Virus record (IMG/VR): IMGVR_UViG_3300048579_000117
Span: 1 to 52,829 of that record
Source of the DNA: a virus
Direction: 5' to 3' (one strand)
Length of the DNA: 52,829 nt
Both the position numbers and the translations under genes were made by a program. Of the stretch, positions 1 to 52,829 are shown one piece after another. Numbering within the stretch: position 1 is the first letter of the stretch; each line of letters starts with the position of its first letter. Under the pieces are notes generated by a model that was not told the DNA's origin, ran no database searches, and saw nothing but the letters and a program-made list of their open reading frames with translations.

Positions 1-127
1 GTCCATCAGCGTGACCGACGCGCCGCAGCTTGCGCTCGGCTTCGCCGCCCGATTCGCGAGCCGTTGGGTGCAGTGGGTGACCGAGGAATACCGGCTTAAG
101 GTCTCGGCGCAGGCCTCGATCGACGCG
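1..127. repeat. Terminal 127 bp identical to 52703..52829 (circular-assembly overlap or terminal redundancy)
   Basis: Read directly. Bases 1-127 (gtccatcagcgtgaccgacg...atcgacgcg) are repeated exactly as the last 127 bases. The ORF that runs off the 3' end continues in frame at position 2/128. Confidence 0.95.
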
Positions 128-865
128 CTCGGCCTCGCGCGTGAAACGTCGAACGGCGCCACGCTCGACGCCGGCTTCGATGACGGCGCCTGGCTGAGCG
201 AGCCAGCAGCCGAACCGGCGCTGACCCTGCCCACGAGCGGCGACGTGTCGCTCGACTACGGCGGCGCAGGCCGCTCCGATCGCGCCGCGGCGCAGAACGC
301 CGTGCGCACGCTGGTCGCGCAGGCGCGGCAACAGATACTTGCGACGCACCGCGAAACCCGCGCGTCAGCGATGACGCCGCTGCATGCCGGAATCGACCTA
401 AGCCGGCGCATCGAGATCGACACCGCCGAACTGCACGCGCTCGGCAAGGTGGCCCGCCTCGCGCACCGCATGGACATCGAAACCGGCGAGCACGACACAG
501 AGTTCGACATCGCCGTCAGCGGCTTTTCGGCCGTCGGGCTGCAGGACGACGACCCGGTCGACGCACCGGCCGCGCCGACTGACCCGACGCCCGCGCCCGG
601 CCCCACGCAACTGGGCTGCATCTGCGACATGTACATCGGGCAGGTCACCGGCGCGCCGGAGTTCAACGACGCCACCATGATCGGCTTCAGCACCAACGCG
701 AAAGCCGGCGCCGATTTCGACGCCGAGGCGCCCGCATATCCCTACGCGCTGAGCGTCGAAGCCCCGGAGATCGAGGCCGCAGTGCGCGACCCGATCACCC
801 TGCCGAAGCCGGCCGCCTACGCCGTCGCCATCCCTCAAGACATTTTGGAGATCACCGCGCTATGA
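2..865 (+). CDS. Tail-tip/baseplate-like structural protein, C-terminal part (continues 51639..52829 across the circular junction; about 642 aa in total)
   Basis: Open frame from position 2 with high GC3. The track ORF 11..865 starts at an internal GTG. The peptide SISVTDAPQLALGF at the window end equals the start of this ORF. The stop overlaps the next start (ATGA at 862). Confidence 0.8.
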   Translation, partial: SISVTDAPQLALGFAARFASRWVQWVTEEYRLKVSAQASIDALGLARETSNGATLDAGFDDGAWLSEPAAEPALTLPTSGDVSLDYGGAGRSDRAAAQNAVRTLVAQARQQILATHRETRASAMTPLHAGIDLSRRIEIDTAELHALGKVARLAHRMDIETGEHDTEFDIAVSGFSAVGLQDDDPVDAPAAPTDPTPAPGPTQLGCICDMYIGQVTGAPEFNDATMIGFSTNAKAGADFDAEAPAYPYALSVEAPEIEAAVRDPITLPKPAAYAVAIPQDILEITAL

Positions 866-1266
866 GCTTCGGATTCTTCGCCGACGCCGGCTTGACCATC
901 CCCTTCACCGTCGAGGCTCGGCATTTCAGCACGCAGGGCGATCGCCTGATTTACTTCGGCAGTCCCGCTTCAGGCCAGCAGCTGCAGGACAGTACGAACC
1001 CGGGCGTCACGAACGTGCAGGTCACCATCACCGACAGCGACGGTGGCGCCGGCTTGGCCGCGGCGTCGATCAAGCTGGCGTCCACCTCGGGCGGCCTCAC
1101 GTCGGCCACCGGCGGCGCCGCGCTCAGCCTCGGGCACACCGTGCTCAGCGGCGCGGGCAACGCCAAGCCCGTCCACATGCGTTTCGACACATCGGCCGGC
1201 ACGGTGGGCACCGACTACACCGACCTCGGCCTGGCGGTGACCAACGTCATCGAGTCGGCGGTCTGA
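862..1266 (+). CDS. Hypothetical tail-associated protein (134 aa)
   Basis: ATGA overlap with the upstream gene, high GC3, lies in the distal tail gene block. Confidence 0.7.
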   Translation: MSFGFFADAGLTIPFTVEARHFSTQGDRLIYFGSPASGQQLQDSTNPGVTNVQVTITDSDGGAGLAAASIKLASTSGGLTSATGGAALSLGHTVLSGAGNAKPVHMRFDTSAGTVGTDYTDLGLAVTNVIESAV

Positions 1267-1267
1267 C

Positions 1268-1591
1268 ATGGGAGATATCGCGAAAGCGCTCGCCAGCATC
1301 GGCGCGCGTGACCTTGCGGGCGGTGGAATGACGCAGGGCGCGCGCCCGCCGTTCGAGCCCAAGCCGGCGCAGGGCGCGAAACCGCCGGCGGTGGGCAAGA
1401 GCAAGTCGGGCGGCGGCGCGACGTCTGGCGGTGCTGGCGACCTGCAGGAAACGGCTACAGCCGACCGCGAGTACTGGACGGACGAAACCATCACCACCAC
1501 CGACGGCGCCTTCACCTGGATCGTGAAGCCGATCAAGCGCGTGAAACTCACCAGCGGCAAGTCGATCCGCTTCGCCGACCCGACGCCATGA
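1268..1591 (+). CDS. Hypothetical virion protein with a Gly/Pro/Lys-rich N-terminus (107 aa)
   Basis: ATG 2 nt after the upstream stop, ATGA overlap with the downstream gene, coding-like GC3. Confidence 0.65.
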   Translation: MGDIAKALASIGARDLAGGGMTQGARPPFEPKPAQGAKPPAVGKSKSGGGATSGGAGDLQETATADREYWTDETITTTDGAFTWIVKPIKRVKLTSGKSIRFADPTP

Positions 1592-3099
1592 GCACGCTCG
1601 ACAGCCTCAACACACCGTCGCCGACGCGCCTGCTCGACAAGGTCGAGTTGGTCGGCCACCCCTTCCACGGGTTGGTGCATTCCGGCGCGCTCACGCTCCC
1701 GAACGACGACACGCTCATCTACCGGCAGCCATTGAACGCCGACGCCTGGGCGCTGCACCTGGCCGGCGTGCCCGAACTCACGCGCACCACCGAGCAGCTC
1801 GCGCAAGACGCCGTGCTCGGCCATCAGTGGCTGCACAAGGTGGTGCTCAGCGGGCAGGTGCCGCAGGTGTATGGCAAGGCGCTGACCGGCAACGCGCCCG
1901 CCTGGCTCTGGCGTGACAGCGCCGGCGTGGTGTGGCAGTTCTCGTTGTCCGTGCTCAGCACGTACCAGACCCAGATCCGCGTCACTTACCGCAAGTTCGG
2001 CCGGTTCGGCGAAGCGTCGTACCCGCCGGTCAATGTCGACCTGACGCACGCCATCGACACCGGCGATCCGGCCGTCGACCTGAAGGCAATCACCGACCTA
2101 GAGTTGTCCGTGTTCGGAGGAGAGACCAGAACCGCGCCGCGCGTGTGCGACATCAACGAAGACGGAAGCAGCGTCATCGTTGGCCTGTATCACATTCCGC
2201 CAGCGCCGCTATACAACGGAACGTGGCGACTGCGTGGGCCGGTTGAGTGCGCAGTCGGCTTCGTACGGATCGACGTGTCGTCGGGAACGACCTCGCCGAC
2301 CCTGTCCCTCGCCATGATCCGTAATTACGTGCAAACGCTTGGTGCGATAGAGATTGGCGACAACGCTGATCCGCCGGACGGTACCGCAAGCATGCCTCGG
2401 GATGAGCATGACAATCCGATTGGAGTGTTGACGGAGACACGCTCTTTGTCGATTAGCGGTCGCATCGTGTCGATGTACTTTGATGCCGGTTCGATACGGG
2501 AAATCTCAATATCGTATTCATCGGAATCTGTGTATCAATACGTCTACGACGACTTTCTTGTGACGTACGACGGTTCCGAGTACACCGCCAATGAGCGTGG
2601 TGAACCGCTATCGAGTTCATGGCAGATCAGTCTGCAGGTCGATGGAGTTACACAGGCTTCCAACGCTTTTGACACGCTCCCGGCGCCGGCCACCGCAGAC
2701 TCTTTTAGTCTCCTGCCGCCGACCTTCATTTACGTGATCAGCAAAGCCGGCACGCGTCAGATTTACTACGAGGCCGCGACTCCGCGGACTCCTTCCCCGC
2801 CTCGCTCTCAGGCGGAGGGCCAAGCGACCTCAGCGCATTCAATCCTAAGCAACGGGGTTTGGGCGTACTCCAAAAAGCTCTGGTGCCTTTTTCGGATCAG
2901 CAATAGCGGCGTCGTCACGTGGTCTGCTGCATTTGCGCCCAGCGCAAGCGGGCCCGCTCAGCCACCCTTGGGTGGCGGATGGACATTCAACTCCTTCTTC
3001 GGCACTTGGGACGGCGGACCGACCACCTGGTACCGCGCGCAAGACCCGCTCACCGGCGCCATCAGCGATGCCTATTCCTCAACCGTTTGCTTCGTCTGA
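1588..3099 (+). CDS. Putative receptor-binding / distal tail protein (503 aa) with a low-GC central segment
   Basis: Last large ORF of the tail block, immediately before the lysis cassette. ATGA coupling. Internal region of about 2290-2900 is near 48% GC against about 66% in the flanks. Confidence 0.75.
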   Translation: MSTLDSLNTPSPTRLLDKVELVGHPFHGLVHSGALTLPNDDTLIYRQPLNADAWALHLAGVPELTRTTEQLAQDAVLGHQWLHKVVLSGQVPQVYGKALTGNAPAWLWRDSAGVVWQFSLSVLSTYQTQIRVTYRKFGRFGEASYPPVNVDLTHAIDTGDPAVDLKAITDLELSVFGGETRTAPRVCDINEDGSSVIVGLYHIPPAPLYNGTWRLRGPVECAVGFVRIDVSSGTTSPTLSLAMIRNYVQTLGAIEIGDNADPPDGTASMPRDEHDNPIGVLTETRSLSISGRIVSMYFDAGSIREISISYSSESVYQYVYDDFLVTYDGSEYTANERGEPLSSSWQISLQVDGVTQASNAFDTLPAPATADSFSLLPPTFIYVISKAGTRQIYYEAATPRTPSPPRSQAEGQATSAHSILSNGVWAYSKKLWCLFRISNSGVVTWSAAFAPSASGPAQPPLGGGWTFNSFFGTWDGGPTTWYRAQDPLTGAISDAYSSTVCFV

Positions 3100-3108
3100 A
3101 AGGAAGCC

Positions 3109-3345
3109 ATGGCGACTGCCGAACAACACGACATCACGGTTGCGGGCGCGAAGGTGGCCAGTGCCTGGGGCGCGATCGCGATCACGTCGTGGACCGATAT
3201 CGCGGCCTTCCTGGCCGCGCTCTACACGCTGCTGATGATCCTCGATCTGTGGTGGCGACGGTTCGGCCGGAACTGGGCCGAGGAACGCGGGTGGGTGCGG
3301 AAGCGGAAGCGCCGCGCCACAGATCGGGAGGATGCAGATGAATAA
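3109..3345 (+). CDS. Holin (class II / pinholin-like, 78 aa)
   Basis: RBS gaaaggaag upstream. Two hydrophobic helices (AKVASAWGAIAITSW, IAAFLAALYTLLMILDLWW) followed by a highly charged C-terminus. Lies directly upstream of the endolysin. Confidence 0.7.
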   Translation: MATAEQHDITVAGAKVASAWGAIAITSWTDIAAFLAALYTLLMILDLWWRRFGRNWAEERGWVRKRKRRATDREDADE

Positions 3346-3853
3346 GATGCGCATCGCGGTGTCGGGGCTGACCGCCTCCGCCGCACTCATCGTTTCACTG
3401 GCAGTCGGCGAAGGCTACGTCGGCGAGGCCATGATTCCGACGAAGGACGACCGGCCGACAGTCGGCTTCGGCAGCACGTTCAAGGCCGACGGATCGCCGG
3501 TGAAGATGGGCGACCGAACAGACCCGGTGCGCGCGCTGATGACCATGCACGCGCACCTGAGCCGAGAAGAGCGCGCGTTCCGTGAATCGCTGCCCGGTGT
3601 CGCGCTCACGCAGGGCGAGTACGACCTGTACATGGATTTCGTCTATCAGTACGGGGCGTCCACCTGGTCGAACAGCAGCATGCGGCGCGCCCTGCTGGCC
3701 GGCGAGTACCGCGCCGCGTGCGATGCGCTGCTGCGCTACCGGTTCGCGGCCGGCTTCGATTGCTCGACGCCCGGGAACCGCCGATGCCCGGGCGTCTGGA
3801 CGCGACAGCAAGAGCGTCACGCGAAGTGCGTGGCAGAGCAGGGGGCGTCATGA
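3338..3853 (+). CDS. SAR endolysin, GH24 (P21 R / T4 lysozyme-like)
   Basis: N-terminal Gly/Ala/Ser-rich signal-anchor-release segment IAVSGLTASAALIVSLAVG. Motifs EGY..IPTKDDRPTVGFG and LYMDFVYQYGASTW...ACDALLRYRFAAG resemble phage P21 lysozyme. GGGAGG RBS lies 6 nt before ATG 3338 (the track start 3332 is also possible). Confidence 0.85.
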   Translation: MNKMRIAVSGLTASAALIVSLAVGEGYVGEAMIPTKDDRPTVGFGSTFKADGSPVKMGDRTDPVRALMTMHAHLSREERAFRESLPGVALTQGEYDLYMDFVYQYGASTWSNSSMRRALLAGEYRAACDALLRYRFAAGFDCSTPGNRRCPGVWTRQQERHAKCVAEQGAS

Positions 3854-4188
3854 AGATCAGTTCAATCCTGCGCCAAGCCGGCGATCTGCTCATCTGGAAG
3901 TGTCCAGGCTGCGAGAGTAATCACGGTGTCCGCATCCGCGCGCTGTCGCGGCCGGGTGAAGGTGACGGGCCGGGCTGGGGCTGGAACAACGACGCCGAGC
4001 GACCGACGTTCACCCCGAGCGTGTTGGTGACTTACAACGGCTCCGACGCCGGCGTCGACGGTGCTCCGCCCGCCATCTGCCACAGCTTCGTCGTCGACGG
4101 GCAGATGCAGTTCCTCGCGGACTGCACGCACGGACTAGCCGGCCAGACGGTGCCGATACCGCCGTGGGCTGACGGGGAGTTGATGTGA
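3850..4188 (+). CDS. DUF6527-like Cys/His-rich small protein inserted in the lysis cassette (112 aa)
   Basis: ATGA overlap with the endolysin stop and GTGA overlap with Rz. Motifs CPGCxxxHxV, WxWNxDxxxPTFTPSVLV, CHSFVxDGxxxFLxDCTHxLAGQTV match my recollection of the DUF6527 family, which is often mis-annotated as ammonia monooxygenase. Confidence 0.65.
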   Translation: MKISSILRQAGDLLIWKCPGCESNHGVRIRALSRPGEGDGPGWGWNNDAERPTFTPSVLVTYNGSDAGVDGAPPAICHSFVVDGQMQFLADCTHGLAGQTVPIPPWADGELM

Positions 4189-4700
4189 TCGCGCGCGCGC
4201 TTCCCTGGCTTCTGCTCGCCGCGCTCGCGCTGGCCGGCCTGCAAACCTACCGCCTCGCAGAAGAGCAGGGCGCACACGCCCGCACGCAACGCGACCACGC
4301 GCAGCAGCTGGGCACGCTGGAGCGCGCTGCCGGCCAAGCTGTCACCGAAGCCCGTGCCGAAGGCGACCGCCGTTTCACTGCCCTGTGGGAGATCCTGAAT
4401 GAAACACAAGCCGACCGCGATCGCGCGCGCGCTGACGCTGCTGGCGCTGCCGATGCTGGTGTCAGCCTGCGCCGGCGTATCGCAGCCCTTACCGCCGGTT
4501 GTCGTGCCGCCGCCCGCGATTCCGCCCCTGCCAGCGGCAGCCCGCCAGCCGACAGCACCGCCGATCTGCTCGCCGACGTGCAGCGCCGGCTTGATGAGGC
4601 TGCGGACGGAATTGCTCGACATGCTGACGAAGCACACATCGCCGGCCGAGCCTGCGAACGCGCATACGACGCGCTGAAGCCTCCGGATGCGCGTCCGTGA
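4185..4700 (+). CDS. Rz: i-spanin (Rz-like)
   Basis: N-terminal TM helix LPWLLLAALALAGL, then a coiled-coil, charged periplasmic region. GTGA-coupled to the upstream gene. Contains an embedded lipoprotein ORF in the +1 frame. Confidence 0.8.
   Translation: MIARALPWLLLAALALAGLQTYRLAEEQGAHARTQRDHAQQLGTLERAAGQAVTEARAEGDRRFTALWEILNETQADRDRARADAAGAADAGVSLRRRIAALTAGCRAAARDSAPASGSPPADSTADLLADVQRRLDEAADGIARHADEAHIAGRACERAYDALKPPDARP
4399..4677 (+). CDS. Rz1: o-spanin (Rz1-like lipoprotein) embedded within Rz
   Basis: Signal peptide ending in the lipobox L-V-S-A-C, followed by a proline-rich mature region (PLPPVVVPPPAIPPLP). Fully nested in the Rz gene in another frame, which is the classic embedded spanin architecture. 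Confidence 0.8.
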   Translation: MKHKPTAIARALTLLALPMLVSACAGVSQPLPPVVVPPPAIPPLPAAARQPTAPPICSPTCSAGLMRLRTELLDMLTKHTSPAEPANAHTTR

Positions 4701-4929
4701 CGCCCTGACGTTCGCGGCCCGGCTCTTCCGGTCCGGCTATCGGTCGGACGAGGCCGCCGCGCTGTTCGCACTGGCGCGCGAGCACTACCGGCTGCTGGCC
4801 AAGATCGCCCGCATCCGGGACGACCGCAACGCCTGGCGCCGACAGTCCGCCGATCACCCGCGCTGCACCTGTGCGTCCTGTCGTCAGTCGGCCGGGCCGG
4901 CATTGGACACCACCACCCACCACGACTGA
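4687..4929 (+). CDS. Hypothetical protein (80 aa)
   Basis: High GC3 ORF overlapping the Rz stop region. Its 3' end overlaps a convergent ORF by 46 nt. Confidence 0.5.
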   Translation: MRVRDALTFAARLFRSGYRSDEAAALFALAREHYRLLAKIARIRDDRNAWRRQSADHPRCTCASCRQSAGPALDTTTHHD

Positions 4930-5207
4930 GCGTATTCCGTCACCACTTGGGCGGCGTCCTCGTGTCGCTCGATGCCGGTAATGACCATCCAGTCGGAGTT
5001 GACCGCGATCACCTCGGCGCCGTAGAGCGGCAGCAGGACGTCGACCCCGTCGTCGCCGATCACCCGCGCAACGCGCACGGTCCGCCGCCGCACCTGGTCG
5101 CGCATATCCTTGATGATCAGCATGCCCGGCATCATCCGCTGGCGGACGTACCACGATCGCGGCATGTGCATGCCGCGGTTGAGTTTGGGATGGACTTTGC
5201 AACGCAT
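4884..5207 (-). CDS. Hypothetical protein (up to 107 aa; alternative starts at 5171 or 5165), first gene of the accessory island
   Basis: Only convincing minus-strand ORF here. Diverges from the AT-rich promoter region 5208-5300. Non-repetitive, balanced amino-acid composition. Confidence 0.55.
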   Translation of the reverse strand: MRCKVHPKLNRGMHMPRSWYVRQRMMPGMLIIKDMRDQVRRRTVRVARVIGDDGVDVLLPLYGAEVIAVNSDWMVITGIERHEDAAQVVTEYAQSWWVVVSNAGPAD

Positions 5208-5264
5208 CGGGAAACTGTATGGATATACAGTTATTGAGGCAAGCGCGCCTGTTACAAATTAGGG

Positions 5265-5300
5265 TTGCAATAAACGAATAATCGTGTATTATTCGATTCA
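5265..5300 (+). promoter_or_regulatory. Sigma70-like promoter (TTGCAA-16 nt-TATTAT) with an overlapping palindromic operator, upstream of the DUF932 operon
   Basis: -35 at 5265-5270 and -10 at 5287-5292 with a 16-nt spacer. AT-rich in a genome of about 66% GC. Palindrome overlaps the spacer and -10. A conserved ATG lies 7 nt after the -10. Confidence 0.5.
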
Positions 5301-5317
5301 TGGACAGCGCGCTGCTG
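5271..5317 (+). repeat. 47-bp promoter-operator repeat, copy 1 (44/47 identical to 7012..7058)
   Basis: taaacgaataatcgtgtattattcgattcatggacagcgcgctgctg. Contains the perfect palindrome GAATAAT-N5-ATTATTC (5276-5294). Confidence 0.9.
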
Positions 5318-5364
5318 TTCATCCGACGCCGGCCGGAAGCTGGCTCTCTGCGGAGATACCTGAA

Positions 5365-6207
5365 ATGCTTGCTACTCGCTTTGGTCGTTCCCATTCGTCT
5401 GCTGTTCGCACCACCCCCCTCAGCAATGAGGAGATCGCCCGCGTGGCGCCGTCGGTGATGGCGGAAGCGGCTCACGCCTCGCGCAGCGACCGTTACACCT
5501 ACATTCCGACCGTCCAAGTGCTGGACGCGCTGCGCCGCGAGGGTTTTGAGCCGTTCGCCGCCTATCAGGGCAATGTCCGCGATGATTCCCGCCGCGAATT
5601 CACGAAACACATGCTGCGCCTGCGGCACGTGCGGGACATCGAGCGTGGCGCTCAGGTCGGCGCTACGGTGAACGAAATCATTCTGTTGAACAGCCACGAT
5701 GGCAGCACGTCTTACCAGATGATGGCCGGCTGCTTCCGCTTCGTCTGCGCGAACGGCATGGTGGTCGGCGACACCTCGCACGATGTGCGGGTGCGTCACA
5801 GCGGCGACGTGGTCAGCAATGTGATCGAAGGCGCCTATGAGGTGCTGGAGCACTTCGATACGGTCACGGAATCCCGCGACCGTATGCAGGCGATCCAGAT
5901 GAGCCGCGAAGAACAGACCCTGTTCGCCCGCAGCGCGCTGATGATCAAGTACGACGACCCGGACGGCGCCCCGATCCGTGCGGAGCAGCTGAACCGCCCG
6001 CGTCGCGTTGAGGACACAGGTGCGGACCTGTGGTCATCGTTCAACCGTGTGCAGGAAGCGGTCGTGCGCGGTGGGCTGCCTGGACAGAGCGCGAGCGGTC
6101 GCCGGATGCGTACCCGGGAAATCAAGGGTATCAGCGAGAACATCCAGGTGAACCGCGCGCTGTGGGCGCTGGCTGAAGGGATGGCCAAGCTCAAGACGCA
6201 GGGCTAA
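5365..6207 (+). CDS. DUF932 (TIGR03299-type phage/plasmid-like) protein
   Basis: Motifs YIPTVQVLDALRREGFEP, ILLNSHDGSTSYQMMAGCFRFVCANGMV and NRVQEAVVRGG are typical of DUF932. GGAGA RBS lies 9 nt before ATG 5365. The track GTG start at 5284 sits inside the operator palindrome and is unlikely. Confidence 0.8.
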   Translation: MLATRFGRSHSSAVRTTPLSNEEIARVAPSVMAEAAHASRSDRYTYIPTVQVLDALRREGFEPFAAYQGNVRDDSRREFTKHMLRLRHVRDIERGAQVGATVNEIILLNSHDGSTSYQMMAGCFRFVCANGMVVGDTSHDVRVRHSGDVVSNVIEGAYEVLEHFDTVTESRDRMQAIQMSREEQTLFARSALMIKYDDPDGAPIRAEQLNRPRRVEDTGADLWSSFNRVQEAVVRGGLPGQSASGRRMRTREIKGISENIQVNRALWALAEGMAKLKTQG

Positions 6208-6213
6208 GAGTAG

Positions 6214-6240
6214 GCGGGCGCGCGTGGCGCGTCCCGCCTT
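6214..6240 (+). terminator. GC-rich hairpin after the DUF932 gene (weak terminator candidate)
   Basis: ggcgggcgcgcgtggcgcgtcccgcc forms a bulged stem of about 11 bp. There is no long T tract. Confidence 0.3.
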
Positions 6241-6307
6241 GCCGGCCTGGCATCGTGCTAACGTTGCACTTTCGCCGGGCGGCGCTCGGCTCTCTGAGGA
6301 GACACCC

Positions 6308-6547
6308 ATGGCAGAAGCGTCAAGCGCGAAGTCGGCCCCCGTGAGAGCGGTTTTGCTCCATGCCTTGGGCGAACACAGCGCTCGAATTCTTTCAGGTGAT
6401 CGGCCGCTGAAGGCGGACGACATCGGCCAGCTAAGCGAGTTTCTCCCGATACCCAATTTGGCCGGACTGCGACAGCGTGTTCAGGATCAAGGCGGCATCA
6501 CGCTGGCCGACTTCGACCAGTGGGTGCTGTCGGGCGGTGTCCCGTGA
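6308..6547 (+). CDS. Hypothetical protein (79 aa)
   Basis: GAGGAGA RBS before ATG 6308. GTGA coupling to the next gene. Confidence 0.6.
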   Translation: MAEASSAKSAPVRAVLLHALGEHSARILSGDRPLKADDIGQLSEFLPIPNLAGLRQRVQDQGGITLADFDQWVLSGGVP

Positions 6548-6795
6548 CCGGGAAGTACTTTGGTTGGCACAAGGCGTGGACCCGTGTGTCGGGCTCACGC
6601 CTTCGGCATTCGACGGGGCTTGAGGTCGATATCCGGCCAAGCGCTGGACACGTGGATGCCGTCGCCACCGAAGACTCGATTCCGGCCTTTCAGGCATCCG
6701 AACAAGCGCGCGGCGTGCCCTTGCATGACCTGGTCGCACGGCTGCAGCGCCTGTGCCGCGAGGCCGTGAAGTGGCACGAAAGGAACCCCGCATGA
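6544..6795 (+). CDS. Hypothetical protein (83 aa)
   Basis: GTG 6544 overlaps the upstream stop (GTGA). The stop overlaps the next start (ATGA at 6792). Confidence 0.55.
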   Translation: MTGKYFGWHKAWTRVSGSRLRHSTGLEVDIRPSAGHVDAVATEDSIPAFQASEQARGVPLHDLVARLQRLCREAVKWHERNPA

Positions 6796-7022
6796 CCGAC
6801 GAACAGTTCGAAGCGCTGGCAGCGCTCACGCGCCTGCATGCGCGGTCTGCAGCGCCCCGCGAAGGCGCGCGCCTGGTGCTGGTCGATGGCGTCACGTTGA
6901 AAGAGGCTGCTGCGCGCGTAGGCGTGCCCCCGCAGGCCGTGAGCAACGTCCTGTCCCGCTGCCGTCGGACGCTGGCGCTTGTGGAAAAAATCACGCAAAG
7001 AGAGGTTGCCTTAAACGAATAA
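6792..7022 (+). CDS. KorA/TrfB-like HTH transcriptional repressor (76 aa)
   Basis: T-D-E-Q-F-E-A...ARLVLVDG...AAARVGVPPQAVSNVLSR parallels RK2 KorA (TESQFQEA...ARGVLVDG...GLTRGAVSQAV). Its stop codon lies inside copy 2 of the palindromic operator. Confidence 0.65.
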   Translation: MTDEQFEALAALTRLHARSAAPREGARLVLVDGVTLKEAAARVGVPPQAVSNVLSRCRRTLALVEKITQREVALNE

Positions 7023-7041
7023 TCGTGTATTATTCAGTTCA
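7006..7041 (+). promoter_or_regulatory. Sigma70-like promoter (TTGCCT-16 nt-TATTAT) with a palindromic operator, upstream of the small membrane-peptide gene
   Basis: Same geometry as the 5265-5300 promoter. A conserved ATG (7041) lies 7 nt after the -10 and opens a 12-codon mini-ORF, MDSALLTDTLRW. Confidence 0.5.
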
Positions 7042-7058
7042 TGGACAGCGCGTTGCTG
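7012..7058 (+). repeat. 47-bp promoter-operator repeat, copy 2
   Basis: taaacgaataatcgtgtattattcagttcatggacagcgcgttgctg. Palindrome GAATAAT-N5-ATTATTC at 7017-7035. Confidence 0.9.
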
Positions 7059-7062
7059 ACCG

Positions 7063-7104
7063 ACACCCTCCGGTGGTGAGTAGCCGGGAAAGACTCGAAA
7101 GGAG
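7063..7104 (+). promoter_or_regulatory. Conserved 5' leader motif, copy A (CTCC anti-SD ... GGAG SD)
   Basis: acaccctccggtggtgagtagccgggaaagactcgaaaggag is repeated with few changes at 7300-7341. CTCC can pair with the downstream GGAG Shine-Dalgarno. Confidence 0.45.
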
Positions 7105-7110
7105 TTCAAC

Positions 7111-7266
7111 GTGGAGAAAACTGTGGACGTCGTAGAGACCGAAGCGAGGATCGCGAAGCTGATGGCGGAAACCGCCAAGATCAACTCCGAAGCGCGGTGG
7201 TACCCGGTAGCGATGGTCACCGCGATGGTTGCAGCGGTGGCTACGGCATTGAAGCTGCTGGGATAA
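7111..7266 (+). CDS. Small membrane peptide (51 aa, C-terminal TM helix), not in the ORF track
   Basis: AAGGAG RBS lies 6 nt before GTG 7111. Translation VEKTVDVVETEARIAKLMAETAKINSEARWYPVAMVTAMVAAVATALKLLG. Followed by a GAAA-loop hairpin. Confidence 0.5.
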   Translation: MEKTVDVVETEARIAKLMAETAKINSEARWYPVAMVTAMVAAVATALKLLG

Positions 7267-7273
7267 GCGACCG

Positions 7274-7297
7274 GGCCGGGGAAACCCGGCCTTTCCT
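7274..7297 (+). terminator. Hairpin ggccggg-GAAA-cccggcc followed by TTT (terminator/attenuator candidate)
   Basis: 7-bp GC stem with a GNRA loop and a short T tract, directly after the 51-aa ORF. Confidence 0.45.
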
Positions 7298-7299
7298 GA

Positions 7300-7341
7300 A
7301 CACCCTCCGGCGGTGCGTAGCCGGCAAAATCTCGAATGGAG
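7300..7341 (+). promoter_or_regulatory. Conserved 5' leader motif, copy B
   Basis: acaccctccggcggtgcgtagccggcaaaatctcgaatggag. Same spacing to its start codon as copy A. Confidence 0.45.
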
Positions 7342-7347
7342 ATCGCT

Positions 7348-7617
7348 ATGAAAACCCTTCCGCAGCAATATCCCGCCCCGAAGATCGCCCGCGCCTGGGC
7401 CGATAGCAGCGAAACCCACATGGCTGTCGCGACAGCCATTCATGCGATCGCCGAGGGCTCGCGCACGCCTGAACTCATCTGGGAAGACCCGACGCCCGCC
7501 GAGTGGGACCACGTCTGCATGGCAGTCGAAAACTATGTCGGCACCGGTGTGTTTCCGCAGGAGGACGACGGCCGCTACCCGTGGGGCTGCGAAACTGTCG
7601 TGCTCGATCACCAGTAA
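7348..7617 (+). CDS. Hypothetical protein (89 aa)
   Basis: GGAG lies 6 nt before ATG 7348, the same spacing as for the 7111 gene. Acidic, Trp-containing, non-repetitive sequence. Confidence 0.6.
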   Translation: MKTLPQQYPAPKIARAWADSSETHMAVATAIHAIAEGSRTPELIWEDPTPAEWDHVCMAVENYVGTGVFPQEDDGRYPWGCETVVLDHQ

Positions 7618-7649
7618 TCCACCAGCAGCCCATCGGGCCGCTCAAGAAC

Positions 7650-8660
7650 ATGTCCAGTCCCCAGTTCGGCAAACGGCCCTGCCGCCCCCGCGATCATGTC
7701 GCGGCAGCAGCCCGTGACTATCCGCAGGCGTGGCGCCAGGCTGACGAGTTCCGTGCCGATCGCGGCCGCGGCCTACCCGACTGGCCTGCCTGGTGCTACC
7801 TGCCGCTGGCGGCGGCATACGCCATCGTGAGCGCCGACCTTCAGGTGGACCGACTGTCCGTCCAGCACGTGGGCGATGTTGCTCGCCTCGGGGCGCTGGC
7901 GGCTTGGCGTGTCACGCAAGGCATTTACCGGTTTGATCCGGCCCTGTACGCCGCCATCGTCGACACACCGGTTTCCGGCGACGTGCCGCACGACGTGCTT
8001 TATCGGCTGCCGGAGTGGTGCGTCTATGTCGAAACGCCCGGCGTGGCGTTGAACGATGGCCGTTTGTTCGGCTTCTTCGCCCACCTTGAATACGACGCCA
8101 ACACCGGACGGCCGGAACTGCGTCTGCTGCTGGACGCCGACACCGCGCTGGTGCCCGTGCCGCTGCACCTCGGGCCGTGGTCGCTGGCCGAATCGATATC
8201 GCGTGCGGTCGACGTGGCCCGCGTGCAGGCGACAGTCGGCGGCGGCATGCCCGACGGCGTCCCCAAGGTTCTGCGGGAGTGGGTCGAGCCGCTGGTTTCC
8301 CTGCTGCTCTATCTGTGCTCCCAGAACGCCGAGATCGGCGACGGGCAGCGCCGCCCTGCGAACCCTGAGCCGAAACGCACGAAATCAGGCTGGCGCCTCT
8401 TTCCGCCCGACAGGCCGACCACCTGGGATGTGGGGGTACGCCTGGGCAGCGCCTTGCGGGCGGCCTACCATGCAACGGAGACAGGGCAGGGCGGGACGCA
8501 TTCGGGCCCGCGTGCCCACATCCGGCGCGCCCACTGGCACGGCTACTGGATCGGGCCGCGAGAGGGTGAGAGACGGTTCGATCTGCGCTGGATGCCGCCG
8601 ATTCCGGTGAACGTCAATGACGTGGCCGATCTGCCGGCGACGGTGCGCCCGATGAAGTGA
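7650..8660 (+). CDS. Hypothetical protein (336 aa) with C-terminal RRAHWHGYWIGPR motif
   Basis: Long ORF with coding GC3 starting at ATG 7650. The track start 7503 adds an Arg/Pro-rich, noncoding-looking extension. Last gene before attP. Confidence 0.7.
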   Translation: MSSPQFGKRPCRPRDHVAAAARDYPQAWRQADEFRADRGRGLPDWPAWCYLPLAAAYAIVSADLQVDRLSVQHVGDVARLGALAAWRVTQGIYRFDPALYAAIVDTPVSGDVPHDVLYRLPEWCVYVETPGVALNDGRLFGFFAHLEYDANTGRPELRLLLDADTALVPVPLHLGPWSLAESISRAVDVARVQATVGGGMPDGVPKVLREWVEPLVSLLLYLCSQNAEIGDGQRRPANPEPKRTKSGWRLFPPDRPTTWDVGVRLGSALRAAYHATETGQGGTHSGPRAHIRRAHWHGYWIGPREGERRFDLRWMPPIPVNVNDVADLPATVRPMK

Positions 8661-8672
8661 TGCAAGGGAGCG

Positions 8673-8689
8673 CGCGACTTTTACGCGAC
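8673..8689 (+). repeat. 17-bp direct repeat CGCGACTTTTACGCGAC, left of the attP core (candidate arm-type Int site)
   Basis: Perfect copy at 8879-8895. Each copy is itself CGCGAC-N5-CGCGAC. Confidence 0.7.
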
Positions 8690-8781
8690 AGCGATGCACG
8701 AAACTGCGCTGTGTTGCACATGGTCGCGTGGCGAGCGCCGGCACATGTGGTTGAATCGAAAGCACTTCCATGCGGTCAGCC

Positions 8782-8829
8782 TGCATGGGGTGCAAGGGGT
8801 CGCGAGTTCGAATCCCGCCGCCCCGACCA
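8782..8829 (+). other. attP core: 3' portion (anticodon arm to CCA) of a tRNA-Pro(GGG) gene
   Basis: tgcatggggtgcaaggggtcgcgagttcgaatcccgccgccccgacca has the anticodon loop with GGG, a GGGGTC variable region, a TTCGAAT T-loop and the acceptor 3' strand CGCCCCG-A-CCA. The matching 5' acceptor strand CGGGGCG is absent upstream, so this is not a functional tRNA. It lies next to int. Confidence 0.75.
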
Positions 8830-8844
8830 TTAAATCAAAGACTT

Positions 8845-8872
8845 AGGCCACTTTCGCGAGTGGCCTTTTTTC
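8845..8872 (+). terminator. Rho-independent terminator (aggccac-loop-gtggcct + T6)
   Basis: 7-bp stem followed by TTTTTT, 16 nt after the tRNA-like CCA end. It is the terminator of the tRNA copy that integration would reconstitute. Confidence 0.75.
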
Positions 8873-8878
8873 TTTCTA

Positions 8879-8895
8879 CGCGACTTTTACGCGAC
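8879..8895 (+). repeat. 17-bp direct repeat CGCGACTTTTACGCGAC, right of the attP core
   Basis: Identical to 8673-8689. Abuts the int stop codon. Confidence 0.7.
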
Positions 8896-10086
8896 TCACG
8901 CCGCGGCAGTTCGCAGGATCGTCAGCGTCGGCGTCGTCCGGTTGGCGGTCGATACCTTATTCGCCTGCGCTATCAGGCCTTCCAGTTCGGCGGCCGAGTA
9001 GTGCGTGGTGACGCTGTCGGACTTGTGGCCCAGCAGCGCCTGACGATCTTCCTTCGGCACGCCGGCTGCGCGCAGCCGGCGCCCGAAGGTGTGCTTCAGG
9101 TCATGTACGCGCAGCTTCTTGAAGCCCTGCCGCGCGGGTTTTCCGAACTCGGCCTGCCAGGCATCGGCAGCCCGGTTGCGGGCGCTGCGCCAGGCGGTGG
9201 CGTTCATGCGGTGCAGCGGTCCACCCTCGTCGCCGTATGGGAACACCCATTCGTCGCACAGGCCACGCTGCCCCTCGATCACGCTACGCGCCACGTCGTT
9301 CAGCACCAGCACCCGGTATTCCCGGTTCTTGACGCCAGCCTGCTCGGACCGCCCGCCGAACTCCGGCGGCACGATGAACACGCTGGTGCCCAGCTCGGGC
9401 ACCTTCACTTCCCAGTCCCAGCGCAGCTTGCACACTTCCTGCTCGCGCGCCCCCGAATTGACGTTGAACAGCGCCATCCGTTCGAGGTAGTCCGGCAACT
9501 CGGCGAACAGCAGGCGCTGTTCATCCCAGTCCATCGGATACGGCTCGCGCGTTCTGCCGCGCTCGCCTTCCATCGTGATCGCCGGCACGACATCGATCCA
9601 GGCGCGCTTATTGGCATCGCGCCAGGTGCGTGCGCACAGATGCAGAATGCGCACGACGCGCTGCAGGGCGATGTTGATGGTGCGCGGTGACGATGGCTTC
9701 TTCGTCTTGCCGCTGGCCATCTTGCCGCCCTCGCGCATCCACTGGCGGAAGGGCTCCAGTGCGTCGTCGTCGATGTGCGTCACCGGCAGTTCGCCGATGA
9801 AAGGGTCCAACTGCTCCAGGTACGTGGCGGTGAGCCCGATTGACGGCATGTCCTGATTCTCCAGCAGGTAGCGCGTCGCGGCGTCGCGCCAGGTCTTCAC
9901 CTGCCGCACGCCGAAAAGCTGCTGCTGCCGGCGCTGGTCCAGCAGGTGAATCAGGATCTGCTCGGCTTCTTCGAGCGAACCAGTTCCAGTGCTCTGGTAA
10001 ATCCGTTCTCCTTTGAAGACCTTGTTGATGTGCCAGATGCCGTCCCTTTGCGTGAGGCCCGACATCCGCTTTCCCGTTCTCGCCAT
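8896..10086 (-). CDS. int: Tyrosine integrase
   Basis: 396 aa. C-terminal catalytic signature LRVHDLKHTFGRRL ... LLGHKSDSVTTHYS (R..HxxR..H..Y). AGGAGC RBS before ATG 10086. Adjacent to the tRNA-derived attP. Confidence 0.9.
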   Translation of the reverse strand: MARTGKRMSGLTQRDGIWHINKVFKGERIYQSTGTGSLEEAEQILIHLLDQRRQQQLFGVRQVKTWRDAATRYLLENQDMPSIGLTATYLEQLDPFIGELPVTHIDDDALEPFRQWMREGGKMASGKTKKPSSPRTINIALQRVVRILHLCARTWRDANKRAWIDVVPAITMEGERGRTREPYPMDWDEQRLLFAELPDYLERMALFNVNSGAREQEVCKLRWDWEVKVPELGTSVFIVPPEFGGRSEQAGVKNREYRVLVLNDVARSVIEGQRGLCDEWVFPYGDEGGPLHRMNATAWRSARNRAADAWQAEFGKPARQGFKKLRVHDLKHTFGRRLRAAGVPKEDRQALLGHKSDSVTTHYSAAELEGLIAQANKVSTANRTTPTLTILRTAAA

Positions 10087-10403
10087 GGTTTTTTTGCTCC
10101 TGCGTTTGCATGGCGGCGCTCGCTCGCGGGCTCAGGATTGCCCGGTCGCGGCGCCTTGTCAATTGCGTGGCGGGCGACGTATGCGTCCGCGAATGCGTCC
10201 AGTTCGTGCCGGTCGACCGCCTTGCCCTGCTTGCCGATCGGCACCACGCGCACGTGGGGGCGCACCGTCGCGTCGAACACGCGGCGGCACATGCCGAGGT
10301 AGGTGTGCGCACGGCTGATGCGGATGAGGCGCGGCCAGGGCTCAGGGCTTGCCCGGCGCGGGTGCGCCGTCGGCGCCGCGCTGGTGGCGGGTAGGGCGGT
10401 CAT
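9951..10403 (-). CDS. xis: Excisionase-like HTH protein; its 3' end overlaps the int start
   Basis: ATGA coupling at 10403. Core RLIRISRAHTYLGMCRRVFDATVRPHVRVVPIGKQGKAVDRHELDAF resembles Xis/AlpA-type winged HTH. The frame stays open to 9951, so about 45 low-GC3 codons overlap int. Confidence 0.55.
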   Translation of the reverse strand: MTALPATSAAPTAHPRRASPEPWPRLIRISRAHTYLGMCRRVFDATVRPHVRVVPIGKQGKAVDRHELDAFADAYVARHAIDKAPRPGNPEPASERRHANAGAKKPWRERESGCRASRKGTASGTSTRSSKENGFTRALELVRSKKPSRS

Positions 10404-10705
10404 CGGGGCGCCTCCGCGATGAGCGGTGTGGCCGTCGTCTGGTCGGGGATCAGAAGCGGCGTCCAGTGCGTGTGATAGCCCGGCCATTCGCTGTCGGTCG
10501 GGTCGCCGCACCAAGGGGGTTCGCAGATCGGCAGTACCCACCACAGCACTGCGCCCACGTCGTCATGCCATTCATCGAGCGGGCGCATCGTCTGGGCCGC
10601 CAGCGCTGCGGCGAACATTTCGGCGATGGCGCGCTCCCACGGTCCCTGATCAGGTTCGGTGCGGTGGCGGTGCAGGTAATGCAGCAGGCGTTCGTTCGGT
10701 GTCAC
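10400..10705 (-). CDS. Hypothetical protein (101 aa, Trp/Cys-rich C-terminus)
   Basis: GTG 10705 overlaps the upstream stop (GTGA). This is the sensible part of the 253-aa track ORF 10400..11161. Confidence 0.6.
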   Translation of the reverse strand: MTPNERLLHYLHRHRTEPDQGPWERAIAEMFAAALAAQTMRPLDEWHDDVGAVLWWVLPICEPPWCGDPTDSEWPGYHTHWTPLLIPDQTTATPLIAEAPR

Positions 10706-11046
10706 AGCGTCGCTTCCTCCGTGCCGTCGCGCTCGTCGTCGAAGATCAGCGCAGCCAGTTCTTCGATGGTCCGGATATCGCGCAGGGGCTCGCCCTTGAT
10801 CCCGGCGCGCATCGGACGCTTCCCGAACTCGTGTTCGAGCGCCCATGCTTCGAGCCAATCCATTGAGCAGCCGACCAGTTCTGCAGCCTGCACGGTCGCA
10901 AGATTCGCCATGGCGTAGATCGACTGGAGCAGGCGAGACTCCGGGCCTGCCTGGGTCAGGTCGATGAAGTCCGCCATCGCTTCGGCGAACTCTTTCAGTC
11001 GCGTTTCCCACTCGCGCAGCGCTTGCAGTTTCTGGTCGCGGGTCAT
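10702..11046 (-). CDS. Hypothetical protein (114 aa)
   Basis: ATGA coupling at both ends. Balanced composition. Confidence 0.7.
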   Translation of the reverse strand: MTRDQKLQALREWETRLKEFAEAMADFIDLTQAGPESRLLQSIYAMANLATVQAAELVGCSMDWLEAWALEHEFGKRPMRAGIKGEPLRDIRTIEELAALIFDDERDGTEEATL

Positions 11047-11240
11047 GGCGTAAGCCCCGAGTCGCGCATCGCATGCACCATTTCCACGTGCTCAAACATG
11101 CGCTCGGCGTAGTGCATCCAACGCGGTCGATACATACCGTCCTGGGCGCAGACCATTTCATGCGGGCTTTCGGACAGACGGAAACACATCTGCTCGGCCG
11201 CGTACTGATACTGAGCGAGTTGCCATTCTTGGACTGCCAT
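11043..11240 (-). CDS. Hypothetical protein (65 aa)
   Basis: GAGAGG RBS before ATG 11240 (the track uses GTG 11243). Confidence 0.6.
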   Translation of the reverse strand: MAVQEWQLAQYQYAAEQMCFRLSESPHEMVCAQDGMYRPRWMHYAERMFEHVEMVHAMRDSGLTP

Positions 11241-11295
11241 CACGCACCGCCTCTCGGAAAACCGTCATGCGTGCGGTCGTTGATTTGCACGCACG

Positions 11296-11730
11296 TCATC
11301 GCGTCACCCCTCGCCACACGTAATCGCCCTTGTCCTCGCGGATGGCCGGCTCATTGCCCTGGCACGGGCAGGTGTAGCCGCTCAGCCGGTCGGCGACTGG
11401 CCGCCAGAAGTTGCGCACGCGCCCGCTGGGCACGTGGTTGTCCTCGGTGGCATCGACCAGGTCGAACTGCGCCAGCACCCACAGGGCTTCGGCTGAAGAG
11501 CAGCGCTGTCCCATCTTGCTGACGCTGATGTGGTACTCCGGCCCCAGTTCCTCGCTGCCCGGCTCGACCTCAGTCACTTCGACGGCAGATAGCACGAACA
11601 GGCCGTTGCGATGTGCCCATGCTTCGACGGGGTAGCCCATGGCGGCGAGTTCGGGCGCGGGCTGCCACGATGTCGCACGACGCCAGCCGTCGCCTGTCGG
11701 GCGCTTGGGCTTGATGATGGATTCGCTCAC
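11296..11730 (-). CDS. Hypothetical protein (144 aa)
   Basis: GTGA overlap with the upstream gene. Coding-like composition. Confidence 0.65.
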   Translation of the reverse strand: MSESIIKPKRPTGDGWRRATSWQPAPELAAMGYPVEAWAHRNGLFVLSAVEVTEVEPGSEELGPEYHISVSKMGQRCSSAEALWVLAQFDLVDATEDNHVPSGRVRNFWRPVADRLSGYTCPCQGNEPAIREDKGDYVWRGVTR

Positions 11731-12839
11731 GTCCGCACCTCCGGAAACCCGTTGTGCTCGACGCCGTCGAGCAGGCGGCCGCCGGCCTTTTTGCCGACCC
11801 TGAACATCAGCGTGCGTCCGTCCAGGCGAACGCCGCCTGATTTCTCAAGGCGCTCCATCGTGTCAAATGGCGCTTGATAGCCGTCGGAGTATTTTTCCGT
11901 TTCACCGTTTGGCAGAACTCCAGCGCAGTCGCTATGCGGGCCTTCGCCGGGATCTTCTGGCGTCCACTCGCCCCACTGCTTGAACAGGAACGGCACGCGA
12001 GCAGCGGCGCACTGATCGCGCAGGTCGCGCGCCCATTGCGGATGCATCGGCCGCGCGCGTGGGCCGCTCTCGCCGCCGCAGATGACCCAGTCGAGGTAAC
12101 TGGCGGTGTCCGCTTCGTCGTCATCGGAGTCGTACAGGGCTGAGAAATGGTCCTCGGTTCCGCCGCTATGGCGGACGACGATATCTGTCAGGTCGATCGG
12201 CCCTAGCATCGGTTCGATCGACACGAACCGCACCGCCGCCGGCGTGGCCAGCAGCTTCGGTATGTCGCGGTCGGCCTCGGCCTGATTGCAGATCGTCGCG
12301 CCCAGCCAGACGTTCGCCGGTAGTCCGCACTTCTGCATACCAGGCGCTTCGATCATCCGCGCTACGTTCCCGATGCGCTTCGTCAGTAGTAGCCAGTCGA
12401 GGTTCGGGGTGTTGGCGATCAGAGCGAACAACTCGGCGCGCCACTCCGCCGGCACCTCATTGTCGAACACGTCCGCGAGGCTGGCGCAGAACACGCGCAT
12501 GCGTGCGGGCTCCATGTCGCGCGATCCGCAAGCGGGGCACTCTTGGCCGGTGTCCGTAATGCCCATGTTCGGACCAGCATCCATGAACGCTTTGCCATGG
12601 GAGCGGGTTCCACAACTGGCGCACTCGTAGAACGCCCGCTTGTTCCACCGCCCCGGATGCTTCCAGTTCGACGCGCTGGTCCGCTTCCGCGCCTGGCCGG
12701 CGCCCCACTGCACGACGTGGCGGCGCAGGTCGAAACCGCGCTCGGCGTAACAGTGGTCACATGCCGGGCTGATCTTCGTGCAGCCGATCCACGGGTTGAA
12801 CGTGGCGTCGCACCACTCGATGTTCGAGCGCTCAGCCAT
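11727..12839 (-). CDS. Gp37/Gp68 family (DUF5131) protein with an inserted zinc ribbon
   Basis: N-terminal SNIEWCDATFNPWIGCTKISPACDHCYAE is the family signature. Insert carries CASCG...CPACGS. ATGA start at 12839 (alternatives at 12851 and 12869). Confidence 0.8.
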   Translation of the reverse strand: MAERSNIEWCDATFNPWIGCTKISPACDHCYAERGFDLRRHVVQWGAGQARKRTSASNWKHPGRWNKRAFYECASCGTRSHGKAFMDAGPNMGITDTGQECPACGSRDMEPARMRVFCASLADVFDNEVPAEWRAELFALIANTPNLDWLLLTKRIGNVARMIEAPGMQKCGLPANVWLGATICNQAEADRDIPKLLATPAAVRFVSIEPMLGPIDLTDIVVRHSGGTEDHFSALYDSDDDEADTASYLDWVICGGESGPRARPMHPQWARDLRDQCAAARVPFLFKQWGEWTPEDPGEGPHSDCAGVLPNGETEKYSDGYQAPFDTMERLEKSGGVRLDGRTLMFRVGKKAGGRLLDGVEHNGFPEVRT

Positions 12840-13015
12840 CACTTCCACCATGCCCGCACGCGGTCCCATGCGAGGGACAGGCCCGTGATTCCAGCTAGCA
12901 GCAGGCCGGCCGCCAGCGCCAGGAGCGATGCGCCTGCGAAGACAACCCCGCAGATCGCGCCGATTACGGCGCCAACCTCGCGGGAATTTCTGATGTACGT
13001 GTCAAGTAGTTCCAT
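12839..13015 (-). CDS. Small membrane protein (58 aa)
   Basis: MELLDTYIRNSREVGAVIGAICGVVFAGASLLALAAGLLLAGITGLSLAW has two hydrophobic helices. TGATG coupling at 13015. The rest of the 171-aa track ORF is Arg/Gly junk. Confidence 0.55.
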   Translation of the reverse strand: MELLDTYIRNSREVGAVIGAICGVVFAGASLLALAAGLLLAGITGLSLAWDRVRAWWK

Positions 13016-13533
13016 CACGCATCGCCTTTCCGTGCGATGCGCGTCGACACCACTAAGGCATAGTTGCCCATGGCGAGCGGCACCAGTGGCTGCGTCTCGA
13101 TGGCGAGCACGATGCCCGCCGACAAGGCTCTCCATATCAATGCTTCGGCCTCGATCCGAACCGCCTTGTGGGCATCGTCGAGAGATTCCGGTAGCGGATT
13201 GATCGCACTGAGTGCCGCCTGAATTTTCGGGTGCGCCTGCAGCGTGTGGGCGTCCGGGTCCAGCAGTTCGTTGCGCGGATCGAGCACGACGGCCATGCCC
13301 ATGACCACGCGGAACAGCGATGCGCTGCGGCTCAGGTTGATCAGGTATTCGCACACGCGCCGGCAGTGCTCGGGGTCATCGATGCAGAACTTCTCATCCG
13401 CTTCGTCGGCGGGCGCCGGCTTGGCGATCTTCTGCGGCATGGCGGCGCCCCAGCGGCCGGACAGCGCTTCCAGCGCGTTCGCCAGTTCCATTGCCATTTC
13501 GATGTCGGCCTGTGATGCCCTTGCCATCTTCAT
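13015..13533 (-). CDS. Hypothetical protein (172 aa)
   Basis: ATGA coupling to the methyltransferase gene. Balanced composition. Confidence 0.7.
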   Translation of the reverse strand: MKMARASQADIEMAMELANALEALSGRWGAAMPQKIAKPAPADEADEKFCIDDPEHCRRVCEYLINLSRSASLFRVVMGMAVVLDPRNELLDPDAHTLQAHPKIQAALSAINPLPESLDDAHKAVRIEAEALIWRALSAGIVLAIETQPLVPLAMGNYALVVSTRIARKGDA

Positions 13534-15326
13534 GCTGTCCTCCGGATAGGTTCAATGCGCAGGTCGCCGCAGTTGGCGGCGATCAGGGCAGCCGCTGGCG
13601 GTGGGCTGACGCTGTTGCCGACCATGCGCACCTGCGCGGATTTGGGGAATCGGCGGCCGTCGTGGCCGACCTCGATCTGGTAGTCGGTCGGGAAGCCCTG
13701 GGCGCGGTACAGCTCGCGCGGCGTGAGCATGCGCAGGCCGATATCGACGATCAGGTAGGGCGTGCCCTTCAGGACCACGGTGACCAGCGCAAGGCGGTCG
13801 CGCGTGGTGACGGTGTTCATCGGGTCGCGCGGGTCGCATTCCTTGCCGTTGCCGTAGTAGGTGGTCAGGAAGGCCGCGACGCGCAGCGCGCCGGCTTCGT
13901 GCTCGGGGCTGAGCGTGCAGGTGACGGCGGCGTGGTGCCCGCCTGTTGTGATGGTCGGTACCGGATGGTTGAGTGTCCTCGCGTCGTGGCCGGTGGTGTT
14001 CGTGACGAGGACGGCGGACACCAGCTGCTGCTGGCTGCCGCTGTTGGTGATGGTGCTGGCCGGCCGGCGCAGGTCGTGCCCGGGCGTTTCGTTGAACCCG
14101 CCGTTGGCCTGCATGAGGTAGGCACACGCGGCGGCGTGCTTGCCGGTGCCGACGATGGTGCCCAGCGGGCCGGTGATGTCGAGGCTGCGCGGCGCCTGGC
14201 CTTCGCGTTCGCCGTAGCCGGTCTGCACCAGCGTGGCGGCCGCTATTCCCATGGCGTGTGCTGCCCCTGCCGGGCGCTGGCAGTTTCCGCCGGCCGTGAT
14301 GGTCGGAAGGGGCACGTCCAGTCGGGCGCCGTCGCTGTCGTGGCGGAACTTGGCCAAGGTCGGCGCGCACAGCGCGAACTCGCCGCGATGCGCCGTCGTG
14401 ATCGTGCGCAGCGGGTCGTCGATGTCGTTCACGCGGTCGCTGCCGTGGTGCGTGATCGGCACGATGAACGGGTCGGCGCTGTCCAGCACGAAGCGCTGTA
14501 TGCCGCGTGCGATGCGGCGCAGCGTGGCGTCGGCCAGCGGCTTCGCGCGCTCGAAGATGGACGGGCAGGGAATCGACCAGTCGATGCAGTCCGCCGCCGG
14601 CACCCAGCGCTTCTGACCGCGCGCCGGCTTCTTGTGGTGGGTCGGCTCGGGCCAGACGATGGGCTTGCCGTCGCAGCGCGCGACCATGAACAGCCGCTCG
14701 CGCGTTGTGCCAGCGCCGTAGTCCGCCGCGCACAGGATGCGACATTCGACCACGTAGCCCAGGGCCTGCAGGCTGCGCACGAAGGCACGCCACGTGACGC
14801 CTTCGCGGGCCGGGTCGGGGACGAGGAACTGATCGCGGCGGGCGACGTGCTCGCCGGGTGCAGCGACCGTGCCGCAGCGCTTCAGCACGCGGCCGGTGGC
14901 CTTGTCGCGCTTCGCGATCAGCGGGCCCCATTTCAGAATCTGCCGCACGTTCTCCAGCGTGATGACGCGCGGGCGTACCTGGCCGGCCCAGCGCCGGCCG
15001 ATCCACGTCAGCGCGCGAATGCGTTCGTCGCGCGGCTGGCCGCCGGCCGCCTGGCTGTGGTGCGTGCAGTCGGGCGAGAGGTGCAGGTAACCGACCGGGC
15101 GGCCCTGCGTGGCGCCGCGCGGGCACACCTCGAACACGTCCGCGACGAAGTGCCGGGTCTGCGGGTGGTTCGCGCGGTGCATGCTCAGCGCGTCGTCGTT
15201 GTGGTTGATGGCGATATCGGGCGAGCGGCCGAGCGCCTGTTCGCAGGCGATGCTCAGCCCGCCGCCACCGGCGAACAGATCCACGATCAGTTCATCGTCG
15301 AGCAGCAGGCGGTGCTGGCGCTTCAT
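13530..15326 (-). CDS. DNA (cytosine-5) methyltransferase, unusually large (598 aa)
   Basis: Motif I DLFAGGGG, motif IV SPDCTHHS, motif VI TLENV, and C-terminal QGFP and GNSVSPP. About 330 residues separate the catalytic core from motifs IX/X. Confidence 0.9.
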   Translation of the reverse strand: MKRQHRLLLDDELIVDLFAGGGGLSIACEQALGRSPDIAINHNDDALSMHRANHPQTRHFVADVFEVCPRGATQGRPVGYLHLSPDCTHHSQAAGGQPRDERIRALTWIGRRWAGQVRPRVITLENVRQILKWGPLIAKRDKATGRVLKRCGTVAAPGEHVARRDQFLVPDPAREGVTWRAFVRSLQALGYVVECRILCAADYGAGTTRERLFMVARCDGKPIVWPEPTHHKKPARGQKRWVPAADCIDWSIPCPSIFERAKPLADATLRRIARGIQRFVLDSADPFIVPITHHGSDRVNDIDDPLRTITTAHRGEFALCAPTLAKFRHDSDGARLDVPLPTITAGGNCQRPAGAAHAMGIAAATLVQTGYGEREGQAPRSLDITGPLGTIVGTGKHAAACAYLMQANGGFNETPGHDLRRPASTITNSGSQQQLVSAVLVTNTTGHDARTLNHPVPTITTGGHHAAVTCTLSPEHEAGALRVAAFLTTYYGNGKECDPRDPMNTVTTRDRLALVTVVLKGTPYLIVDIGLRMLTPRELYRAQGFPTDYQIEVGHDGRRFPKSAQVRMVGNSVSPPPAAALIAANCGDLRIEPIRRTA

Positions 15327-15634
15327 GCGTCACCTCCGGCGATGTCCTCAATCCGCACGACCTTGATCCCCAGCCGGTGCGCGACATGCACTTCGAGGTG
15401 TGCGCCCTTGCTGTTCTCCCAGCCGGGCAACATTGCAATCGTGTCGCAGTCGCACAGGGCCTTGATGTCGGCGCGCAGGCACTCTTCCCACGATAGTTCG
15501 GTGTCGGCGTTGATCTCGGCCGGATTCACCGCCTCGATGCCTTGGGCACGCAGCTTTTCCGCGGCGGCGTGGAAGGCGGGGAAGTTGTGATTGGGCAGTC
15601 CGGACATGGGACCGCTGATGTAGATGCGCTTCAT
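15323..15634 (-). CDS. DUF4406 (nucleoside 2-deoxyribosyltransferase-like fold) protein
   Basis: MKRIYISGPMSGLPNHNFPAFHAAAEKLRAQGIEAVNPAE and the later ...MLPGWENSKGAHLEVHVA match the DUF4406 pattern. ATGA coupled on both sides. Confidence 0.7.
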   Translation of the reverse strand: MKRIYISGPMSGLPNHNFPAFHAAAEKLRAQGIEAVNPAEINADTELSWEECLRADIKALCDCDTIAMLPGWENSKGAHLEVHVAHRLGIKVVRIEDIAGGDA

Positions 15635-16509
15635 GCGGGCTGCCCTTCTTGCTGGTGCTGAACGCCCTGCGCGTATTCGTAGCGATCCAGGCTGATGACA
15701 AATCGCAGCGCCATGGCAGCCGTCTGAATGGCCTCGGTGCGCACTTCGTCATGGCTCGACTTGTGGGGCTCGTAGGTGGTCTGCAGAGTGGCTTTCGTGA
15801 GTTCGCCGAACTCCTCTCCGAGTACCGCCAGCGCGTGAAGCGGATCGGTCGGCCAGGTCGGGAACTTGATGACGGCGCGGCGGAGTTCGTCGAGGATCAG
15901 CGCGATCGGGCCATCGTTCCAGCACTCCGGATCGGCGCACTGCGGGCCGGCGTGGTTGCCGTCGCACTTCGCGGCTGCCAGTGCGCTGGAATGGTCAGGC
16001 GCTGCGGGGTTGGCGTTGCGATGTCCGACCGCGCCGTCCTGCTGCACGGTGTCAGCGATGGTGAAGTGTCGCGGGCTCTTGTCGGCGTGCTGGGCGCGCA
16101 GTTGGGCGACGATGGGTGTCAGTTCCTCGACCAGCCCGCGGTAGCCAGAACCGTTGTAGGCGCGGTCGTCGATCAGCTTCCCTGCAGCCTGGGCGTCGAC
16201 GATGATCGCGATGCAGGCGAGCACGTTGCCCAGATGCGGCACGCCGCTGTCCGGCGCCACCGGCTCACCTTCGAACCAGGCGTCGAGGTGCCGCTTCGCG
16301 GCGTCGACGTAGATCGATGCACGGACACCGGCCTCGCGCCAGTTCGTGCGACCGTACTTCAGCATGCCTTCAGCAAGGGCCACGCAGCCCAGTGCGGACG
16401 CGGTGGTCGGCCACAGGTGCAGCGGCAGCTTGTTGGTCCCGATCGCGTCCTTCGGGTTGGTGGGTTTGGTGCCGGCTTCGGCGGGCAGGCGGTTCTCTGT
16501 TGTGGTCAT
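15631..16509 (-). CDS. Two-domain all-alpha dNTP pyrophosphohydrolase (dATP/dGTP diphosphohydrolase N-domain plus MazG-like domain)
   Basis: N-half: KLPLHLWP...MLKYGRTNWREAG...YVDAAKRHLDAWFEGE...DSGVPHLGNVLACIAII. C-half: ILDELRRAV...HALAVLGEEFGELTKA...EVRTEAIQTAAMALRFV. Start ATG 16509 is TGATG-coupled. The upstream part of the 439-aa track ORF is junk. Confidence 0.7.
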   Translation of the reverse strand: MTTTENRLPAEAGTKPTNPKDAIGTNKLPLHLWPTTASALGCVALAEGMLKYGRTNWREAGVRASIYVDAAKRHLDAWFEGEPVAPDSGVPHLGNVLACIAIIVDAQAAGKLIDDRAYNGSGYRGLVEELTPIVAQLRAQHADKSPRHFTIADTVQQDGAVGHRNANPAAPDHSSALAAAKCDGNHAGPQCADPECWNDGPIALILDELRRAVIKFPTWPTDPLHALAVLGEEFGELTKATLQTTYEPHKSSHDEVRTEAIQTAAMALRFVISLDRYEYAQGVQHQQEGQPA

Positions 16510-16862
16510 CACGCACCGCTCCGGCTGAACATCAGCGAGAGAATCGAGCGCGCTTTCTTGTCCGGCTCCGGCTGCGGGACGTGGGGCTCTGCTGCCTTGG
16601 CGACTTGATCTTCGGGGATGCCCAGCATGCGGCAGCAGACGGCCTTCACCTGCGTACTCAGATCCGGACCCATATCGGCCCAGTCCATGCAGTGCACAGC
16701 GCGCAGGGCTTCGTAGTCTCGCCCTGCGAGGTGTTCCTTGCGGCCAACGGTTGCTGCGACCGCGTCCAGGGTGCAGATGTTGAAATGCTTCTCCCTGAAC
16801 ATGCGGAGCACAGCCGCTGAAGCGGCGGCGGCCTGGAAGTCGGTGATGGGTGGCGTGGTCAT
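16509..16862 (-). CDS. Hypothetical protein (117 aa)
   Basis: Coupled overlaps at both ends. Coding composition. Confidence 0.65.
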   Translation of the reverse strand: MTTPPITDFQAAAASAAVLRMFREKHFNICTLDAVAATVGRKEHLAGRDYEALRAVHCMDWADMGPDLSTQVKAVCCRMLGIPEDQVAKAAEPHVPQPEPDKKARSILSLMFSRSGA

Positions 16863-17629
16863 GCTGCGCGGGGCTCCTCGAACAGGCCGAACTGCACGGG
16901 CGCAGGCGCGGGCCGCGGTTCGGTGGTGATGGGTTGGGGGTGTGCTTCATCGGGCCGGTGACGCTGCCGCAGCCGGTGCGACCAGCCGAACATGACGTGC
17001 GCCGGCGTGTACCAGCGCTCGCGCTCTTCCAGCGTCAGGGTGTTGCCGGTGACGACCACGGCGGGCACGCCCAGCAGCGCCAGCTGCACGTAGGTCATGC
17101 GCGCGGCCTTGGCGTCGATGTCCTGGGCGGTGGCGTGCATGCGCAGCGGCACGGCGATGTCCTGCTGCGCGAGGTATTCGGCCGCAGCGATGAGCATGGC
17201 GCCGCCGCCGGTGGCCGGGTCGAGCACGGTGATGAAGCCGTCGCGCTCGATGCGCTGGCGTGCGTCCTGCAGCGTCATGGCGGCCATCGCCTGGCACAGG
17301 TGGTAGGGGGTGAAGAACTGCCCGGCCCACTTGTTGCCCAGTTCCAGTTCCATGAAAACGCTGCCGAGCACGTCGTCGTGCCCGCCGGTGTGGAAGCACA
17401 GTTGCAGCGCGCCCAGCGCGTGGGCGAAGCGCTCGACCTCGTCGGTGCGGTACCGGCCCACGATGCGCATGTACTCCGCTTCGCGTTCGTCGCGCTGGCG
17501 CAGGTCGACGGTGTTGCTCAGGGCGATGGCGCACATGCCGACGAAGTCGGACCAGACCGACCACAGGTCGTGCCGGTGGGTGTTGGCGCGCAGGGCCTTC
17601 ATAAGGTCTTTGCGGTGCTGGTGCTTCAT
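16859..17629 (-). CDS. N6-adenine-methylase-like SAM-binding protein lacking the (D/N)PP(Y/F) catalytic motif
   Basis: Has HsdM/gamma-class motifs GQFFTPYHLCQAM, VLDPATGGGAML, AQDIDAKAARMTYVQLALLGV and VVTGNTL, but ends without NPPF/NPPY. ATGA start at 17629. Confidence 0.7.
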   Translation of the reverse strand: MKHQHRKDLMKALRANTHRHDLWSVWSDFVGMCAIALSNTVDLRQRDEREAEYMRIVGRYRTDEVERFAHALGALQLCFHTGGHDDVLGSVFMELELGNKWAGQFFTPYHLCQAMAAMTLQDARQRIERDGFITVLDPATGGGAMLIAAAEYLAQQDIAVPLRMHATAQDIDAKAARMTYVQLALLGVPAVVVTGNTLTLEERERWYTPAHVMFGWSHRLRQRHRPDEAHPQPITTEPRPAPAPVQFGLFEEPRAA

Positions 17630-17976
17630 TCCGCGCGCCCCTCTGGGGCGCATACCGTCCAGCCGCTGGCGCGCAGCAGCTTCGCGGCGGCGCGCTCAGC
17701 GGCGCTTACGCCGGCTGTCCAGCCCTGGCTGCAGTCGTGACACACGCGACCGCTTTTCACGTGATGCTTGAGCAGGCCCCAAACGGCCTTGCTTTCGATG
17801 CCGGCTCGCTCACACAGGGCGACGGTCGATATCGGTTGCTGCGCGTCGATGATGTCGAGCAGCGTCTGCGTGATGCCGGTGCCCGCCCGCGCCATGTGCG
17901 CTGTGCGCGGCGATGGCGGTACATCGGGGGCTCGGTGTTCGGCCCATGTGACGAAGTCGCTCAGTGCGTTGCTCAT
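17626..17976 (-). CDS. Hypothetical winged-helix-like protein (116 aa)
   Basis: Coupled overlaps. Segment QQPISTVALCERAGIESKAVWGLLKHHVKSGRV looks like a wHTH. Confidence 0.6.
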   Translation of the reverse strand: MSNALSDFVTWAEHRAPDVPPSPRTAHMARAGTGITQTLLDIIDAQQPISTVALCERAGIESKAVWGLLKHHVKSGRVCHDCSQGWTAGVSAAERAAAKLLRASGWTVCAPEGRAE

Positions 17977-18422
17977 GCCGCCTTCTCCCTCTGCTGCCGC
18001 GCCCGTTCCTCATGCCGCATCTGCACCATGCGCCGGTAGGCCAGCCGGAACAGCTCGCCCGACTGCGCCGACCAGAACCGGATGGCGGTATCAGCCAGCA
18101 GCACGAGGGCGGCGGATTCATCGCCGCTGACGCCCCACTTGCCGGTGCGCAGTTCGCGGTCGTGGATGTTCAGGATGGCGATCTCGGCCGCCTTGCAGAC
18201 CTCGACCACGCCCGCGACCGGGCGCGTGGCCATGCTGTTGGCGAGCGCAAGCAGGTCGTGCGTGTCGCACAGGTCAAGGAAATGGTCCTTGCCCGCAAAC
18301 CCGCCACGGAAGGCGCTCACGCTCATGCGCAGGCGCGTCTCGTATCGGTGGTCGAGGCTGATGCACACGATGCCGGGCGGCTGCGCGGCACGGTGCTTGA
18401 TGTGGGCGCCGCGCTTTCTCAT
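17973..18422 (-). CDS. Hypothetical protein (149 aa)
   Basis: ATGA start at 18422. The upstream part of the track ORF looks noncoding. Confidence 0.6.
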   Translation of the reverse strand: MRKRGAHIKHRAAQPPGIVCISLDHRYETRLRMSVSAFRGGFAGKDHFLDLCDTHDLLALANSMATRPVAGVVEVCKAAEIAILNIHDRELRTGKWGVSGDESAALVLLADTAIRFWSAQSGELFRLAYRRMVQMRHEERARQQREKAA

Positions 18423-18817
18423 CGCGCGGCCCCGATCAATGCCGCCATCAGCGGTTCCATCTTCGGCGGTCGCGCAGCCAGCCGGCGCGCCTTCATGCGG
18501 TTCAACTGGGCCGCGAACAGGTCGGGGTGAGCAGCGCGCCAGCGGCGCGTGCATTCGGCCTTGGTGATCGGCTTCGGGCGCGGCGCGTCTTTACCCTCAC
18601 CCCATGCATAGACCGGCGCCGGCATGCCGTTGCTGGCATAGCGCCGCCACTCGACGATATGCGTCAGGTGCTGCGCGTGCCAGCGCGTCAGCGTGACGTG
18701 CGCCGCTGATCTGCAGATGCGGCTGTCCGCCTCCCACACGTCGCGCGCGCTCAGGCGCTCGCCGCGCTGCAGGCGTTCGCGTGCGGCGGTGAGGGCGGGG
18801 CTCAGGGGCTGGGCCAT
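18419..18817 (-). CDS. Hypothetical protein (132 aa)
   Basis: GAGGAG RBS before ATG 18817. ATGA coupling downstream. Confidence 0.6.
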   Translation of the reverse strand: MAQPLSPALTAARERLQRGERLSARDVWEADSRICRSAAHVTLTRWHAQHLTHIVEWRRYASNGMPAPVYAWGEGKDAPRPKPITKAECTRRWRAAHPDLFAAQLNRMKARRLAARPPKMEPLMAALIGAAR

Positions 18818-18819
18818 GG

Positions 18820-19110
18820 TCAGGCTCCTCGGCGGCGATACAGCCGCACGATGTACGGGTGCGCGCGCATCGCGCTGACGATGCCCAGCGGGCCGCCAGC
18901 GAGGCACGCGACGATTGCGATTCCCCCAGCGTCGGGCGCCATCTTGAACAGCACCAGGTTGCTGGCGCCGATGCCGAGCGAGGTGATGAAGGCGGCCCGG
19001 TAGTGGCCGCCATTGACGTTCAGGCTCTGCAGCCCGAGCGCGAACACCAGCACGTAGGTGCTGGCGAAGAGCCAGGCGGCCGTGGTGAGGGTGTCCGCGC
19101 TCGCGCTCAC
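18820..19110 (-). CDS. Membrane protein with 3 predicted TM helices (96 aa)
   Basis: GTGA start at 19110. Hydrophobic segments AAWLFASTYVLVFALGL, AAFITSLGIGASNLVLF and IAIVACLAGGPLGIV. Confidence 0.6.
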   Translation of the reverse strand: MSASADTLTTAAWLFASTYVLVFALGLQSLNVNGGHYRAAFITSLGIGASNLVLFKMAPDAGGIAIVACLAGGPLGIVSAMRAHPYIVRLYRRRGA

Positions 19111-19949
19111 GATGCGAACGGGTTGCCGTTTGTGATGGGCAGGCCGGTGCCTTCGGCGATCGCCGCCCAGACTTCCTTGGTGGCGTGCTCGATGACCTTG
19201 TGCGGGCGCTCCAGCTCGTACCACATGGAAAGCTGTCCGCCGTCGTTGATGCGGTAGCGCAAGCGCGCGTCGATCCGGTACTTGTCGCCGCCCTCGAACA
19301 CCGGGATGGCGATGCCGAAGCGCTCCGGAATATCGATCGTTCCCTTGCCGGCCGTGCCCTTCGTCTCTTCGTTGAAGGTGAATTGCACGTCGCCGTTGTC
19401 CAGGCGCACGCCGCTGGAAAAGCTGACCGACTTCTTCGCCTCCAGCGTGCGGCTTACCGCCAGCACCTCCGCCGCACTCGGATCGACGATGTCCAGCAGG
19501 TTGTCTTCGATGAAGCGGGCGAAGTCGACCTGGGTCTTGGCCTTGGCGTTGTTCGCCGGGTTGGTCCAGGTGAGCCATTCCGGGCTGAGCGGGCAGGCGT
19601 AGGTGGCTTTGTGCTCGCGCCACGCAGCGGCCTTCGGCGCATGGTCGTCGATTACAGCGATGAAGCTGGGCTTGTCGCCCATGCTGCCGTACAGCGACGT
19701 CACGTCGGTCTTGTACTTGTTGATGTAGGCGATGAAGCTGTCGGCCGCATTGATGGCAACCGTCGCGCGGGTGCGCAAGGGGTTGAGCAGCGTGTCTTCG
19801 AGCTTCTTGACACTGTGGTCGTCGGGGATGACGACGAACGGGATGTCACCAGTATTGACGCGCTTCGGCTCGCTGATCGCCATGCCGACCGTAGCGGCCA
19901 AGGCGACGACGTCTGCCACGGTTCCGCTCGGTGTGTCTTGAGCTTGCAT
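19107..19949 (-). CDS. DUF2303 (YfdQ-like) protein
   Basis: 280 aa. Pattern FIAYINKYK..., PEWLTW..., FARFIEDN..., RLRYRI... is typical of prophage YfdQ/DUF2303 proteins. Confidence 0.75.
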   Translation of the reverse strand: MQAQDTPSGTVADVVALAATVGMAISEPKRVNTGDIPFVVIPDDHSVKKLEDTLLNPLRTRATVAINAADSFIAYINKYKTDVTSLYGSMGDKPSFIAVIDDHAPKAAAWREHKATYACPLSPEWLTWTNPANNAKAKTQVDFARFIEDNLLDIVDPSAAEVLAVSRTLEAKKSVSFSSGVRLDNGDVQFTFNEETKGTAGKGTIDIPERFGIAIPVFEGGDKYRIDARLRYRINDGGQLSMWYELERPHKVIEHATKEVWAAIAEGTGLPITNGNPFAS

Positions 19950-19984
19950 GAATTTGACTCCGTGAAGTGGGAGGATGGAAGGGC

Positions 19985-20332
19985 TTAGCCAGCAGCGCGC
20001 ACGTCGCGCACGGGCTTCTCAGGGGCGGCATCCACGCTGCGGATGCCTTCCAGTTCGCCCTGGCGCGGGTCGTTCTGCTGCAGGTTGTTGTCGGGCGTGG
20101 CGAAGAAGATCGAGACGCCGCGCTCGGGCTTCGGCAGGCGCAGGCTCACGTCGTCGAGCACTTCGATGTGGCCGCCCTTGCCGGGCTTGAGCTTGATCTT
20201 CAGCACCAGTTCGCCGGCGCGGCCGGTTTCGGTGCACGCCTTGGTGAGCCGGTTCAGTTCCTCGCTCAGTTCTTCGGCGAGGCCGCCGCGGCGGATGCCC
20301 CGCAGCGTGTCGGTGAAGGGTCGGATGGGCAT
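19985..20332 (-). CDS. Hypothetical protein (115 aa)
   Basis: AGGAGA RBS before ATG 20332. Only the C-terminal part of the 255-aa track ORF is plausible. Confidence 0.65.
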   Translation of the reverse strand: MPIRPFTDTLRGIRRGGLAEELSEELNRLTKACTETGRAGELVLKIKLKPGKGGHIEVLDDVSLRLPKPERGVSIFFATPDNNLQQNDPRQGELEGIRSVDAAPEKPVRDVRAAG

Positions 20333-20382
20333 GATTTCTCCTGTGGAGTGCGCTGCGGGTCGCGGCAGCGCGGCGCGTGAAG

Positions 20383-20670
20383 TCAGAAGTTCGTCGGCTG
20401 CGCGATGCCGCGAATCAGGGCCATGAAGCCGCGTTGCAGATCCGTCGCGCCGATGCTGATCCAGCGCTGATCGATGCTTGTGCAGGCGGGCGTGCTGTCG
20501 GTCGGCTCGGTCACGAACGGCACGCCGTTCGCGCCGGTCGCCGGCATTGCACGCAGCTTGGCGATGTACTCGCCGCACTTTCCCGCCAGCGCTTTGCCCT
20601 CGTTCATCAGTGCGATTTCCTCGGGCGACAGGTCGCGATAGCCCTTGATGTGCTGGTGCTGGTTGTCCAT
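20383..20670 (-). CDS. Small helical protein (95 aa), possibly Acb2-family cyclic-oligonucleotide sponge
   Basis: AAGGGA RBS before ATG 20670. N-terminus MDNQHQHIKGYRDLSPEEIALMNEGK places Tyr at residue 11 and Lys at residue 26. C-terminus DQRWISIGATDLQRGFMALIRGIAQPTNF. The family assignment is from memory only. Confidence 0.6.
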   Translation of the reverse strand: MDNQHQHIKGYRDLSPEEIALMNEGKALAGKCGEYIAKLRAMPATGANGVPFVTEPTDSTPACTSIDQRWISIGATDLQRGFMALIRGIAQPTNF

Positions 20671-20910
20671 TCGTTCGTTTCCCTTGTTGCCCACAGCGGC
20701 CCACCTGGAAGGGCAGGCCGCGCCGCTGCGGGGGTTCTCGGTGCTGCTGCACATGCCGCTTTCGCGGCGCTCGTAACGGGGGCGGTGACCAGGGCGGACG
20801 GCTGTCCCTTCACGTTCCTGTTGCGCGGCTCCCCCTGGCAGGTACGGCCCGCGCGTCATGCCTTCACCAGCGGCCGACTGCACCGCCTCGCCCCCTCTCA
20901 TGGATTCGGT

Positions 20911-21114
20911 TCAGTCGCTGCGAAACCCGTCCGGGTAGCGCTTCCGGGCCTGCGCGACGATCTTGTCGATGCGCTCGATGCTCGATCGCTCGTTCGCCTC
21001 CGGCTTCGTCCAGGCGCCGGCCGCGTCGAAGCGGTGCGCGACGGCCATGCGCAGCGCGATCGTGATGTCCAGCGGCAGCACGTTGGCCGGCTTCGGTAGG
21101 TGCTCGATGCTCAT
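20911..21114 (-). CDS. Hypothetical protein (67 aa)
   Basis: Compact ORF with coding composition in the early operon. Confidence 0.6.
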   Translation of the reverse strand: MSIEHLPKPANVLPLDITIALRMAVAHRFDAAGAWTKPEANERSSIERIDKIVAQARKRYPDGFRSD

Positions 21115-21124
21115 GGGCTGCGCC

Positions 21125-21319
21125 TCAGTTCTTCAGTGCGGCGGACACGTCGATGGCGTTCTGCGCCATGACGATGTCCGACAGGGCTTGCCATGCGACT
21201 GCGGGCAGCCACACGCCGGGGCGCTCGCCGTCGAGGTCGGTGCAGGGCTCGCCGCCCACGGTGGCGAGCAGTGCGGCGCTGTAGCGCTGGCGGTCGATGC
21301 CGGCGCTCATCGCATCCAT
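21125..21319 (-). CDS. Hypothetical protein (64 aa; alternative ATGA start at 21310)
   Basis: Only the C-terminal part of the 119-aa track ORF is non-junk. Confidence 0.5.
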   Translation of the reverse strand: MDAMSAGIDRQRYSAALLATVGGEPCTDLDGERPGVWLPAVAWQALSDIVMAQNAIDVSAALKN

Positions 21320-21582
21320 TCCCGGTTCGGTTCCCGCGCGACTGAGCGGCTGGCGATGTTCGTCTGCCGCACGTGCGGCGGCCGCGCCTGGCGCCTGCGC
21401 TCGATCAGGCCGCGGCGCGCTTCGTCCTGCAGGTCGCGGCCGGCGAAGTGCAGAGCGGTTTCGTCGCGGCGGTCGCCGGCCCATGCGGCGCCGATGATCC
21501 AGCCGATGGCAAGCGCCACCAGCAGCAGCGCAATCGTCGCAAAGAGGGTGAAACCCGAGGGTTCGAAGAGCGCGCTCAGCAT
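21307..21582 (-). CDS. Hypothetical membrane-anchored protein (91 aa)
   Basis: N-terminal TM FTLFATIALLLVALAIGWIIGAAW, then a charged tail. Confidence 0.6.
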   Translation of the reverse strand: MLSALFEPSGFTLFATIALLLVALAIGWIIGAAWAGDRRDETALHFAGRDLQDEARRGLIERRRQARPPHVRQTNIASRSVAREPNREWMR

Positions 21583-21803
21583 GGCCGTGCCCTCTCGATG
21601 CGGCGCACCGTCACGCGGCGCTCGATGCCCGCCAGTTCGCGTTCGGCGTCGGCGATGCGCTCCAGTGCATCGCGGCGCTTTTCCGCCGCGTCGCGCGCGC
21701 GTTCGCGGTGGTGACGGGCTTCAGCGTCGGCCAGCTTGCGGCGCGCCTGCTGCCGGCTGATCGTGAAGCGCAGCCGGGCTGCGCGCAGGGCGTTGATCAC
21801 CAT
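21576..21803 (-). CDS. Hypothetical coiled-coil, Arg-rich protein (75 aa)
   Basis: ATG 21803. Overlaps both neighbours by 7 nt. Confidence 0.5.
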   Translation of the reverse strand: MVINALRAARLRFTISRQQARRKLADAEARHHRERARDAAEKRRDALERIADAERELAGIERRVTVRRIERARPC

Positions 21804-22210
21804 GCGAAGTCCTCCTTCATCGGGTGGTACGGGTTGGGCGTGAAAGCACCGAAGCTCAGCCGGGCGTCGGTGCCGATGTCGGGCGCCAGCCGGCCGCCGC
21901 AGCGGACGGGCACGATGCTCGGGCGCTGCGTGCGCAGCGGGCGGAAGGGGAAGGCGGTGCGCGAGGCCACGTAAGCGGCTGGGCTCACGGCGTGCCACAC
22001 AAGGCCGCCGCCGCGGCGCTTGGGCTCGCTGCTGCGCGCGGATTTCACCAGGCGCCCTTCGCTGAGTTCGATGCACAGAGTGATGACGCCGCGCTGCGAC
22101 AGCCCGGTGAGGGTCGCCAGTTCGTTTGCGTTGAGGCCTTTGGCAGCCGCGCGGATGTGCTCCAGCACGGCCTGACGGTTCGCGGTGCGCTGGGCTTCGA
22201 GCCGGTTCAT
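21797..22210 (-). CDS. Winged-helix DNA-binding protein (137 aa)
   Basis: AVLEHIRAAAKGLNANELATLTGLSQRGVITLCIELSEGRLV is MarR/ArsR-like. ATGA coupled. Confidence 0.65.
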   Translation of the reverse strand: MNRLEAQRTANRQAVLEHIRAAAKGLNANELATLTGLSQRGVITLCIELSEGRLVKSARSSEPKRRGGGLVWHAVSPAAYVASRTAFPFRPLRTQRPSIVPVRCGGRLAPDIGTDARLSFGAFTPNPYHPMKEDFAW

Positions 22211-22506
22211 GCGCGCGCCCTTTCCGGTTCGGCCGGCAGCAGCACGATGCTGCCGTCGGTGGTGATGCCTACGTGGCCGGGCGGGTGGCCGTCTTCATTG
22301 AGCAGGTGGTTCATGTCCATCCACATCTGGGCGCGCTGGTCCGCGTCCCATGCGTCGCGGGCCAGACGCTCGTTCTCTGCTTCCAACTGGGCGCAGCGCG
22401 CCTCTACTTCGTCGATGCGCGCCGCCTGCTCTGCGCAGTGCGCCCGCAGGTGTTCGAGCAGCTGGTCGTTAAGGCGGCGCAGCAGCCGTCGCAGTGAGGT
22501 ATCCAT
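22207..22506 (-). CDS. Hypothetical coiled-coil protein (99 aa)
   Basis: Strong AGGAGG RBS before ATG 22506. The rest of the 368-aa track ORF is junk. Confidence 0.65.
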   Translation of the reverse strand: MDTSLRRLLRRLNDQLLEHLRAHCAEQAARIDEVEARCAQLEAENERLARDAWDADQRAQMWMDMNHLLNEDGHPPGHVGITTDGSIVLLPAEPERARA

Positions 22507-22517
22507 TCCCCAGCCTC

Positions 22518-22715
22518 CTAAATCAGTGCGATCTGTACGGTGACCGTCTGTCCGGAGCGCGCGGCCTGCTTGTGTCGGGCCCGCACCATCATGGTCAGGC
22601 ACTGCCAGACGAGGCCGCACTGCTGTGCGCGCTCGAATGTCCAGCCCTGACGCCACAGACCGCTGTCGCGGAATGCCTGGCGCATTTCCATGTTGGTGAC
22701 GCTGCCCGAGTCCAT
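22518..22715 (-). CDS. Hypothetical protein (65 aa)
   Basis: Short ORF between two better-supported genes. No clear RBS. Confidence 0.45.
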   Translation of the reverse strand: MDSGSVTNMEMRQAFRDSGLWRQGWTFERAQQCGLVWQCLTMMVRARHKQAARSGQTVTVQIALI

Positions 22716-22736
22716 GGCGGCGCGGTCCGGTGCGGG

Positions 22737-23255
22737 TCAGTGGGTGGCCCGGTCGCCGGGGCCTTCGGCCTCGGTGAGCGTGATGTCGACGGAGACGGTC
22801 GAAACGGTGGGAAACGTGTCGCCGCAGCTGCAGGTGCTGCAGCGGCCACGATGCAGTTGCGCCAGCTTGCTGCCAAGCTCGACTGTCTCGCTCTCGGTAA
22901 GCACATTGTTCGACGGCAGTTCCATCGACCATTCGGTATCGCTGACGCAGGTGAGCGCCACCGTGCGGCCCGTGCTGAGAGTCACGTGGACCTTGCCGGG
23001 CTGGTCCGGGAGCGGTGCCTTCCTGGCGTTCGATTCGGCGATGACGGCATCGGCTTTCGACGCGATCGACTCCAGGATCTGCGAAAGCTGCAGCGCGGCC
23101 TCTGCGCCTAGCCGGCAGTCGCGGGCGACATCGGCCTGATGCTTCAGGACTTCGTCCGGCACGTTGCGCGTCACGCCCGCGAGGCGTTGGGTCAGGTCCA
23201 GCAACTGCTGGGCGCACTGGGCTTCTTTGATAAGTGTTTTGATCTGCTTTTCCAT
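22737..23255 (-). CDS. First gene of the leftward early operon, hypothetical (172 aa)
   Basis: Starts 60-100 bp downstream of the OL-like operators. Balanced composition. Cys cluster CSTCSCG. Confidence 0.7.
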   Translation of the reverse strand: MEKQIKTLIKEAQCAQQLLDLTQRLAGVTRNVPDEVLKHQADVARDCRLGAEAALQLSQILESIASKADAVIAESNARKAPLPDQPGKVHVTLSTGRTVALTCVSDTEWSMELPSNNVLTESETVELGSKLAQLHRGRCSTCSCGDTFPTVSTVSVDITLTEAEGPGDRATH

Positions 23256-23315
23256 CGCTTGCTCCTCGTCGTTTGGCGGGTGGCCGGCCGCAGCGGGTGC
23301 TGCGTTGAAACAACG

Positions 23316-23353
23316 ATAGCAGTGCTTTTTTGGAATAGCAATAGCAACGCTAT
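23316..23353. promoter_or_regulatory. OL-like operators: ATAGCagtGCTTT (23316-23328) and ATAGCaacGCTAT (23341-23353)
   Basis: 13-bp inverted repeats ATAGC-N3-GCTAT with centres 25 bp apart, in an AT-rich gap upstream of the leftward operon. The same motif occurs between cI and cro. Confidence 0.6.
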
Positions 23354-23437
23354 TTTTTATGGCGAAGGCGTGTGACCGCGTCCATGCGTCGCGCTGGCGG
23401 CTAGATCAGGTGGGTCGTGTAGCGGGGTAGTGCGGCG

Positions 23438-23971
23438 TCAGCGTATCCGGCTGTGCGGATAGAGCGCGTCCTGGGTGGCGATGTCCATTGTTGAGTGATC
23501 GGGCCCTACACGGCCGGACCCTGGGAGCACTCGGTATCCGGTGTATCGCTCACCGTCCGCGGTGCAATACACGCGAAACTCGCCTGGCCTGTTCAGCACG
23601 GTTTGCCAGTGATACGCACCGCACCCCTGAACATCAGCCTTCGCCAAGGCGTGGGTGATTTCGGCGTTGAACACGCTGGTGAGTGCGCCGTAGCGCTCAG
23701 CCACTTCGCGTGGTGCTGGCGCGCGACGCGTCGAGTAATGGACGGCGAGGAACGCTGCGCCGACGACGACGGCAACGATGATCAGTCGCCGGTTGTATCG
23801 CTGTTGGCGCTCTTTCTCAGCCTTGGCCCGGACGTCGGCAAGTAGCTTCGAGGCTGGTGGAGGTGCGGCGTAAGCCGGATCGGGCGTCTTTGCCGGCGCA
23901 CCGCAATGAGGGCAAGTCGTCGCTTCGGTGCTGAGCGGCTTCCCGCACTCGTGACATTTGATTAGTGCCAT
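23438..23971 (-). CDS. Zinc-ribbon / single-TM protein in the rex-equivalent position (177 aa)
   Basis: N-terminal CHECG...CPHCG zinc ribbon, TM helix LIIVAVVVGAAFLAV, then a C-terminal domain of about 100 aa. Lies between the cI-like gene and the OL operators on the cI strand. Flanked by lower-GC DNA. Confidence 0.75.
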   Translation of the reverse strand: MALIKCHECGKPLSTEATTCPHCGAPAKTPDPAYAAPPPASKLLADVRAKAEKERQQRYNRRLIIVAVVVGAAFLAVHYSTRRAPAPREVAERYGALTSVFNAEITHALAKADVQGCGAYHWQTVLNRPGEFRVYCTADGERYTGYRVLPGSGRVGPDHSTMDIATQDALYPHSRIR

Positions 23972-24065
23972 CCTTATGGATTATCCTCAAGGGCTATACC
24001 AAAGCACTTATTCTATGAGGTGAGCGGCTTTGCGGGGAACTGATAAACCCGGCACGGCTGTTTTT

Positions 24066-24518
24066 CTACGCCTTCATTTTTGATGGGATCGTCCCGAATT
24101 TTTCGCGGGCCTGCTTGATTCCCTCGTCCATCTTTGACTGCGCCCACAACTGGCCGTCCGGCGTAAGCGCCCTGTAGGCCGATTCGCTCACGTGCTCGAA
24201 AGGCCACGACACGTAGGGTAAATCTGGCTGGCGAACCTGCACCTTTGGTGCGTTTGCAGAGATCAGCGCGGTGACTTCCAGCGCTTTCGCCGCGACCGAT
24301 GGACTGATGTCCTCAATCCCACAGCGGAACGCCTTCGCGTAGGCGATTGCCGCGTCGACGCTGATGGGGCGGATGCCCTTCGCGTGTTGATACATCGCTG
24401 CCACGCCGCCGGGAATCCCGTGATCGCGCGCAAATGCCGCGCGCTGCCCGCGGTCGAATCCGGCTAGGCGTTGTTCGAGCCGTTCAGCGTCGGTCTTGTC
24501 TTTGGATGTCGTCCCCAT
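24066..24518 (-). CDS. cI: CI-like repressor (XRE-type HTH, no S24 peptidase domain)
   Basis: HTH QRAAFARDHGIPGGVAAMYQHAKGIRPISVDAAIAYAKAF. Divergent from the cro-like gene. Start ATG 24518 keeps the three operators intergenic (the track start 24593 would overlap cro). No Ser-Lys autocleavage motifs. Confidence 0.75.
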   Translation of the reverse strand: MGTTSKDKTDAERLEQRLAGFDRGQRAAFARDHGIPGGVAAMYQHAKGIRPISVDAAIAYAKAFRCGIEDISPSVAAKALEVTALISANAPKVQVRQPDLPYVSWPFEHVSESAYRALTPDGQLWAQSKMDEGIKQAREKFGTIPSKMKA

Positions 24519-24519
24519 G

Positions 24520-24581
24520 AAAGCAACGCTATCGCGCTGAATCGAAAGCATGGCTTGCTTGTTGAGCAATAGCGATGCTAT
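24520..24581. promoter_or_regulatory. OR-like tripartite operator: AAAGCaacGCTAT (24520-32), AAAGCatgGCTTG (24545-57), ATAGCgatGCTAT (24569-81)
   Basis: Three 13-bp AGC-N3-GCT palindromes with centres 24-25 bp apart in the 73-bp cI/cro divergent region. Candidate PR: TTGCTT (24555-60) and TATCGT (24579-84). Confidence 0.6.
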
Positions 24582-24591
24582 CGTTTCAGCC

Positions 24592-24873
24592 ATGGAAACG
24601 ATTTCCCCGATTCAGCGCGCCTGCGATGCGGTTGGTGGACAGGCTCGCTTGGCGGCGAGCCTGTCCGTCACGCCCGCCGCCGTCCACCAGTGGGTGCGAG
24701 GCATTCGCCGCGTACCGACCGACCGCTGCGCCGATATCGAGAAGGCGACGGCGGGCGCGGTGACGTGCGAAGAACTGCGCCCCGACAAGCTCGATTACTG
24801 GGCTTTCCTGCGCGGGTCGCGCGCCACCAACGGCGCGAGCCAGTCCGACGCCTGCACCGAAAAGGTGGCCTGA
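24592..24873 (+). CDS. cro: Cro/YdaS-like HTH regulator (93 aa)
   Basis: ACDAVGGQARLAASLSVTPAAVHQWVRGIRRVPTDRCADIEKAT matches the YdaS/Cro-type HTH. Divergent from cI. No SD before ATG 24592, so possibly leaderless. Confidence 0.75.
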   Translation: METISPIQRACDAVGGQARLAASLSVTPAAVHQWVRGIRRVPTDRCADIEKATAGAVTCEELRPDKLDYWAFLRGSRATNGASQSDACTEKVA

Positions 24874-25121
24874 AGTGCCGCGCCGCGTTGCCCGTTGCGA
24901 CTCCATTTTTCCCGGTACGGCGTTCGCAAACCCGTCCTCCTCGCCGCCGGCTTCGGCCGGTATTCCCCAAGCGGTCATGCGCTGCGCGGTGCCCGTCCCG
25001 GTCGTATCGGGGCGGGTGCTGCGTTCCTGTTTGATTGCGGTGATGTCCATGGCGACCAGTCTATTTTTTTGCCCGGACGAGGTCTTTCCGACAGCGTCCG
25101 ACATTTTCGGAGGTTGTCGGA

Positions 25122-25535
25122 ATGCAGTCTGAAATGCCCTTTTTCGACGGTCCGGACGACGCGCTGCGCGAGGCCGTGCGCGCCCTGGGCGGCCCGAAGG
25201 CTGTCGGTCCGATGCTGTGGCCTGACATGGACCTGGATGCCGCGAAGCGAAAGCTGCACGACGCAATCAACCCGAACCGCGACGAGAAGCTCGCCTTCAC
25301 GCAGATCCTGCTGATCCTGCGCAAGGCGCGGGACACCGGCTACCACGCCGCATTCCAGTACCTCGCCGCAGACGTGGGCTACGACGCACGGCCGATCACG
25401 CGACAGGAAGAGGAAGACCGCATCACCACGACCATTGCCACGGCCAGCAGTACGTTGGCCGCAGCGCTCGCGACGCTCGAACGCCTGCGCGATGGCGCGA
25501 GTTCGAGCGCTTCCGGGGTGCGAGTCGTCCGGTGA
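25122..25535 (+). CDS. Hypothetical early protein (137 aa)
   Basis: GGAGG RBS inside a small hairpin before ATG 25122. GTGA coupling downstream. Confidence 0.7.
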   Translation: MQSEMPFFDGPDDALREAVRALGGPKAVGPMLWPDMDLDAAKRKLHDAINPNRDEKLAFTQILLILRKARDTGYHAAFQYLAADVGYDARPITRQEEEDRITTTIATASSTLAAALATLERLRDGASSSASGVRVVR

Positions 25536-26419
25536 TCCGCGGCGAAGCCATCTTCGACCTGAGCGAGGTCGACCGCTTCCTTACGGGTGTGATGCGCGAT
25601 CGCGTGCCGGCAGCCGCGACGCGCGCGCTGAACGACAACGCCTTCGCCTACCGCAAGCAGTTGCAGGCCACGATGGCCAGCAGCTTCGACCGGCCCACGC
25701 CCTACACGCTGCGCGCGTTCGTGGTCGACAAGGCGGGCGCACGTGCGGCGCTGCAGGCCGATACGCACCGCATCATGGGCCTACCAGCCCCGGCCCCCAG
25801 CAACCGTATCGAGGCGCACGTCTATCTCAACGAAGACCCGAACAAGCAGGGGCTCGAACCGTTCGACACCATCGGGCACCAGTTCACCGGGGGCGAGCCT
25901 GCATTTACCGGGTTCGAGCGGGCGCTGCGCCGCATCGGTGTGCTGCCGCCTGGCTGGCATGCAGTGCCCGGCGGTGGGGTGAGGCTCAACGGATACGGCA
26001 ACGTGAGCCCCGGCCTGATCGTGCAGCTGATCAGCTATTTCCAGGCGTTCGGGGAGCAGGGCTATCGCGCCAATGCATCCGAGCGCACGCGCAAGCGCAG
26101 GGCGGGGAAGGGCGTTGTCGAATACACGGACGTCGCATCCCGTCAGGCCCGCAAGGTCAAGACCATTGCCGGCGTCGAGTACTTCATCAGCCGTGGCCGT
26201 GGCGAGTTCGCCGGCGCCCGCACATGGAAGTCCGGCCGCATGCAGCACCTGCCCCCTGGCATCTACGCCCGCACGGGCATCCATGGCAGCACCCTGCGCT
26301 GCATCTTCAAGTTCGTGCCCTCGACGCGCTATCGCCAGCGCGTGGACATCCTCGCTGTCGCTCGCGACATGGACCTGTCCACGCGCCTGGGCCGCGACTT
26401 CCTGCGCTACCTGCGATAA
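25532..26419 (+). CDS. Hypothetical protein (295 aa)
   Basis: GTG start overlapping the upstream stop. Coding composition. No motif recognised. Confidence 0.7.
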   Translation: MIRGEAIFDLSEVDRFLTGVMRDRVPAAATRALNDNAFAYRKQLQATMASSFDRPTPYTLRAFVVDKAGARAALQADTHRIMGLPAPAPSNRIEAHVYLNEDPNKQGLEPFDTIGHQFTGGEPAFTGFERALRRIGVLPPGWHAVPGGGVRLNGYGNVSPGLIVQLISYFQAFGEQGYRANASERTRKRRAGKGVVEYTDVASRQARKVKTIAGVEYFISRGRGEFAGARTWKSGRMQHLPPGIYARTGIHGSTLRCIFKFVPSTRYRQRVDILAVARDMDLSTRLGRDFLRYLR

Positions 26420-26644
26420 GGCCTCACATGATGCACACCTTGGGCCCGCGCGCCCACGTACACCACCCGTCCCGCCCCGCCTCCCCGAGTGATAGGACAG
26501 CGCAGCGCGTCGCAACGCATTCGATTTCAGTCACGCCCCGCGCGCACCACTCTGGTGCCGGTCGCGGGTCCTTCCCCGAAGCCCCTGAACAGGGTAATGC
26601 GAACCCCTCGATGCCTGTAGTCAGTGGGGGCGGAAGTTACTGAA

Positions 26645-29065
26645 ATGGGGGCGTCGAATCACGATTCAGTGGTGCAGCAGCTGCGCGCTGCAGGGCTGAT
26701 TGTTCCGTACCTGAAGATCACCGGTAAGGCGGTCCGCTGCAAGGTCGAGGGCGAGCGGGAGAAACGCGGCTGGTACATCCTGCATGAACTGATGCTGGAC
26801 GGCGGCGACCTGGTCATCGTCGGGTCGTTCGGGATCTGGCGCGGAAACAACAACGGCGCGCAGAAGGTCACGCTGGAACGAAACGCGCTCACCGATGAGC
26901 AGCAGGCCGCGCTGCGGCAGCGGCTGAAGGACGACCAGAAGCGAGCGGAGCAGGAGCGGCGGGCCGAGGCGAACAGGGCTGCGGAGCAGGCGGACCGCGT
27001 GTGGCGCCGTCTTTCGGTCACCGGGGACTGCGACTACCTGGAGCGCAAGGGCGTCAAGGCGCATGGCGTGAAGTTCACGCCCTCGGGGGCGATGGCCGTT
27101 CCGATGATGGACGTGAGCGGGCGCGTGTGGGGCCTGCAGTTCATCCTCACGCGGGCGAAGCACGCGAAGCGGATTGCCCGCACCGAGCGCGACAAAGAGT
27201 ACTGGCCGGCGGGCCTGGACAAGATCGGGAAGTTCCACCTGGTCGGCGGCGTGCCGACCTGGTGCGTGCTGATCGCTGAGGGCTACGCCACCGCCGCCAC
27301 GCTGCACGAAGCGACCGGCCTGCCCGTCGCGGTCGCGTTCGACGCCGGCAACCTTCTGCCAGTGGCGAGGGTGCTGCGCAAGCGCTATCCCGGTATCAAC
27401 ATCCTGATCTGCGCCGACGACGACGCCTTCGGCAAGTGCCAGGGCTGCAAGGCGCCAGTCAAGACCGGCCGGCTCGATGACCTGTGCCCGGCCTGCGGCA
27501 AGCCGCACCGCTGCGAGAACGCAGGCTGCCGCGACGCGGCGACCGCCTCGCTGACGGTCGAAGGCAAGTGGATCAAGCCCGAGTTCCCCGACGACATGCA
27601 GCGCTGGGAGCGGTTCTGCGAGCGCGGCGCGAAGATCACCGACTTCAACGACCTGCACGCTGCCTGCGGCCTCACCACGGTGCGTTCGCAGATCGAGGAC
27701 GCGATCAGGCGGTTCAATTGGGCCGTACCCGCCGCCGCGCGGGACTCGGCACCTCGGGGGGGAGGGGCGGCGGCCGATCTGCGGCCAGTCGAGAGCGTCG
27801 AAACGCTGCTCGAACGCTTCTCGCTCGTCTACGGCCACGGCGGGTCAGTGTTCGATCATCAGGAACACATCCTGGTCACGCTCTCGGACATGCGCGATCT
27901 CTGCACGCGGCGCGAATTCTCGCGGCGCTGGCAGGAACACCCGTCGCGCAAGATCGTGCGCGTCGACGAAGTCGGGTTCGATCCGGGCGAAGAGGACGCC
28001 GCCATCAAGTGCAACCTGTGGGGCGGCTGGCCGACGGTGCCGAAGGCGGGGAAGTGCGACAACCTGCTCGACCTGTTGCGCTACATGTGCCAGGCCGACC
28101 CGAAGGCCGAAGAGCTTTACCGCTGGGTGCTGCGCTGGATCGCCTACCCGATCCAGCACCCGGGCGCGAAGATGAAAACGACCGTCGTCATTCACGGTCC
28201 GCAAGGCACCGGGAAGAACATGTTCTTCGAAGCCGTGATGGCCATCTACGGCCGTTACGGCTGGGTCATCGACCAGTCGGCCATTGAGGACAAGTTCAAC
28301 GACTGGGCCTCGCGCAAGCTGTTCCTGATCGCCGACGAGGTCGTTGCGCGGTCCGAAATGTTCCACATCAAGAACAAGCTGAAGTCGTTCATCACGAACG
28401 ACCAGATCCGCATCAACCCGAAGAACATGCAGGCGTACTGGGAGGCGAACCACGTCAACATGGTTTTCCTCTCCAACGAGCGCATGCCCGTCGTGCTGGA
28501 AGAGGACGACCGCCGGCACGCCGTCATCTGGACGCCCGTCAAGCTCGGGCCCGACTTCTACACCGCGGTGAAAGCCGAGATCGCTGCCGGCGGCATCCCT
28601 GCGCTGCACGACTACCTGCTCAACCTTCCCATGGGCGATTTCGCGGCCCACACGCTCCCGCCGATGACTGAAGCCAAGGCCGAACTCATCGACCTGTCAC
28701 GCGACTCGACCAGCCGCTTCCTCATGCACTGGACGGACGGCGAAATCGGTGGCGTCGGCCTGATGCCGGCCCTGTCGGACGACGTCTATCAGCTCTACGT
28801 CGCGTGGTGCCATCGCAACGGCATCGGGCGTGGTGCGCCACTGAACAAGCTGATCGACGCGCTGGTGAAAAAGCACCGCTGCGGGCATGAGCGCAAGCGC
28901 TACATGGTCGGCGCCAGCACGAAGCAGAGCATGTTCGTGTTCCCCCCGGGGTGCGCTGAGGCCCCGCCAGGCAGCAACCAGTCGGACTACTTCACCGAGT
29001 GCGTCGAAGCGTTCCGCAACGCCCTCAAGGACTACAGGGAAGGGGTCGGCCGTGGCGGATTCTGA
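26645..29065 (+). CDS. Bifunctional primase-helicase (P4 alpha / D5-like: Toprim primase plus SF3 helicase)
   Basis: Toprim acidic motif NILICADDDAFG with a Cys4 cluster CQGC...CPAC. Walker A IHGPQGTGKN and Walker B LFLIADEV. 806 aa from ATG 26645 (the track has GTG 26624). Confidence 0.85.
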   Translation: MGASNHDSVVQQLRAAGLIVPYLKITGKAVRCKVEGEREKRGWYILHELMLDGGDLVIVGSFGIWRGNNNGAQKVTLERNALTDEQQAALRQRLKDDQKRAEQERRAEANRAAEQADRVWRRLSVTGDCDYLERKGVKAHGVKFTPSGAMAVPMMDVSGRVWGLQFILTRAKHAKRIARTERDKEYWPAGLDKIGKFHLVGGVPTWCVLIAEGYATAATLHEATGLPVAVAFDAGNLLPVARVLRKRYPGINILICADDDAFGKCQGCKAPVKTGRLDDLCPACGKPHRCENAGCRDAATASLTVEGKWIKPEFPDDMQRWERFCERGAKITDFNDLHAACGLTTVRSQIEDAIRRFNWAVPAAARDSAPRGGGAAADLRPVESVETLLERFSLVYGHGGSVFDHQEHILVTLSDMRDLCTRREFSRRWQEHPSRKIVRVDEVGFDPGEEDAAIKCNLWGGWPTVPKAGKCDNLLDLLRYMCQADPKAEELYRWVLRWIAYPIQHPGAKMKTTVVIHGPQGTGKNMFFEAVMAIYGRYGWVIDQSAIEDKFNDWASRKLFLIADEVVARSEMFHIKNKLKSFITNDQIRINPKNMQAYWEANHVNMVFLSNERMPVVLEEDDRRHAVIWTPVKLGPDFYTAVKAEIAAGGIPALHDYLLNLPMGDFAAHTLPPMTEAKAELIDLSRDSTSRFLMHWTDGEIGGVGLMPALSDDVYQLYVAWCHRNGIGRGAPLNKLIDALVKKHRCGHERKRYMVGASTKQSMFVFPPGCAEAPPGSNQSDYFTECVEAFRNALKDYREGVGRGGF

Positions 29066-29072
29066 CCTGAAA

Positions 29073-29339
29073 TGTGCAGGGTGTGCAGGGCATGTGCAGG
29101 GTGATGTGCAGGGTACGAATAGCCCGCAAACGGCTTGCGAAAGCCAATGTGCAGGGTGTGCAGGGTTCTCGCGCACGTGTACACGCGAGAACGCAACGCG
29201 CCCCCGCCGTCGCTCCATTGAAAAATCGATTTCTCGTGTACACGCGACCCTGCACACCCTGCACACCCTGCACATTCCAACATCCATGCGGGTTTCCGCC
29301 CGTTTCGTACCCTGCACATCACCCTGCACACCCTGCACA
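29073..29339. repeat. Iteron array: 12 copies of TGTGCAGGG (6 direct at 29073-29165, 6 inverted at 29248-29339) around a hairpin and an AT-rich centre
   Basis: Direct copies at 29073, 29082, 29093, 29105, 29148 and 29157. Inverted CCCTGCACA at 29248, 29257, 29266, 29310, 29322 and 29331. Hairpin ttctcgcg-N10-cgcgagaa at 29166-29191. GTGTACACGCGA is repeated at 29177 and 29236. Confidence 0.9.
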
Positions 29340-29371
29340 AAGGGTGTAGTGGTGGAGAAAGGTGTAGAGCG

Positions 29372-29971
29372 ATGAGCGAAGTGAAGGCCGAAATGGGCTT
29401 CGCCGAATTCGCCCGACACCTCGGCGTGCGTCCGTCCTACATCACCGAACTGCGCAAGGCTGGCCGCCTGGTGCTGACCGACGACGCCAAGGCCGTGAAG
29501 GTCGCGGAATCGCTCGCCCTGATCGACAGCACCCGCGACCCCTCGCGCGGCGGCGTCGCGGCCCGGCATGCCGCCGCGCGCGGCCACGAAGTCGGGCCCG
29601 GCCCCTCGGCTGAGACGGCAGCTGACCCGGCCGACGACGAAGAGCGCGCCGTTTCAGTCGCCGCCGCGTCGAACGACCACGGCTTCCAGAAGGCCAAGGC
29701 CATCAACGAGCGGTACAAGGCCATGACCGCCAAGGTCGAGTACGAACGGCTCATCGGCCGGCTGGCGCCGGTGGATGAGATCGAGGCCGCCGCCGCCGAC
29801 CTGGTGACATCCCTGCGCCGTCGGCTCGAAAACATGGGCGCAATGCTCGCGCCCCTCGTCGCTCCGGTCACCGAGCCCTCCGCCTGCCGGGCGCTCATCG
29901 ACGAATACGTCGAAGGCGTGCTGCGCGAAACCTCCGACACCCTGAAACCGAAGAAGGGAACCCCGCAATGA
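29372..29971 (+). CDS. terS: Terminase small subunit (Nu1-like, N-terminal HTH)
   Basis: N-terminal HTH MGFAEFARHLGVRPSYITELRKAG. Central ERYKAMTAKVEYERLIGRLAPVDEI resembles the lambda Nu1 region ERHRLTRAQADAQELKNARDSAEVV. Lies upstream of the packaging genes. Confidence 0.6.
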   Translation: MSEVKAEMGFAEFARHLGVRPSYITELRKAGRLVLTDDAKAVKVAESLALIDSTRDPSRGGVAARHAAARGHEVGPGPSAETAADPADDEERAVSVAAASNDHGFQKAKAINERYKAMTAKVEYERLIGRLAPVDEIEAAAADLVTSLRRRLENMGAMLAPLVAPVTEPSACRALIDEYVEGVLRETSDTLKPKKGTPQ

Positions 29972-30663
29972 ACGCCCCCGAACTGCGGCCGGTGGTCGGC
30001 CTGCGCCCCTACGCCGGCAACGCCAAGCGCCACCCGCCCGAACAGATCGAGCAGATGGCCCGCACCTTCGACGCCCTGGGCTTCGTAGGCGCCATCGTCG
30101 TGCGCGACGGCACCATCGCCAAGGGGCACGGCAGCCTGAAGGCCGTCGAATCGATCTATGCCCGCGGCGGGCTGCTCTACCCGGCGCCGGGCCGGGAGCA
30201 GGGCGCCGAACCCTTTCCGGCCGGCACCGTGCCGGTGCTCGACGTCACCGGCTGGACTGAAGCCCAGTTCCGCGCCTACGTCATCGCAGACAACCGGCTG
30301 GCCGAAGGCGGCGACTGGGACGCCGAACTGCTGCGCGGCGAACTCGACGCACTGGCCGACTTCGACGACTTCGACTTCGATCGCCTGGGCCTCGATTTCG
30401 ACGACGCCCTGAGCGCGCTGGACGAGGACGAACGCACCGTCGACGCGAATGCCGCGCGCCAGCCCGATGACGAAGGCACGGCCCAGCAGCCGGCCGCCGC
30501 CGGCACGACGACAAGCGCACCCACGGCCCCAAAGGCGCCGCCGAAGAAACCCACCGTCTACCCGGTGATGGTCAGCCTGAACCGCGCCCAGTACGACCGG
30601 CTGCAGGCCTTCAAGGACGAACACGGCATGTCGGATGTCGATGTGCTGATGAGGGGCATCTGA
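29968..30663 (+). CDS. ParB-like N-terminal nuclease domain protein
   Basis: LRPYAGNAKRHPPEQIEQMARTFDALGFVGAIVV is the ParB/Srx-type motif seen in phage ParB-methylase pairs. Acidic, low-complexity C-terminus. ATGA coupled. Confidence 0.75.
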   Translation: MNAPELRPVVGLRPYAGNAKRHPPEQIEQMARTFDALGFVGAIVVRDGTIAKGHGSLKAVESIYARGGLLYPAPGREQGAEPFPAGTVPVLDVTGWTEAQFRAYVIADNRLAEGGDWDAELLRGELDALADFDDFDFDRLGLDFDDALSALDEDERTVDANAARQPDDEGTAQQPAAAGTTTSAPTAPKAPPKKPTVYPVMVSLNRAQYDRLQAFKDEHGMSDVDVLMRGI

Positions 30664-31943
30664 TGAGCGACTGGCTCAACCGCTGCCACTTCGGTGACTG
30701 CCGCGACACGATGCGCCGCATGATCGCGGACGGCGTGCGCGTGCAGTGCATCGTCACGTCGCCGCCTTACTGGGGGCTGCGCGACTACGGCGTCGTCGGG
30801 CAGATCGGGCTGGAGCCGACGCTGCCGGAGTTTCTGGCGCAGCTGGTCGAGGTGTTCGATCTCTGCCGCCAGCTGCTCACCGACGACGGCACGCTGTGGC
30901 TGAACATGGGCGACAGCTACGCGGGGTCGCGATGCGGCCCGGATAAATCAAGCCCGCTGCGGTCGTCGCGCGACAACATGACCGAGGCAATGCGCGCGAA
31001 GGCAGCTATGGTGGCCAGCCGCCGGCGCGACGACCACCCGATTCCCCGCAGCGATGTGCACGTTGCCGGGCTGAAACCAAAGGACTTGGTAGGTCAGCCG
31101 TGGCGCCTCGCCTTTGCGCTGCAGGGTTTTGCGGTGATTGACGGTGCTTCGATGGCGCAATGGGCAGACTGGCTTGCTGAAGCTCGCGTCGTTGGTGATT
31201 GGGAAATGGTTCAGATGGTCGAGGACCGGATTCGCGCAGAGTCGGCGCTGTCTGCCTTGCGCGACGCCGGCTGGTGGCTGCGCCAGGACATCATCTGGTC
31301 GAAGCCGAACCCGATGCCGGAATCGGTGCGCGACCGTTGCACGAAGGCTCACGAGTACCTGTTCCTGCTCAGCAAGTCTGAGCGCTACTTCTTCGACTTC
31401 GATGCGAACAAGGAATCCGCGGTCAGTGCAACTTGTGCCGTGCCTGCTGGATGGGATACCGGCGCAGGGGCACACCGGGATCTGAAAGGGCGATACAGCG
31501 GAACCGGTGTCGGATTCGGCCACGGCTACGACGCCAACCCGAAGCCGCGCAGCCGCCGTGACTCGTTCAAGCGCGAGGACAGCAAGCGCGAGCAGGCCAT
31601 CCCCGGCCAGTCCGTAGGGACGCATCGTCCTGAGCGCGCCGAAAGCGAGTGGGATGTGAGCCGGCGCAACCGCCGCAGCGTCTGGACCATCCCGACGCAG
31701 GCCTACAGCGGCGCGCACTTCGCCACCTTCCCCGAAGCGCTGGTCGAGCCGTGCGTGCTTGCCGGCAGCCGGCCGGGCGACATCGTTTTCGACCCGTTCT
31801 TCGGTACCGGCACCGTCGGCCGCGTTGCGCTGCGTTTCGGCCGCCAGTTCATCGGCTGCGAACTGAACCCCGACAACCTCGCCCTGCAGAACGACCGCCT
31901 ACGCGGCGTGACCGCAGGCCTACCCCTTGGAGCATGTGCATGA
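30663..31943 (+). CDS. Beta-class N6-adenine/N4-cytosine DNA methyltransferase
   Basis: Motif IV CIVTSPPYWGL precedes motif I VFDPFFGTGTVG (permuted beta order). 426 aa. Confidence 0.85.
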   Translation: MSDWLNRCHFGDCRDTMRRMIADGVRVQCIVTSPPYWGLRDYGVVGQIGLEPTLPEFLAQLVEVFDLCRQLLTDDGTLWLNMGDSYAGSRCGPDKSSPLRSSRDNMTEAMRAKAAMVASRRRDDHPIPRSDVHVAGLKPKDLVGQPWRLAFALQGFAVIDGASMAQWADWLAEARVVGDWEMVQMVEDRIRAESALSALRDAGWWLRQDIIWSKPNPMPESVRDRCTKAHEYLFLLSKSERYFFDFDANKESAVSATCAVPAGWDTGAGAHRDLKGRYSGTGVGFGHGYDANPKPRSRRDSFKREDSKREQAIPGQSVGTHRPERAESEWDVSRRNRRSVWTIPTQAYSGAHFATFPEALVEPCVLAGSRPGDIVFDPFFGTGTVGRVALRFGRQFIGCELNPDNLALQNDRLRGVTAGLPLGACA

Positions 31944-33316
31944 GCCTCCGCATCTACACCGGCGAATACCTCATTTCCCCCGCGCTGCTGCACTTCGGCG
32001 GCAACTGGTGCACGCACGGCTGCGCCTACTGCTTCGCGAACCTGAACAAGCCGGATCGGGTGTCGGAGCCCAACGACATCGCGCGCGTGCTGAAGTGGTT
32101 CGACACCGGGTCGACCGCCATGGAATACGAACTGCTGCGCATGGGTCACCCGATCCTGATGAGCAACGACAGCGACCCGTGCGCGAAGAGCAACGCGGCG
32201 ATTCATCGCTGCATCGTCGAGGCGCTGTCGCCGCTGGGCGTGCGCTTCGCGTACCAGACCCGTGGCGGGGTGCCGGAAGAGGAGCAGCGCATCATCGACC
32301 AGCCGCCGACCATGGTCTATGTGTCGCTCACCACCGACGACGAAAGGGTGCGCCAGCGGCATGAGCCCGGTGCACCGCCGCACGCGCAGCGCATGGACTT
32401 CATCCGGCGCCTGCGCCAGGCCGGCCACATGGTTGTGGTCGGGCTGAACCCCTTCGTACCCAAGTGGTGGGGCGACGTCGACGCCTGCTTCGAGCAGCTG
32501 GCGTCCTGGGGTGTGGCGCACGTGTGGCACCAGGCCATGCACCTGTCGCGCTGGCAGATCAGCGCGATGACGGACAAGGCGAAGGTCAAGCACGCGGACC
32601 TGATCGACTACGCCTCGAAGAAGGTGGCGCCCGACGCCAAGGACTACGCCGCCGCCATGGACCGCATCGAGGCCATGGGCTTCAACCTGTTCTCCGGCGG
32701 CGTCTCCAACAAGCTGGGCTTCTGGGATGAGTGGTTTGACCGCCTCGGCTACCCGTGGTCGCCCACGCTCGATGCGCTGGTGCGCGACTGCGACCTTGCT
32801 GCCGGTGGCCAGCCGCTGGCGATCGATCTGGCGGAGTTCAACGAATGGGCCGATATCGGCCTCACTCGCCCGCGTGCCATCTGGAAAGAGTTCCTGAACG
32901 GCTTCGGGCGCAGCGTGCGCAACACCGGTGAGGACACCCGCGCACACACGCAGGCCGAAGCGAACGCCTTCATCTGGCGCTTCGACGAGTTCCCCACGCG
33001 CTTCCGGCACGCCTGCTTCGCGCGCGTGCTGTACGACGATGCGCACGCCGCCGACCTGGACGGTGTGCCCCTCATGGCAGTGTCGAAAGACGGGTTCGCG
33101 GAATGGGAAGTGGGCCATTCCGATGTGACCTTCCTCAACCACCCACTGGAAAGGAAGTGCGATGGCCGAGAACCACTCTGCTCGACAGAAGAGCAGCGGC
33201 AAGTACAGCACGCGCAAGGGCCAGATGGTCCGCAAGCGCAGCGCCCCGTACTCGCCGAAGTACCGCGGCACCTAGTAGAAAGCGGGGCGGCTGATGTCGC
33301 CCCGCCGCAGGCCTGA
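31940..33316 (+). CDS. Radical SAM enzyme, SplB/COG1533-like (about 458 aa)
   Basis: CX3CX2C cluster motif in GGNWCTHGCAYCFANL near the N-terminus. SNDSDPC, FAYQTRGG and VYVSLTTDD...HEPGAPP...RMDFIRRL...GLNPFVP follow the SplB-type layout. ATGA start at 31940. The last 50 or so codons have low GC3. Confidence 0.7.
   Translation: MSLRIYTGEYLISPALLHFGGNWCTHGCAYCFANLNKPDRVSEPNDIARVLKWFDTGSTAMEYELLRMGHPILMSNDSDPCAKSNAAIHRCIVEALSPLGVRFAYQTRGGVPEEEQRIIDQPPTMVYVSLTTDDERVRQRHEPGAPPHAQRMDFIRRLRQAGHMVVVGLNPFVPKWWGDVDACFEQLASWGVAHVWHQAMHLSRWQISAMTDKAKVKHADLIDYASKKVAPDAKDYAAAMDRIEAMGFNLFSGGVSNKLGFWDEWFDRLGYPWSPTLDALVRDCDLAAGGQPLAIDLAEFNEWADIGLTRPRAIWKEFLNGFGRSVRNTGEDTRAHTQAEANAFIWRFDEFPTRFRHACFARVLYDDAHAADLDGVPLMAVSKDGFAEWEVGHSDVTFLNHPLERKCDGREPLCSTEEQRQVQHAQGPDGPQAQRPVLAEVPRHLVESGAADVAPPQA
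33162..33275 (+). CDS. Candidate small, very basic protein (37 aa) overlapping the radical SAM 3' end; not in the ORF track
   Basis: AAGGAAG RBS 5 nt before ATG 33162. MAENHSARQKSSGKYSTRKGQMVRKRSAPYSPKYRGT. GC3 is about 90% in this frame and clearly lower in the overlapping frame. Confidence 0.35.
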   Translation: MAENHSARQKSSGKYSTRKGQMVRKRSAPYSPKYRGT

Positions 33317-35331
33317 TGCAGGCAGCGCTCGTTACCCGCGAGGGCTTCGCAGACGCGCGGGCCGTGCTCCGGCGCGTCGCCGCGAAGTCGATCGCACCGC
33401 GTGAGAATCTGACCGTCAGCCAGTGGTCTGACGCGAAGATGCACCTCACGTCGAAGAGCGGCGCGAAGACCGGCCGTTGGGTCACGGACAACAATCCGCC
33501 CCTGCGCGAGCCCATGGACTGCATGAGCGCCCGCAGCAGCGTGCAGGACGTCGCGCTCATGTTCCCGATCCAGTTCGGGAAGTCGGCCGTCGCGACCAAC
33601 GTCATCGGCTACTGCATGGACCACGACCCCGGCCCGATCATGTACGCGCTGCCGGGCGAAGTGTCGATGACGAAGTGGATCAACCAGAAGTTGAATCCCA
33701 TGGTCGAGGCGTGCGACGCGGTGCGCGAGGCGCTGACCAGCGTGTCCAGCCGCGATTCGTCGAACACCCGCACGTTCAAAGACTTTCTCGGCGGGCAACT
33801 GTACGTCGAACACGCCGGCAGCCCGCTGCGGCTGAAGTCGACCAGCGTGTTCCGGCTCATCGTCGACGAGGTGGACGAGTTCGCCGCAAACCTCATCGGC
33901 GGCGGCGACCCCATGAAGATGCTGGAAGGGCGCACCTCCGCCTTTCCGATGAACTACAAGCGCCTGTACATCAGCACGCCCGAACTGCTCGGCGTCAGCC
34001 GCATCCACGGCCTGTTCATGAAGGGCGACCAACGGCGCTACCACGTGCCGTGCCCGCACTGCGGCGAAATGCAGCACCTCGAATGGAAGGGCCTGCACTG
34101 GTCGGACGGCGGCAAACGGGCCTGGTACGTATGCCGCGAGAACGGCTGCATCATCGAAGAGCACCACAAGCGGCAAATGATCGCCTTCGGCCGCTGGGTG
34201 GCGGAAAACCCCGGCGCCGAGATCCGCAGTTACCACATCAACTGCCTGTACTACCAGCCGGACCTTGGCCCCAGCTGGGCGAAGCTGGCTGAAGAGTGGA
34301 TCGACGCACAGACCGACCCGGAAAAGCTCAAGACCTTCGTCAATGACCGGCTGGCCGAGCCGTGGGAAGACCCGGCCATGCGCCGGGCCAAGTTCAACAT
34401 CATCAAGGACCGCGCCGAGCCCTACGCACTGCGCCGCGCGGTGGCCAGCGTGCTCGCCGTGACCGCGGGCGTCGACACGCAAGACAGTCGCCTCGCTGTC
34501 CACATCACCGGCTGGGGGCGCGGCATGGCCTCATGGACGCTCGATTACGTCGAACTGCCGGGCGACCCGGAAGCCGGCGAGGTGTGGAACAGCCTGGTCG
34601 AGTTGCTGAGCCGGCCCATCGAACACGAATGGGGCGGCGTGCTGCACGTGCTCGCCACGGCCATCGACGCCGGCGGCCACCGCACCGCTTCAGTGAAGGA
34701 CTTCGTACGCGCGCGGCGCATCACCCGCCCCATGTGCATCTTCGGCTCGACGCAGAACAACGCGCCGATGCTCGGCAAGGGCAAGCTCGAAGACGTGAAG
34801 GCCAGCGGAAAGACCGACCGCCGCGGCCTGCTGGTCTATCAGGTCGGCACCGTCGCCATCAAGCACCAACTGTACGCACGGCTTTCCACCGATCACGACA
34901 AGCAGGTCGCCGACCGGCTGGTGCACCTGAGCGACGACCTCGACGACTTCTACTTCAACGGCCTCGTGTCCGAGGTCTACAACCCGAAGAAGAACCGGTT
35001 CGAGAAGAAAACAGGCGTCCGCAACGAACCGCTGGACACCTACACCTACTCGTATGCCGCCGCGCTGCACCCGGAGTTGCGCCTGCATCGCCAAAACCGC
35101 GACGACTGGGACAAACGCGAGCGCGAACTGCGCGACATGGCCCGGCCCGGTGCCGTCCAGGCCGCGACCGAACGCCTGGCGGCCGCCGCGCGCAGCCGCG
35201 ATGAACAGGATGAGCCCGCGCCATCTCTCGACGGCCGTCGCGACCCGGTACCGATGCCCGCACCCCTGCCGCAGTCACGCTCGCGCGGCGACGACAGCGA
35301 CCTTTTCTCACCCATATCGATGATCGGCTGA
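33316..35331 (+). CDS. terL: Terminase large subunit (lambda GpA family)
   Basis: 671 aa. N-terminal NLTVSQWSDA...LREPMDCMS...VALMFPIQFGKSAV (P-loop-like) and overall GpA layout. Followed by gpW and a lambda-type portal. Confidence 0.9.
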   Translation: MQAALVTREGFADARAVLRRVAAKSIAPRENLTVSQWSDAKMHLTSKSGAKTGRWVTDNNPPLREPMDCMSARSSVQDVALMFPIQFGKSAVATNVIGYCMDHDPGPIMYALPGEVSMTKWINQKLNPMVEACDAVREALTSVSSRDSSNTRTFKDFLGGQLYVEHAGSPLRLKSTSVFRLIVDEVDEFAANLIGGGDPMKMLEGRTSAFPMNYKRLYISTPELLGVSRIHGLFMKGDQRRYHVPCPHCGEMQHLEWKGLHWSDGGKRAWYVCRENGCIIEEHHKRQMIAFGRWVAENPGAEIRSYHINCLYYQPDLGPSWAKLAEEWIDAQTDPEKLKTFVNDRLAEPWEDPAMRRAKFNIIKDRAEPYALRRAVASVLAVTAGVDTQDSRLAVHITGWGRGMASWTLDYVELPGDPEAGEVWNSLVELLSRPIEHEWGGVLHVLATAIDAGGHRTASVKDFVRARRITRPMCIFGSTQNNAPMLGKGKLEDVKASGKTDRRGLLVYQVGTVAIKHQLYARLSTDHDKQVADRLVHLSDDLDDFYFNGLVSEVYNPKKNRFEKKTGVRNEPLDTYTYSYAAALHPELRLHRQNRDDWDKRERELRDMARPGAVQAATERLAAAARSRDEQDEPAPSLDGRRDPVPMPAPLPQSRSRGDDSDLFSPISMIG

Positions 35332-35333
35332 CC

Positions 35334-35618
35334 ATGGCACGCGAAGAACTCCTCGACGTCATCCGCGAAGAACTTGCCGCACAGCATCGCCGGCTGAGCG
35401 TGCCCGACGACGTCACCACCGAAGTGTGGAAAGGGCTTGAATACCGGCTTCGCTTCCGCGCCGGCGGCAGCGAACTGAGCTACATCCGGCGCCGGCAGGA
35501 CACCTCAGCCCGCGACGCCGACATCCGGCGCCGCTTCAACGGCCGCAATGCCAATGAACTGGGGCGTGAGTACAACCTTTCCGCGCGCTACGTGCGGAAG
35601 ATCGCGAAGGGGAAGTGA
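35334..35618 (+). CDS. Mor/C-family transcriptional activator
   Basis: GGSELSYIRR ... IRRRFNGRNANELGREYNLSARYVRKIAKG aligns with Mu Mor GGGQVYIPR ... IWNDFNGRNVSELTTRYGVTFNTVYKAIRR. Confidence 0.75.
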   Translation: MAREELLDVIREELAAQHRRLSVPDDVTTEVWKGLEYRLRFRAGGSELSYIRRRQDTSARDADIRRRFNGRNANELGREYNLSARYVRKIAKGK

Positions 35619-35621
35619 GCC

Positions 35622-35987
35622 ATGGGCTTGGTCGGACATCGCAAGGGGATTTTCAAGTGGCGGTTGAATCGTGAGGCCTGGCGCATTCGCGTTCCGGACG
35701 AATGGATTGGCAGAGCGTATCGCTGTAACACCAAGCGCCCGCATGACCGGAAGGGTTTCAGCGCCTCTCTTTGCTGGCGTGATCGTGCCTGCATTCGCGG
35801 GGTGAACGATCAAGGGCGATGGCCGGATGGTCCGCCGGTGCTGATTCGCGGGCGCTGGTATGCGCGACGGAATGCTTCGCACTTCGCATGGCGGACGGCC
35901 CCCAGAAGGCGCCGTGCCCAGACAAGCCGCGAGCGCGCTGCGCGGTCGTTGGAGAAAAGGGCGCTGACCTGGGTGTGTCCGTTCTGA
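35622..35987 (+). CDS. Hypothetical Arg/Trp-rich protein (121 aa), atypical codon usage
   Basis: ORF with lower GC3 than its neighbours. TGATG coupling to the next ORF. No motif recognised. Confidence 0.4.
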   Translation: MGLVGHRKGIFKWRLNREAWRIRVPDEWIGRAYRCNTKRPHDRKGFSASLCWRDRACIRGVNDQGRWPDGPPVLIRGRWYARRNASHFAWRTAPRRRRAQTSRERAARSLEKRALTWVCPF

Positions 35988-36253
35988 TGACCACCAAACC
36001 AATGCGCGAAGCCATGCCCCAGTGCGCCGCCTGGGTCGACTCGCTGCGCGAGGTGTTTGGGCACGACTACATCACCGAGCAGATACGCACCGGCCTCGAA
36101 ACGGGCGCCTGCTGGTTCGCTGAGGGCGGGCAGTACATCGGCAGGCCCGGTCAGCCTGAACGAGACGCCACGCGCCGGGCCGACGAACACCATTTCACGC
36201 TCGACCAGATCGCTACCGGCGGGCGCGGTGTCCGGCCGCGGGCACGGAACTAA
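35987..36253 (+). CDS. Hypothetical protein (88 aa)
   Basis: ATG 35987 overlaps the upstream stop. The coding-like portion of track ORF 35819..36253. Confidence 0.55.
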   Translation: MTTKPMREAMPQCAAWVDSLREVFGHDYITEQIRTGLETGACWFAEGGQYIGRPGQPERDATRRADEHHFTLDQIATGGRGVRPRARN

Positions 36254-36307
36254 AAAAGTGAACTAGTTCCTGTAGAAAGGACCGCGCGCGATTGCGACGC
36301 TTGCAGC

Positions 36308-36556
36308 ATGGACCCGCTGCACACCCTGTCGCTCGATCGCCTGAACGCAATGCTCGCCGAAGCCATCGAGGCCCGGCACAACCTCGTCACCGGCCCGACC
36401 AGCGCCAGCGGCGAGGGTCGCAGCATTCAGTACGCGCAGCGCCTGACGGAAGCGGACGCCTACATCGAACGCCTGCATCAGGCGATCCGATCGAAGGAAA
36501 GCCCGCAGACCGCGGCGCGCGGCCCGATCTACCTGCAGTCGGGTGGCTGCTGGTGA
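36308..36556 (+). CDS. Head-tail joining protein gpW-like
   Basis: 82 aa. L..A..AL..L.TG......I.......Y.......L..YI..L and the C-terminal RGPIYL resemble lambda gpW. Lies directly before the portal gene. Confidence 0.7.
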   Translation: MDPLHTLSLDRLNAMLAEAIEARHNLVTGPTSASGEGRSIQYAQRLTEADAYIERLHQAIRSKESPQTAARGPIYLQSGGCW

Positions 36557-38130
36557 AGCGCGGTCGCCCGAACCTGAAGGCGTCCGGCCGTTCGGCGTCG
36601 ATGCACGCCGCGCACACCGGCGCATCGCGCACCGATATCGCGCTGTCGAACTGGATGCCTTTCCCCGGTAGCGCCGATTCCGATCTGCTGCCCGACCTGG
36701 AAATGCTCACCGCGCGTTCGCGCGACCTGGCCCGCAACAACGGCATCGCAGCGGGGGCCGGCCAGACCTTCAAGGACAACATCGTCGGGTCGGTGCTGCG
36801 TCTGGTCGCGGTGCCCGACTACCGCCTGCTCGGCTGGTCACCCGAGCAGGCGCGCGAGTGGGCGAACGAGACTGAGCCGCAGTTCCGCTCATGGGCAGAC
36901 ACCACCGACTGCGATGCGGCCGGCGAGCAGGATCTGCTGGGGCTCACGCTCTCCGCCCTGGGCGGTGCCTTCGGCAATGGCGATGCGCTGGCCCTGCCGC
37001 TGTGGCTGCCCGATCCGATGTCGCCGTGGTCGACGCGCCTCTCGCTGGTCGAGTCTGACCGCCTGTCGACGCCGCCCCAGCTTGAGCACCGCGAGGACAT
37101 CCGCGGTGGCATCGAACGCGACTTCTACGGCCGGCCCATGGCCTACCACATCCGCCGCCGTCACCCGGGCGATGCGATGGCGCGTGACCGCTTCACCGTC
37201 AGCGGGCTGAACGACTGGGACCGCATCCCGGCCACGACCGACTGGGGCCGCCGTCGCGTCATCCACCTGCACGACAAGGACCGCACCGGCCAGTCGCGCG
37301 GCAAGCCGCTCGTGTCGGCGGTGATGAAAGAGTTCCACATGGCCGGCAAGTACCAGGCCACGGAACTTGAGGCGGCTGTATCGAACGCGCTGGTCGCCGC
37401 TTTCCTTGAATCGAACCTTGATCAGGAATCGGCAAACGAGTTGTTTGGCACGAACCCGCGCGCCGCGTGGGGCGATTCGGTCAAGCAAGCCCAGAACCTG
37501 CGCCAGATGCGCGGCGCCGCGATCATCCCGCTGCCTGCCGGCGCGAAGATCACGCCCTTCTCGCCCGGCCGCCCGAACGCCGCGTTCGAGGCCTTCATGA
37601 TCGCGTCGCTGCGCCACATCGCAGCGGGCATGAACATCCCCTACGAACTGCTGCTGAAGGACTTCAGCAAGACCAATTACAGCAGTGCGCGCGCGGCGCT
37701 TCTCGAAGCGTGGCGCTACTTCATGGGTCGCCGTGCCTGGCTCATTCGCGTGTGGCTGCGCCCGGTCTACGAACTGTGGCTGGAAGAGGCCGTGAACGCC
37801 GGCCGCGTGCGCGCGCCCGACTTCTACGAAAAGCGCTACGCCTACTCGCGCTGCCGCTTCATCTTCTCCGGCCGCGGCTGGATCGACCCGGTGAAGGAAG
37901 CCGAGGCCGCTGGTATCCGCATGCGGCTGGGTATCTCGACGCTCGAAGCCGAGTGCGCTGAACAGGGGCTGGACTGGGAAGAGGTGCTTGAGCAGCAGGC
38001 CGCCGAGCGCGAAGTGAAGCGGCGTCTTGGCCTGCCGCTCGACGTGCCCACCACCTCCGGCGCCCCGGCGCAGCCGCCAAGCCAGCGCGACCCCCAACAG
38101 CAGGATGAGCGCGAGGAAGAAACCGCATGA
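36553..38130 (+). CDS. Portal protein (lambda gpB family)
   Basis: GTG 36553 overlaps the gpW stop (GTGA). LTARSRDLARNNGIAAGA..., FYGRPMAYHI and SAVMKEF... are typical of lambda-type portals. The upstream part of the track ORF overlaps gpW. Confidence 0.85.
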   Translation: MKRGRPNLKASGRSASMHAAHTGASRTDIALSNWMPFPGSADSDLLPDLEMLTARSRDLARNNGIAAGAGQTFKDNIVGSVLRLVAVPDYRLLGWSPEQAREWANETEPQFRSWADTTDCDAAGEQDLLGLTLSALGGAFGNGDALALPLWLPDPMSPWSTRLSLVESDRLSTPPQLEHREDIRGGIERDFYGRPMAYHIRRRHPGDAMARDRFTVSGLNDWDRIPATTDWGRRRVIHLHDKDRTGQSRGKPLVSAVMKEFHMAGKYQATELEAAVSNALVAAFLESNLDQESANELFGTNPRAAWGDSVKQAQNLRQMRGAAIIPLPAGAKITPFSPGRPNAAFEAFMIASLRHIAAGMNIPYELLLKDFSKTNYSSARAALLEAWRYFMGRRAWLIRVWLRPVYELWLEEAVNAGRVRAPDFYEKRYAYSRCRFIFSGRGWIDPVKEAEAAGIRMRLGISTLEAECAEQGLDWEEVLEQQAAEREVKRRLGLPLDVPTTSGAPAQPPSQRDPQQQDEREEETA

Positions 38131-39452
38131 AGACCTATCCCCATCTGGCCGGCCGGCTGTTCAACACGCCGCTGCTGGTACATGCCCAGGCACTGGACGC
38201 GCTGATCGCTGGCATCGGCCCGCGCCTGCTCGGCCTGTCGGACGACGTGCTGGCACAGGTGCTTTCGTCCGGTAGCGCTGACCCGGAAATGTTCTCGACC
38301 CGCCGCGGTGAGCGCGTGAAAGAAGCCGGCTGGCCCGGCTATGCCGTGGTCGACGGCGTGGCGGTGGTCGCGGCCGGCGGCGCGCTGGTGCATCGGACCA
38401 AGCTCGATGCCGACTGCACCCTGCTGCTGGGCTACAACGATCTGGCCATGGCGACCGAGCACGCCATGCAGAACCCCGACGTCCACGCCGTGCTGCAGGT
38501 CTACGACAGCCCGGGCGGCGAGGTGCAGGGCGCGTTCGAGTACGCGCAGCGCATGTTCGATCTGCGCGGCAAGAAGCCGCTCATCGCCATGGCCGACGGC
38601 ATGGCGGCCAGTGCGGCCTACCTGGGTGCGTCGGCCGCCGACGAAGTCGTGGTCAGCCGCACCGGTTACGCCGGTTCCATCGGTGTCGTGATGCGGCATA
38701 TGGAGTTCTCGCGCCTGCTTGCGAACGAGGGCATCAAGGTCACGCACATCTTCGCGGGCGCCCACAAGGTCGACGGAAACCAGTTCGAGGTGCTGCCCGC
38801 CACGGTGCAGGCTGAACTGCAGGCCGAGGTCGACGACCTCTACAGCCAGTTCGTGGGCGCCGTGTTGCAGCACCGCCCGCGCATGACCGACGAAGGCATC
38901 CGCAAAACCGAAGCGCGCGTCTTCCGTGGCGTCGCCGCCGTGGCCGCCGGCCTGGCCGACCGGGTCGCCACCACCGATCAATTGATTTCCGAGTTGGCGG
39001 CACGCCGCCCGACTCGTTCCTACGGGCAGCCCGCCCGAGCCACCGCCGAGCAGAAAGGAGACACCACCATGTCCGGCACCCAAGCACAGGCGGGTTCGCA
39101 AGCGCCCGCCGCCACCTTCACCCAGGCCGATCTGGACGCCGCACACGCCCGTGGCCGAGAAGAAGGTGCGAAGGCGGAGCGCGAACGCGCCTCCGCCATC
39201 CTCGCGCACGACGAGGCCAAGGACCGCGGCGCGCTCGCGCTGCAGTGCGTCACCACCGGCCTGTCTGTCGAGCAGTCCGCCGCGATTCTCGCGGCCGCTC
39301 CGAAGGTTGCGCCCGCTGCCGCAGCCAACGGCTTCGCCGCAGCCATGGCCGGCGTCCATAACCCGGACGTGCGGGCGGGCGAAAGCAAGGGCACCGAAAG
39401 CGACCCCAAGGCCATCGCTTCCATGTGGGAGCAGGCGCACGGCACGGCCTGA
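38127..39452 (+). CDS. Head maturation protease (S49/SppA-like, lambda gpC-like) with C-terminal scaffold region
   Basis: VLQVYDSPGGEV, ADGMAASAAYLGASAADEVV and GSIGVV fit the ClpP/S49 fold. ATGA coupled to the portal gene. Confidence 0.85.
   Translation: MKTYPHLAGRLFNTPLLVHAQALDALIAGIGPRLLGLSDDVLAQVLSSGSADPEMFSTRRGERVKEAGWPGYAVVDGVAVVAAGGALVHRTKLDADCTLLLGYNDLAMATEHAMQNPDVHAVLQVYDSPGGEVQGAFEYAQRMFDLRGKKPLIAMADGMAASAAYLGASAADEVVVSRTGYAGSIGVVMRHMEFSRLLANEGIKVTHIFAGAHKVDGNQFEVLPATVQAELQAEVDDLYSQFVGAVLQHRPRMTDEGIRKTEARVFRGVAAVAAGLADRVATTDQLISELAARRPTRSYGQPARATAEQKGDTTMSGTQAQAGSQAPAATFTQADLDAAHARGREEGAKAERERASAILAHDEAKDRGALALQCVTTGLSVEQSAAILAAAPKVAPAAAANGFAAAMAGVHNPDVRAGESKGTESDPKAIASMWEQAHGTA
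39069..39452 (+). CDS. Candidate nested in-frame scaffolding protein (Nu3-like, 127 aa)
   Basis: Strong internal RBS AAAGGAGA 8 nt before the in-frame ATG 39069. The downstream region is Ala-rich and helical. Confidence 0.45.
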   Translation: MSGTQAQAGSQAPAATFTQADLDAAHARGREEGAKAERERASAILAHDEAKDRGALALQCVTTGLSVEQSAAILAAAPKVAPAAAANGFAAAMAGVHNPDVRAGESKGTESDPKAIASMWEQAHGTA

Positions 39453-39491
39453 CAGCCGGCCTGCATATCCACCTGAACCGGAGACGAAACC

Positions 39492-39857
39492 ATGACTGTT
39501 CTGACCGAAGGCCGCCATACCGCGGAATACATCCTGAGCGAGGCCAACGGCCACCGCTCGCGCGAAGTCGGCACGCTGCTCGCCGGCAACAAGCTGACGC
39601 CGGGCACCGTACTGGGCCGTATCACGGCCAGCAGCAAGCTCACCGTGCTGACGCCCGGTGCGTCCGACGGCTCGCAGACCGCCGCCGCCGTGCTGTTCGA
39701 CGACGTTGACGCGACTGCCGCCGACAAGACGGCGGTCTACACCGCTCGCGACGCCGAAGTGAAGGGCGTTGCCCTCACCTGGCCGGCCGGCATCAGCGCC
39801 CCGAACAAGACCGCCGCCATCGCCGCACTTGCGGCTCTCGGCATCATCGTCCGCTGA
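39492..39857 (+). CDS. Head decoration protein (gpD-like)
   Basis: 121 aa. LSEANGHRSRE...G.VLG.IT...K........DGS..A.AVL...V resembles the decoration-protein family. Lies between the protease and the capsid gene. Confidence 0.8.
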   Translation: MTVLTEGRHTAEYILSEANGHRSREVGTLLAGNKLTPGTVLGRITASSKLTVLTPGASDGSQTAAAVLFDDVDATAADKTAVYTARDAEVKGVALTWPAGISAPNKTAAIAALAALGIIVR

Positions 39858-39892
39858 GCGGGCGACCCCACGAATCATTTGGAGAACCCGCA

Positions 39893-40909
39893 ATGGCCCA
39901 TATGGACATCTTCAACGACCGTGCCTTCCACATGGTCGACATGACGGCGGCGATCAACAAGCGCCCCCATCTGCCCACCTTCCTGCGCTCGCAGAACCTG
40001 TTCACCTCGAAGCCGGTGCGCACCGCAACGGTGTCGATCGAACGCCAGAACGGCAAGCTCACGCTCATCCCGACCACCGAACGCGGTGCGCCGCCGACGG
40101 TTGCTGATGCCGACAAGCGCGACATCCGCGACTTCCGCACGGTGCGCCTTGCCAAGGGTGACAAGATCTACGCGCATGAGATCGAAGGCATTCGCGCCTT
40201 CGGTTCCAGCACCGAACTGCAGCAGGTGATGGAGGAAGTGGCGCGCCGCCAGACCAACCTGCTGCGCGATCACGAACTCACGCTGGAGCGCATGCGTCTG
40301 GGCGCGGTGCAGGGCATCGTGCTCGACGCCGACAACAGCGTCATCCGCAACTGGTACACCGAGTGGGGCATCACCCAACCCACGGAATTCGATTTCGAAC
40401 TCGATGACCCGGCCACTGACGTGCGCGAGAAGTGCACGGCGGTCGTTCGTGCCATGGCTCGCGCGTCGGAAGGTTCGTGGGTGGACGGCGTCACGCAGGT
40501 GCATTGCCTGGCCGGCGACGACTTCTACGACGCCCTGACGAATCACCCGAACGTCCGCCAGACCTACCTGAACTGGGTTGCGGCTGCCGAGGTGCGTGAA
40601 GGCAATGCGTTCGAATCGTTCCGCTACGGCGGAATCACCTTCCACAACTACCGCGGTACCGACGACAACTCAACTGTGGCCGTCTCGCCTACGCTGGCTA
40701 AGTTCTACCCGGTCGGCGCCGTCGATGTGTTCCAGGTCGCGCAGTCGCCGGCCGAAACCTTCGATTTCGTGAACACCCCGGGTCAGGAGTTCTACACCTG
40801 GATCGTTCGCGACAAGGACCGCAACGCCTGGGTGCAGCCGGAAGTCTTCGGCTACCCGTTGCACATCTGCACCCGCCCGCTGATGCTGCAGCGCGCGAAG
40901 CTGGCCTGA
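39893..40909 (+). CDS. Major capsid protein (lambda gpE family)
   Basis: 338 aa. N-terminal MDIFNDRAFHMVDMTAAINKRPHLPTFL...F and overall length are typical of capsid protein E. Confidence 0.9.
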   Translation: MAHMDIFNDRAFHMVDMTAAINKRPHLPTFLRSQNLFTSKPVRTATVSIERQNGKLTLIPTTERGAPPTVADADKRDIRDFRTVRLAKGDKIYAHEIEGIRAFGSSTELQQVMEEVARRQTNLLRDHELTLERMRLGAVQGIVLDADNSVIRNWYTEWGITQPTEFDFELDDPATDVREKCTAVVRAMARASEGSWVDGVTQVHCLAGDDFYDALTNHPNVRQTYLNWVAAAEVREGNAFESFRYGGITFHNYRGTDDNSTVAVSPTLAKFYPVGAVDVFQVAQSPAETFDFVNTPGQEFYTWIVRDKDRNAWVQPEVFGYPLHICTRPLMLQRAKLA

Positions 40910-40914
40910 TAGCC

Positions 40915-41253
40915 ATGCCGGCCACGCCCTTCGCCGCCGTGCTCGACCGTATCGACCGCGCTTCGCAGTCGATGCTGTCGGACGCGCTCGCCACGTGGGT
41001 TCCTTCCACGGGCGAGCCGGCGCGCGAGGACGTGGCCGTCATCTTCGGCATCGAAACCATCGACGCCTTCTTGGCCAAGCGTTCGGACGCGATCAAGTAC
41101 CTGCTCGCGGACTTGCCGGGCCTGCGCAAAGGCGAGGCCATCACCATCACGCAGAACGGCGTCGCCGCGGAATACGTGGTCGGCGACACCGGCCTTCTGA
41201 CGGCCACCCGCGGCATCGCCTGGCTGAACAGCAAGCGGGGTGCATGCGCATGA
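40915..41253 (+). CDS. Head-tail connector / head completion protein candidate (112 aa)
   Basis: Assigned by position directly after the capsid gene. ATGA coupled downstream. Confidence 0.6.
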   Translation: MPATPFAAVLDRIDRASQSMLSDALATWVPSTGEPAREDVAVIFGIETIDAFLAKRSDAIKYLLADLPGLRKGEAITITQNGVAAEYVVGDTGLLTATRGIAWLNSKRGACA

Positions 41254-41693
41254 CCCCGAACCGCAACTGGCTCGACGCCGAACCGCTCATCCTGCAGCGC
41301 CTGCGCGAGCGCTTCCCCGATGTCCCCGATGTGCTGATGTGGAAGGACGTGCCCGACAACTTCAGCGATCTACCGCTGCCGCTGGTGGCGGTGCGCTTCG
41401 TCGGCTTCCGCGTACTGCCCAGCGAACGCCCGCTGCCGCGCGAAGCGCGCCTGCGCGCCGAGTGGCACGTCATCGTCGCCGGCCGCGAGGGCACCGAGCA
41501 TGACCCGTCGGGCCCGGCCGCTGCGCAGCTGTCCGACCTGTGCGGCCGTGTGCTGGGCGCGCTGCTCGGCTACCGGCCCGAAGGCTTCCCCAAACCCCTC
41601 ATGCCGCTCGATACCCCCGCCATGTTCCCGGAAGCGGGCGTCGAGTCGCATGCCTGCGGCTTCGGACTTGAGTTCGTGGCTGTCGCAACCTGA
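41250..41693 (+). CDS. Tail completion / neck protein candidate (147 aa; alternative start at 41244)
   Basis: Assigned by position. The coding portion of track ORF 40995..41693. Confidence 0.6.
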   Translation: MTPNRNWLDAEPLILQRLRERFPDVPDVLMWKDVPDNFSDLPLPLVAVRFVGFRVLPSERPLPREARLRAEWHVIVAGREGTEHDPSGPAAAQLSDLCGRVLGALLGYRPEGFPKPLMPLDTPAMFPEAGVESHACGFGLEFVAVAT

Positions 41694-41703
41694 AAGGACA
41701 CCC

Positions 41704-42210
41704 GTGCCCATCGAATCCACCGACATCGAGTTCCGCCTGTCCGGCGGCGGTTCGAACACCGACCCGAACGCGGCGCTGGGCGGCGCGAAGAGCACCACCG
41801 AAATCGGTACCGGCCTGCACAACCTGTTCGACATCGTCGGCAGCGCCGAATCGGCGGCGGGCGACACCGAGTACCGCTGCTTCTATGTGCACAACGCGCA
41901 CGCGACGCTCACGCTCGAAAACGCAGTCATCTTCATCCAGAGCAATACGCCGAGCACCGACACCATCGCCGAAATCGCGGTCGGCAGTTCGGCGGTGAAC
42001 GGTACCGAGCAGACCATCGCGAACGAGTCCACCGCGCCGACCGGTGTCACGTTCAGTGCCGCTGCGAACCTTGGCGCCGCATTGGCGCTTGGCGACATCC
42101 CGCCCGGACAGCATCGCGCCGTGTGGGTGAAGCGCATCGTCGCCGAAGGAGCGGCGGCGTACAACGACGACCAGATCACCCTGCGCGTGCAGGGCGATAC
42201 CGCCGCGTAA
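41704..42210 (+). CDS. Hypothetical virion protein (168 aa)
   Basis: RBS gaaaggac before GTG 41704. IEFRLSGGGSNTDPNAALGG ... YRCFYVHN. Adjacent to the 1022-aa fibre gene. Confidence 0.65.
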   Translation: MPIESTDIEFRLSGGGSNTDPNAALGGAKSTTEIGTGLHNLFDIVGSAESAAGDTEYRCFYVHNAHATLTLENAVIFIQSNTPSTDTIAEIAVGSSAVNGTEQTIANESTAPTGVTFSAAANLGAALALGDIPPGQHRAVWVKRIVAEGAAAYNDDQITLRVQGDTAA

Positions 42211-42222
42211 CGGCGCCTACGC

Positions 42223-45200
42223 ATGGCTGTCGCCCACGACCAGCGGACCCTGCCGCTCGCCCGCAACCCGGACAACCCGTCCGCGGCAGGGATCACGCTC
42301 GCCTGGGATTTCACCGGCATGGGCAGTCTGCCGGAGGCGCAGCCGTTCCTGTTTGGCGGCGGCTCAGCGCCCTCGCTGACGGTCAGCGGCAATCGCAGCT
42401 ATCCGACGTACAACGGCATCCAGGGCGTCCGGCCCGGTGGCTCTGGTGCGTCCGGCAGCTACAGCAACCTGACGTTCACGGGTCAGGGCATGCAGGTCGG
42501 CACAGGCGATTTTCAGGTCGCGCTGATCTTCACGACCGGGCCTACGCTGCCGACCACGAACAACACCATCAAGGCGCTGGTCATCCGCAACGATGCGGGC
42601 ACGGCGCTGGTGGACTTCACAATCAGCGAATCCATCGGCAACGGCTGGTTCCTGAACGCGAACAGTTCGACCGGCGAGGGCACGGCGGTCACCGCCACCA
42701 TCTACGGCGTCAACAAGACCGTCATTCTGTGGTTCCGCCGCCGTGGCGGCGTGACCAATGTCTGGACGCAGGAGGCGACGCCGTCAAGCATCCTTGTCGC
42801 GCGCTACAACGCAGGCAGCGACAGCACCGCATGGACCGACACCAGCGCGAAGCGGATCTACATCGCGTGGAATCAGAGCACGACCGCTGTCGTCGATGTC
42901 GCGATTCACGGTGTGCGCTTCTGGGGTGGGTCGTCGCTCGACGACGAGGCGACGCGCAACGTCGGTCGCGACTTCTGGGCGCTTGAGGCGAACGAGGTCG
43001 AAAGCGACAGCCTTGCGATCACCTCGCCGGCCGCCGACACCGCCGTCCCGACCACGACGACGATCAGCGGCACGTACACCGGCACCGCGCCGACTGGCGT
43101 CGATGTGCAGCACGGCAGCGCATCGTGGGTGACGCTGTCGGGCTTCAGTGCCTCGTCGGGCACGTGGTCCGGCAATGCCGTGCTGGCCGTAGCGTCGGCC
43201 GCAGCTCTGCGCGCGCGCTATGGCAACAACACCAGCATCGTGTCCGCCGATATCGCGAACATCACGGTCGAGGCCGACGCGATCGCCTTCACGGTGCCGA
43301 TGACCGGCGCCGACCCGGACCCGATGGGCGCTGTCGATTACCGCCTGTTTCAGCGTGACGGCTCGAACCAGGCCACGGGCGTGCGCGTCACCGGCACATA
43401 TGACGGCGACCCGGATGGCCCGATCGAGTGGCGCTTTGCCGGCGGCAGTTGGGCCACGCTGGACGCGACGCCTACAGGCGGTGAGTTCGACGAGACAGTG
43501 ACGCTGCAGGGCCCGGCACAGGGCGCGCTCGAAGTCCGTTTCGCTGCGAACCCGTCTGTGTCGGCCGCGCTGTCCTACGTCGGTGTCGGCGACCTGTATC
43601 TTTGCGCAGGGCAGAGCAACGCGGCCGGCTGGTCGCCGAGCTATGTGCAGCCAGTAGCGCCCGACACGAACCCGACGTGGAAAGCGGTCGAGTTCGATTT
43701 CGCACACGTGTGGCGCGAGAACTTCGAGACTCTGGCCAAGCCGTTTCATATCCCCGGCGACGCCGTGTATTCCGCGTTCAATGCCGGCGGCGCGGGTGAC
43801 GGGTCGTACTACGGTCACCTTGCGACGCTGGCGATGGAGTCAGGCGTGCCGATCGGCGTGGTGCCCGCAGCGCGCGGCAGCACGAATATCGATCAGTGGG
43901 CACCGAACGCGCCGACGAACACCGGCACGCTCTACGGCGCCATGCTGGCTACCGCACAGCTGCTCGGCAGCTTCCGCTACGTGCTGTGGTGGCAGGGCGA
44001 AGGCTCGATGTCGGACGGTGCGACCGGCACCGCCTACGACCCGACGCTCTACGCCGGGAAGCTCGACGAGATCATGGATGCATTCGCTGCGGCCGGTCAG
44101 ACCGCGCAGTGGGTGCTGACGATGCCGTGTCTCGCGAACCCGGAAGCCAAGGCGAATGGCGTGCTTCTGCGCGCCGCCATCGCGAGCCTTGCGAGCAACG
44201 AACACGTCGCCGGTGTGCTCGACCTCGACGACCCGACGCCGGCCTACGACTCGCTGCACTACGAGGGCAGCACCGAGATCATCACCATCGCAGAGCGCAT
44301 GGCCGCGCTGCTCGGCTATGCGCTGGCACCGGTGCAGTCCGATGCCGCTCTGCGCTGGTCCCTGAAGTCCGCGGTGTCACTCGACGCGGCCATCCGCTGG
44401 TCCCTGCAACAGCCGGTCCAGGCGGATGCCGCCCTCCGCTGGTCAATGCTTCAGCCCGTGTCTGCCGACCTGATCGCCCGATGGGCAATGCAGTCGGTCG
44501 CAGCCGCAGACCAGACCGCCGCCTGGAGCGTGCTGCAGACCGTAGAGCAGACCCAGCTGATGGCGTGGCAGCTGCTGCAGGCGGCGCAGGCCGACGCCAC
44601 GCTTCGCTGGGCGATGCTTGAAGCGGTCAGCGGCGACGTCACCGCGCTGTGGAACATCGCCGCCACGCTGGGCATCGTTTCGGCCGATCTAGCGCTGCGC
44701 TGGTCCGCGCTGGCGACCGTCACGGCCGACGCCGCACTGCACTGGCACCTGCTCAACGCCGTCGCGCGCGGCGTCGATCTGCCGTGGCACGTCGTCCAGA
44801 CCATCGCCGCAGACAGTGCGCTGCGCTGGGCACTGGTGTCGGCCGTGCAGACCGACCTCACCGCAGCCTGGCGACTTGTGACCGCCGTCAGCGCCGACAG
44901 CGTGCTCGCTTGGGACATGGCCGCCGCCGTCGGCGTCGTCGCCACCTCCCTCAGCCTGCACTGGTCCGTTGTCGCGCGCGTGCAGCAGTCCATCGACGCG
45001 CGCTGGTCGCTGCTGGCGTCGGTCGGCGCCGATGCCGACATGCGATGGGACATCGTCACAAGCGTCATGCGCGAACTCACCGCGCGCTGGGAAGTGGTCG
45101 CGCAACTGGTCGCGTCGGCAAGCCTCGACCTCGCATGGTCGCTGGTGGCCGTGTCCGAAACCGATCTGGTCATGCGCTGGCAGATCGGCGAGGTGTTCGA

Positions 45201-45291
45201 CCTCGTCGTGCGCAAGCGCTTCGTCGCGGGCGCATCCACGCGCCGCGTGTTCGTCACAGGTGCATCCACCCGCAGGAGCTTCGTCGCATGA
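42223..45291 (+). CDS. Large fibre/spike-like protein with a SASA/SGNH-type O-acetylesterase domain and a C-terminal Trp-repeat array (1022 aa)
   Basis: Esterase motifs LYLCAGQSNAAGW, VLWWQGEGS and YDSLHYEG. Ig-like Thr/Ser-rich segments. About 20 repeats of 14 aa, of the type xxVxxDxxLRWxL, at residues 702-988. Confidence 0.85.
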   Translation: MAVAHDQRTLPLARNPDNPSAAGITLAWDFTGMGSLPEAQPFLFGGGSAPSLTVSGNRSYPTYNGIQGVRPGGSGASGSYSNLTFTGQGMQVGTGDFQVALIFTTGPTLPTTNNTIKALVIRNDAGTALVDFTISESIGNGWFLNANSSTGEGTAVTATIYGVNKTVILWFRRRGGVTNVWTQEATPSSILVARYNAGSDSTAWTDTSAKRIYIAWNQSTTAVVDVAIHGVRFWGGSSLDDEATRNVGRDFWALEANEVESDSLAITSPAADTAVPTTTTISGTYTGTAPTGVDVQHGSASWVTLSGFSASSGTWSGNAVLAVASAAALRARYGNNTSIVSADIANITVEADAIAFTVPMTGADPDPMGAVDYRLFQRDGSNQATGVRVTGTYDGDPDGPIEWRFAGGSWATLDATPTGGEFDETVTLQGPAQGALEVRFAANPSVSAALSYVGVGDLYLCAGQSNAAGWSPSYVQPVAPDTNPTWKAVEFDFAHVWRENFETLAKPFHIPGDAVYSAFNAGGAGDGSYYGHLATLAMESGVPIGVVPAARGSTNIDQWAPNAPTNTGTLYGAMLATAQLLGSFRYVLWWQGEGSMSDGATGTAYDPTLYAGKLDEIMDAFAAAGQTAQWVLTMPCLANPEAKANGVLLRAAIASLASNEHVAGVLDLDDPTPAYDSLHYEGSTEIITIAERMAALLGYALAPVQSDAALRWSLKSAVSLDAAIRWSLQQPVQADAALRWSMLQPVSADLIARWAMQSVAAADQTAAWSVLQTVEQTQLMAWQLLQAAQADATLRWAMLEAVSGDVTALWNIAATLGIVSADLALRWSALATVTADAALHWHLLNAVARGVDLPWHVVQTIAADSALRWALVSAVQTDLTAAWRLVTAVSADSVLAWDMAAAVGVVATSLSLHWSVVARVQQSIDARWSLLASVGADADMRWDIVTSVMRELTARWEVVAQLVASASLDLAWSLVAVSETDLVMRWQIGEVFDLVVRKRFVAGASTRRVFVTGASTRRSFVA
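44326..45186 (+). repeat. Degenerate 42-nt (14-aa) tandem repeat array inside the fibre gene, about 20 units with an invariant Trp
   Basis: Units such as SDAALRWSLKSAV, SLDAAIRWSLQQPV, QADAALRWSMLQPV, ... TDLVMRWQI, read from the translation. Confidence 0.85.
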
Positions 45292-45647
45292 GCGCCACCG
45301 CGGCCGTCTGGCCGTTCAAAGACCCGGAAGAGGCCTTCGCCTGCGCCTTCGATTTCGCCCTGGAGTTGATCGAGGGCGAAACGATCACCGGCACACCGTC
45401 GATCACAGTGGCGGTCGTCGACGGCACCGACGCCAGCCCGGCATCGCTCAAGTCCGGCGCACCGGTCGTTGAAAGCGGCCGTGTGCTGCAGCGCCTGGTC
45501 GGCGGCGTGGCCGGCGTCACCTACAGCCTCACCTGCATGGCGAACACCAGCGAAGGCAACACCCTCGCGCGGGCCGCGATCCTGCCTGTTGAAGTCGCAA
45601 GCCGGTGGAACCAGTACCGCCGGGTCATCAACCCCACCACCACCTGA
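45288..45647 (+). CDS. Hypothetical virion protein (119 aa)
   Basis: ATGA overlap with the fibre gene stop. The coding part of track ORF 44649..45647. Confidence 0.65.
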   Translation: MSATAAVWPFKDPEEAFACAFDFALELIEGETITGTPSITVAVVDGTDASPASLKSGAPVVESGRVLQRLVGGVAGVTYSLTCMANTSEGNTLARAAILPVEVASRWNQYRRVINPTTT

Positions 45648-45658
45648 AAGGACACACC

Positions 45659-46417
45659 ATGCTGCAGTCCGTCATCCTCTCCGGCATCCCGGAGATCGCG
45701 CCGTATGACCCGGCCATCCCGTTCGACAGCCGCAACTTCCGCGACATCGGCAACGTGTCGACGCTGACCTACAACTACGACGTCGAACAGCGCCGTCTGC
45801 CGAATTCCCGCACCGGTCGCGGCAACTACGCGACCGCCGATCGCGTGAACGAGATCAACGGCCAGATCGACATGCGAAACCTCAACCCGCAGAACCTTGC
45901 GTTGGGCCTGTGGGGCGCCGCCAACGCAGTCGCGGGCGGCACGGTGTCCGACGAAGAGCACGTGTTTTATGGCGCGGGTACCTTCGTCATGACCGCACGG
46001 ATGATCGACACCTCGGTCGCGCCCGTCGTCGAAGTCGGCGCAACCGTGGTCGATACCGACGACTACGTCGTCGAGCGCACCGGCATTCGCTTCAAGGACA
46101 CCGTCACCACGGTGGGTCTGGTGGCCGACGCCGACATAACCATCAGCTACACGGCAAGTTCGGTCATCGATGTCGAGGCGCTGATCAGCGGTGCTCCGCA
46201 GGTGAGCGTGCGGCTGATCGGTGAAGACGCCGTGTCGGGTGAGCCGAGCACCGCGCGCTTCTACAAGGTCAAGCTCGGCTTGGCGGGCGATGTGTCGATG
46301 ATCGGCGATGACTTCGCAAACCTGTCGCTATCCATGACCATCGAGGAAGACCCGACCATCATCGGCACGGGCCTTTCGAAGTTCCTGAAGCTGCAGCAGC
46401 TGGGCGAAGCGGCATGA
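45659..46417 (+). CDS. Major tail (tube) protein
   Basis: RBS gaaaggacac before ATG 45659. 252 aa. Lies immediately upstream of the chaperone/frameshift pair and the tape measure gene. Confidence 0.75.
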   Translation: MLQSVILSGIPEIAPYDPAIPFDSRNFRDIGNVSTLTYNYDVEQRRLPNSRTGRGNYATADRVNEINGQIDMRNLNPQNLALGLWGAANAVAGGTVSDEEHVFYGAGTFVMTARMIDTSVAPVVEVGATVVDTDDYVVERTGIRFKDTVTTVGLVADADITISYTASSVIDVEALISGAPQVSVRLIGEDAVSGEPSTARFYKVKLGLAGDVSMIGDDFANLSLSMTIEEDPTIIGTGLSKFLKLQQLGEAA

Positions 46418-46794
46418 CGCAGCTCGCTGCAGTCAGCGAGGTGCCGACCCGCGAGGCCGGCATCGTCAAGGTGCGCGAGATCAACCTTGCGGAGATCCGC
46501 GCGCACCTTGCCGGCGCGGAAGCTCGCGAGCAGGCGCCAGCGGCGGGCGGTGAATCGCCCGACCGCGGCGACCTGTTCGTGGCGTCGGTGCTGGGCGGTT
46601 TCTCGATCGCCGATCTGAAGCGCTTCACCGATCTGGACGATGAGCGCTGCAGCCGCCTCACGCCTTCGGAGTTCAAGGCGGTCTTCGAGCGCGTGAAGGC
46701 GCTGAACCCGGATTTTTTCGCCGTGCTCGACCGGTGGGCAGCCGACCTGGTCGAACGCATGACGTCCGGGCTGACATTGAGCGAGGCGCCCTGA
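46414..46794 (+). CDS. Tail assembly chaperone (gpG-like)
   Basis: ATGA coupling. Acidic 126-aa protein between the tube and tape measure genes. Contains the slippery site near its 3' end. Confidence 0.8.
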   Translation: MTQLAAVSEVPTREAGIVKVREINLAEIRAHLAGAEAREQAPAAGGESPDRGDLFVASVLGGFSIADLKRFTDLDDERCSRLTPSEFKAVFERVKALNPDFFAVLDRWAADLVERMTSGLTLSEAP

Positions 46795-46895
46795 TGCTGG
46801 AGCAGCTGGGCCACGCCAACGTTTGGGCTTACCCGTATGCCCTGTTCCTGCGCGCCGCCGAAGTGGCGAAGAAGACCCAGGGGAAGGGCGGCTGA
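46414..46895 (+). CDS. Frameshifted chaperone fusion (gpGT-like): 46414..46719 joined at -1 to 46719..46895
   Basis: The -1 frame after the slip reads RRARPVGSRPGRTHDVRADIERGALMLEQLGHANVWAYPYALFLRAAEVAKKTQGKGG and stops 3 nt before the tape measure ATG. Confidence 0.65.
46713..46719 (+). other. Programmed -1 ribosomal frameshift slippery heptamer T_TTT_TTC
   Basis: GAT TTT TTC in the zero frame. The -1 frame is open from here through 46895. Confidence 0.7.
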
Positions 46896-46898
46896 CGC

Positions 46899-49800
46899 AT
46901 GGCGGCGCTGAACAAGGACGTATCGCTCACGCTCGCGTTCAAGACGCTGGGCATCCGCGACGTGAAGAGCGTCGCGGGCGACCTGAAGGCGGTACGCAGC
47001 GCGCTGGACGAGATCAAGTCCAGCGGCGCAGCGCCCGAAGAGATTGCCCGCGCGACGGCTGCGGCGCAGAAGCAGACGGCTGCACTGCGCCGTGAGTTGG
47101 AGCGCACGCCGGCATCGGTGTCGGCCCTGTCGCAGGCGATGGGTGCGCTGAAGATTCGTTCGGTGGCGGACATTCGTGCGGACATCGCGGCGGTGAATAC
47201 GGAACTGGCGCGCGTGAAGCAGAACGCGAACAGCCCGCTGGATATCGTCCGCGCCACCGCGGCGGCCGAGAAGCAGGTGGCGGCGCTGCGCCGCGAACTG
47301 GGTCTGGCGCCGAAGTCGATCGCCGATGTGTCTTCTGCCTTCGCCGCGCTCAACGTCCGGTCGTTCAAGGACATCCGCACCGATATCGAGGCGACGAACG
47401 CGGCGCTGGAGCGTGTGCGCCGCAGCGGTGCTGCGCCGGACGAACTCGCGCGCGCAACGGCCGCCGCGCAGCAGCGCGTTGCGAAGCTGACGGCGGAACT
47501 GCAGGGCGCTGTACAGCGCACGCGCGATCTGGGTGGCGCATCGGCCGGCCTCACGAACGCCTACCGCACGCTCAACATGCGCGGACCGGCCGAACTGCGC
47601 CGCGAAATCATGGGCGTCGAAACCGCTCTGCAGCGCGTCAAGGCATCCGCAGCGGGGCCCGCGGAGATCGCTCGCGTATCGGCCATCGCGCAGCAGCGCG
47701 TGAACGAACTGCGGGCAGAACTGAACGGAGTGGCGGCGGCGGGCACGAACGCGGGTAGCAGTGTCGCCGCGCAGTTGGCGGGTGTCGTGTCGGCAGCGGT
47801 AGCGGCGCGCGCCGCCCTTTCGGCCGTGCAGTCAGTGATCGAAAAGGGCCTGGCCGCCGAATCGCTGCAGGTGCAGTTCGACTTCGCCTTCAGCGGCGAC
47901 GTGTCGCGCGCCGGCGAGGAACTGGCGTGGGTGCGCGCGCTGGTCGAAGAACTCGGCCTCGAACTCGAAACCACCGCACGCAGTTACGCGAAGCTGGCGG
48001 CCGCCTCGCGCGGCACTGCGCTGGAAGGCGAAGCCACGCGCGACATCTTCCGCGCAGTGGCCTCTGCCGCCACGGTGATGCGCCTGAGCACAGAGCAGAC
48101 TGAAGGCGCGTTGCTGGCCATCCAGCAGATGATCAGCAAGGGCAACGTCCAGGCCGAAGAACTGCGGGGCCAGTTGGGCGAGCGCATCCCGGGTGCGTTC
48201 CAGATCGCTGCGCGCGCCATCGGCGTCACGACGCAAGAACTGGATGGCATGCTGAAGAAGGGCGAGGTGGTCGCGTCCGACTTCCTGCCGAAGTTCGCCG
48301 CCGAACTGCAACGCAGCGTGGGCGGCAGTCTTGAAACGGCGTCGGATTCGCTGGGTGCGCAACTGAACCGCATCACGAACCGGTTGACCGAGTTCCAGCA
48401 GCGCATCGCTGCGTCCGGCGTGATGGACACCGTTGCGCTGCAGATCGAAAACCTGCTGGCGCGCATCGAGGAGGCCGCCGAGAACGGCGACCTCGACGCC
48501 TTCGCGCAGAAGCTGTCCGACGTGATGTCGGACGCCATCAACATCATCGCGGCGGTGACGGATGCGGCGATCGCGCTGTCCAGTGCGCTTGAGGCGCTGG
48601 CGCCGGTTATCGCCGGGCTCGCGGTGGCGAAGGCGGCGGGCGCGCTCGGGCTGCTGAACGGATCACTTCTCACCATGGCCTCGGCGGCGACTTCTGCCGG
48701 CGGCGCCGCAGCGCTGGCGACCACCGCTGTGCAAGGATTTCTGTCGGTCATCGGCAAGGGGGCGGCGCTTGCAGTCATCGGCCTGTCGACTCAGAAGATC
48801 CTCGAACTCGTCGCCGCCATGCGCGAGTACAGCGATGTGACCGAGAAGCTGGCACGCGACGACCAGAAATTCCTGTCCGAGAACAAGGCCGTGATGGAGG
48901 CCACCGCCTTCGCGAAAGATGCGGTCCGCCTCAACTCGGAGCAGATCGCGGAACTGAGCGCAAGTGAGCGCGCGGCGTATGAAGAGCGGTTGAAGTCGGC
49001 GGCCGAGTACTACCGCGCCCGCTCGAACCTTGAGAATCGCGCCGCAGCGAACAGCAACGTCACGCCGCAGTCCGCGATCGATGCCGCCCGCGACGCGCGT
49101 GCGTATGAGAACAGCCTGCAGGAACTGGCGAACATCAACAATCGCCGCGTGCAGTTGATCCAGGACTTCAACGCCCGCCAGGCGCAGGCGAAAGACCAGG
49201 TACTCGCGACGCTGAAGCAGAAGCTTGGCGCGCAGCTCAAGGCCTACGACGACGCCAACAAGGCGCTGGAGGGCGCCCGCAAGCGGCGCGAGCAGTTGGC
49301 GAAGTCGAACGACGACTTCATCGCCGGCATCGGCCAAAGCCGCAAGCCCGAGCGCGAGGCGAACACGGGTGACGTGCAGGCCCAGATCGCCCGCTCGCGG
49401 CAGGCACTGGCCGGCGGCAACTTCGAAGACGCCATTCGTGCAGGCGAGCGCGCGAAGTCGCTCATCAGCGAGATCGACAAGGCGGGCGGGTCGAGCGCCG
49501 ACGTGCTGGGCTACCTCGCCAAGCAGGTGAAGGCGCTGCAGGACCAGGCGGCAGCCGGTGCCGAGCAGGCAGAGCAGGCGAAGCTGTCCACCATTCAGGA
49601 CGCCATCAACAAGCTACGCACCGATGCCGAATGGCTCAAGACCATCAGCGTCGGTTTCGACCAGGCCGGCGCCGCGGCCAGCCTTGAAACGCTGGTCACC
49701 ACGCTGCAGGAAAAGCTGAAGAACAACCCGATCGTGCTGCCGGTCGTCACCGTGCCGGCCGGCGGCAGCGGCGCTGACGACAAGCGCACCGCGGAGATTC

Positions 49801-50171
49801 TGGGCGAACTGCCGAAGAAGGCCACCGGCGGCAAGCTGCGCGGGCCCGGTACCGGCACGTCGGACAGCATCCTGATGTGGGGCAGCAACGGCGAATGGAT
49901 GATCCGCCAGCGCGCGGCCCAGTACTACGGCGACGGCTTCATGCGCGCCATCAACAACATGGAACTGCCGCGCTACGCCATGGGCGGCGCCATCGGTGAC
50001 AGCGCCGCGCGGGCGACGTCGAGCCTTTCGGGCGCGGTGCAAGACAGGGCCATGCAGCCGGCCTTCTTCAACATCCCCGGCGTCGGCCAGGTGCCGGTGC
50101 AGATCGACCGCGCAACCTCGCGCAACCTCGAAAAGAAACTGCGCCGCGAAGCGCTGAAAGTGGGGCGGTGA
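46899..50171 (+). CDS. Tape measure protein (1090 aa)
   Basis: Longest tail ORF. Ala-rich and helical. Four N-terminal repeats of about 67 aa. Hydrophobic central segment. C-terminal GTGTSDSILMWGSNGEWMI motif. Confidence 0.9.
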   Translation: MAALNKDVSLTLAFKTLGIRDVKSVAGDLKAVRSALDEIKSSGAAPEEIARATAAAQKQTAALRRELERTPASVSALSQAMGALKIRSVADIRADIAAVNTELARVKQNANSPLDIVRATAAAEKQVAALRRELGLAPKSIADVSSAFAALNVRSFKDIRTDIEATNAALERVRRSGAAPDELARATAAAQQRVAKLTAELQGAVQRTRDLGGASAGLTNAYRTLNMRGPAELRREIMGVETALQRVKASAAGPAEIARVSAIAQQRVNELRAELNGVAAAGTNAGSSVAAQLAGVVSAAVAARAALSAVQSVIEKGLAAESLQVQFDFAFSGDVSRAGEELAWVRALVEELGLELETTARSYAKLAAASRGTALEGEATRDIFRAVASAATVMRLSTEQTEGALLAIQQMISKGNVQAEELRGQLGERIPGAFQIAARAIGVTTQELDGMLKKGEVVASDFLPKFAAELQRSVGGSLETASDSLGAQLNRITNRLTEFQQRIAASGVMDTVALQIENLLARIEEAAENGDLDAFAQKLSDVMSDAINIIAAVTDAAIALSSALEALAPVIAGLAVAKAAGALGLLNGSLLTMASAATSAGGAAALATTAVQGFLSVIGKGAALAVIGLSTQKILELVAAMREYSDVTEKLARDDQKFLSENKAVMEATAFAKDAVRLNSEQIAELSASERAAYEERLKSAAEYYRARSNLENRAAANSNVTPQSAIDAARDARAYENSLQELANINNRRVQLIQDFNARQAQAKDQVLATLKQKLGAQLKAYDDANKALEGARKRREQLAKSNDDFIAGIGQSRKPEREANTGDVQAQIARSRQALAGGNFEDAIRAGERAKSLISEIDKAGGSSADVLGYLAKQVKALQDQAAAGAEQAEQAKLSTIQDAINKLRTDAEWLKTISVGFDQAGAAASLETLVTTLQEKLKNNPIVLPVVTVPAGGSGADDKRTAEILGELPKKATGGKLRGPGTGTSDSILMWGSNGEWMIRQRAAQYYGDGFMRAINNMELPRYAMGGAIGDSAARATSSLSGAVQDRAMQPAFFNIPGVGQVPVQIDRATSRNLEKKLRREALKVGR

Positions 50172-50695
50172 TGTACGGCGGAAAAGCCTTCGAACTGGGG
50201 GGCGTCGTCGTGCCGATGACGGCCGCCCTCGGCCTGCAGCAGCAGGTAGCGGTAACCGGCGGCGCCTCGACGCGCCGCATGATGAACGGCGCCGCCATCA
50301 AGCAGACCCAGTGGCAGAAGCTGGCGATCACGCTCAGCGGCAACGGCTGGGCGCCGCTGGGGCTGGACTCGCTCGACTACTCCGGCCCGCTCACGCTCAA
50401 GTGCGGCTTGCCCCGCGCGATCCGCTCGCAAAGCACCTCGATCGCGCTGCCGGTTGGTCGCCGCACTGACACGGGGTATGAGCCATTCGCACGCGCCCAC
50501 ATGGCCGACGGCCGCGAGGTCGAAACCGCTGTTTCGATCGCAACACACACCGCGACCGTCACCGCCGTGTCGGGCGCCGTCGGTTATGCCGTCTGGTACT
50601 TCCCGCAGATCACCGTGATCGCCAGCCCGCCGGACGAAACCTTCGACCAGGAAGCCGCCGAGTGCTCGTGGTCGATTTCTGCTGAGGAACAGTAA
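50171..50695 (+). CDS. Minor/distal tail protein (174 aa)
   Basis: ATG 50171 shares 1 nt with the tape measure stop (GTG 50168 is also possible). Assigned by position. Confidence 0.7.
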   Translation: MYGGKAFELGGVVVPMTAALGLQQQVAVTGGASTRRMMNGAAIKQTQWQKLAITLSGNGWAPLGLDSLDYSGPLTLKCGLPRAIRSQSTSIALPVGRRTDTGYEPFARAHMADGREVETAVSIATHTATVTAVSGAVGYAVWYFPQITVIASPPDETFDQEAAECSWSISAEEQ

Positions 50696-51639
50696 TGCTT
50701 GCACTCGATCGGGTAGCAATGATCATCGACAGCATCGGCGATGACGAACTGCAATCAATGAGCGGGCCAGCTCCTGGCTACCGCGCAATCGGCCCCGTCG
50801 TCGCTTCCCTCGGGCTGTTTCTTCCGATCGGCATCTCGTACCGCATTGAGGACGGTGAGCAATGGGAACTGGGTGTCGGCCGGATCACGTCAGGCGGTTA
50901 TCTTGAGCGGACGAGGGTCACGTCGTCGTCAGCCTCGGGCGCGCTCATCGACATCGTCGGCGACCCGGACCCGGCAATCATGTACATCGTCGCGTGTGCG
51001 GTCTCAGCGCCGGCAGTGACGCCGCACGTGGAAGCGTGGTCACCGGCACTCGGCGCACAGGTCCGTGAGGACGTTGAAGGAGGCACCGCACTCGGGTCGA
51101 GCGCGCTGGTATTCCAAGAAGACGGCACGGCCATCGGCGCACTCGCCAGCACTTGGGCTATCGGCGCCACCGCGGTCGGAGCGCGCGCGCAGGGTAACGT
51201 GATGGAGTCGGTGTGCACGGGCTTTCCGGGTGTATCCGGAGTTAAATGGGCAGGCATCGTTACAACGACCAATGACGACCCGGCTCCGGCCCGGAGCGCG
51301 CGGGGCGTGGGCTTTGCCCCGCCGCCCGGCGCCATGCTGCTCGACATCCAGGTGGTCGCGCTACGCACCTCGCCGACGAACGCGCTGTACGCAGCGACCA
51401 TGAAAGCGGGCGTCATGCGCGTCTCTGGCCTTGCGCCAGTGATCGTCAACGCCACAACGCCCGAGGTTGTCGCCGCGAGTGCTGGCGTGACGTGCAGTAT
51501 CGGCATCGACGTCAACAGCGATCCTGTTGAGGTCGGTCGAGACCAAGAACTCGAAGGCGCGGTTGACGTGCTTGTGACCGGCGCCGCGGGTGAGCACTGG
51601 CAGTGGGCGGTGGTCATTCGCTCGGCGATGCGCGAGTAA
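50695..51639 (+). CDS. Tail protein (314 aa)
   Basis: TAATG coupling at both ends. Lies in the distal tail block. Confidence 0.7.
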   Translation: MLALDRVAMIIDSIGDDELQSMSGPAPGYRAIGPVVASLGLFLPIGISYRIEDGEQWELGVGRITSGGYLERTRVTSSSASGALIDIVGDPDPAIMYIVACAVSAPAVTPHVEAWSPALGAQVREDVEGGTALGSSALVFQEDGTAIGALASTWAIGATAVGARAQGNVMESVCTGFPGVSGVKWAGIVTTTNDDPAPARSARGVGFAPPPGAMLLDIQVVALRTSPTNALYAATMKAGVMRVSGLAPVIVNATTPEVVAASAGVTCSIGIDVNSDPVEVGRDQELEGAVDVLVTGAAGEHWQWAVVIRSAMRE

Positions 51640-52829
51640 TGTACGGACTGCATACATACGGGTCCGCGACTTACGGCTCGGGTCCGCTTGACGACAGTCC
51701 GCCGCCCAGCGGCGCTGCACTGACGCTGCCGCTGCGCATCACCGTCGTCGAGGCCGAATCGATCACGCTCCCACTGCGCATCACGCGCGTGCAGTCGCGC
51801 TCGTTCGCGTTGCCGTTGCGCATCAGTGTGGTCGAAGAGATCGACGTCGCGCTGCCGCTGATCATCACCGTGCAGTCGTCGACCATCGCGAGCCCGAACC
51901 GCTGGCGGCCCGTCGTCACACTGGGCGGCGTGGATGTCAGCGCGCGGCTGACGGGCGAGATCCGCATCGAGGCGGCCGAGGGCGAGGCGCGCGTCGCGTC
52001 TTTCGTGATGAAGCCGGCGCCTGGCCCGCTCACGCTGCCCGACTGGACCGGCGCAGCAGTCACCATCGACATCGCGCAGCAGGACACCGCCGGCAACGCC
52101 ATCGACGCGCGCCGCCTCTTCACGGGCGTGGTCGACGTGCCGGATCTGGACCTGACCGAACGGCTGGTGTCGTTCGAATGCACCGACCAGTTGCAGCAGG
52201 TGGTGCGCAGCCTGCCGCGCGAGTGGGTCGATACGAACGTCGGTGGCCACTACAGCGAGGCGGTCAGCGGCGAATCGTCCGACATGCTGCAGTACGCCGA
52301 CGCCCGGCTCGCCAGCGTGCCTGCTGCGCTCGATCTGGACCCCTACCAGGCCGCGCGCGTCACGCCGTGGAACATCGATGCCGCCCCGGTGCTGGTGCTG
52401 ACAGAGGCTGACATTCTGGACGGCTCGTTGCGCGTCGAGTTGGCCGGCCGCGCCAACATCCGCAACGAGATCGAGACGGTGCTGCAGTACCGGTTCCCGC
52501 GCCTGCGCGCCCGCGTCGTGTCGGTCAATTTCGAACGCACGATCAATCAGTACACGTCGCAGGGCCTGGACATCCCGAACCGCGACATGATCGAGCAGGC
52601 GCTGTCCAGCATGAGCGGGTGGCAGCTGCTCGGCGAAATCAACATGGTGCCGGTCGATCCGGGGCAGTACGAATCGTCAGGCAGCGGCGGCACGGTTTTC
52701 ACGTCCATCAGCGTGACCGACGCGCCGCAGCTTGCGCTCGGCTTCGCCGCCCGATTCGCGAGCCGTTGGGTGCAGTGGGTGACCGAGGAATACCGGCTTA
52801 AGGTCTCGGCGCAGGCCTCGATCGACGCG
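51639..52829 (+). CDS. Tail-tip/baseplate-like protein, N-terminal part (no stop in the window; continues at 128..865)
   Basis: ATG 51639 overlaps the upstream TAA. 397 complete codons run to the window end. Four LPLRI-type 13-aa repeats near the N-terminus. RLFTGVVD-type hub/Dit-like motif. Confidence 0.8.
   Translation, partial: MYGLHTYGSATYGSGPLDDSPPPSGAALTLPLRITVVEAESITLPLRITRVQSRSFALPLRISVVEEIDVALPLIITVQSSTIASPNRWRPVVTLGGVDVSARLTGEIRIEAAEGEARVASFVMKPAPGPLTLPDWTGAAVTIDIAQQDTAGNAIDARRLFTGVVDVPDLDLTERLVSFECTDQLQQVVRSLPREWVDTNVGGHYSEAVSGESSDMLQYADARLASVPAALDLDPYQAARVTPWNIDAAPVLVLTEADILDGSLRVELAGRANIRNEIETVLQYRFPRLRARVVSVNFERTINQYTSQGLDIPNRDMIEQALSSMSGWQLLGEINMVPVDPGQYESSGSGGTVFTSISVTDAPQLALGFAARFASRWVQWVTEEYRLKVSAQASIDA
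52703..52829. repeat. Terminal 127 bp identical to 1..127
   Basis: Exact identity read directly from the sequence. Confidence 0.95.

Follow-up and report, generated by a model that had tools for sequence, protein, structure and literature searches.

Organization of the island

Between a lysis cassette and an integrase gene, the window (the whole 52,829-nucleotide stretch analyzed) carries an accessory island made of one divergent gene and two operons, with the following features.

4884..5207, minus strand: divergent 107-aa gene (ORF list; weak phrog_5560 match)
5213..5232, no strand: LexA/SOS-box-like palindrome, AACTGTAT-GGAT-ATACAGTT, 6-25 nt upstream of the 107-aa start codon
5265..5292, plus strand: promoter P1, -35 TTGCAA (5265-5270), 16-nt spacer, -10 TATTAT (5287-5292), within the first 55-nt repeat copy
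5270..5289, no strand: putative operator O1, Aca4-type dyad ATAAACG-AATAAT-CGTGTAT (TAAAC-N8-GTGTA)
5300..5322, plus strand: hairpin at the predicted mRNA 5' end, AUGGACAGC-GCGCU-GCUGUUCAU, beginning ~1 nt downstream of the predicted transcription start
5327..5360, plus strand: copy a of leader element D3, preceding the DUF932 start (repeat search and folding)
5365..6207, plus strand: DUF932 protein, 280 aa, cargo slot 1 (PF06067, E 3e-52; phrog_12094, E 8e-104)
6273..6306, plus strand: copy b of leader element D3, preceding the 79-aa ORF
6308..6547, plus strand: 79-aa ORF (ORF list)
6544..6795, plus strand: 83-aa ORF, a conserved partner immediately preceding the regulator gene
6792..7022, plus strand: aca4-like gene, putative 76-aa HTH repressor, last gene of operon 1 (BLASTP to Aca4; KORA, 25.3 bits; Foldseek to KorA)
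7006..7033, plus strand: promoter P2, -35 TTGCCT, 16 nt, -10 TATTAT, holding O2
7011-7030: putative operator O2, TTAAACG-AATAAT-CGTGTAT, inside P2
7063..7107, plus strand: copy a of leader element D2, preceding the 51-aa ORF
7111..7266, plus strand: 51-aa peptide with a hydrophobic C-terminal tail (phrog_6330, E 1e-8)
7273..7292, plus strand: GC-rich hairpin, then UUUCC, downstream of the 51-aa gene
7300..7344, plus strand: copy b of leader element D2, preceding the 89-aa ORF
7348..7617, plus strand: 89-aa ORF (ORF list)
7650..8660, plus strand: AcrVA2/FinQ-family protein, 336 aa, last gene of operon 2 (PDB 7ci1; phrog_6160, E 2e-61)
8673..8895, no strand: putative attP region, with 17-nt direct repeats at 8673-8689 and 8879-8895
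8896..10086, minus strand: integrase, 396 aa (ORF, labelled from sequence reading)

The lysis cassette placed upstream by the earlier note is real, since an identical contig (L001) has Phage_lysozyme, BubE and DUF2514 there; a lipoprotein ORF is embedded at 4399-4677. On the other side, the proposed attP is consistent with the 17-nt repeats, the tRNA/tmRNA-like 3' fragment between them (~8786-8835, ending in CCA, with a weak tmRNA 3'-end match at 8786-8829) and the adjoining integrase gene. A terminator-like hairpin (8845-8866) also lies between the repeats, and ARAGORN found no complete tRNA downstream of the island. The region is conserved in L002 and L004, the latter with a near-identical integrase ORF beside it.

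The divergent 107-aa gene, which had no Pfam, PDB or PADLOC match beside its weak phrog_5560 match, is conserved in L004 and L007 as part of the scaffold. The palindrome ahead of it, which we take to resemble a LexA box, is conserved in the same two loci and is the single CTGT-N8-ACAG occurrence in the window (0.41 expected by chance). The gene is probably controlled separately through this palindrome, outside the Aca4 regulon; the earlier view of an island under a duplicated promoter-operator probably does not extend to this gene.

A duplicated promoter and its leader

A repeat search recovered a 55-nt direct repeat (5263-5317 and 7004-7058, 91% identical), whose 47-nt core copies (5271-5317 and 7012-7058) differ at 3 positions, so the previously given identity of 44/47 is correct. 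The consensus promoter scan of positions 4500-9000 returned two sigma-70-like sites, one per repeat copy (0.7 expected by chance). They were the only such promoters in the scanned 4.5 kb and agreed with the -35/16 nt/TATTAT promoter read earlier in each copy. The earlier picture of a self-contained accessory module, which encodes a small HTH regulator and carries one promoter-operator twice, is supported. The perfect GAATAAT-N5-ATTATTC palindrome described in both copies was likewise confirmed as a unique pair: GAATAATCGTGTATTATTC occurred twice in the 52.8-kb window (5276 and 7017), with the same total when 2 mismatches were allowed and a chance expectation of 0 (100 shuffles).

An ATG does lie 7 nt past each -10 (5300 and 7041), as had been observed, but the conserved MDSALL peptide thought to start there did not hold. 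Its ORF was rejected, being 52 aa in one copy and 12 aa in the other, with a frameshift in L018 and no ATG in L003 or L004. The conserved leader sequence is instead predicted to be a hairpin at the mRNA 5' end. In L018 this hairpin carries a compensatory A-U to G-C change, its z-score was not significant, and O2 of L004 has a different hairpin at the corresponding place. Farther on, D3 copy a is predicted to form a GC hairpin and then a small hairpin over the Shine-Dalgarno sequence (UCUC-UGCG-GAGA). The hairpin at 7273..7292, which fell below the terminator-scan threshold, is possibly a partial terminator or attenuator.

The regulator and its putative operator

BLASTP gave the 76-aa HTH protein 48% identity with the reference Aca4 (E 2e-19), and another protein of the Aca4 family matched it at 61% (E 1e-22). 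The HTH protein was also 59% identical to an S. stutzeri KOS6 protein listed as an Acr-associated Aca4 homologue (PMC9410906). Identities of 48-61% place it clearly within the Aca4 anti-CRISPR-associated family, a family of repressors with experimental tests. Of the earlier KorA/TrfB-like label, a remote likeness stands: KORA was the best Pfam match, just under the Pfam threshold (25.3 vs 26.7 bits), KorA 5cm3 was the top Foldseek match, and ArdK and KorA were the best PDB sequence and fold matches. Aca4 is, however, far closer than KorA (E 0.2-0.5, with ~57 KorA residues aligning), and a search for the KorA operator sequence found none. No region of the HTH protein aligned to the C-terminal part of KorA, which is its dimerisation/KorB-interaction domain. 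Plasmid homologues of the regulator were almost nil (2 weak matches), and its closest copy in a named genome was in a Methyloversatilis MAG.

At each promoter, a TAAAC-N8-GTGTA dyad fills the -35/-10 spacer and extends into the -10; the stop codon of the aca4-like gene (TAA, 7020-7022) falls inside O2. The TAAACGAATAATCGTGTA sites at 5271 and 7012, the only ones of that kind in the window, match the published Aca4 operator, tacaccc(N4)gggtgca between -35 and -10, in half-sites, spacing and position, with the left half-site imperfect in both (TAAAC vs TACAC). Published reporter assays showed that Aca4 represses its own promoter. Across 18 distinct promoter variants among relatives, this type of dyad was kept, still forming 6-7 out of 7 complementary pairs in the divergent lineages L013, L024 and L026, and its 6-nt centre varied freely. 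The GAATAAT-N5-ATTATTC dyad (5276-5294 at the first promoter), which overlaps O1, dropped in the same three loci to 2-4 of 7 pairs. Because both the comparison of relatives and the published Aca4 operator favor the former, the overlapping ATA[A/C]ACG-N6-CGTGTAT is a likelier candidate for the conserved operator than the GAATAAT dyad named earlier. The latter is perfect in the lineage of the window and may therefore be an additional or alternative site.

Cargo genes and their exchange among sibling phages

Sequence, profile and fold searches, much as the earlier note had proposed for each ORF, assigned the Aca4, AcrVA2/FinQ and DUF932 proteins and gave no match for the 79-aa and 89-aa ORFs (family and PDB searches) or the 83-aa ORF (family searches). 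The claim that no protein of the island has a known function is thereby overturned for the HTH regulator and the 336-aa protein. The 336-aa protein, which holds the RRAHWHGYW motif, matched AcrVA2 (PDB 7ci1) over residues 76-324 with E 7e-21, a clearly homologous but divergent region, its N-terminal 75 residues remaining unaligned. Its W86, D96, H290, R292 and H295 align with AcrVA2 W79, D89, H286, R288 and H291, so that all five functionally important residues (5/5) are conserved, including the W, D and H-x-R...H residues on which mRNA down-regulation depends. It was also 93-95% identical to proteins with a PF26125 AcrVA2-like match, and by sequence it is an AcrVA2/FinQ-family member. Like AcrVA2 (Moraxella bovoculi prophage) and FinQ (IncI/F-like plasmids), it is borne by a mobile element, and its homologues are spread over 641 plasmids, of which 567 are conjugative. 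AcrVA2-family members are published as residing mostly in hosts without Cas12a, and FinQ, of the same family, was reported to inhibit F-plasmid conjugation and lower tra mRNA; the supposed anti-defence may therefore be mobile-element conflict.

The DUF932 assignment made earlier is firm. The protein has at least 4541 homologues, among them 57-60% identical ones in ICEs and plasmids, and its predicted fold had no PDB analogue. The single functional hint in the literature, that loss of an ICE-borne DUF932 was selected under phage attack in Variovorax, is not readily reconciled with anti-defence. The 83-aa ORF, whose start overlaps the preceding stop codon and whose stop overlaps the next start (ATGA), is kept in L002-L004, L007, L017, L018, L021 and L027; homologous 47-54-aa ORFs occupy the position of the 51-aa peptide in L002, L007, L017 and L018. 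The DUF932 protein and several of the small ORFs make candidate anti-defence genes. The cargo proteins of the window are candidate rather than validated inhibitors, which counts against an acr-aca reading of the island.

In sibling phages the regulatory scaffold is constant and the cargo varies, with swaps falling precisely where a conserved leader segment begins or ends. The DUF932 slot holds instead LPD29 (L004, L007, L017) or a RadC-like JAB protein, and the AcrVA2-like slot an AcrIF25-N-terminal-like protein or unknown proteins; the N-terminus of one sibling 146-aa protein matched AcrIF25 with E 4.5e-13. RadC is linked to anti-restriction regions. Published work predicts an anti-defence role for LPD29. 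In an Azoarcus relative an Aca2/YdiL-like gene adjoins the Aca4-like gene, and L013 and L016 have the minimal form P/O1-aca4-P/O2-cargo, which puts aca4 directly under its own operator. The earlier note inferred import from a plasmid or ICE; a recent one is not supported, the GC content of the island (~0.64 vs 0.67-0.70 nearby) being unremarkable and the scaffold serving a family of related phages as a conserved hotspot for cargo swapping. The ICE and plasmid homologues of the DUF932 and 336-aa proteins do agree with gene content drawn from the plasmid/ICE pool.

Comparison with known systems

The acr-aca4 loci of Pseudomonas (reference WP_071533911.1 with AcrIF11, PAGI-5; PMC9410906) share with the island a homologous regulator and the TACAC/GTGTA half-sites, spacing and -35/-10 placement of the operator. 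The logic, an autorepressed strong promoter driving counter-defence genes, would also be shared. The host here is a betaproteobacterium, whereas Aca4 was found only in Pseudomonas in that study; the island has two promoters with one operator each instead of two inverted repeats at one promoter; and its cargo is DUF932 and AcrVA2-family proteins rather than AcrIF11, AcrIF12, AcrIC6-8 and AcrIE9. Unlike in Pseudomonas, the island aca4 ends the first operon and precedes the second. It precedes the AcrVA2-like gene from within the other operon, and this placement, unlike the classic one of aca downstream of acr, runs against an acr-aca reading.

The main text of a survey of Aca proteins (bioRxiv 10.64898/2026.07.27.740549) describes one Aca regulating its own and a neighbouring operon through a repeated operator, with Aca4 as an example. 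LPD29, as in our siblings, is the sole aca4-operon cargo named there; AcrVA2, DUF932 and an RNA motif for Aca4 do not figure in that main text. KorA (RK2/RP4) and ArdK (R388) share the HTH fold class and the use of a small repressor at several promoters of one element, ardC being among the ArdK-repressed R388 promoters. ArdK is published as repressing five of them. The island differs in its sub-threshold KORA score, its operator sequence and its residence in a phage instead of a plasmid.

Proposed regulation and alternative explanations

The island is most likely a phage counter-defence locus of an already known type, in which an Aca4-family repressor probably shuts off two near-identical promoters driving swappable cargo. 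An anti-defence role, suggested earlier, is the best reading, and we consider it probable that this is a two-operon acr-aca-type anti-defence locus of a temperate tailed phage under Aca4 negative feedback. The analysis shows to which families the proteins belong, how the operators are built and how well they are kept, and that cargo changes on a constant scaffold; we infer repression, its timing and an anti-defence activity for each cargo protein. P1 would drive the DUF932, 79-aa, 83-aa and Aca4-family HTH genes, and P2 those of the 51-aa tail-anchored peptide, the 89-aa protein and the AcrVA2/FinQ-family protein. Upon phage DNA entry or prophage induction, with Aca4 absent, both promoters would fire and cargo would be made; as Aca4 accumulates, its dimer would bind both operators and block RNA polymerase, and expression would fall to a low, self-limiting level that would hold in the lysogen too. 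By analogy with AcrVA2, the AcrVA2-like protein may bind a specific protein of the host or of a rival element at its nascent N-terminus, leading to mRNA loss.

The island could alternatively serve the lysogen as a conversion or exclusion module against other mobile elements, its Aca4 loop steadying prophage expression; for example, the FinQ-like protein might keep conjugative plasmids from transferring, and DUF932 might target ICEs already resident. The activity of FinQ, the scarcity of Cas12a in hosts of its family, the moron position beside attP with outward reading and the effect of ICE-borne DUF932 mutations on the outcome of phage attack in Variovorax all speak for it. We nevertheless regard it as unlikely, since no cargo protein matched any PADLOC defence model, the regulator family and promoter layout are typical of acr loci, and LPD29, RadC and an AcrIF25-like N-terminus occur among the cargo of siblings.

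Still less probable is a KorA-type plasmid module, recently imported from a plasmid or ICE and acting as a constitutive lysogen moron with GAATAAT-N5-ATTATTC as operator. That dyad has no mismatch in either copy and no further occurrence in the window, the regulator has its KORA, ArdK and KorA matches, and the DUF932 and AcrVA2/FinQ families abound on conjugative plasmids and ICEs; but the right arm of the dyad is largely the -10 hexamer, and its left arm lies in the operator part that varies among relatives. The proximity of the HTH protein to Aca4, its short KorA alignment and scarce plasmid matches, the missing KorA operator, the unremarkable GC and the conservation of the scaffold in several related phages also argue against it. 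The swapping of cargo exactly at the leader edges would be explained if the repeats regulated nothing and were just scars of recombination, or homology handles that cassette exchange left behind. This account of the repeats is highly improbable, as each copy is a full promoter with a dyad in the tested Aca4 promoter geometry, the dyad arms are conserved and the spacer variable down to 47% regulator identity, and the corresponding layout recurs behind many different operators.

An Aca4-type regulator in a two-operon island

The island at 4884-8660 is probably an Aca4-regulated anti-defense locus of two operons, a reading based on two promoters with the geometry of the tested Aca4 promoter, on a regulator gene placed last in operon 1 and on the identities of the cargo. 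The eight open reading frames (ORFs) listed in the earlier note, which had proposed a KorA-type, plasmid-imported module, were all recovered, with start codons refined to the positions below; its observation is confirmed and its interpretation is partly supported.

Promoters and genes of the island (the eighth ORF is a divergent 107-aa gene)
5263-5317, first repeat copy, promoter and operator of operon 1 (P/O1)
5365, start of the 280-aa DUF932 gene, operon 1
6308, start of the 79-aa ORF, operon 1
6544-6795, 83-aa ORF, operon 1
6792, start of the 76-aa helix-turn-helix (HTH) regulator gene, operon 1
7004-7058, second repeat copy, promoter and operator of operon 2 (P/O2)
7111, start of the 51-aa peptide gene, operon 2
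7348, start of the 89-aa ORF, operon 2
7650, start of the 336-aa AcrVA2/FinQ-family gene, operon 2

Using Aca4 sequences from the supplement of PMC9410906, BLASTP aligned the 76-aa HTH protein with reference Aca4 WP_071533911.1 (48% identity over 67 aa, E = 2e-19) and with WP_079381596.1 of the Aca4 family (61% identity, E = 1e-22); Aca4 proteins have about 65-72 aa, and the window regulator is distinguished from them by a slight C-terminal extension. The KORA profile PF16509 scored 25.3 bits (E = 1.8e-5), below its gathering threshold of 26.7, and covered only residues 1-56. The AlphaFold model (pLDDT 86.5) had KorA 5cm3_A as its best Foldseek match (30% identity, rmsd 2.5 Å over 57 columns) at an E-value of only 0.035, and ArdK (E = 0.003) and KorA ranked first, with weak E-values, in a PDB profile search. 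KorA has a C-terminal domain for dimerization and KorB interaction and recognizes the operator GTTTAGCTAAAC; alignments of the 76-aa protein end near KorA residue 57-62, leaving the C-terminal part unaligned, and no GTTTAGCTAAAC site was found in the window at up to two mismatches. Since Aca4 itself has been characterized as a KorA-like HTH protein (PMC9410906), the "KorA-type" label pointed in the right direction but not to the nearest family. Repression of the own promoter has been demonstrated for the reference Aca4 alone (PMC9410906).

The operon adjoining the regulator's ends in an AcrVA2-family gene, where a sibling phage carries a gene for a protein with an AcrIF25-like N-terminus; both are candidates for the anti-CRISPR gene with which an Aca4 is expected to be associated. 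The best-matching named genome was a Methyloversatilis MAG, with more distant homologues in Azoarcus, Burkholderiaceae, Polaromonas and Pseudomonas-group genomes; searches for the regulator gave no homologue in deposited phages and two weak matches in plasmids.

Promoters and choice of operator

The repeated element previously noticed is a 55-nt direct repeat, 91% identical between copies, with a 47-nt core that differs at three positions. A consensus scan of 4500-9000 returned two sigma-70-like promoters, both within the repeat copies (TTGCAA or TTGCCT, 16 nt, TATTAT) and each with an ATG 7 nt past the -10, as had been read earlier. The palindrome then proposed as operator, GAATAATCGTGTATTATTC (GAATAAT-N5-ATTATTC), indeed occurs in the 52.8-kb window only at 5276 and 7017, allowing up to two mismatches, with none expected by chance.

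Each copy in fact holds two overlapping dyads, GAATAAT-N5-ATTATTC and, six bases further left, ATA[A/C]ACG-N6-CGTGTAT, which were compared across 18 different promoter variants; the relatives that supplied them have regulators 97% to 47% identical to that of the window. In the close lineage GAATAAT-N5-ATTATTC is perfect and the left-shifted dyad keeps 5-6 of 7 complementary pairs, whereas in the divergent L013 and the loci of S. stutzeri KOS6 (L024) and Azoarcus (L026) the former falls to 2-4 of 7 pairs and the latter retains 6-7 of 7 around a freely variable 6-nt center; the left-shifted dyad is perfect in the first operators of L013 and L018. The published Aca4 operator is an inverted repeat, tacaccc(N4)gggtgca, located in the core promoter between -35 and -10 (PMC9410906). 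It reads as TACAC-N8-GTGTA, and the window dyad shares its half-sites, spacing and position: TAAAC-N8-GTGTA, one mismatch away, lies at 5271-5288 and 7012-7029, the sole such sites in the window. Given the conservation among the 18 variants and the agreement with the published operator, we place the operator at 5270-5289 and 7011-7030. The right arm of GAATAAT-N5-ATTATTC is mostly the -10 hexamer and so has its own reason to be kept, and this dyad may contribute to the operator in the window's lineage. The exact operator 22-mer was not found in a search of one genome per species.

A conserved ATG opening an MDSALL frame had been read after each promoter, but a leaderless MDSALL peptide was rejected: it has 52 aa in one copy and 12 aa in the other, its frame is broken in L018, and the second-operator variant of L003 and L004 lacks the ATG. 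The conserved MDSALL-coding sequence instead forms a predicted hairpin at the mRNA 5' end.

An AcrVA2/FinQ-family protein ends operon 2

In phmmer, residues 76-324 of the 336-aa protein aligned with residues 70-320 of AcrVA2 (PDB 7ci1_A; E = 7.3e-21), and AcrVA2 residues W79, D89, H286, R288 and H291, mutation of any of which weakens or abolishes activity (bioRxiv 10.1101/2022.11.29.518452), aligned with the identical W86, D96, H290, R292 and H295. RRAHWHGYW is the conserved C-terminal motif of the AcrVA2/FinQ family. Precomputed matches to PF26125 (AcrVA2-like) exist for proteins 93-95% identical to the 336-aa protein; our local Pfam search of the protein returned no match, which suggests that the PF26125 model is absent from that copy. 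The claim that no island protein has a known function can thus be withdrawn, the 336-aa protein being an AcrVA2-family member by homology.

The family, to which the plasmid fertility inhibitor FinQ also belongs, numbers some 1,800 homologues from mobile elements, and most of the hosts lack Cas12a; AcrVA2 inhibits Cas12a via translation-dependent loss of Cas12a mRNA (bioRxiv 10.1101/2022.11.29.518452). The N-terminal 75 residues of the 336-aa protein do not align to AcrVA2 and so do not point to its target. The plasmid contexts of the nearest AcrVA2-like genes, in Ralstonia and Polaromonas, held hypothetical neighbors only. Since AcrVA2 has been called the sole anti-CRISPR shown to target Cas protein biogenesis (2026 preprint), a divergent member in an orderly genetic setting offers a useful start for the search for new targets.

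Cargo exchange on a conserved scaffold

BLASTN of the island against sibling phage contigs delimited three conserved blocks, between which the genes vary among sibling phages: 4500-5359 (end of the lysis cassette, 107-aa gene, P/O1 and leader up to the Shine-Dalgarno sequence), 6688-7040 (3' portion of the 83-aa gene, then aca4 and P/O2) and the att region at 8660-8831. The variable cargo occupies one slot behind each promoter.

Cargo of slot 1 (behind P/O1) and slot 2 (behind P/O2) in the window and relatives' loci
Slot 1, DUF932 protein: window, L018
Slot 1, LPD29 protein: L004, L007, L017
Slot 1, RadC-like JAB protein (E = 3.7e-43): L003
Slot 2, last gene, AcrVA2-like: window, L007, L018, L020
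Slot 2, three proteins without assigned function: L003, L004, L021
Slot 2, last gene, 146-aa protein (first 41 residues match AcrIF25, E = 4.5e-13): L002, 6857-7297

The L002 protein shares 55% identity with the one encoded upstream of Aca4 in S. stutzeri KOS6, and the L007 element is a prophage bordering the host surE-pcm-nlpD-rpoS region. L013 and L016 have a minimal arrangement with P/O1 joined straight to aca4, the clearest sign of a probable autoregulation.

The DUF932 protein matched PF06067 over the whole profile (1-227 of 227, E = 3e-52, 178 bits against a cut-off of 23) and its homologues, carried by ICEs, plasmids and jumbo phages, number at least 4,500; the predicted model (pLDDT 77.7) gave no match with an E-value below 0.8 among PDB folds. 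Searches of the 107-, 79-, 83- and 89-aa proteins against PDB sequences returned nothing meaningful, and PADLOC defense-system models matched none of the island cargo proteins.

The 83-aa ORF represents a protein of 83-85 aa with a conserved C-terminus, ARGVPLHDLVARLQRLCREAVKWHERNPA, and relatives in L002-L004, L007, L017, L018, L021 and L027. In the betaproteobacterial loci its gene always lies directly before the aca4-like gene, the stop codon of the one overlapping the start codon of the other; the protein had no family match and may be a co-regulator or constant cargo. We rejected the idea that it is the counterpart of the 144-aa protein upstream of Aca4 in Pseudomonas, there being no similarity between them. 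A 144-146-aa family (L002, 6857-7297; L024, 7567-8001; L022, 7570-8004) occurs in Aca4 loci of both Pseudomonas-group genomes and a sibling phage, with likeness to AcrIF25 (PDB 8jdh) limited to the first 41 or so residues and an unrelated C-terminal part. The ribbon-helix-helix (RHH) domain of AcrIF25 is dispensable for its anti-CRISPR activity and is perhaps a built-in regulatory module (2026 preprint). A 262-aa cargo protein in slot 2 of L004 (7893-8681) has a C-terminal RHH domain (NikA-like, E = 1e-6) that recalls the RHH-type Aca14 regulators (2026). In the Azoarcus MAG locus L026, an Aca2/YdiL-like protein (7519-7986; PF08965, E = 3.8e-16) is encoded directly upstream of the Aca4-like gene and behind an Aca4-type promoter-operator, so that two Aca families share one operon.

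Recurring leader elements

Elements of three types, each about 35-45 nt long, appear repeatedly ahead of unrelated cargo genes and show modest covariation. In all of them a GC-rich hairpin precedes a small one that covers the Shine-Dalgarno sequence.

Leader and between-gene elements
D3: 5327-5360 and 6273-6306, GC hairpin, then a UCUC-loop-GAGA hairpin over the Shine-Dalgarno sequence
D2: 7063-7107 and 7300-7344
D4: L002 6270-6316 and Pseudomonas Aca4 loci (L022 and L024 leaders)

When viral contigs were scanned, 26 carried the D2 core and 15 the D4 core (viral loci L033-L072), behind at least eight unrelated operator palindromes, Aca4-type and Aca10-type among them, one being identical to the published Aca10 motif (PMC9410906 supplement). 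The layout is fixed: -35, operator, -10, 6-7 nt, CATGG where the transcript is predicted to begin, a 5' hairpin that varies, the D element, the small hairpin over the Shine-Dalgarno sequence and the ATG. By analogy with Aca2, D2 and D4 might have been Aca4-specific RNA operators; we discarded this candidate because an Aca4-like protein is encoded at only 6 of the 40 viral loci with D2 or D4 and because the operators are many and diverse. The D elements look like a shared leader design of such operons. Tentatively, and with more doubt than confidence, D2, D3 and D4 could form a portable RNA-level control module independent of the regulator. Either a host factor, and not the Aca protein, would then read them or they would work in cis, and they could serve as a beacon for anti-defense operons whatever the regulator; the DUF932, RadC-like and LPD29 proteins, which share one slot behind D elements, would be counter-defense effectors. 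Shared leaders may also explain why Aca10 and Aca12 failed to bind predicted RNA motifs in a recent study. No Rfam family matched the island, whether at gathering thresholds or with E allowed up to 1, and none matched D2, D3 or D4; whole-leader folding energies were not significantly below those of shuffled controls (z from -0.1 to -1.5). A further GC-rich hairpin (7273-7292), followed by UUUCC just past the 51-aa peptide gene, could attenuate read-through to the 89-aa and AcrVA2-like genes.

Mode of action, alternatives and novelty

Under Aca4 control, both promoters would fire when the regulator is absent, at entry or induction, and would be repressed as it builds up, so that an initial burst would give way to low, self-limited expression. 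Repression would act through a site over the spacer and -10, where RNA polymerase would be blocked; this expected block is the same under either dyad because the site spans spacer and -10 in both assignments. The AcrVA2-like protein would recognize the nascent N-terminus of some target, whose mRNA would be lost, as happens to Cas12a mRNA with AcrVA2.

Import of a KorA module from a plasmid, favored in the earlier note, would suit the KorA-like fold, but the closest regulator family is Aca4 and base composition, the expected trace of plasmid or ICE import, shows no clear GC anomaly; we regard it as quite improbable. Whole-island DNA had no match in deposited phages. A role of the locus on behalf of the lysogen, directed against other mobile elements, a reading favored by the action of FinQ on plasmid transfer and by the selection, under phage attack, for loss of ICE-borne DUF932 in Variovorax, seems unlikely. 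A pure recombination scar is very unlikely, the promoter geometry speaking against it. We therefore retain Aca4-controlled anti-defense as the best explanation.

Operons of the acr-aca type, Aca4 with its operator and the AcrVA2/FinQ family have already been described. A July 2026 preprint (10.64898/2026.07.27.740549) reports that in most Aca families, Aca4 for example, the operator also precedes a neighboring operon, that aca4 operons include LPD29 genes and that RNA motifs can lie between genes of aca operons. With two-operon Aca control thus reported as well, the locus belongs to a known type of system. Compared with the acr-aca literature consulted here, three features appear new: an Aca4 from beyond Pseudomonas, a probable Aca4 regulon that takes in an AcrVA2-family gene as well as DUF932, and the clean slot-wise exchange of cargo among sibling phages. 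They extend the range of Aca4 beyond Pseudomonas, provide, as far as that literature shows, its first link to an AcrVA2/FinQ-family protein, and bring the very large, uncharacterized DUF932 family under a regulator of the kind found at anti-CRISPR loci, in a slot where siblings carry LPD29 or RadC-like proteins. Although the system type is known, the value of the locus lies in this useful divergent AcrVA2-family member and in specific new, testable counter-defense candidates, namely DUF932, the 79-, 83-, 51- and 89-aa ORFs and the relatives' 127-, 85-, 265-, 266- and 262-aa ORFs.

Surroundings of the island

The placement between lysis cassette and attP was borne out on both sides, by a lysozyme, BubE, a DUF2514 protein and an embedded lipoprotein ORF on one, and on the other by a putative attP, in which 17-nt direct repeats flank a tRNA/tmRNA 3' fragment, adjoining the integrase. 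The att core (8786-8835) resembles the 3' end of a tRNA or tmRNA gene, with a weak Rfam tmRNA match (E = 0.014) and a CCA end; no complete tRNA was found at the putative attP. The exact repeats around it, CGCGACTTTTACGCGAC at 8673-8689 and 8879-8895, are possibly arm-type sites of the integrase.

Directly upstream of the divergent 107-aa gene lies the palindrome AACTGTAT-GGAT-ATACAGTT (5213-5232), kept in L004 and L007 and resembling a LexA/SOS box; it is the window's sole CTGT-N8-ACAG, with 0.41 expected by chance. The site suggests an SOS-induced gene next to the island, possibly encoding an antirepressor; the 107-aa gene may thus be under SOS control and outside the Aca4 regulon.

Follow-up and report, generated by a model that had tools for sequence, protein, structure and literature searches.

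ParB-like protein, radical SAM enzyme and small basic peptide: a conserved cassette beside the terminase genes of phage late operons

Genes and features of the terS–terL interval

At the prophage locus in the window (the whole stretch of 52,829 nucleotides analysed), terS and terL are separated by 3.3 kb, occupied by a conserved three-gene cassette of phage late operons and an extra methyltransferase (MTase) gene (Table 1). Overlapping stop and start codons chain the genes for terS, the ParB-like protein, the beta-class MTase, the radical SAM (rSAM) enzyme and the gpA-type terL, as ATGA at 29968 and 31940 and as TGATG at 30663 and 33316. All coordinates and codon overlaps given in the original prediction were recovered, as was its placement of these genes in a packaging operon.

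Table 1 Features of the locus, with supporting matches or properties
Feature	Position	Strand	Evidence
Intergenic array 5' of terS	29065..29372	.	TGTGCAGGG copies: six on + strand, six on - strand
terS (terminase small subunit)	29372..29971	+	phrog_57 7e-23; stop overlaps next start as ATGA
Acidic ParB/Srx-like protein, partner of rSAM	29968..30663	+	PHROG ParB families 1e-26 to 1e-30
Beta-class N6-adenine/N4-cytosine DNA MTase	30663..31943	+	PF01555 5e-45; PADLOC MTase_II 5.5e-93
rSAM conserved core, ~404 aa	31940..33151	+	PF04055 1.7e-11, over gathering score
Unannotated 37-aa basic peptide MAENHSARQKSSGKYSTRKGQMVRKRSAPYSPKYRGT, pI 11.1	33162..33275	+	GC3 0.89 in own frame
terL (terminase large subunit, gpA type)	33316..35331	+	PF05876 1.5e-81; PF20454 2.8e-76

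Both terminase assignments held, including the gpA type of terL, whereas the label "Nu1-like" originally attached to terS is unverified because Pfam gave no Nu1 match. In the array 5' of terS, the copies of TGTGCAGGG are arranged around a central dyad. All 12 exact copies in the whole window (0.65 expected) fall inside it, and L001-L004 and L081, which are close relatives, retain the array. Candidate functions are a cos/pac (terS-binding) region, an origin or a ParB-RHH binding region.

The protein predicted to be a "ParB-like nuclease" was ParB-like by profile (phrog_620, 1.5e-26; phrog_498, 2.8e-30) and by structure, the top 15 Foldseek matches of its AF2 model being ParB, Noc, SbnI and Srx. 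Its ParB domain is N-terminal and is joined by an acidic linker to a conserved RHH-like (beta-alpha-alpha) domain at the C-terminus, whose motif is conserved in the family alignment (A3). The pI of the protein is 4.55. The nuclease part of the label was unsupported, because the key Arg of the GxxRxxA box is lost in the window's subfamily (Ser in the window) and Pfam gave no match. The MTase has motif IV SPPY (residues 33-36) N-terminal and FGTG C-terminal, the order of the beta class to which it had been assigned.

Radical SAM enzyme and hidden peptide gene

From its sequence, the third protein is securely assigned as a genuine, single-cluster radical SAM enzyme of ~400 aa in the SplB/M6-gp53 clade. 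Its N-terminal barrel bears the CX3CX2C triad CTHGCAYC (residues 24-31) and is followed by a family-specific C-terminal domain with a net charge of -6; the protein is acidic. The triad and accompanying motifs noted originally are conserved: C24, C28 and C31 were invariant across 37 homologues (21-61% identity), SNDSDP, QTRGG, EPGAP and NPxxP were retained, and inteins sit exactly within the Cys motif in three homologues. The family numbered 327 representative clusters at E<=1e-30. Foldseek matches of the AF2 model (pLDDT 90.7) were rSAM enzymes only, among them SPL structures (E ~1e-4), PFL-AE, LipA, SkfB and SuiB, and the fold was at least as near to PFL-AE, LipA or RiPP maturases as to SPL.

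The SplB-type label stood in so far as the specific sequence affinities were confined to the COG1533/SplB-type clade, but no SPL family model was matched and the NCBIfam matches (Rv2578c, PA0069 and mob_pairB) were all far under cut-offs. The enzyme matched phrog_9252, which is M6 gp53, and hhalign of the pair gave a probability of 97.3% (E 2.7e-11, 194 columns). It is a remote relative of M6 gp53 and SplB-type enzymes, outside every described family. Neither SPASM/twitch auxiliary-cluster cysteines nor a recognisable RRE were found in it; these are present in most peptide-modifying rSAMs.

A lyase resembling SPL, reversing UV photoproducts of densely packed virion DNA, would agree with the annotation of the family in sources as "DNA repair photolyase" (COG1533), with the SPL structures among the fold matches and with the light-exposed habitats, e.g. 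of cyanobacteria, from which many carriers come. We give this function hardly any probability, since in addition to the missing SPL model match the homologues conserve no cysteine outside the cluster equivalent to the SPL H-donor, the late-operon timing is wrong for repair of incoming DNA, and both the ParB partner and the peptide tag described below would be left unexplained.

The rSAM ORF runs past the core to 33316. Its last 54 codons (33152-33316) are probably spurious: GC3 in this frame is 0.61 against 0.89 in the core, which is not typical of coding sequence, and AF2 pLDDT is <50. Hidden beneath this tail in a different frame, directly 3' of the rSAM core, lies a small basic peptide gene that the original prediction had overlooked. 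It is preceded by the SD-like GGAAAGGAAG, and 8 of its 16 substitutions relative to L081 fell at third codon positions. This ORF is the conserved gene of the stretch and belongs to a family of tagged peptides that follow rSAM genes.

Conservation of the cassette and of an N-terminal tag

The survey covered 66 rSAM lineages, drawn from viral contigs and from genomes. A ParB-like gene lay immediately 5' of the rSAM gene in 49 of the 54 lineages with enough flank (91%), ending <=60 nt from the rSAM start in 41 lineages, usually with overlapping stop and start codons. terL was found on the same strand <=5 kb downstream in 43/57. The cassette lies in front of terS/terL genes from three terminase families (gpA and Terminase_6 in the lineage survey, Terminase_3 in look-ups that started from the peptide). 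The usual order was ParB-rSAM-peptide-terS-terL; a position between the two terminase genes, as originally described, is seen only in part of the gpA-type clade.

Members of the peptide family are ~35 aa long (range 32-45 aa) and very basic (pI ~12), and in lineages other than the window their starts fall between -33 and +22 nt relative to the rSAM stop. HMM searches found homologues after the rSAM stop in 13/66 lineages and none in 0.67 Mb of control ParB loci, which were phylogenetically unmatched to the rSAM lineages. Public data contained 33 gene-called peptide clusters, and all four look-ups starting from the peptide led to ParB-rSAM-peptide-terminase. The conserved, widespread unit is ParB-like protein, rSAM and basic peptide, and not the originally proposed trio of ParB, MTase and rSAM: an MTase homologue occurred near rSAM in only 5/66 lineages and was missing from the relatives at 54% identity. 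The MTase gene was inserted independently, between those for ParB and rSAM, in this lineage only. A literature search found no paper describing the cassette, in line with the earlier statement that no described function was known for the trio.

The boundary between replication and packaging genes could also be a hotspot where unrelated ParB, MTase, rSAM and small ORFs collect. Just 5' of terL, at least 19 of 56 sampled viral loci had ParB-domain genes with other partners, and the MTase clearly arrived on its own. Such a coincidence is nevertheless very unlikely for the cassette, given how regularly rSAM and ParB co-occur, mostly with overlapping codons, across phyla and three terminase families, and given that the peptide was seen only beside rSAM.

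An N-terminal tag, MAxxGGx[W/F]..Gx[R/K][F/Y], occurs on the peptide and also on larger proteins. Its strict form was found in 16/66 lineages (about a quarter), and a single phage had as many as 6 tagged genes; scores were >=18.6 and mostly >24, the best score in the phylogenetically unmatched controls being 17.7. Another quarter of lineages showed looser "MAG.." glycine-rich or basic N-termini, and in the window the peptide's tag is degenerate, lacking the GGxW core. The tag is kept across phyla (Methylococcaceae, Oculatella, Chloroflexia and Chitinophagaceae). The larger tagged proteins include ADP-ribosyltransferases (ARTs) akin to virion-borne and Alt-like ARTs. Genes that follow ParB genes without an rSAM were untagged.

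Candidate functions and known systems

The original prediction had the enzyme acting on DNA, but, judged by the peptide's conserved tag, a peptide or protein substrate is at least as strongly indicated. From the gene content, conservation, co-occurrence, position and fold of the cassette we infer, tentatively, that the best reading is modification by rSAM of the tag on cargo destined for DNA or the capsid. The enzyme would recognise the tag and alter it post-translationally via radical chemistry, both on the small peptide and on the larger cargo, such as ARTs, of other phages. The ParB-like protein may serve as adaptor, and the modified basic cargo would bind phage DNA during packaging by the adjacent terminase and be delivered together with it. 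This reading draws on the secure rSAM identity with its invariant triad and intein-bearing Cys motif, the ParB gene upstream in most lineages, the peptide's absence from control ParB loci, the tag's spread across phyla and over several genes per phage, and the complementary charges of the acidic ParB (pI 4.8) and rSAM C-terminal domain and the basic peptides; the tagged ARTs, the nearby terL and the untagged genes after rSAM-less ParB point the same way. Against it stand the missing SPASM/twitch cysteines and RRE, specific homologies solely to the DNA-acting SplB/gp53 clade, the DNA-modifying partners of ParB relatives, the restriction of the strict tag to a quarter of lineages, the window peptide's degenerate tag and the unmatched control loci.

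Direct DNA modification is a serious rival, although we regard it as rather unlikely. The rSAM would alter a base or sugar of phage DNA before packaging and so evade restriction, with ParB as the adaptor for DNA loading, by analogy with ParB-MTase fusions and DpdA/DpdB, and with the basic peptide as a DNA-binding accessory or an unrelated gene of the packaging operon. It draws support from the enzyme's remote but specific homology to COG1533-type families and to M6 gp53, the only rSAM for which installation of a DNA modification has been demonstrated (PMC8989533). The closest relatives of the ParB-like protein occur fused to, or next to, MTases and TAGT DNA glycosyltransferases, DpdB, a ParB-like ATPase on which the DNA transglycosylase DpdA depends (PMC10164549), offers a precedent for a ParB-like helper, and both the late-operon placement and the MTase inserted into the window's cassette fit. 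However, genes of a 5-hmdU pathway (hydroxymethylase, 5-HMUDK, aGPT-Pplase and PLP enzyme) are missing from the window, ParB and rSAM are both acidic, the fold is no nearer to SPL than to PFL-AE, LipA or RiPP maturases, and a tag on several unrelated proteins per phage, strictly co-located with rSAM, would be left unexplained.

Covalent peptide-DNA conjugation would reconcile the DNA-side and tag-side evidence: a radical formed by rSAM on a thymine methyl or a tag glycine would join tag to DNA, and basic peptides or effectors would enter the capsid along with the DNA as it is spooled in, and then be co-injected. M6 gp53, the closest characterised relative, makes a C-C bond from thymine C5-methylene to glycine C-alpha (PMC8989533), and the tag has a conserved Gly-Gly beside an aromatic residue; the RHH-like tail of the ParB-like partner, the adjoining terminase genes and cargo ARTs of a kind known as virion-delivered are also consistent with it. 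We consider it improbable, as the case is wholly inferential, the glycine used by gp53 is pre-attached by other enzymes that are missing from the window, and the window's peptide lacks the Gly-Gly-x-Trp core. Also counting against it, no rSAM is known to us to tether protein to DNA enzymatically.

Among known systems, M6 gp53 and the window's rSAM are both phage-encoded SplB-type enzymes with a single [4Fe-4S] cluster, share the CTxGCA[FY]C, SxxSDPF, EPGA and NPxVP motifs and both match phrog_13321. Their alignment covers the barrel only; gp53 is extended by 120 aa at the N-terminus and is rich in Cys at the C-terminus, whereas the window's family has a C-terminal domain of its own, of 200 aa. 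gp53 belongs to a pathway of 5-hmdU, kinase, aGPT-Pplase and PLP enzyme that the window lacks, and has no ParB or tag-peptide partner. The DNA-acting SplB shares the barrel and the COG1533 clade, but differs in its context as well as in the SPL model and H-donor Cys, and TM-scores against it were no better than against PFL-AE or LipA.

Phage ParB-MTase fusions and pairs (phrog_498) have the N-domain most like that of the window's ParB and also lie just 5' of terminase genes, and in the window a separate beta-class MTase follows ParB. By contrast, the rSAM-linked ParB is stand-alone and acidic, with a conserved RHH-like C-terminal domain and rSAM as its constant partner, and the window's subfamily has lost the GxxRxxA Arg. 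In DpdA/DpdB a ParB-superfamily protein is likewise the obligatory helper of a DNA-acting enzyme (PMC10164549); DpdB differs in its intact NTPase motif, its C-terminal domain, its transglycosylase partner and its setting in a cellular defence system.

The cassette also resembles RiPP maturase/precursor pairs (such as StrB/SuiB-streptide, PqqE-PqqA and MftC-MftA), where a short peptide adjoins the rSAM gene and a highly conserved recognition segment can be common to several substrate genes; SkfB and SuiB are among the fold matches. The cassette differs in lacking SPASM/twitch, a recognisable RRE, a protease and an exporter, in having its conserved segment at the extreme N-terminus, where it heads full-size enzymes too, and in its setting, a phage packaging operon that also encodes a ParB-like partner. 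A further likeness is to phage effectors directed to the capsid and injected, such as T4 Alt and internal proteins, which bear an N-terminal capsid-targeting sequence, and MuF-fused "polyvalent" effectors (PMC5512222): several otherwise unrelated proteins of one phage have a short N-terminal sequence in common. The T4 targeting sequence has no sequence relationship to the tag, undergoes cleavage by the prohead protease and works without rSAM or ParB. The ART cargo of the cassette resembles Alt and virion-protein ART domains, and the genes in both cases adjoin head or packaging genes.

Gene layout around the terminase genes

The window carries three genes between terS and terL, encoding a ParB-like protein, a methyltransferase and a radical SAM (rSAM) enzyme. 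Re-reading of the sequence bore out the layout of the original prediction in both its coordinates and its chained overlaps, with ATGA junctions at 29968 and 31940 and TGATG junctions at 30663 and 33316.

Features between terS and terL in the window
Feature	Position	Length (aa)	Basis of assignment
terS	29372-29971		phrog_57 at 7e-23
ParB-like gene (gene 2)	29968-30663	231	PHROG ParB families
Methyltransferase (gene 3)	30663-31943	426	PF01555
rSAM ORF (gene 4)	31940-33316	458	PF04055
Small peptide ORF	33162-33275	37	Other reading frame (+1), under the tail of the rSAM ORF
terL, gpA type	33316-35331		PF05876 at 1.5e-81, PF20454 at 2.8e-76

The gene 3 product matched PF01555 at 5.3e-45 and contains SPPY at residues 33–36 and DPFFGTGT (FGTG) near its C-terminus, which is the beta-class motif order. 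By its motifs it is assigned as a beta-class N6A/N4C DNA methyltransferase, as had been proposed.

Gene 2 had been called a ParB-like nuclease. Its product matched PHROG ParB families with E values of 1e-11 to 1e-30, while Pfam gave no match. Its N-domain was modeled by AF2 with a pLDDT of ~90, and the best 15 Foldseek matches were Noc, ParB, pNOB8 ParB-N, SbnI and sulfiredoxin, so that on the model it is a ParB/Srx-fold protein. The fold thus stands, but the nuclease label is unsupported because the Arg of the GxxRxxA box, which as a nucleotide-binding or catalytic element must be intact for NTPase or nuclease activity, is replaced by Ser (GHGSLKA). GHGTLxA is the box consensus of the subfamily closest to the window protein; other rSAM-linked ParBs retain GHGR, and GNG or GSA occurs in some. 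Features common to the rSAM-linked ParBs are a linker of acidic character and, C-terminally, a conserved beta-alpha-alpha segment of ~45 aa that is RHH-like in appearance.

Upstream of terS, positions 26624–29065 encode an 813-aa Toprim and DUF5906/VapE-like primase-helicase; such a gene also precedes terS or the ParB-like gene in related gpA-type loci. The intergenic stretch from there to terS (29065–29372) contains every exact copy of TGTGCAGGG that the window has, 12 against an expected 0.65. The copies are split evenly between the strands, six and six, and form two inverted blocks about a central dyad (TTCTCGCGCACGTGTACACGCGAGAA / TTCTCGTGTACACGCGA); the array is kept in the collected loci L001–L004 (9–12 copies) and L081 (seven copies). 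It may be a cos/pac array bound by terS, an origin, or a site for the ParB-RHH protein.

Positions 1–26500 encode DUF5131 (Gp37/Gp68), C5-cytosine methylase, N6_Mtase and DUF4406/nucleoside deoxyribosyltransferase-like proteins, together with DUF932, DUF2303, integrase, Cro, YdaS, lysozyme and an Acb2/Tad1-hairpin protein, which we take to belong to the anti-CBASS/Thoeris sponge family. The phage is temperate and carries an anti-defence gene and three or more DNA methyltransferases. A relative with 92% identity is found in a Methyloversatilis MAG, and Methyloversatilis is the likely host.

A discrete radical SAM family linked to ParB-like and terminase genes

The third protein proved to be a genuine rSAM enzyme, as predicted: it scores above the gathering threshold of PF04055 (45.0 bits against 29.5, E 1.7e-11), its CX3CX2C triad for the [4Fe-4S] cluster is conserved, and it shares a partial TIM-barrel fold with solved rSAM enzymes, the only kind among its fold matches. 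The triad, CTHGCAYC at residues 24–31, has C24, C28 and C31 invariant in a 37-sequence alignment reaching down to 21% identity and at least 90% conserved in a 105-sequence alignment. N76, D79, Q106, T107, G110, Y127, E142, H163, P171, H201 and Q206 are also invariant among the 37 sequences. The AF2 model had a pLDDT of 90.7 and was confident except at residues 425–458. In a Foldseek search against PDB, all 30 matches with E ≤ 1e-3 were rSAM enzymes with a probability of 1.00 (LipA, PFL-AE, TYW1, SkfB, SuiB, SPL, NifB and viperin); TM-scores on query length were at most 0.38, the match was confined to the barrel, and spore photoproduct lyase (SPL) was not favored. Sequence and profile searches of PDB gave nothing significant, and the C-terminal 200-aa domain had no match in PDB, Pfam or BFVD by sequence, profile or Foldseek searches. 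Foldseek against BFVD returned generic viral rSAMs only, the best being A0A7S5RCB4, and PADLOC matched the enzyme to no defence system.

A protein search recovered 122 relatives of ~400 aa, almost all metagenomic, and 1.84 billion representatives searched by profile yielded 327 clusters at E ≤ 1e-30; tblastn against 50,697 isolated-phage records gave no match at 1e-5. The family is discrete, with ~330 clusters at 50% identity, and its prophage hosts are Proteobacteria, Cyanobacteria, Bacteroidota, Chloroflexota and Acidobacteriota. Homologues of 700–760 aa were considered as domain fusions, but their extra length consists of inteins in the Cys motif, which in three independent homologues (P0059, P0065 and P0111) separate the second Cys of CX3CX2C from the third. 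The Rv2578c family of NCBIfam, which contains inteins, shows this habit too.

We gathered 104 loci, 80 of them on viral contigs and 24 on genome contigs, and these together with the window formed 66 lineages at 80% rSAM identity. A ParB-like gene was located within 5 kb of the rSAM gene in 55 of the 66, and upstream of it in 49 of the 54 lineages whose upstream sequence extended to 700 nt or more. The distance from its end to the rSAM start was no more than 60 nt in 41 lineages, and as a rule the two genes overlapped by 4 nt. In 43 of the 57 lineages with sufficient flank, a terL on the same strand followed no more than 5 kb downstream (35 Terminase_6 and 10 gpA types), at a median distance of 668 nt, and the intervening gap usually held a terS from one of several PHROG families (seven of ten sampled loci). 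Loci thus usually run ParB-rSAM-terS-terL. The wedging between terS and terL that was first described holds for the window, L008 and L010, where the order is terS-ParB-rSAM-terL. A mere coincidence of position is very improbable. The ParB-like protein was also considered as the small terminase, and this was ruled out by the distinct terS in the seven sampled loci; in the window, too, a separate terS is present beside it.

The methyltransferase did not share this linkage. It occurred in only five of the 66 lineages and was missing from relatives with 54% identity; it is thus a lineage-specific insertion on which the other genes do not depend, and the proposed ParB-methyltransferase-rSAM trio is not a conserved unit. 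What is conserved is the ParB-like gene, the rSAM gene and a gene for a tagged peptide or cargo protein, adjoining the terminase genes.

The ParB-rSAM link is one-directional, being strong from the rSAM side and not from the ParB side. None of 78 sampled viral loci with a related ParB N-domain had an rSAM gene; most encoded ParB-methyltransferase fusions of ~420 aa, often just 5′ of terL. Among close solo ParB relatives, the next gene was an rSAM in L187 and an unknown gene in L189, whereas L190 continued directly into terS-terL. L188 (5001–8479) has two TAGT (PF20691) DNA-base glycosyltransferase genes in place of the rSAM gene; this points to solo ParB as a common partner of interchangeable DNA-modifying enzymes. 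These pairings with methyltransferases and TAGT enzymes speak for direct modification of DNA by the rSAM enzyme, as do its SplB/gp53 ancestry and the precedent of DpdB, a ParB-like partner of a DNA-modifying enzyme (PMC10164549). We consider direct DNA modification possible, if on the unlikely side.

The Leptolyngbyaceae MAG CBDHHL01 (L088–L095 and L103) holds at least eight copies of the ParB-rSAM core with mosaic flanks. They are 94–97% identical over 2–4 kb, with terL and a portal gene upstream on the opposite strand.

A hidden peptide gene and its N-terminal tag

The homologous rSAM ORFs stop near window residue 404, leaving 54 codons over in the window. The GC3 of this tail is 0.61 against 0.89 for the core, and its +1 frame returns to 0.89. 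That frame contains a 37-aa ORF, MAENHSARQKSSGKYSTRKGQMVRKRSAPYSPKYRGT, preceded by the SD-like GGAAAGGAAG, and eight of the 16 substitutions relative to the 92%-identity relative fall at third codon positions of the peptide frame. At 33152–33316 the rSAM ORF, having lost the stop codon at which its homologues end, runs on out of frame across the neighboring small gene as far as the terL start, and the tail is included in public gene calls (P0001, 460 aa). This shows how, in high-GC phage DNA, a read-through ORF can conceal a small gene that it overlaps.

Homologous peptides are 32–45 aa long with a pI of ~12 and the consensus MA[SA][SA]GGxW[HK]T..GxRFF..GESxQKA, and in other lineages they start between −33 and +22 nt relative to the rSAM stop. 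An HMM detected the peptide in 13 of the 66 lineages and gave no match in 0.67 Mb of control loci. Public gene calls hold 33 peptide clusters (E down to 2e-13), and all four loci found from the peptide side had ParB-like, Radical_SAM, peptide and terminase genes (gpA, Terminase_6N or Terminase_3) in that order. The charges of the partners are complementary: the ParB-like protein has a pI of 4.8, the rSAM C-terminal domain a net charge of −6 and the peptides +9.

The N-terminal motif of the peptide, MAxxGGx[W/F](K)xGxF, hereafter the tag, also starts larger proteins around the cassette of ParB-like, rSAM and peptide genes, several per phage. An Oculatella prophage has three tagged proteins, one of them an ADP-ribosyltransferase (ART; PF03496 at 1.4e-14) similar to Alt-like and virion-borne ARTs. 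L031, L051 and L085 have three, six and two, respectively, and one in L031 has a C-terminal ART-like motif recognized by eye. The same 13-aa start (e.g. MASKGGSWKSGKF) recurs on several proteins per prophage (L038/L102:7340–10460, L031:2139–5090 and L051:4841–11323), comprising ADP-ribosyltransferases and others of unknown function. By position-specific score, the strict tag was present in 16 of the 66 lineages, with scores of at least 18.6 and mostly above 24; the best control scored 17.7. In many other lineages, Moraxella catarrhalis prophages among them, the rSAM is followed by a looser 'MAG..' N-terminus that is Gly-rich or basic. At ParB loci lacking an rSAM gene, the next genes were untagged.

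When a short, extremely conserved stretch at the N-terminus accompanies an rSAM enzyme across phyla, it is a classic sign of a recognition sequence or substrate. For this reason we tentatively favor a function in which the rSAM enzyme would modify the N-terminal tag of the peptide and cargo proteins, the basic or effector cargo being bound for DNA or the capsid. A further alternative combines both substrates. Here an SplB/gp53-type rSAM, positioned by the ParB-RHH protein, would join the GGxW tag covalently to phage DNA through a gp53-like bond from thymine-CH2 to glycine C-alpha, and the terminase would package tagged basic peptides and effectors such as ARTs with the genome for injection into the next host. 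Such tethering would account for all observations, but we purely infer it and consider it improbable. If true, both the class of DNA-protein modification and the route by which effectors are delivered would be new.

Novelty and comparison with known radical SAM systems

Full-text literature searches on ParB and rSAM in phage, terminase or DNA-modification contexts turned up no description of the pair or trio, as the original prediction had supposed, and neither the rSAM nor the peptide has a specific family in PHROG, Pfam or NCBIfam. What is new is the cassette, the tag and their position in the packaging operon, whereas the superfamily of every component is known; there is a small chance that the cassette is categorically new. 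To our knowledge, very few phage rSAM enzymes have any assigned role, and only two rSAM enzymes, SPL and M6 gp53, act on DNA. The family brings together a fixed ParB-like partner, a formerly unannotated peptide gene and a portable tag on putative injected effectors. Whatever the substrate turns out to be (DNA, peptide or the two together), the radical chemistry that the cassette would bring to virion assembly or anti-defence would be new, and it can be tested directly in cultured carriers (Moraxella catarrhalis, Oculatella sp. LEGE 06141 and Chitinophaga skermanii DSM 23857).

The claimed likeness to SplB holds in part. The specific sequence affinities of the enzyme are to SplB-type (COG1533) families, phrog_13321 and phrog_9252 only, but no SPL model matched at E ≤ 0.01 in NCBIfam, where the only matches (Rv2578c at 39 bits against a cut-off of 430, rSAM_Rv_intein, PA0069 and mob_pairB) were far below cut-off. 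Nor was there specific structural similarity: SPL entries ranked 12–26 (E ~1e-4, TMq 0.30–0.37), behind LipA, PFL-AE and TYW1. With regard to the Cys H-donor and Tyr relay that SPL has outside the cluster, the 37-sequence alignment shows no conserved Cys beyond the triad, although Y127 is invariant. A repair function like that of SPL is very improbable.

M6 gp53, which we located in the M6 genome, is phrog_9252 and also matches phrog_13321. The rSAM enzyme matched phrog_9252 at E 2e-5 over the barrel only, and profile-sequence comparison (hhalign) with gp53 gave a probability of 97.3% (E 2.7e-11, 194 columns), a partial homology covering 194 of 480 residues. Whereas gp53 works with 5-hmdU hypermodification genes, the window lacks all other genes of that pathway; among 29 early-region proteins scanned with Pfam there was no thymidylate-synthase-like, kinase, Pplase or PLP enzyme. 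RiPP-type rSAM systems differ in having a SPASM/twitch auxiliary Fe-S domain, for which the enzyme has no conserved Cys outside the triad. As regards an RRE (PqqD-like) peptide-binding domain, the C-terminal 200-aa domain of the enzyme matched nothing in PDB or Pfam. RiPP-type systems also encode, beside the rSAM, a precursor peptide whose recognition sequence is conserved, and of this the cassette has a counterpart.
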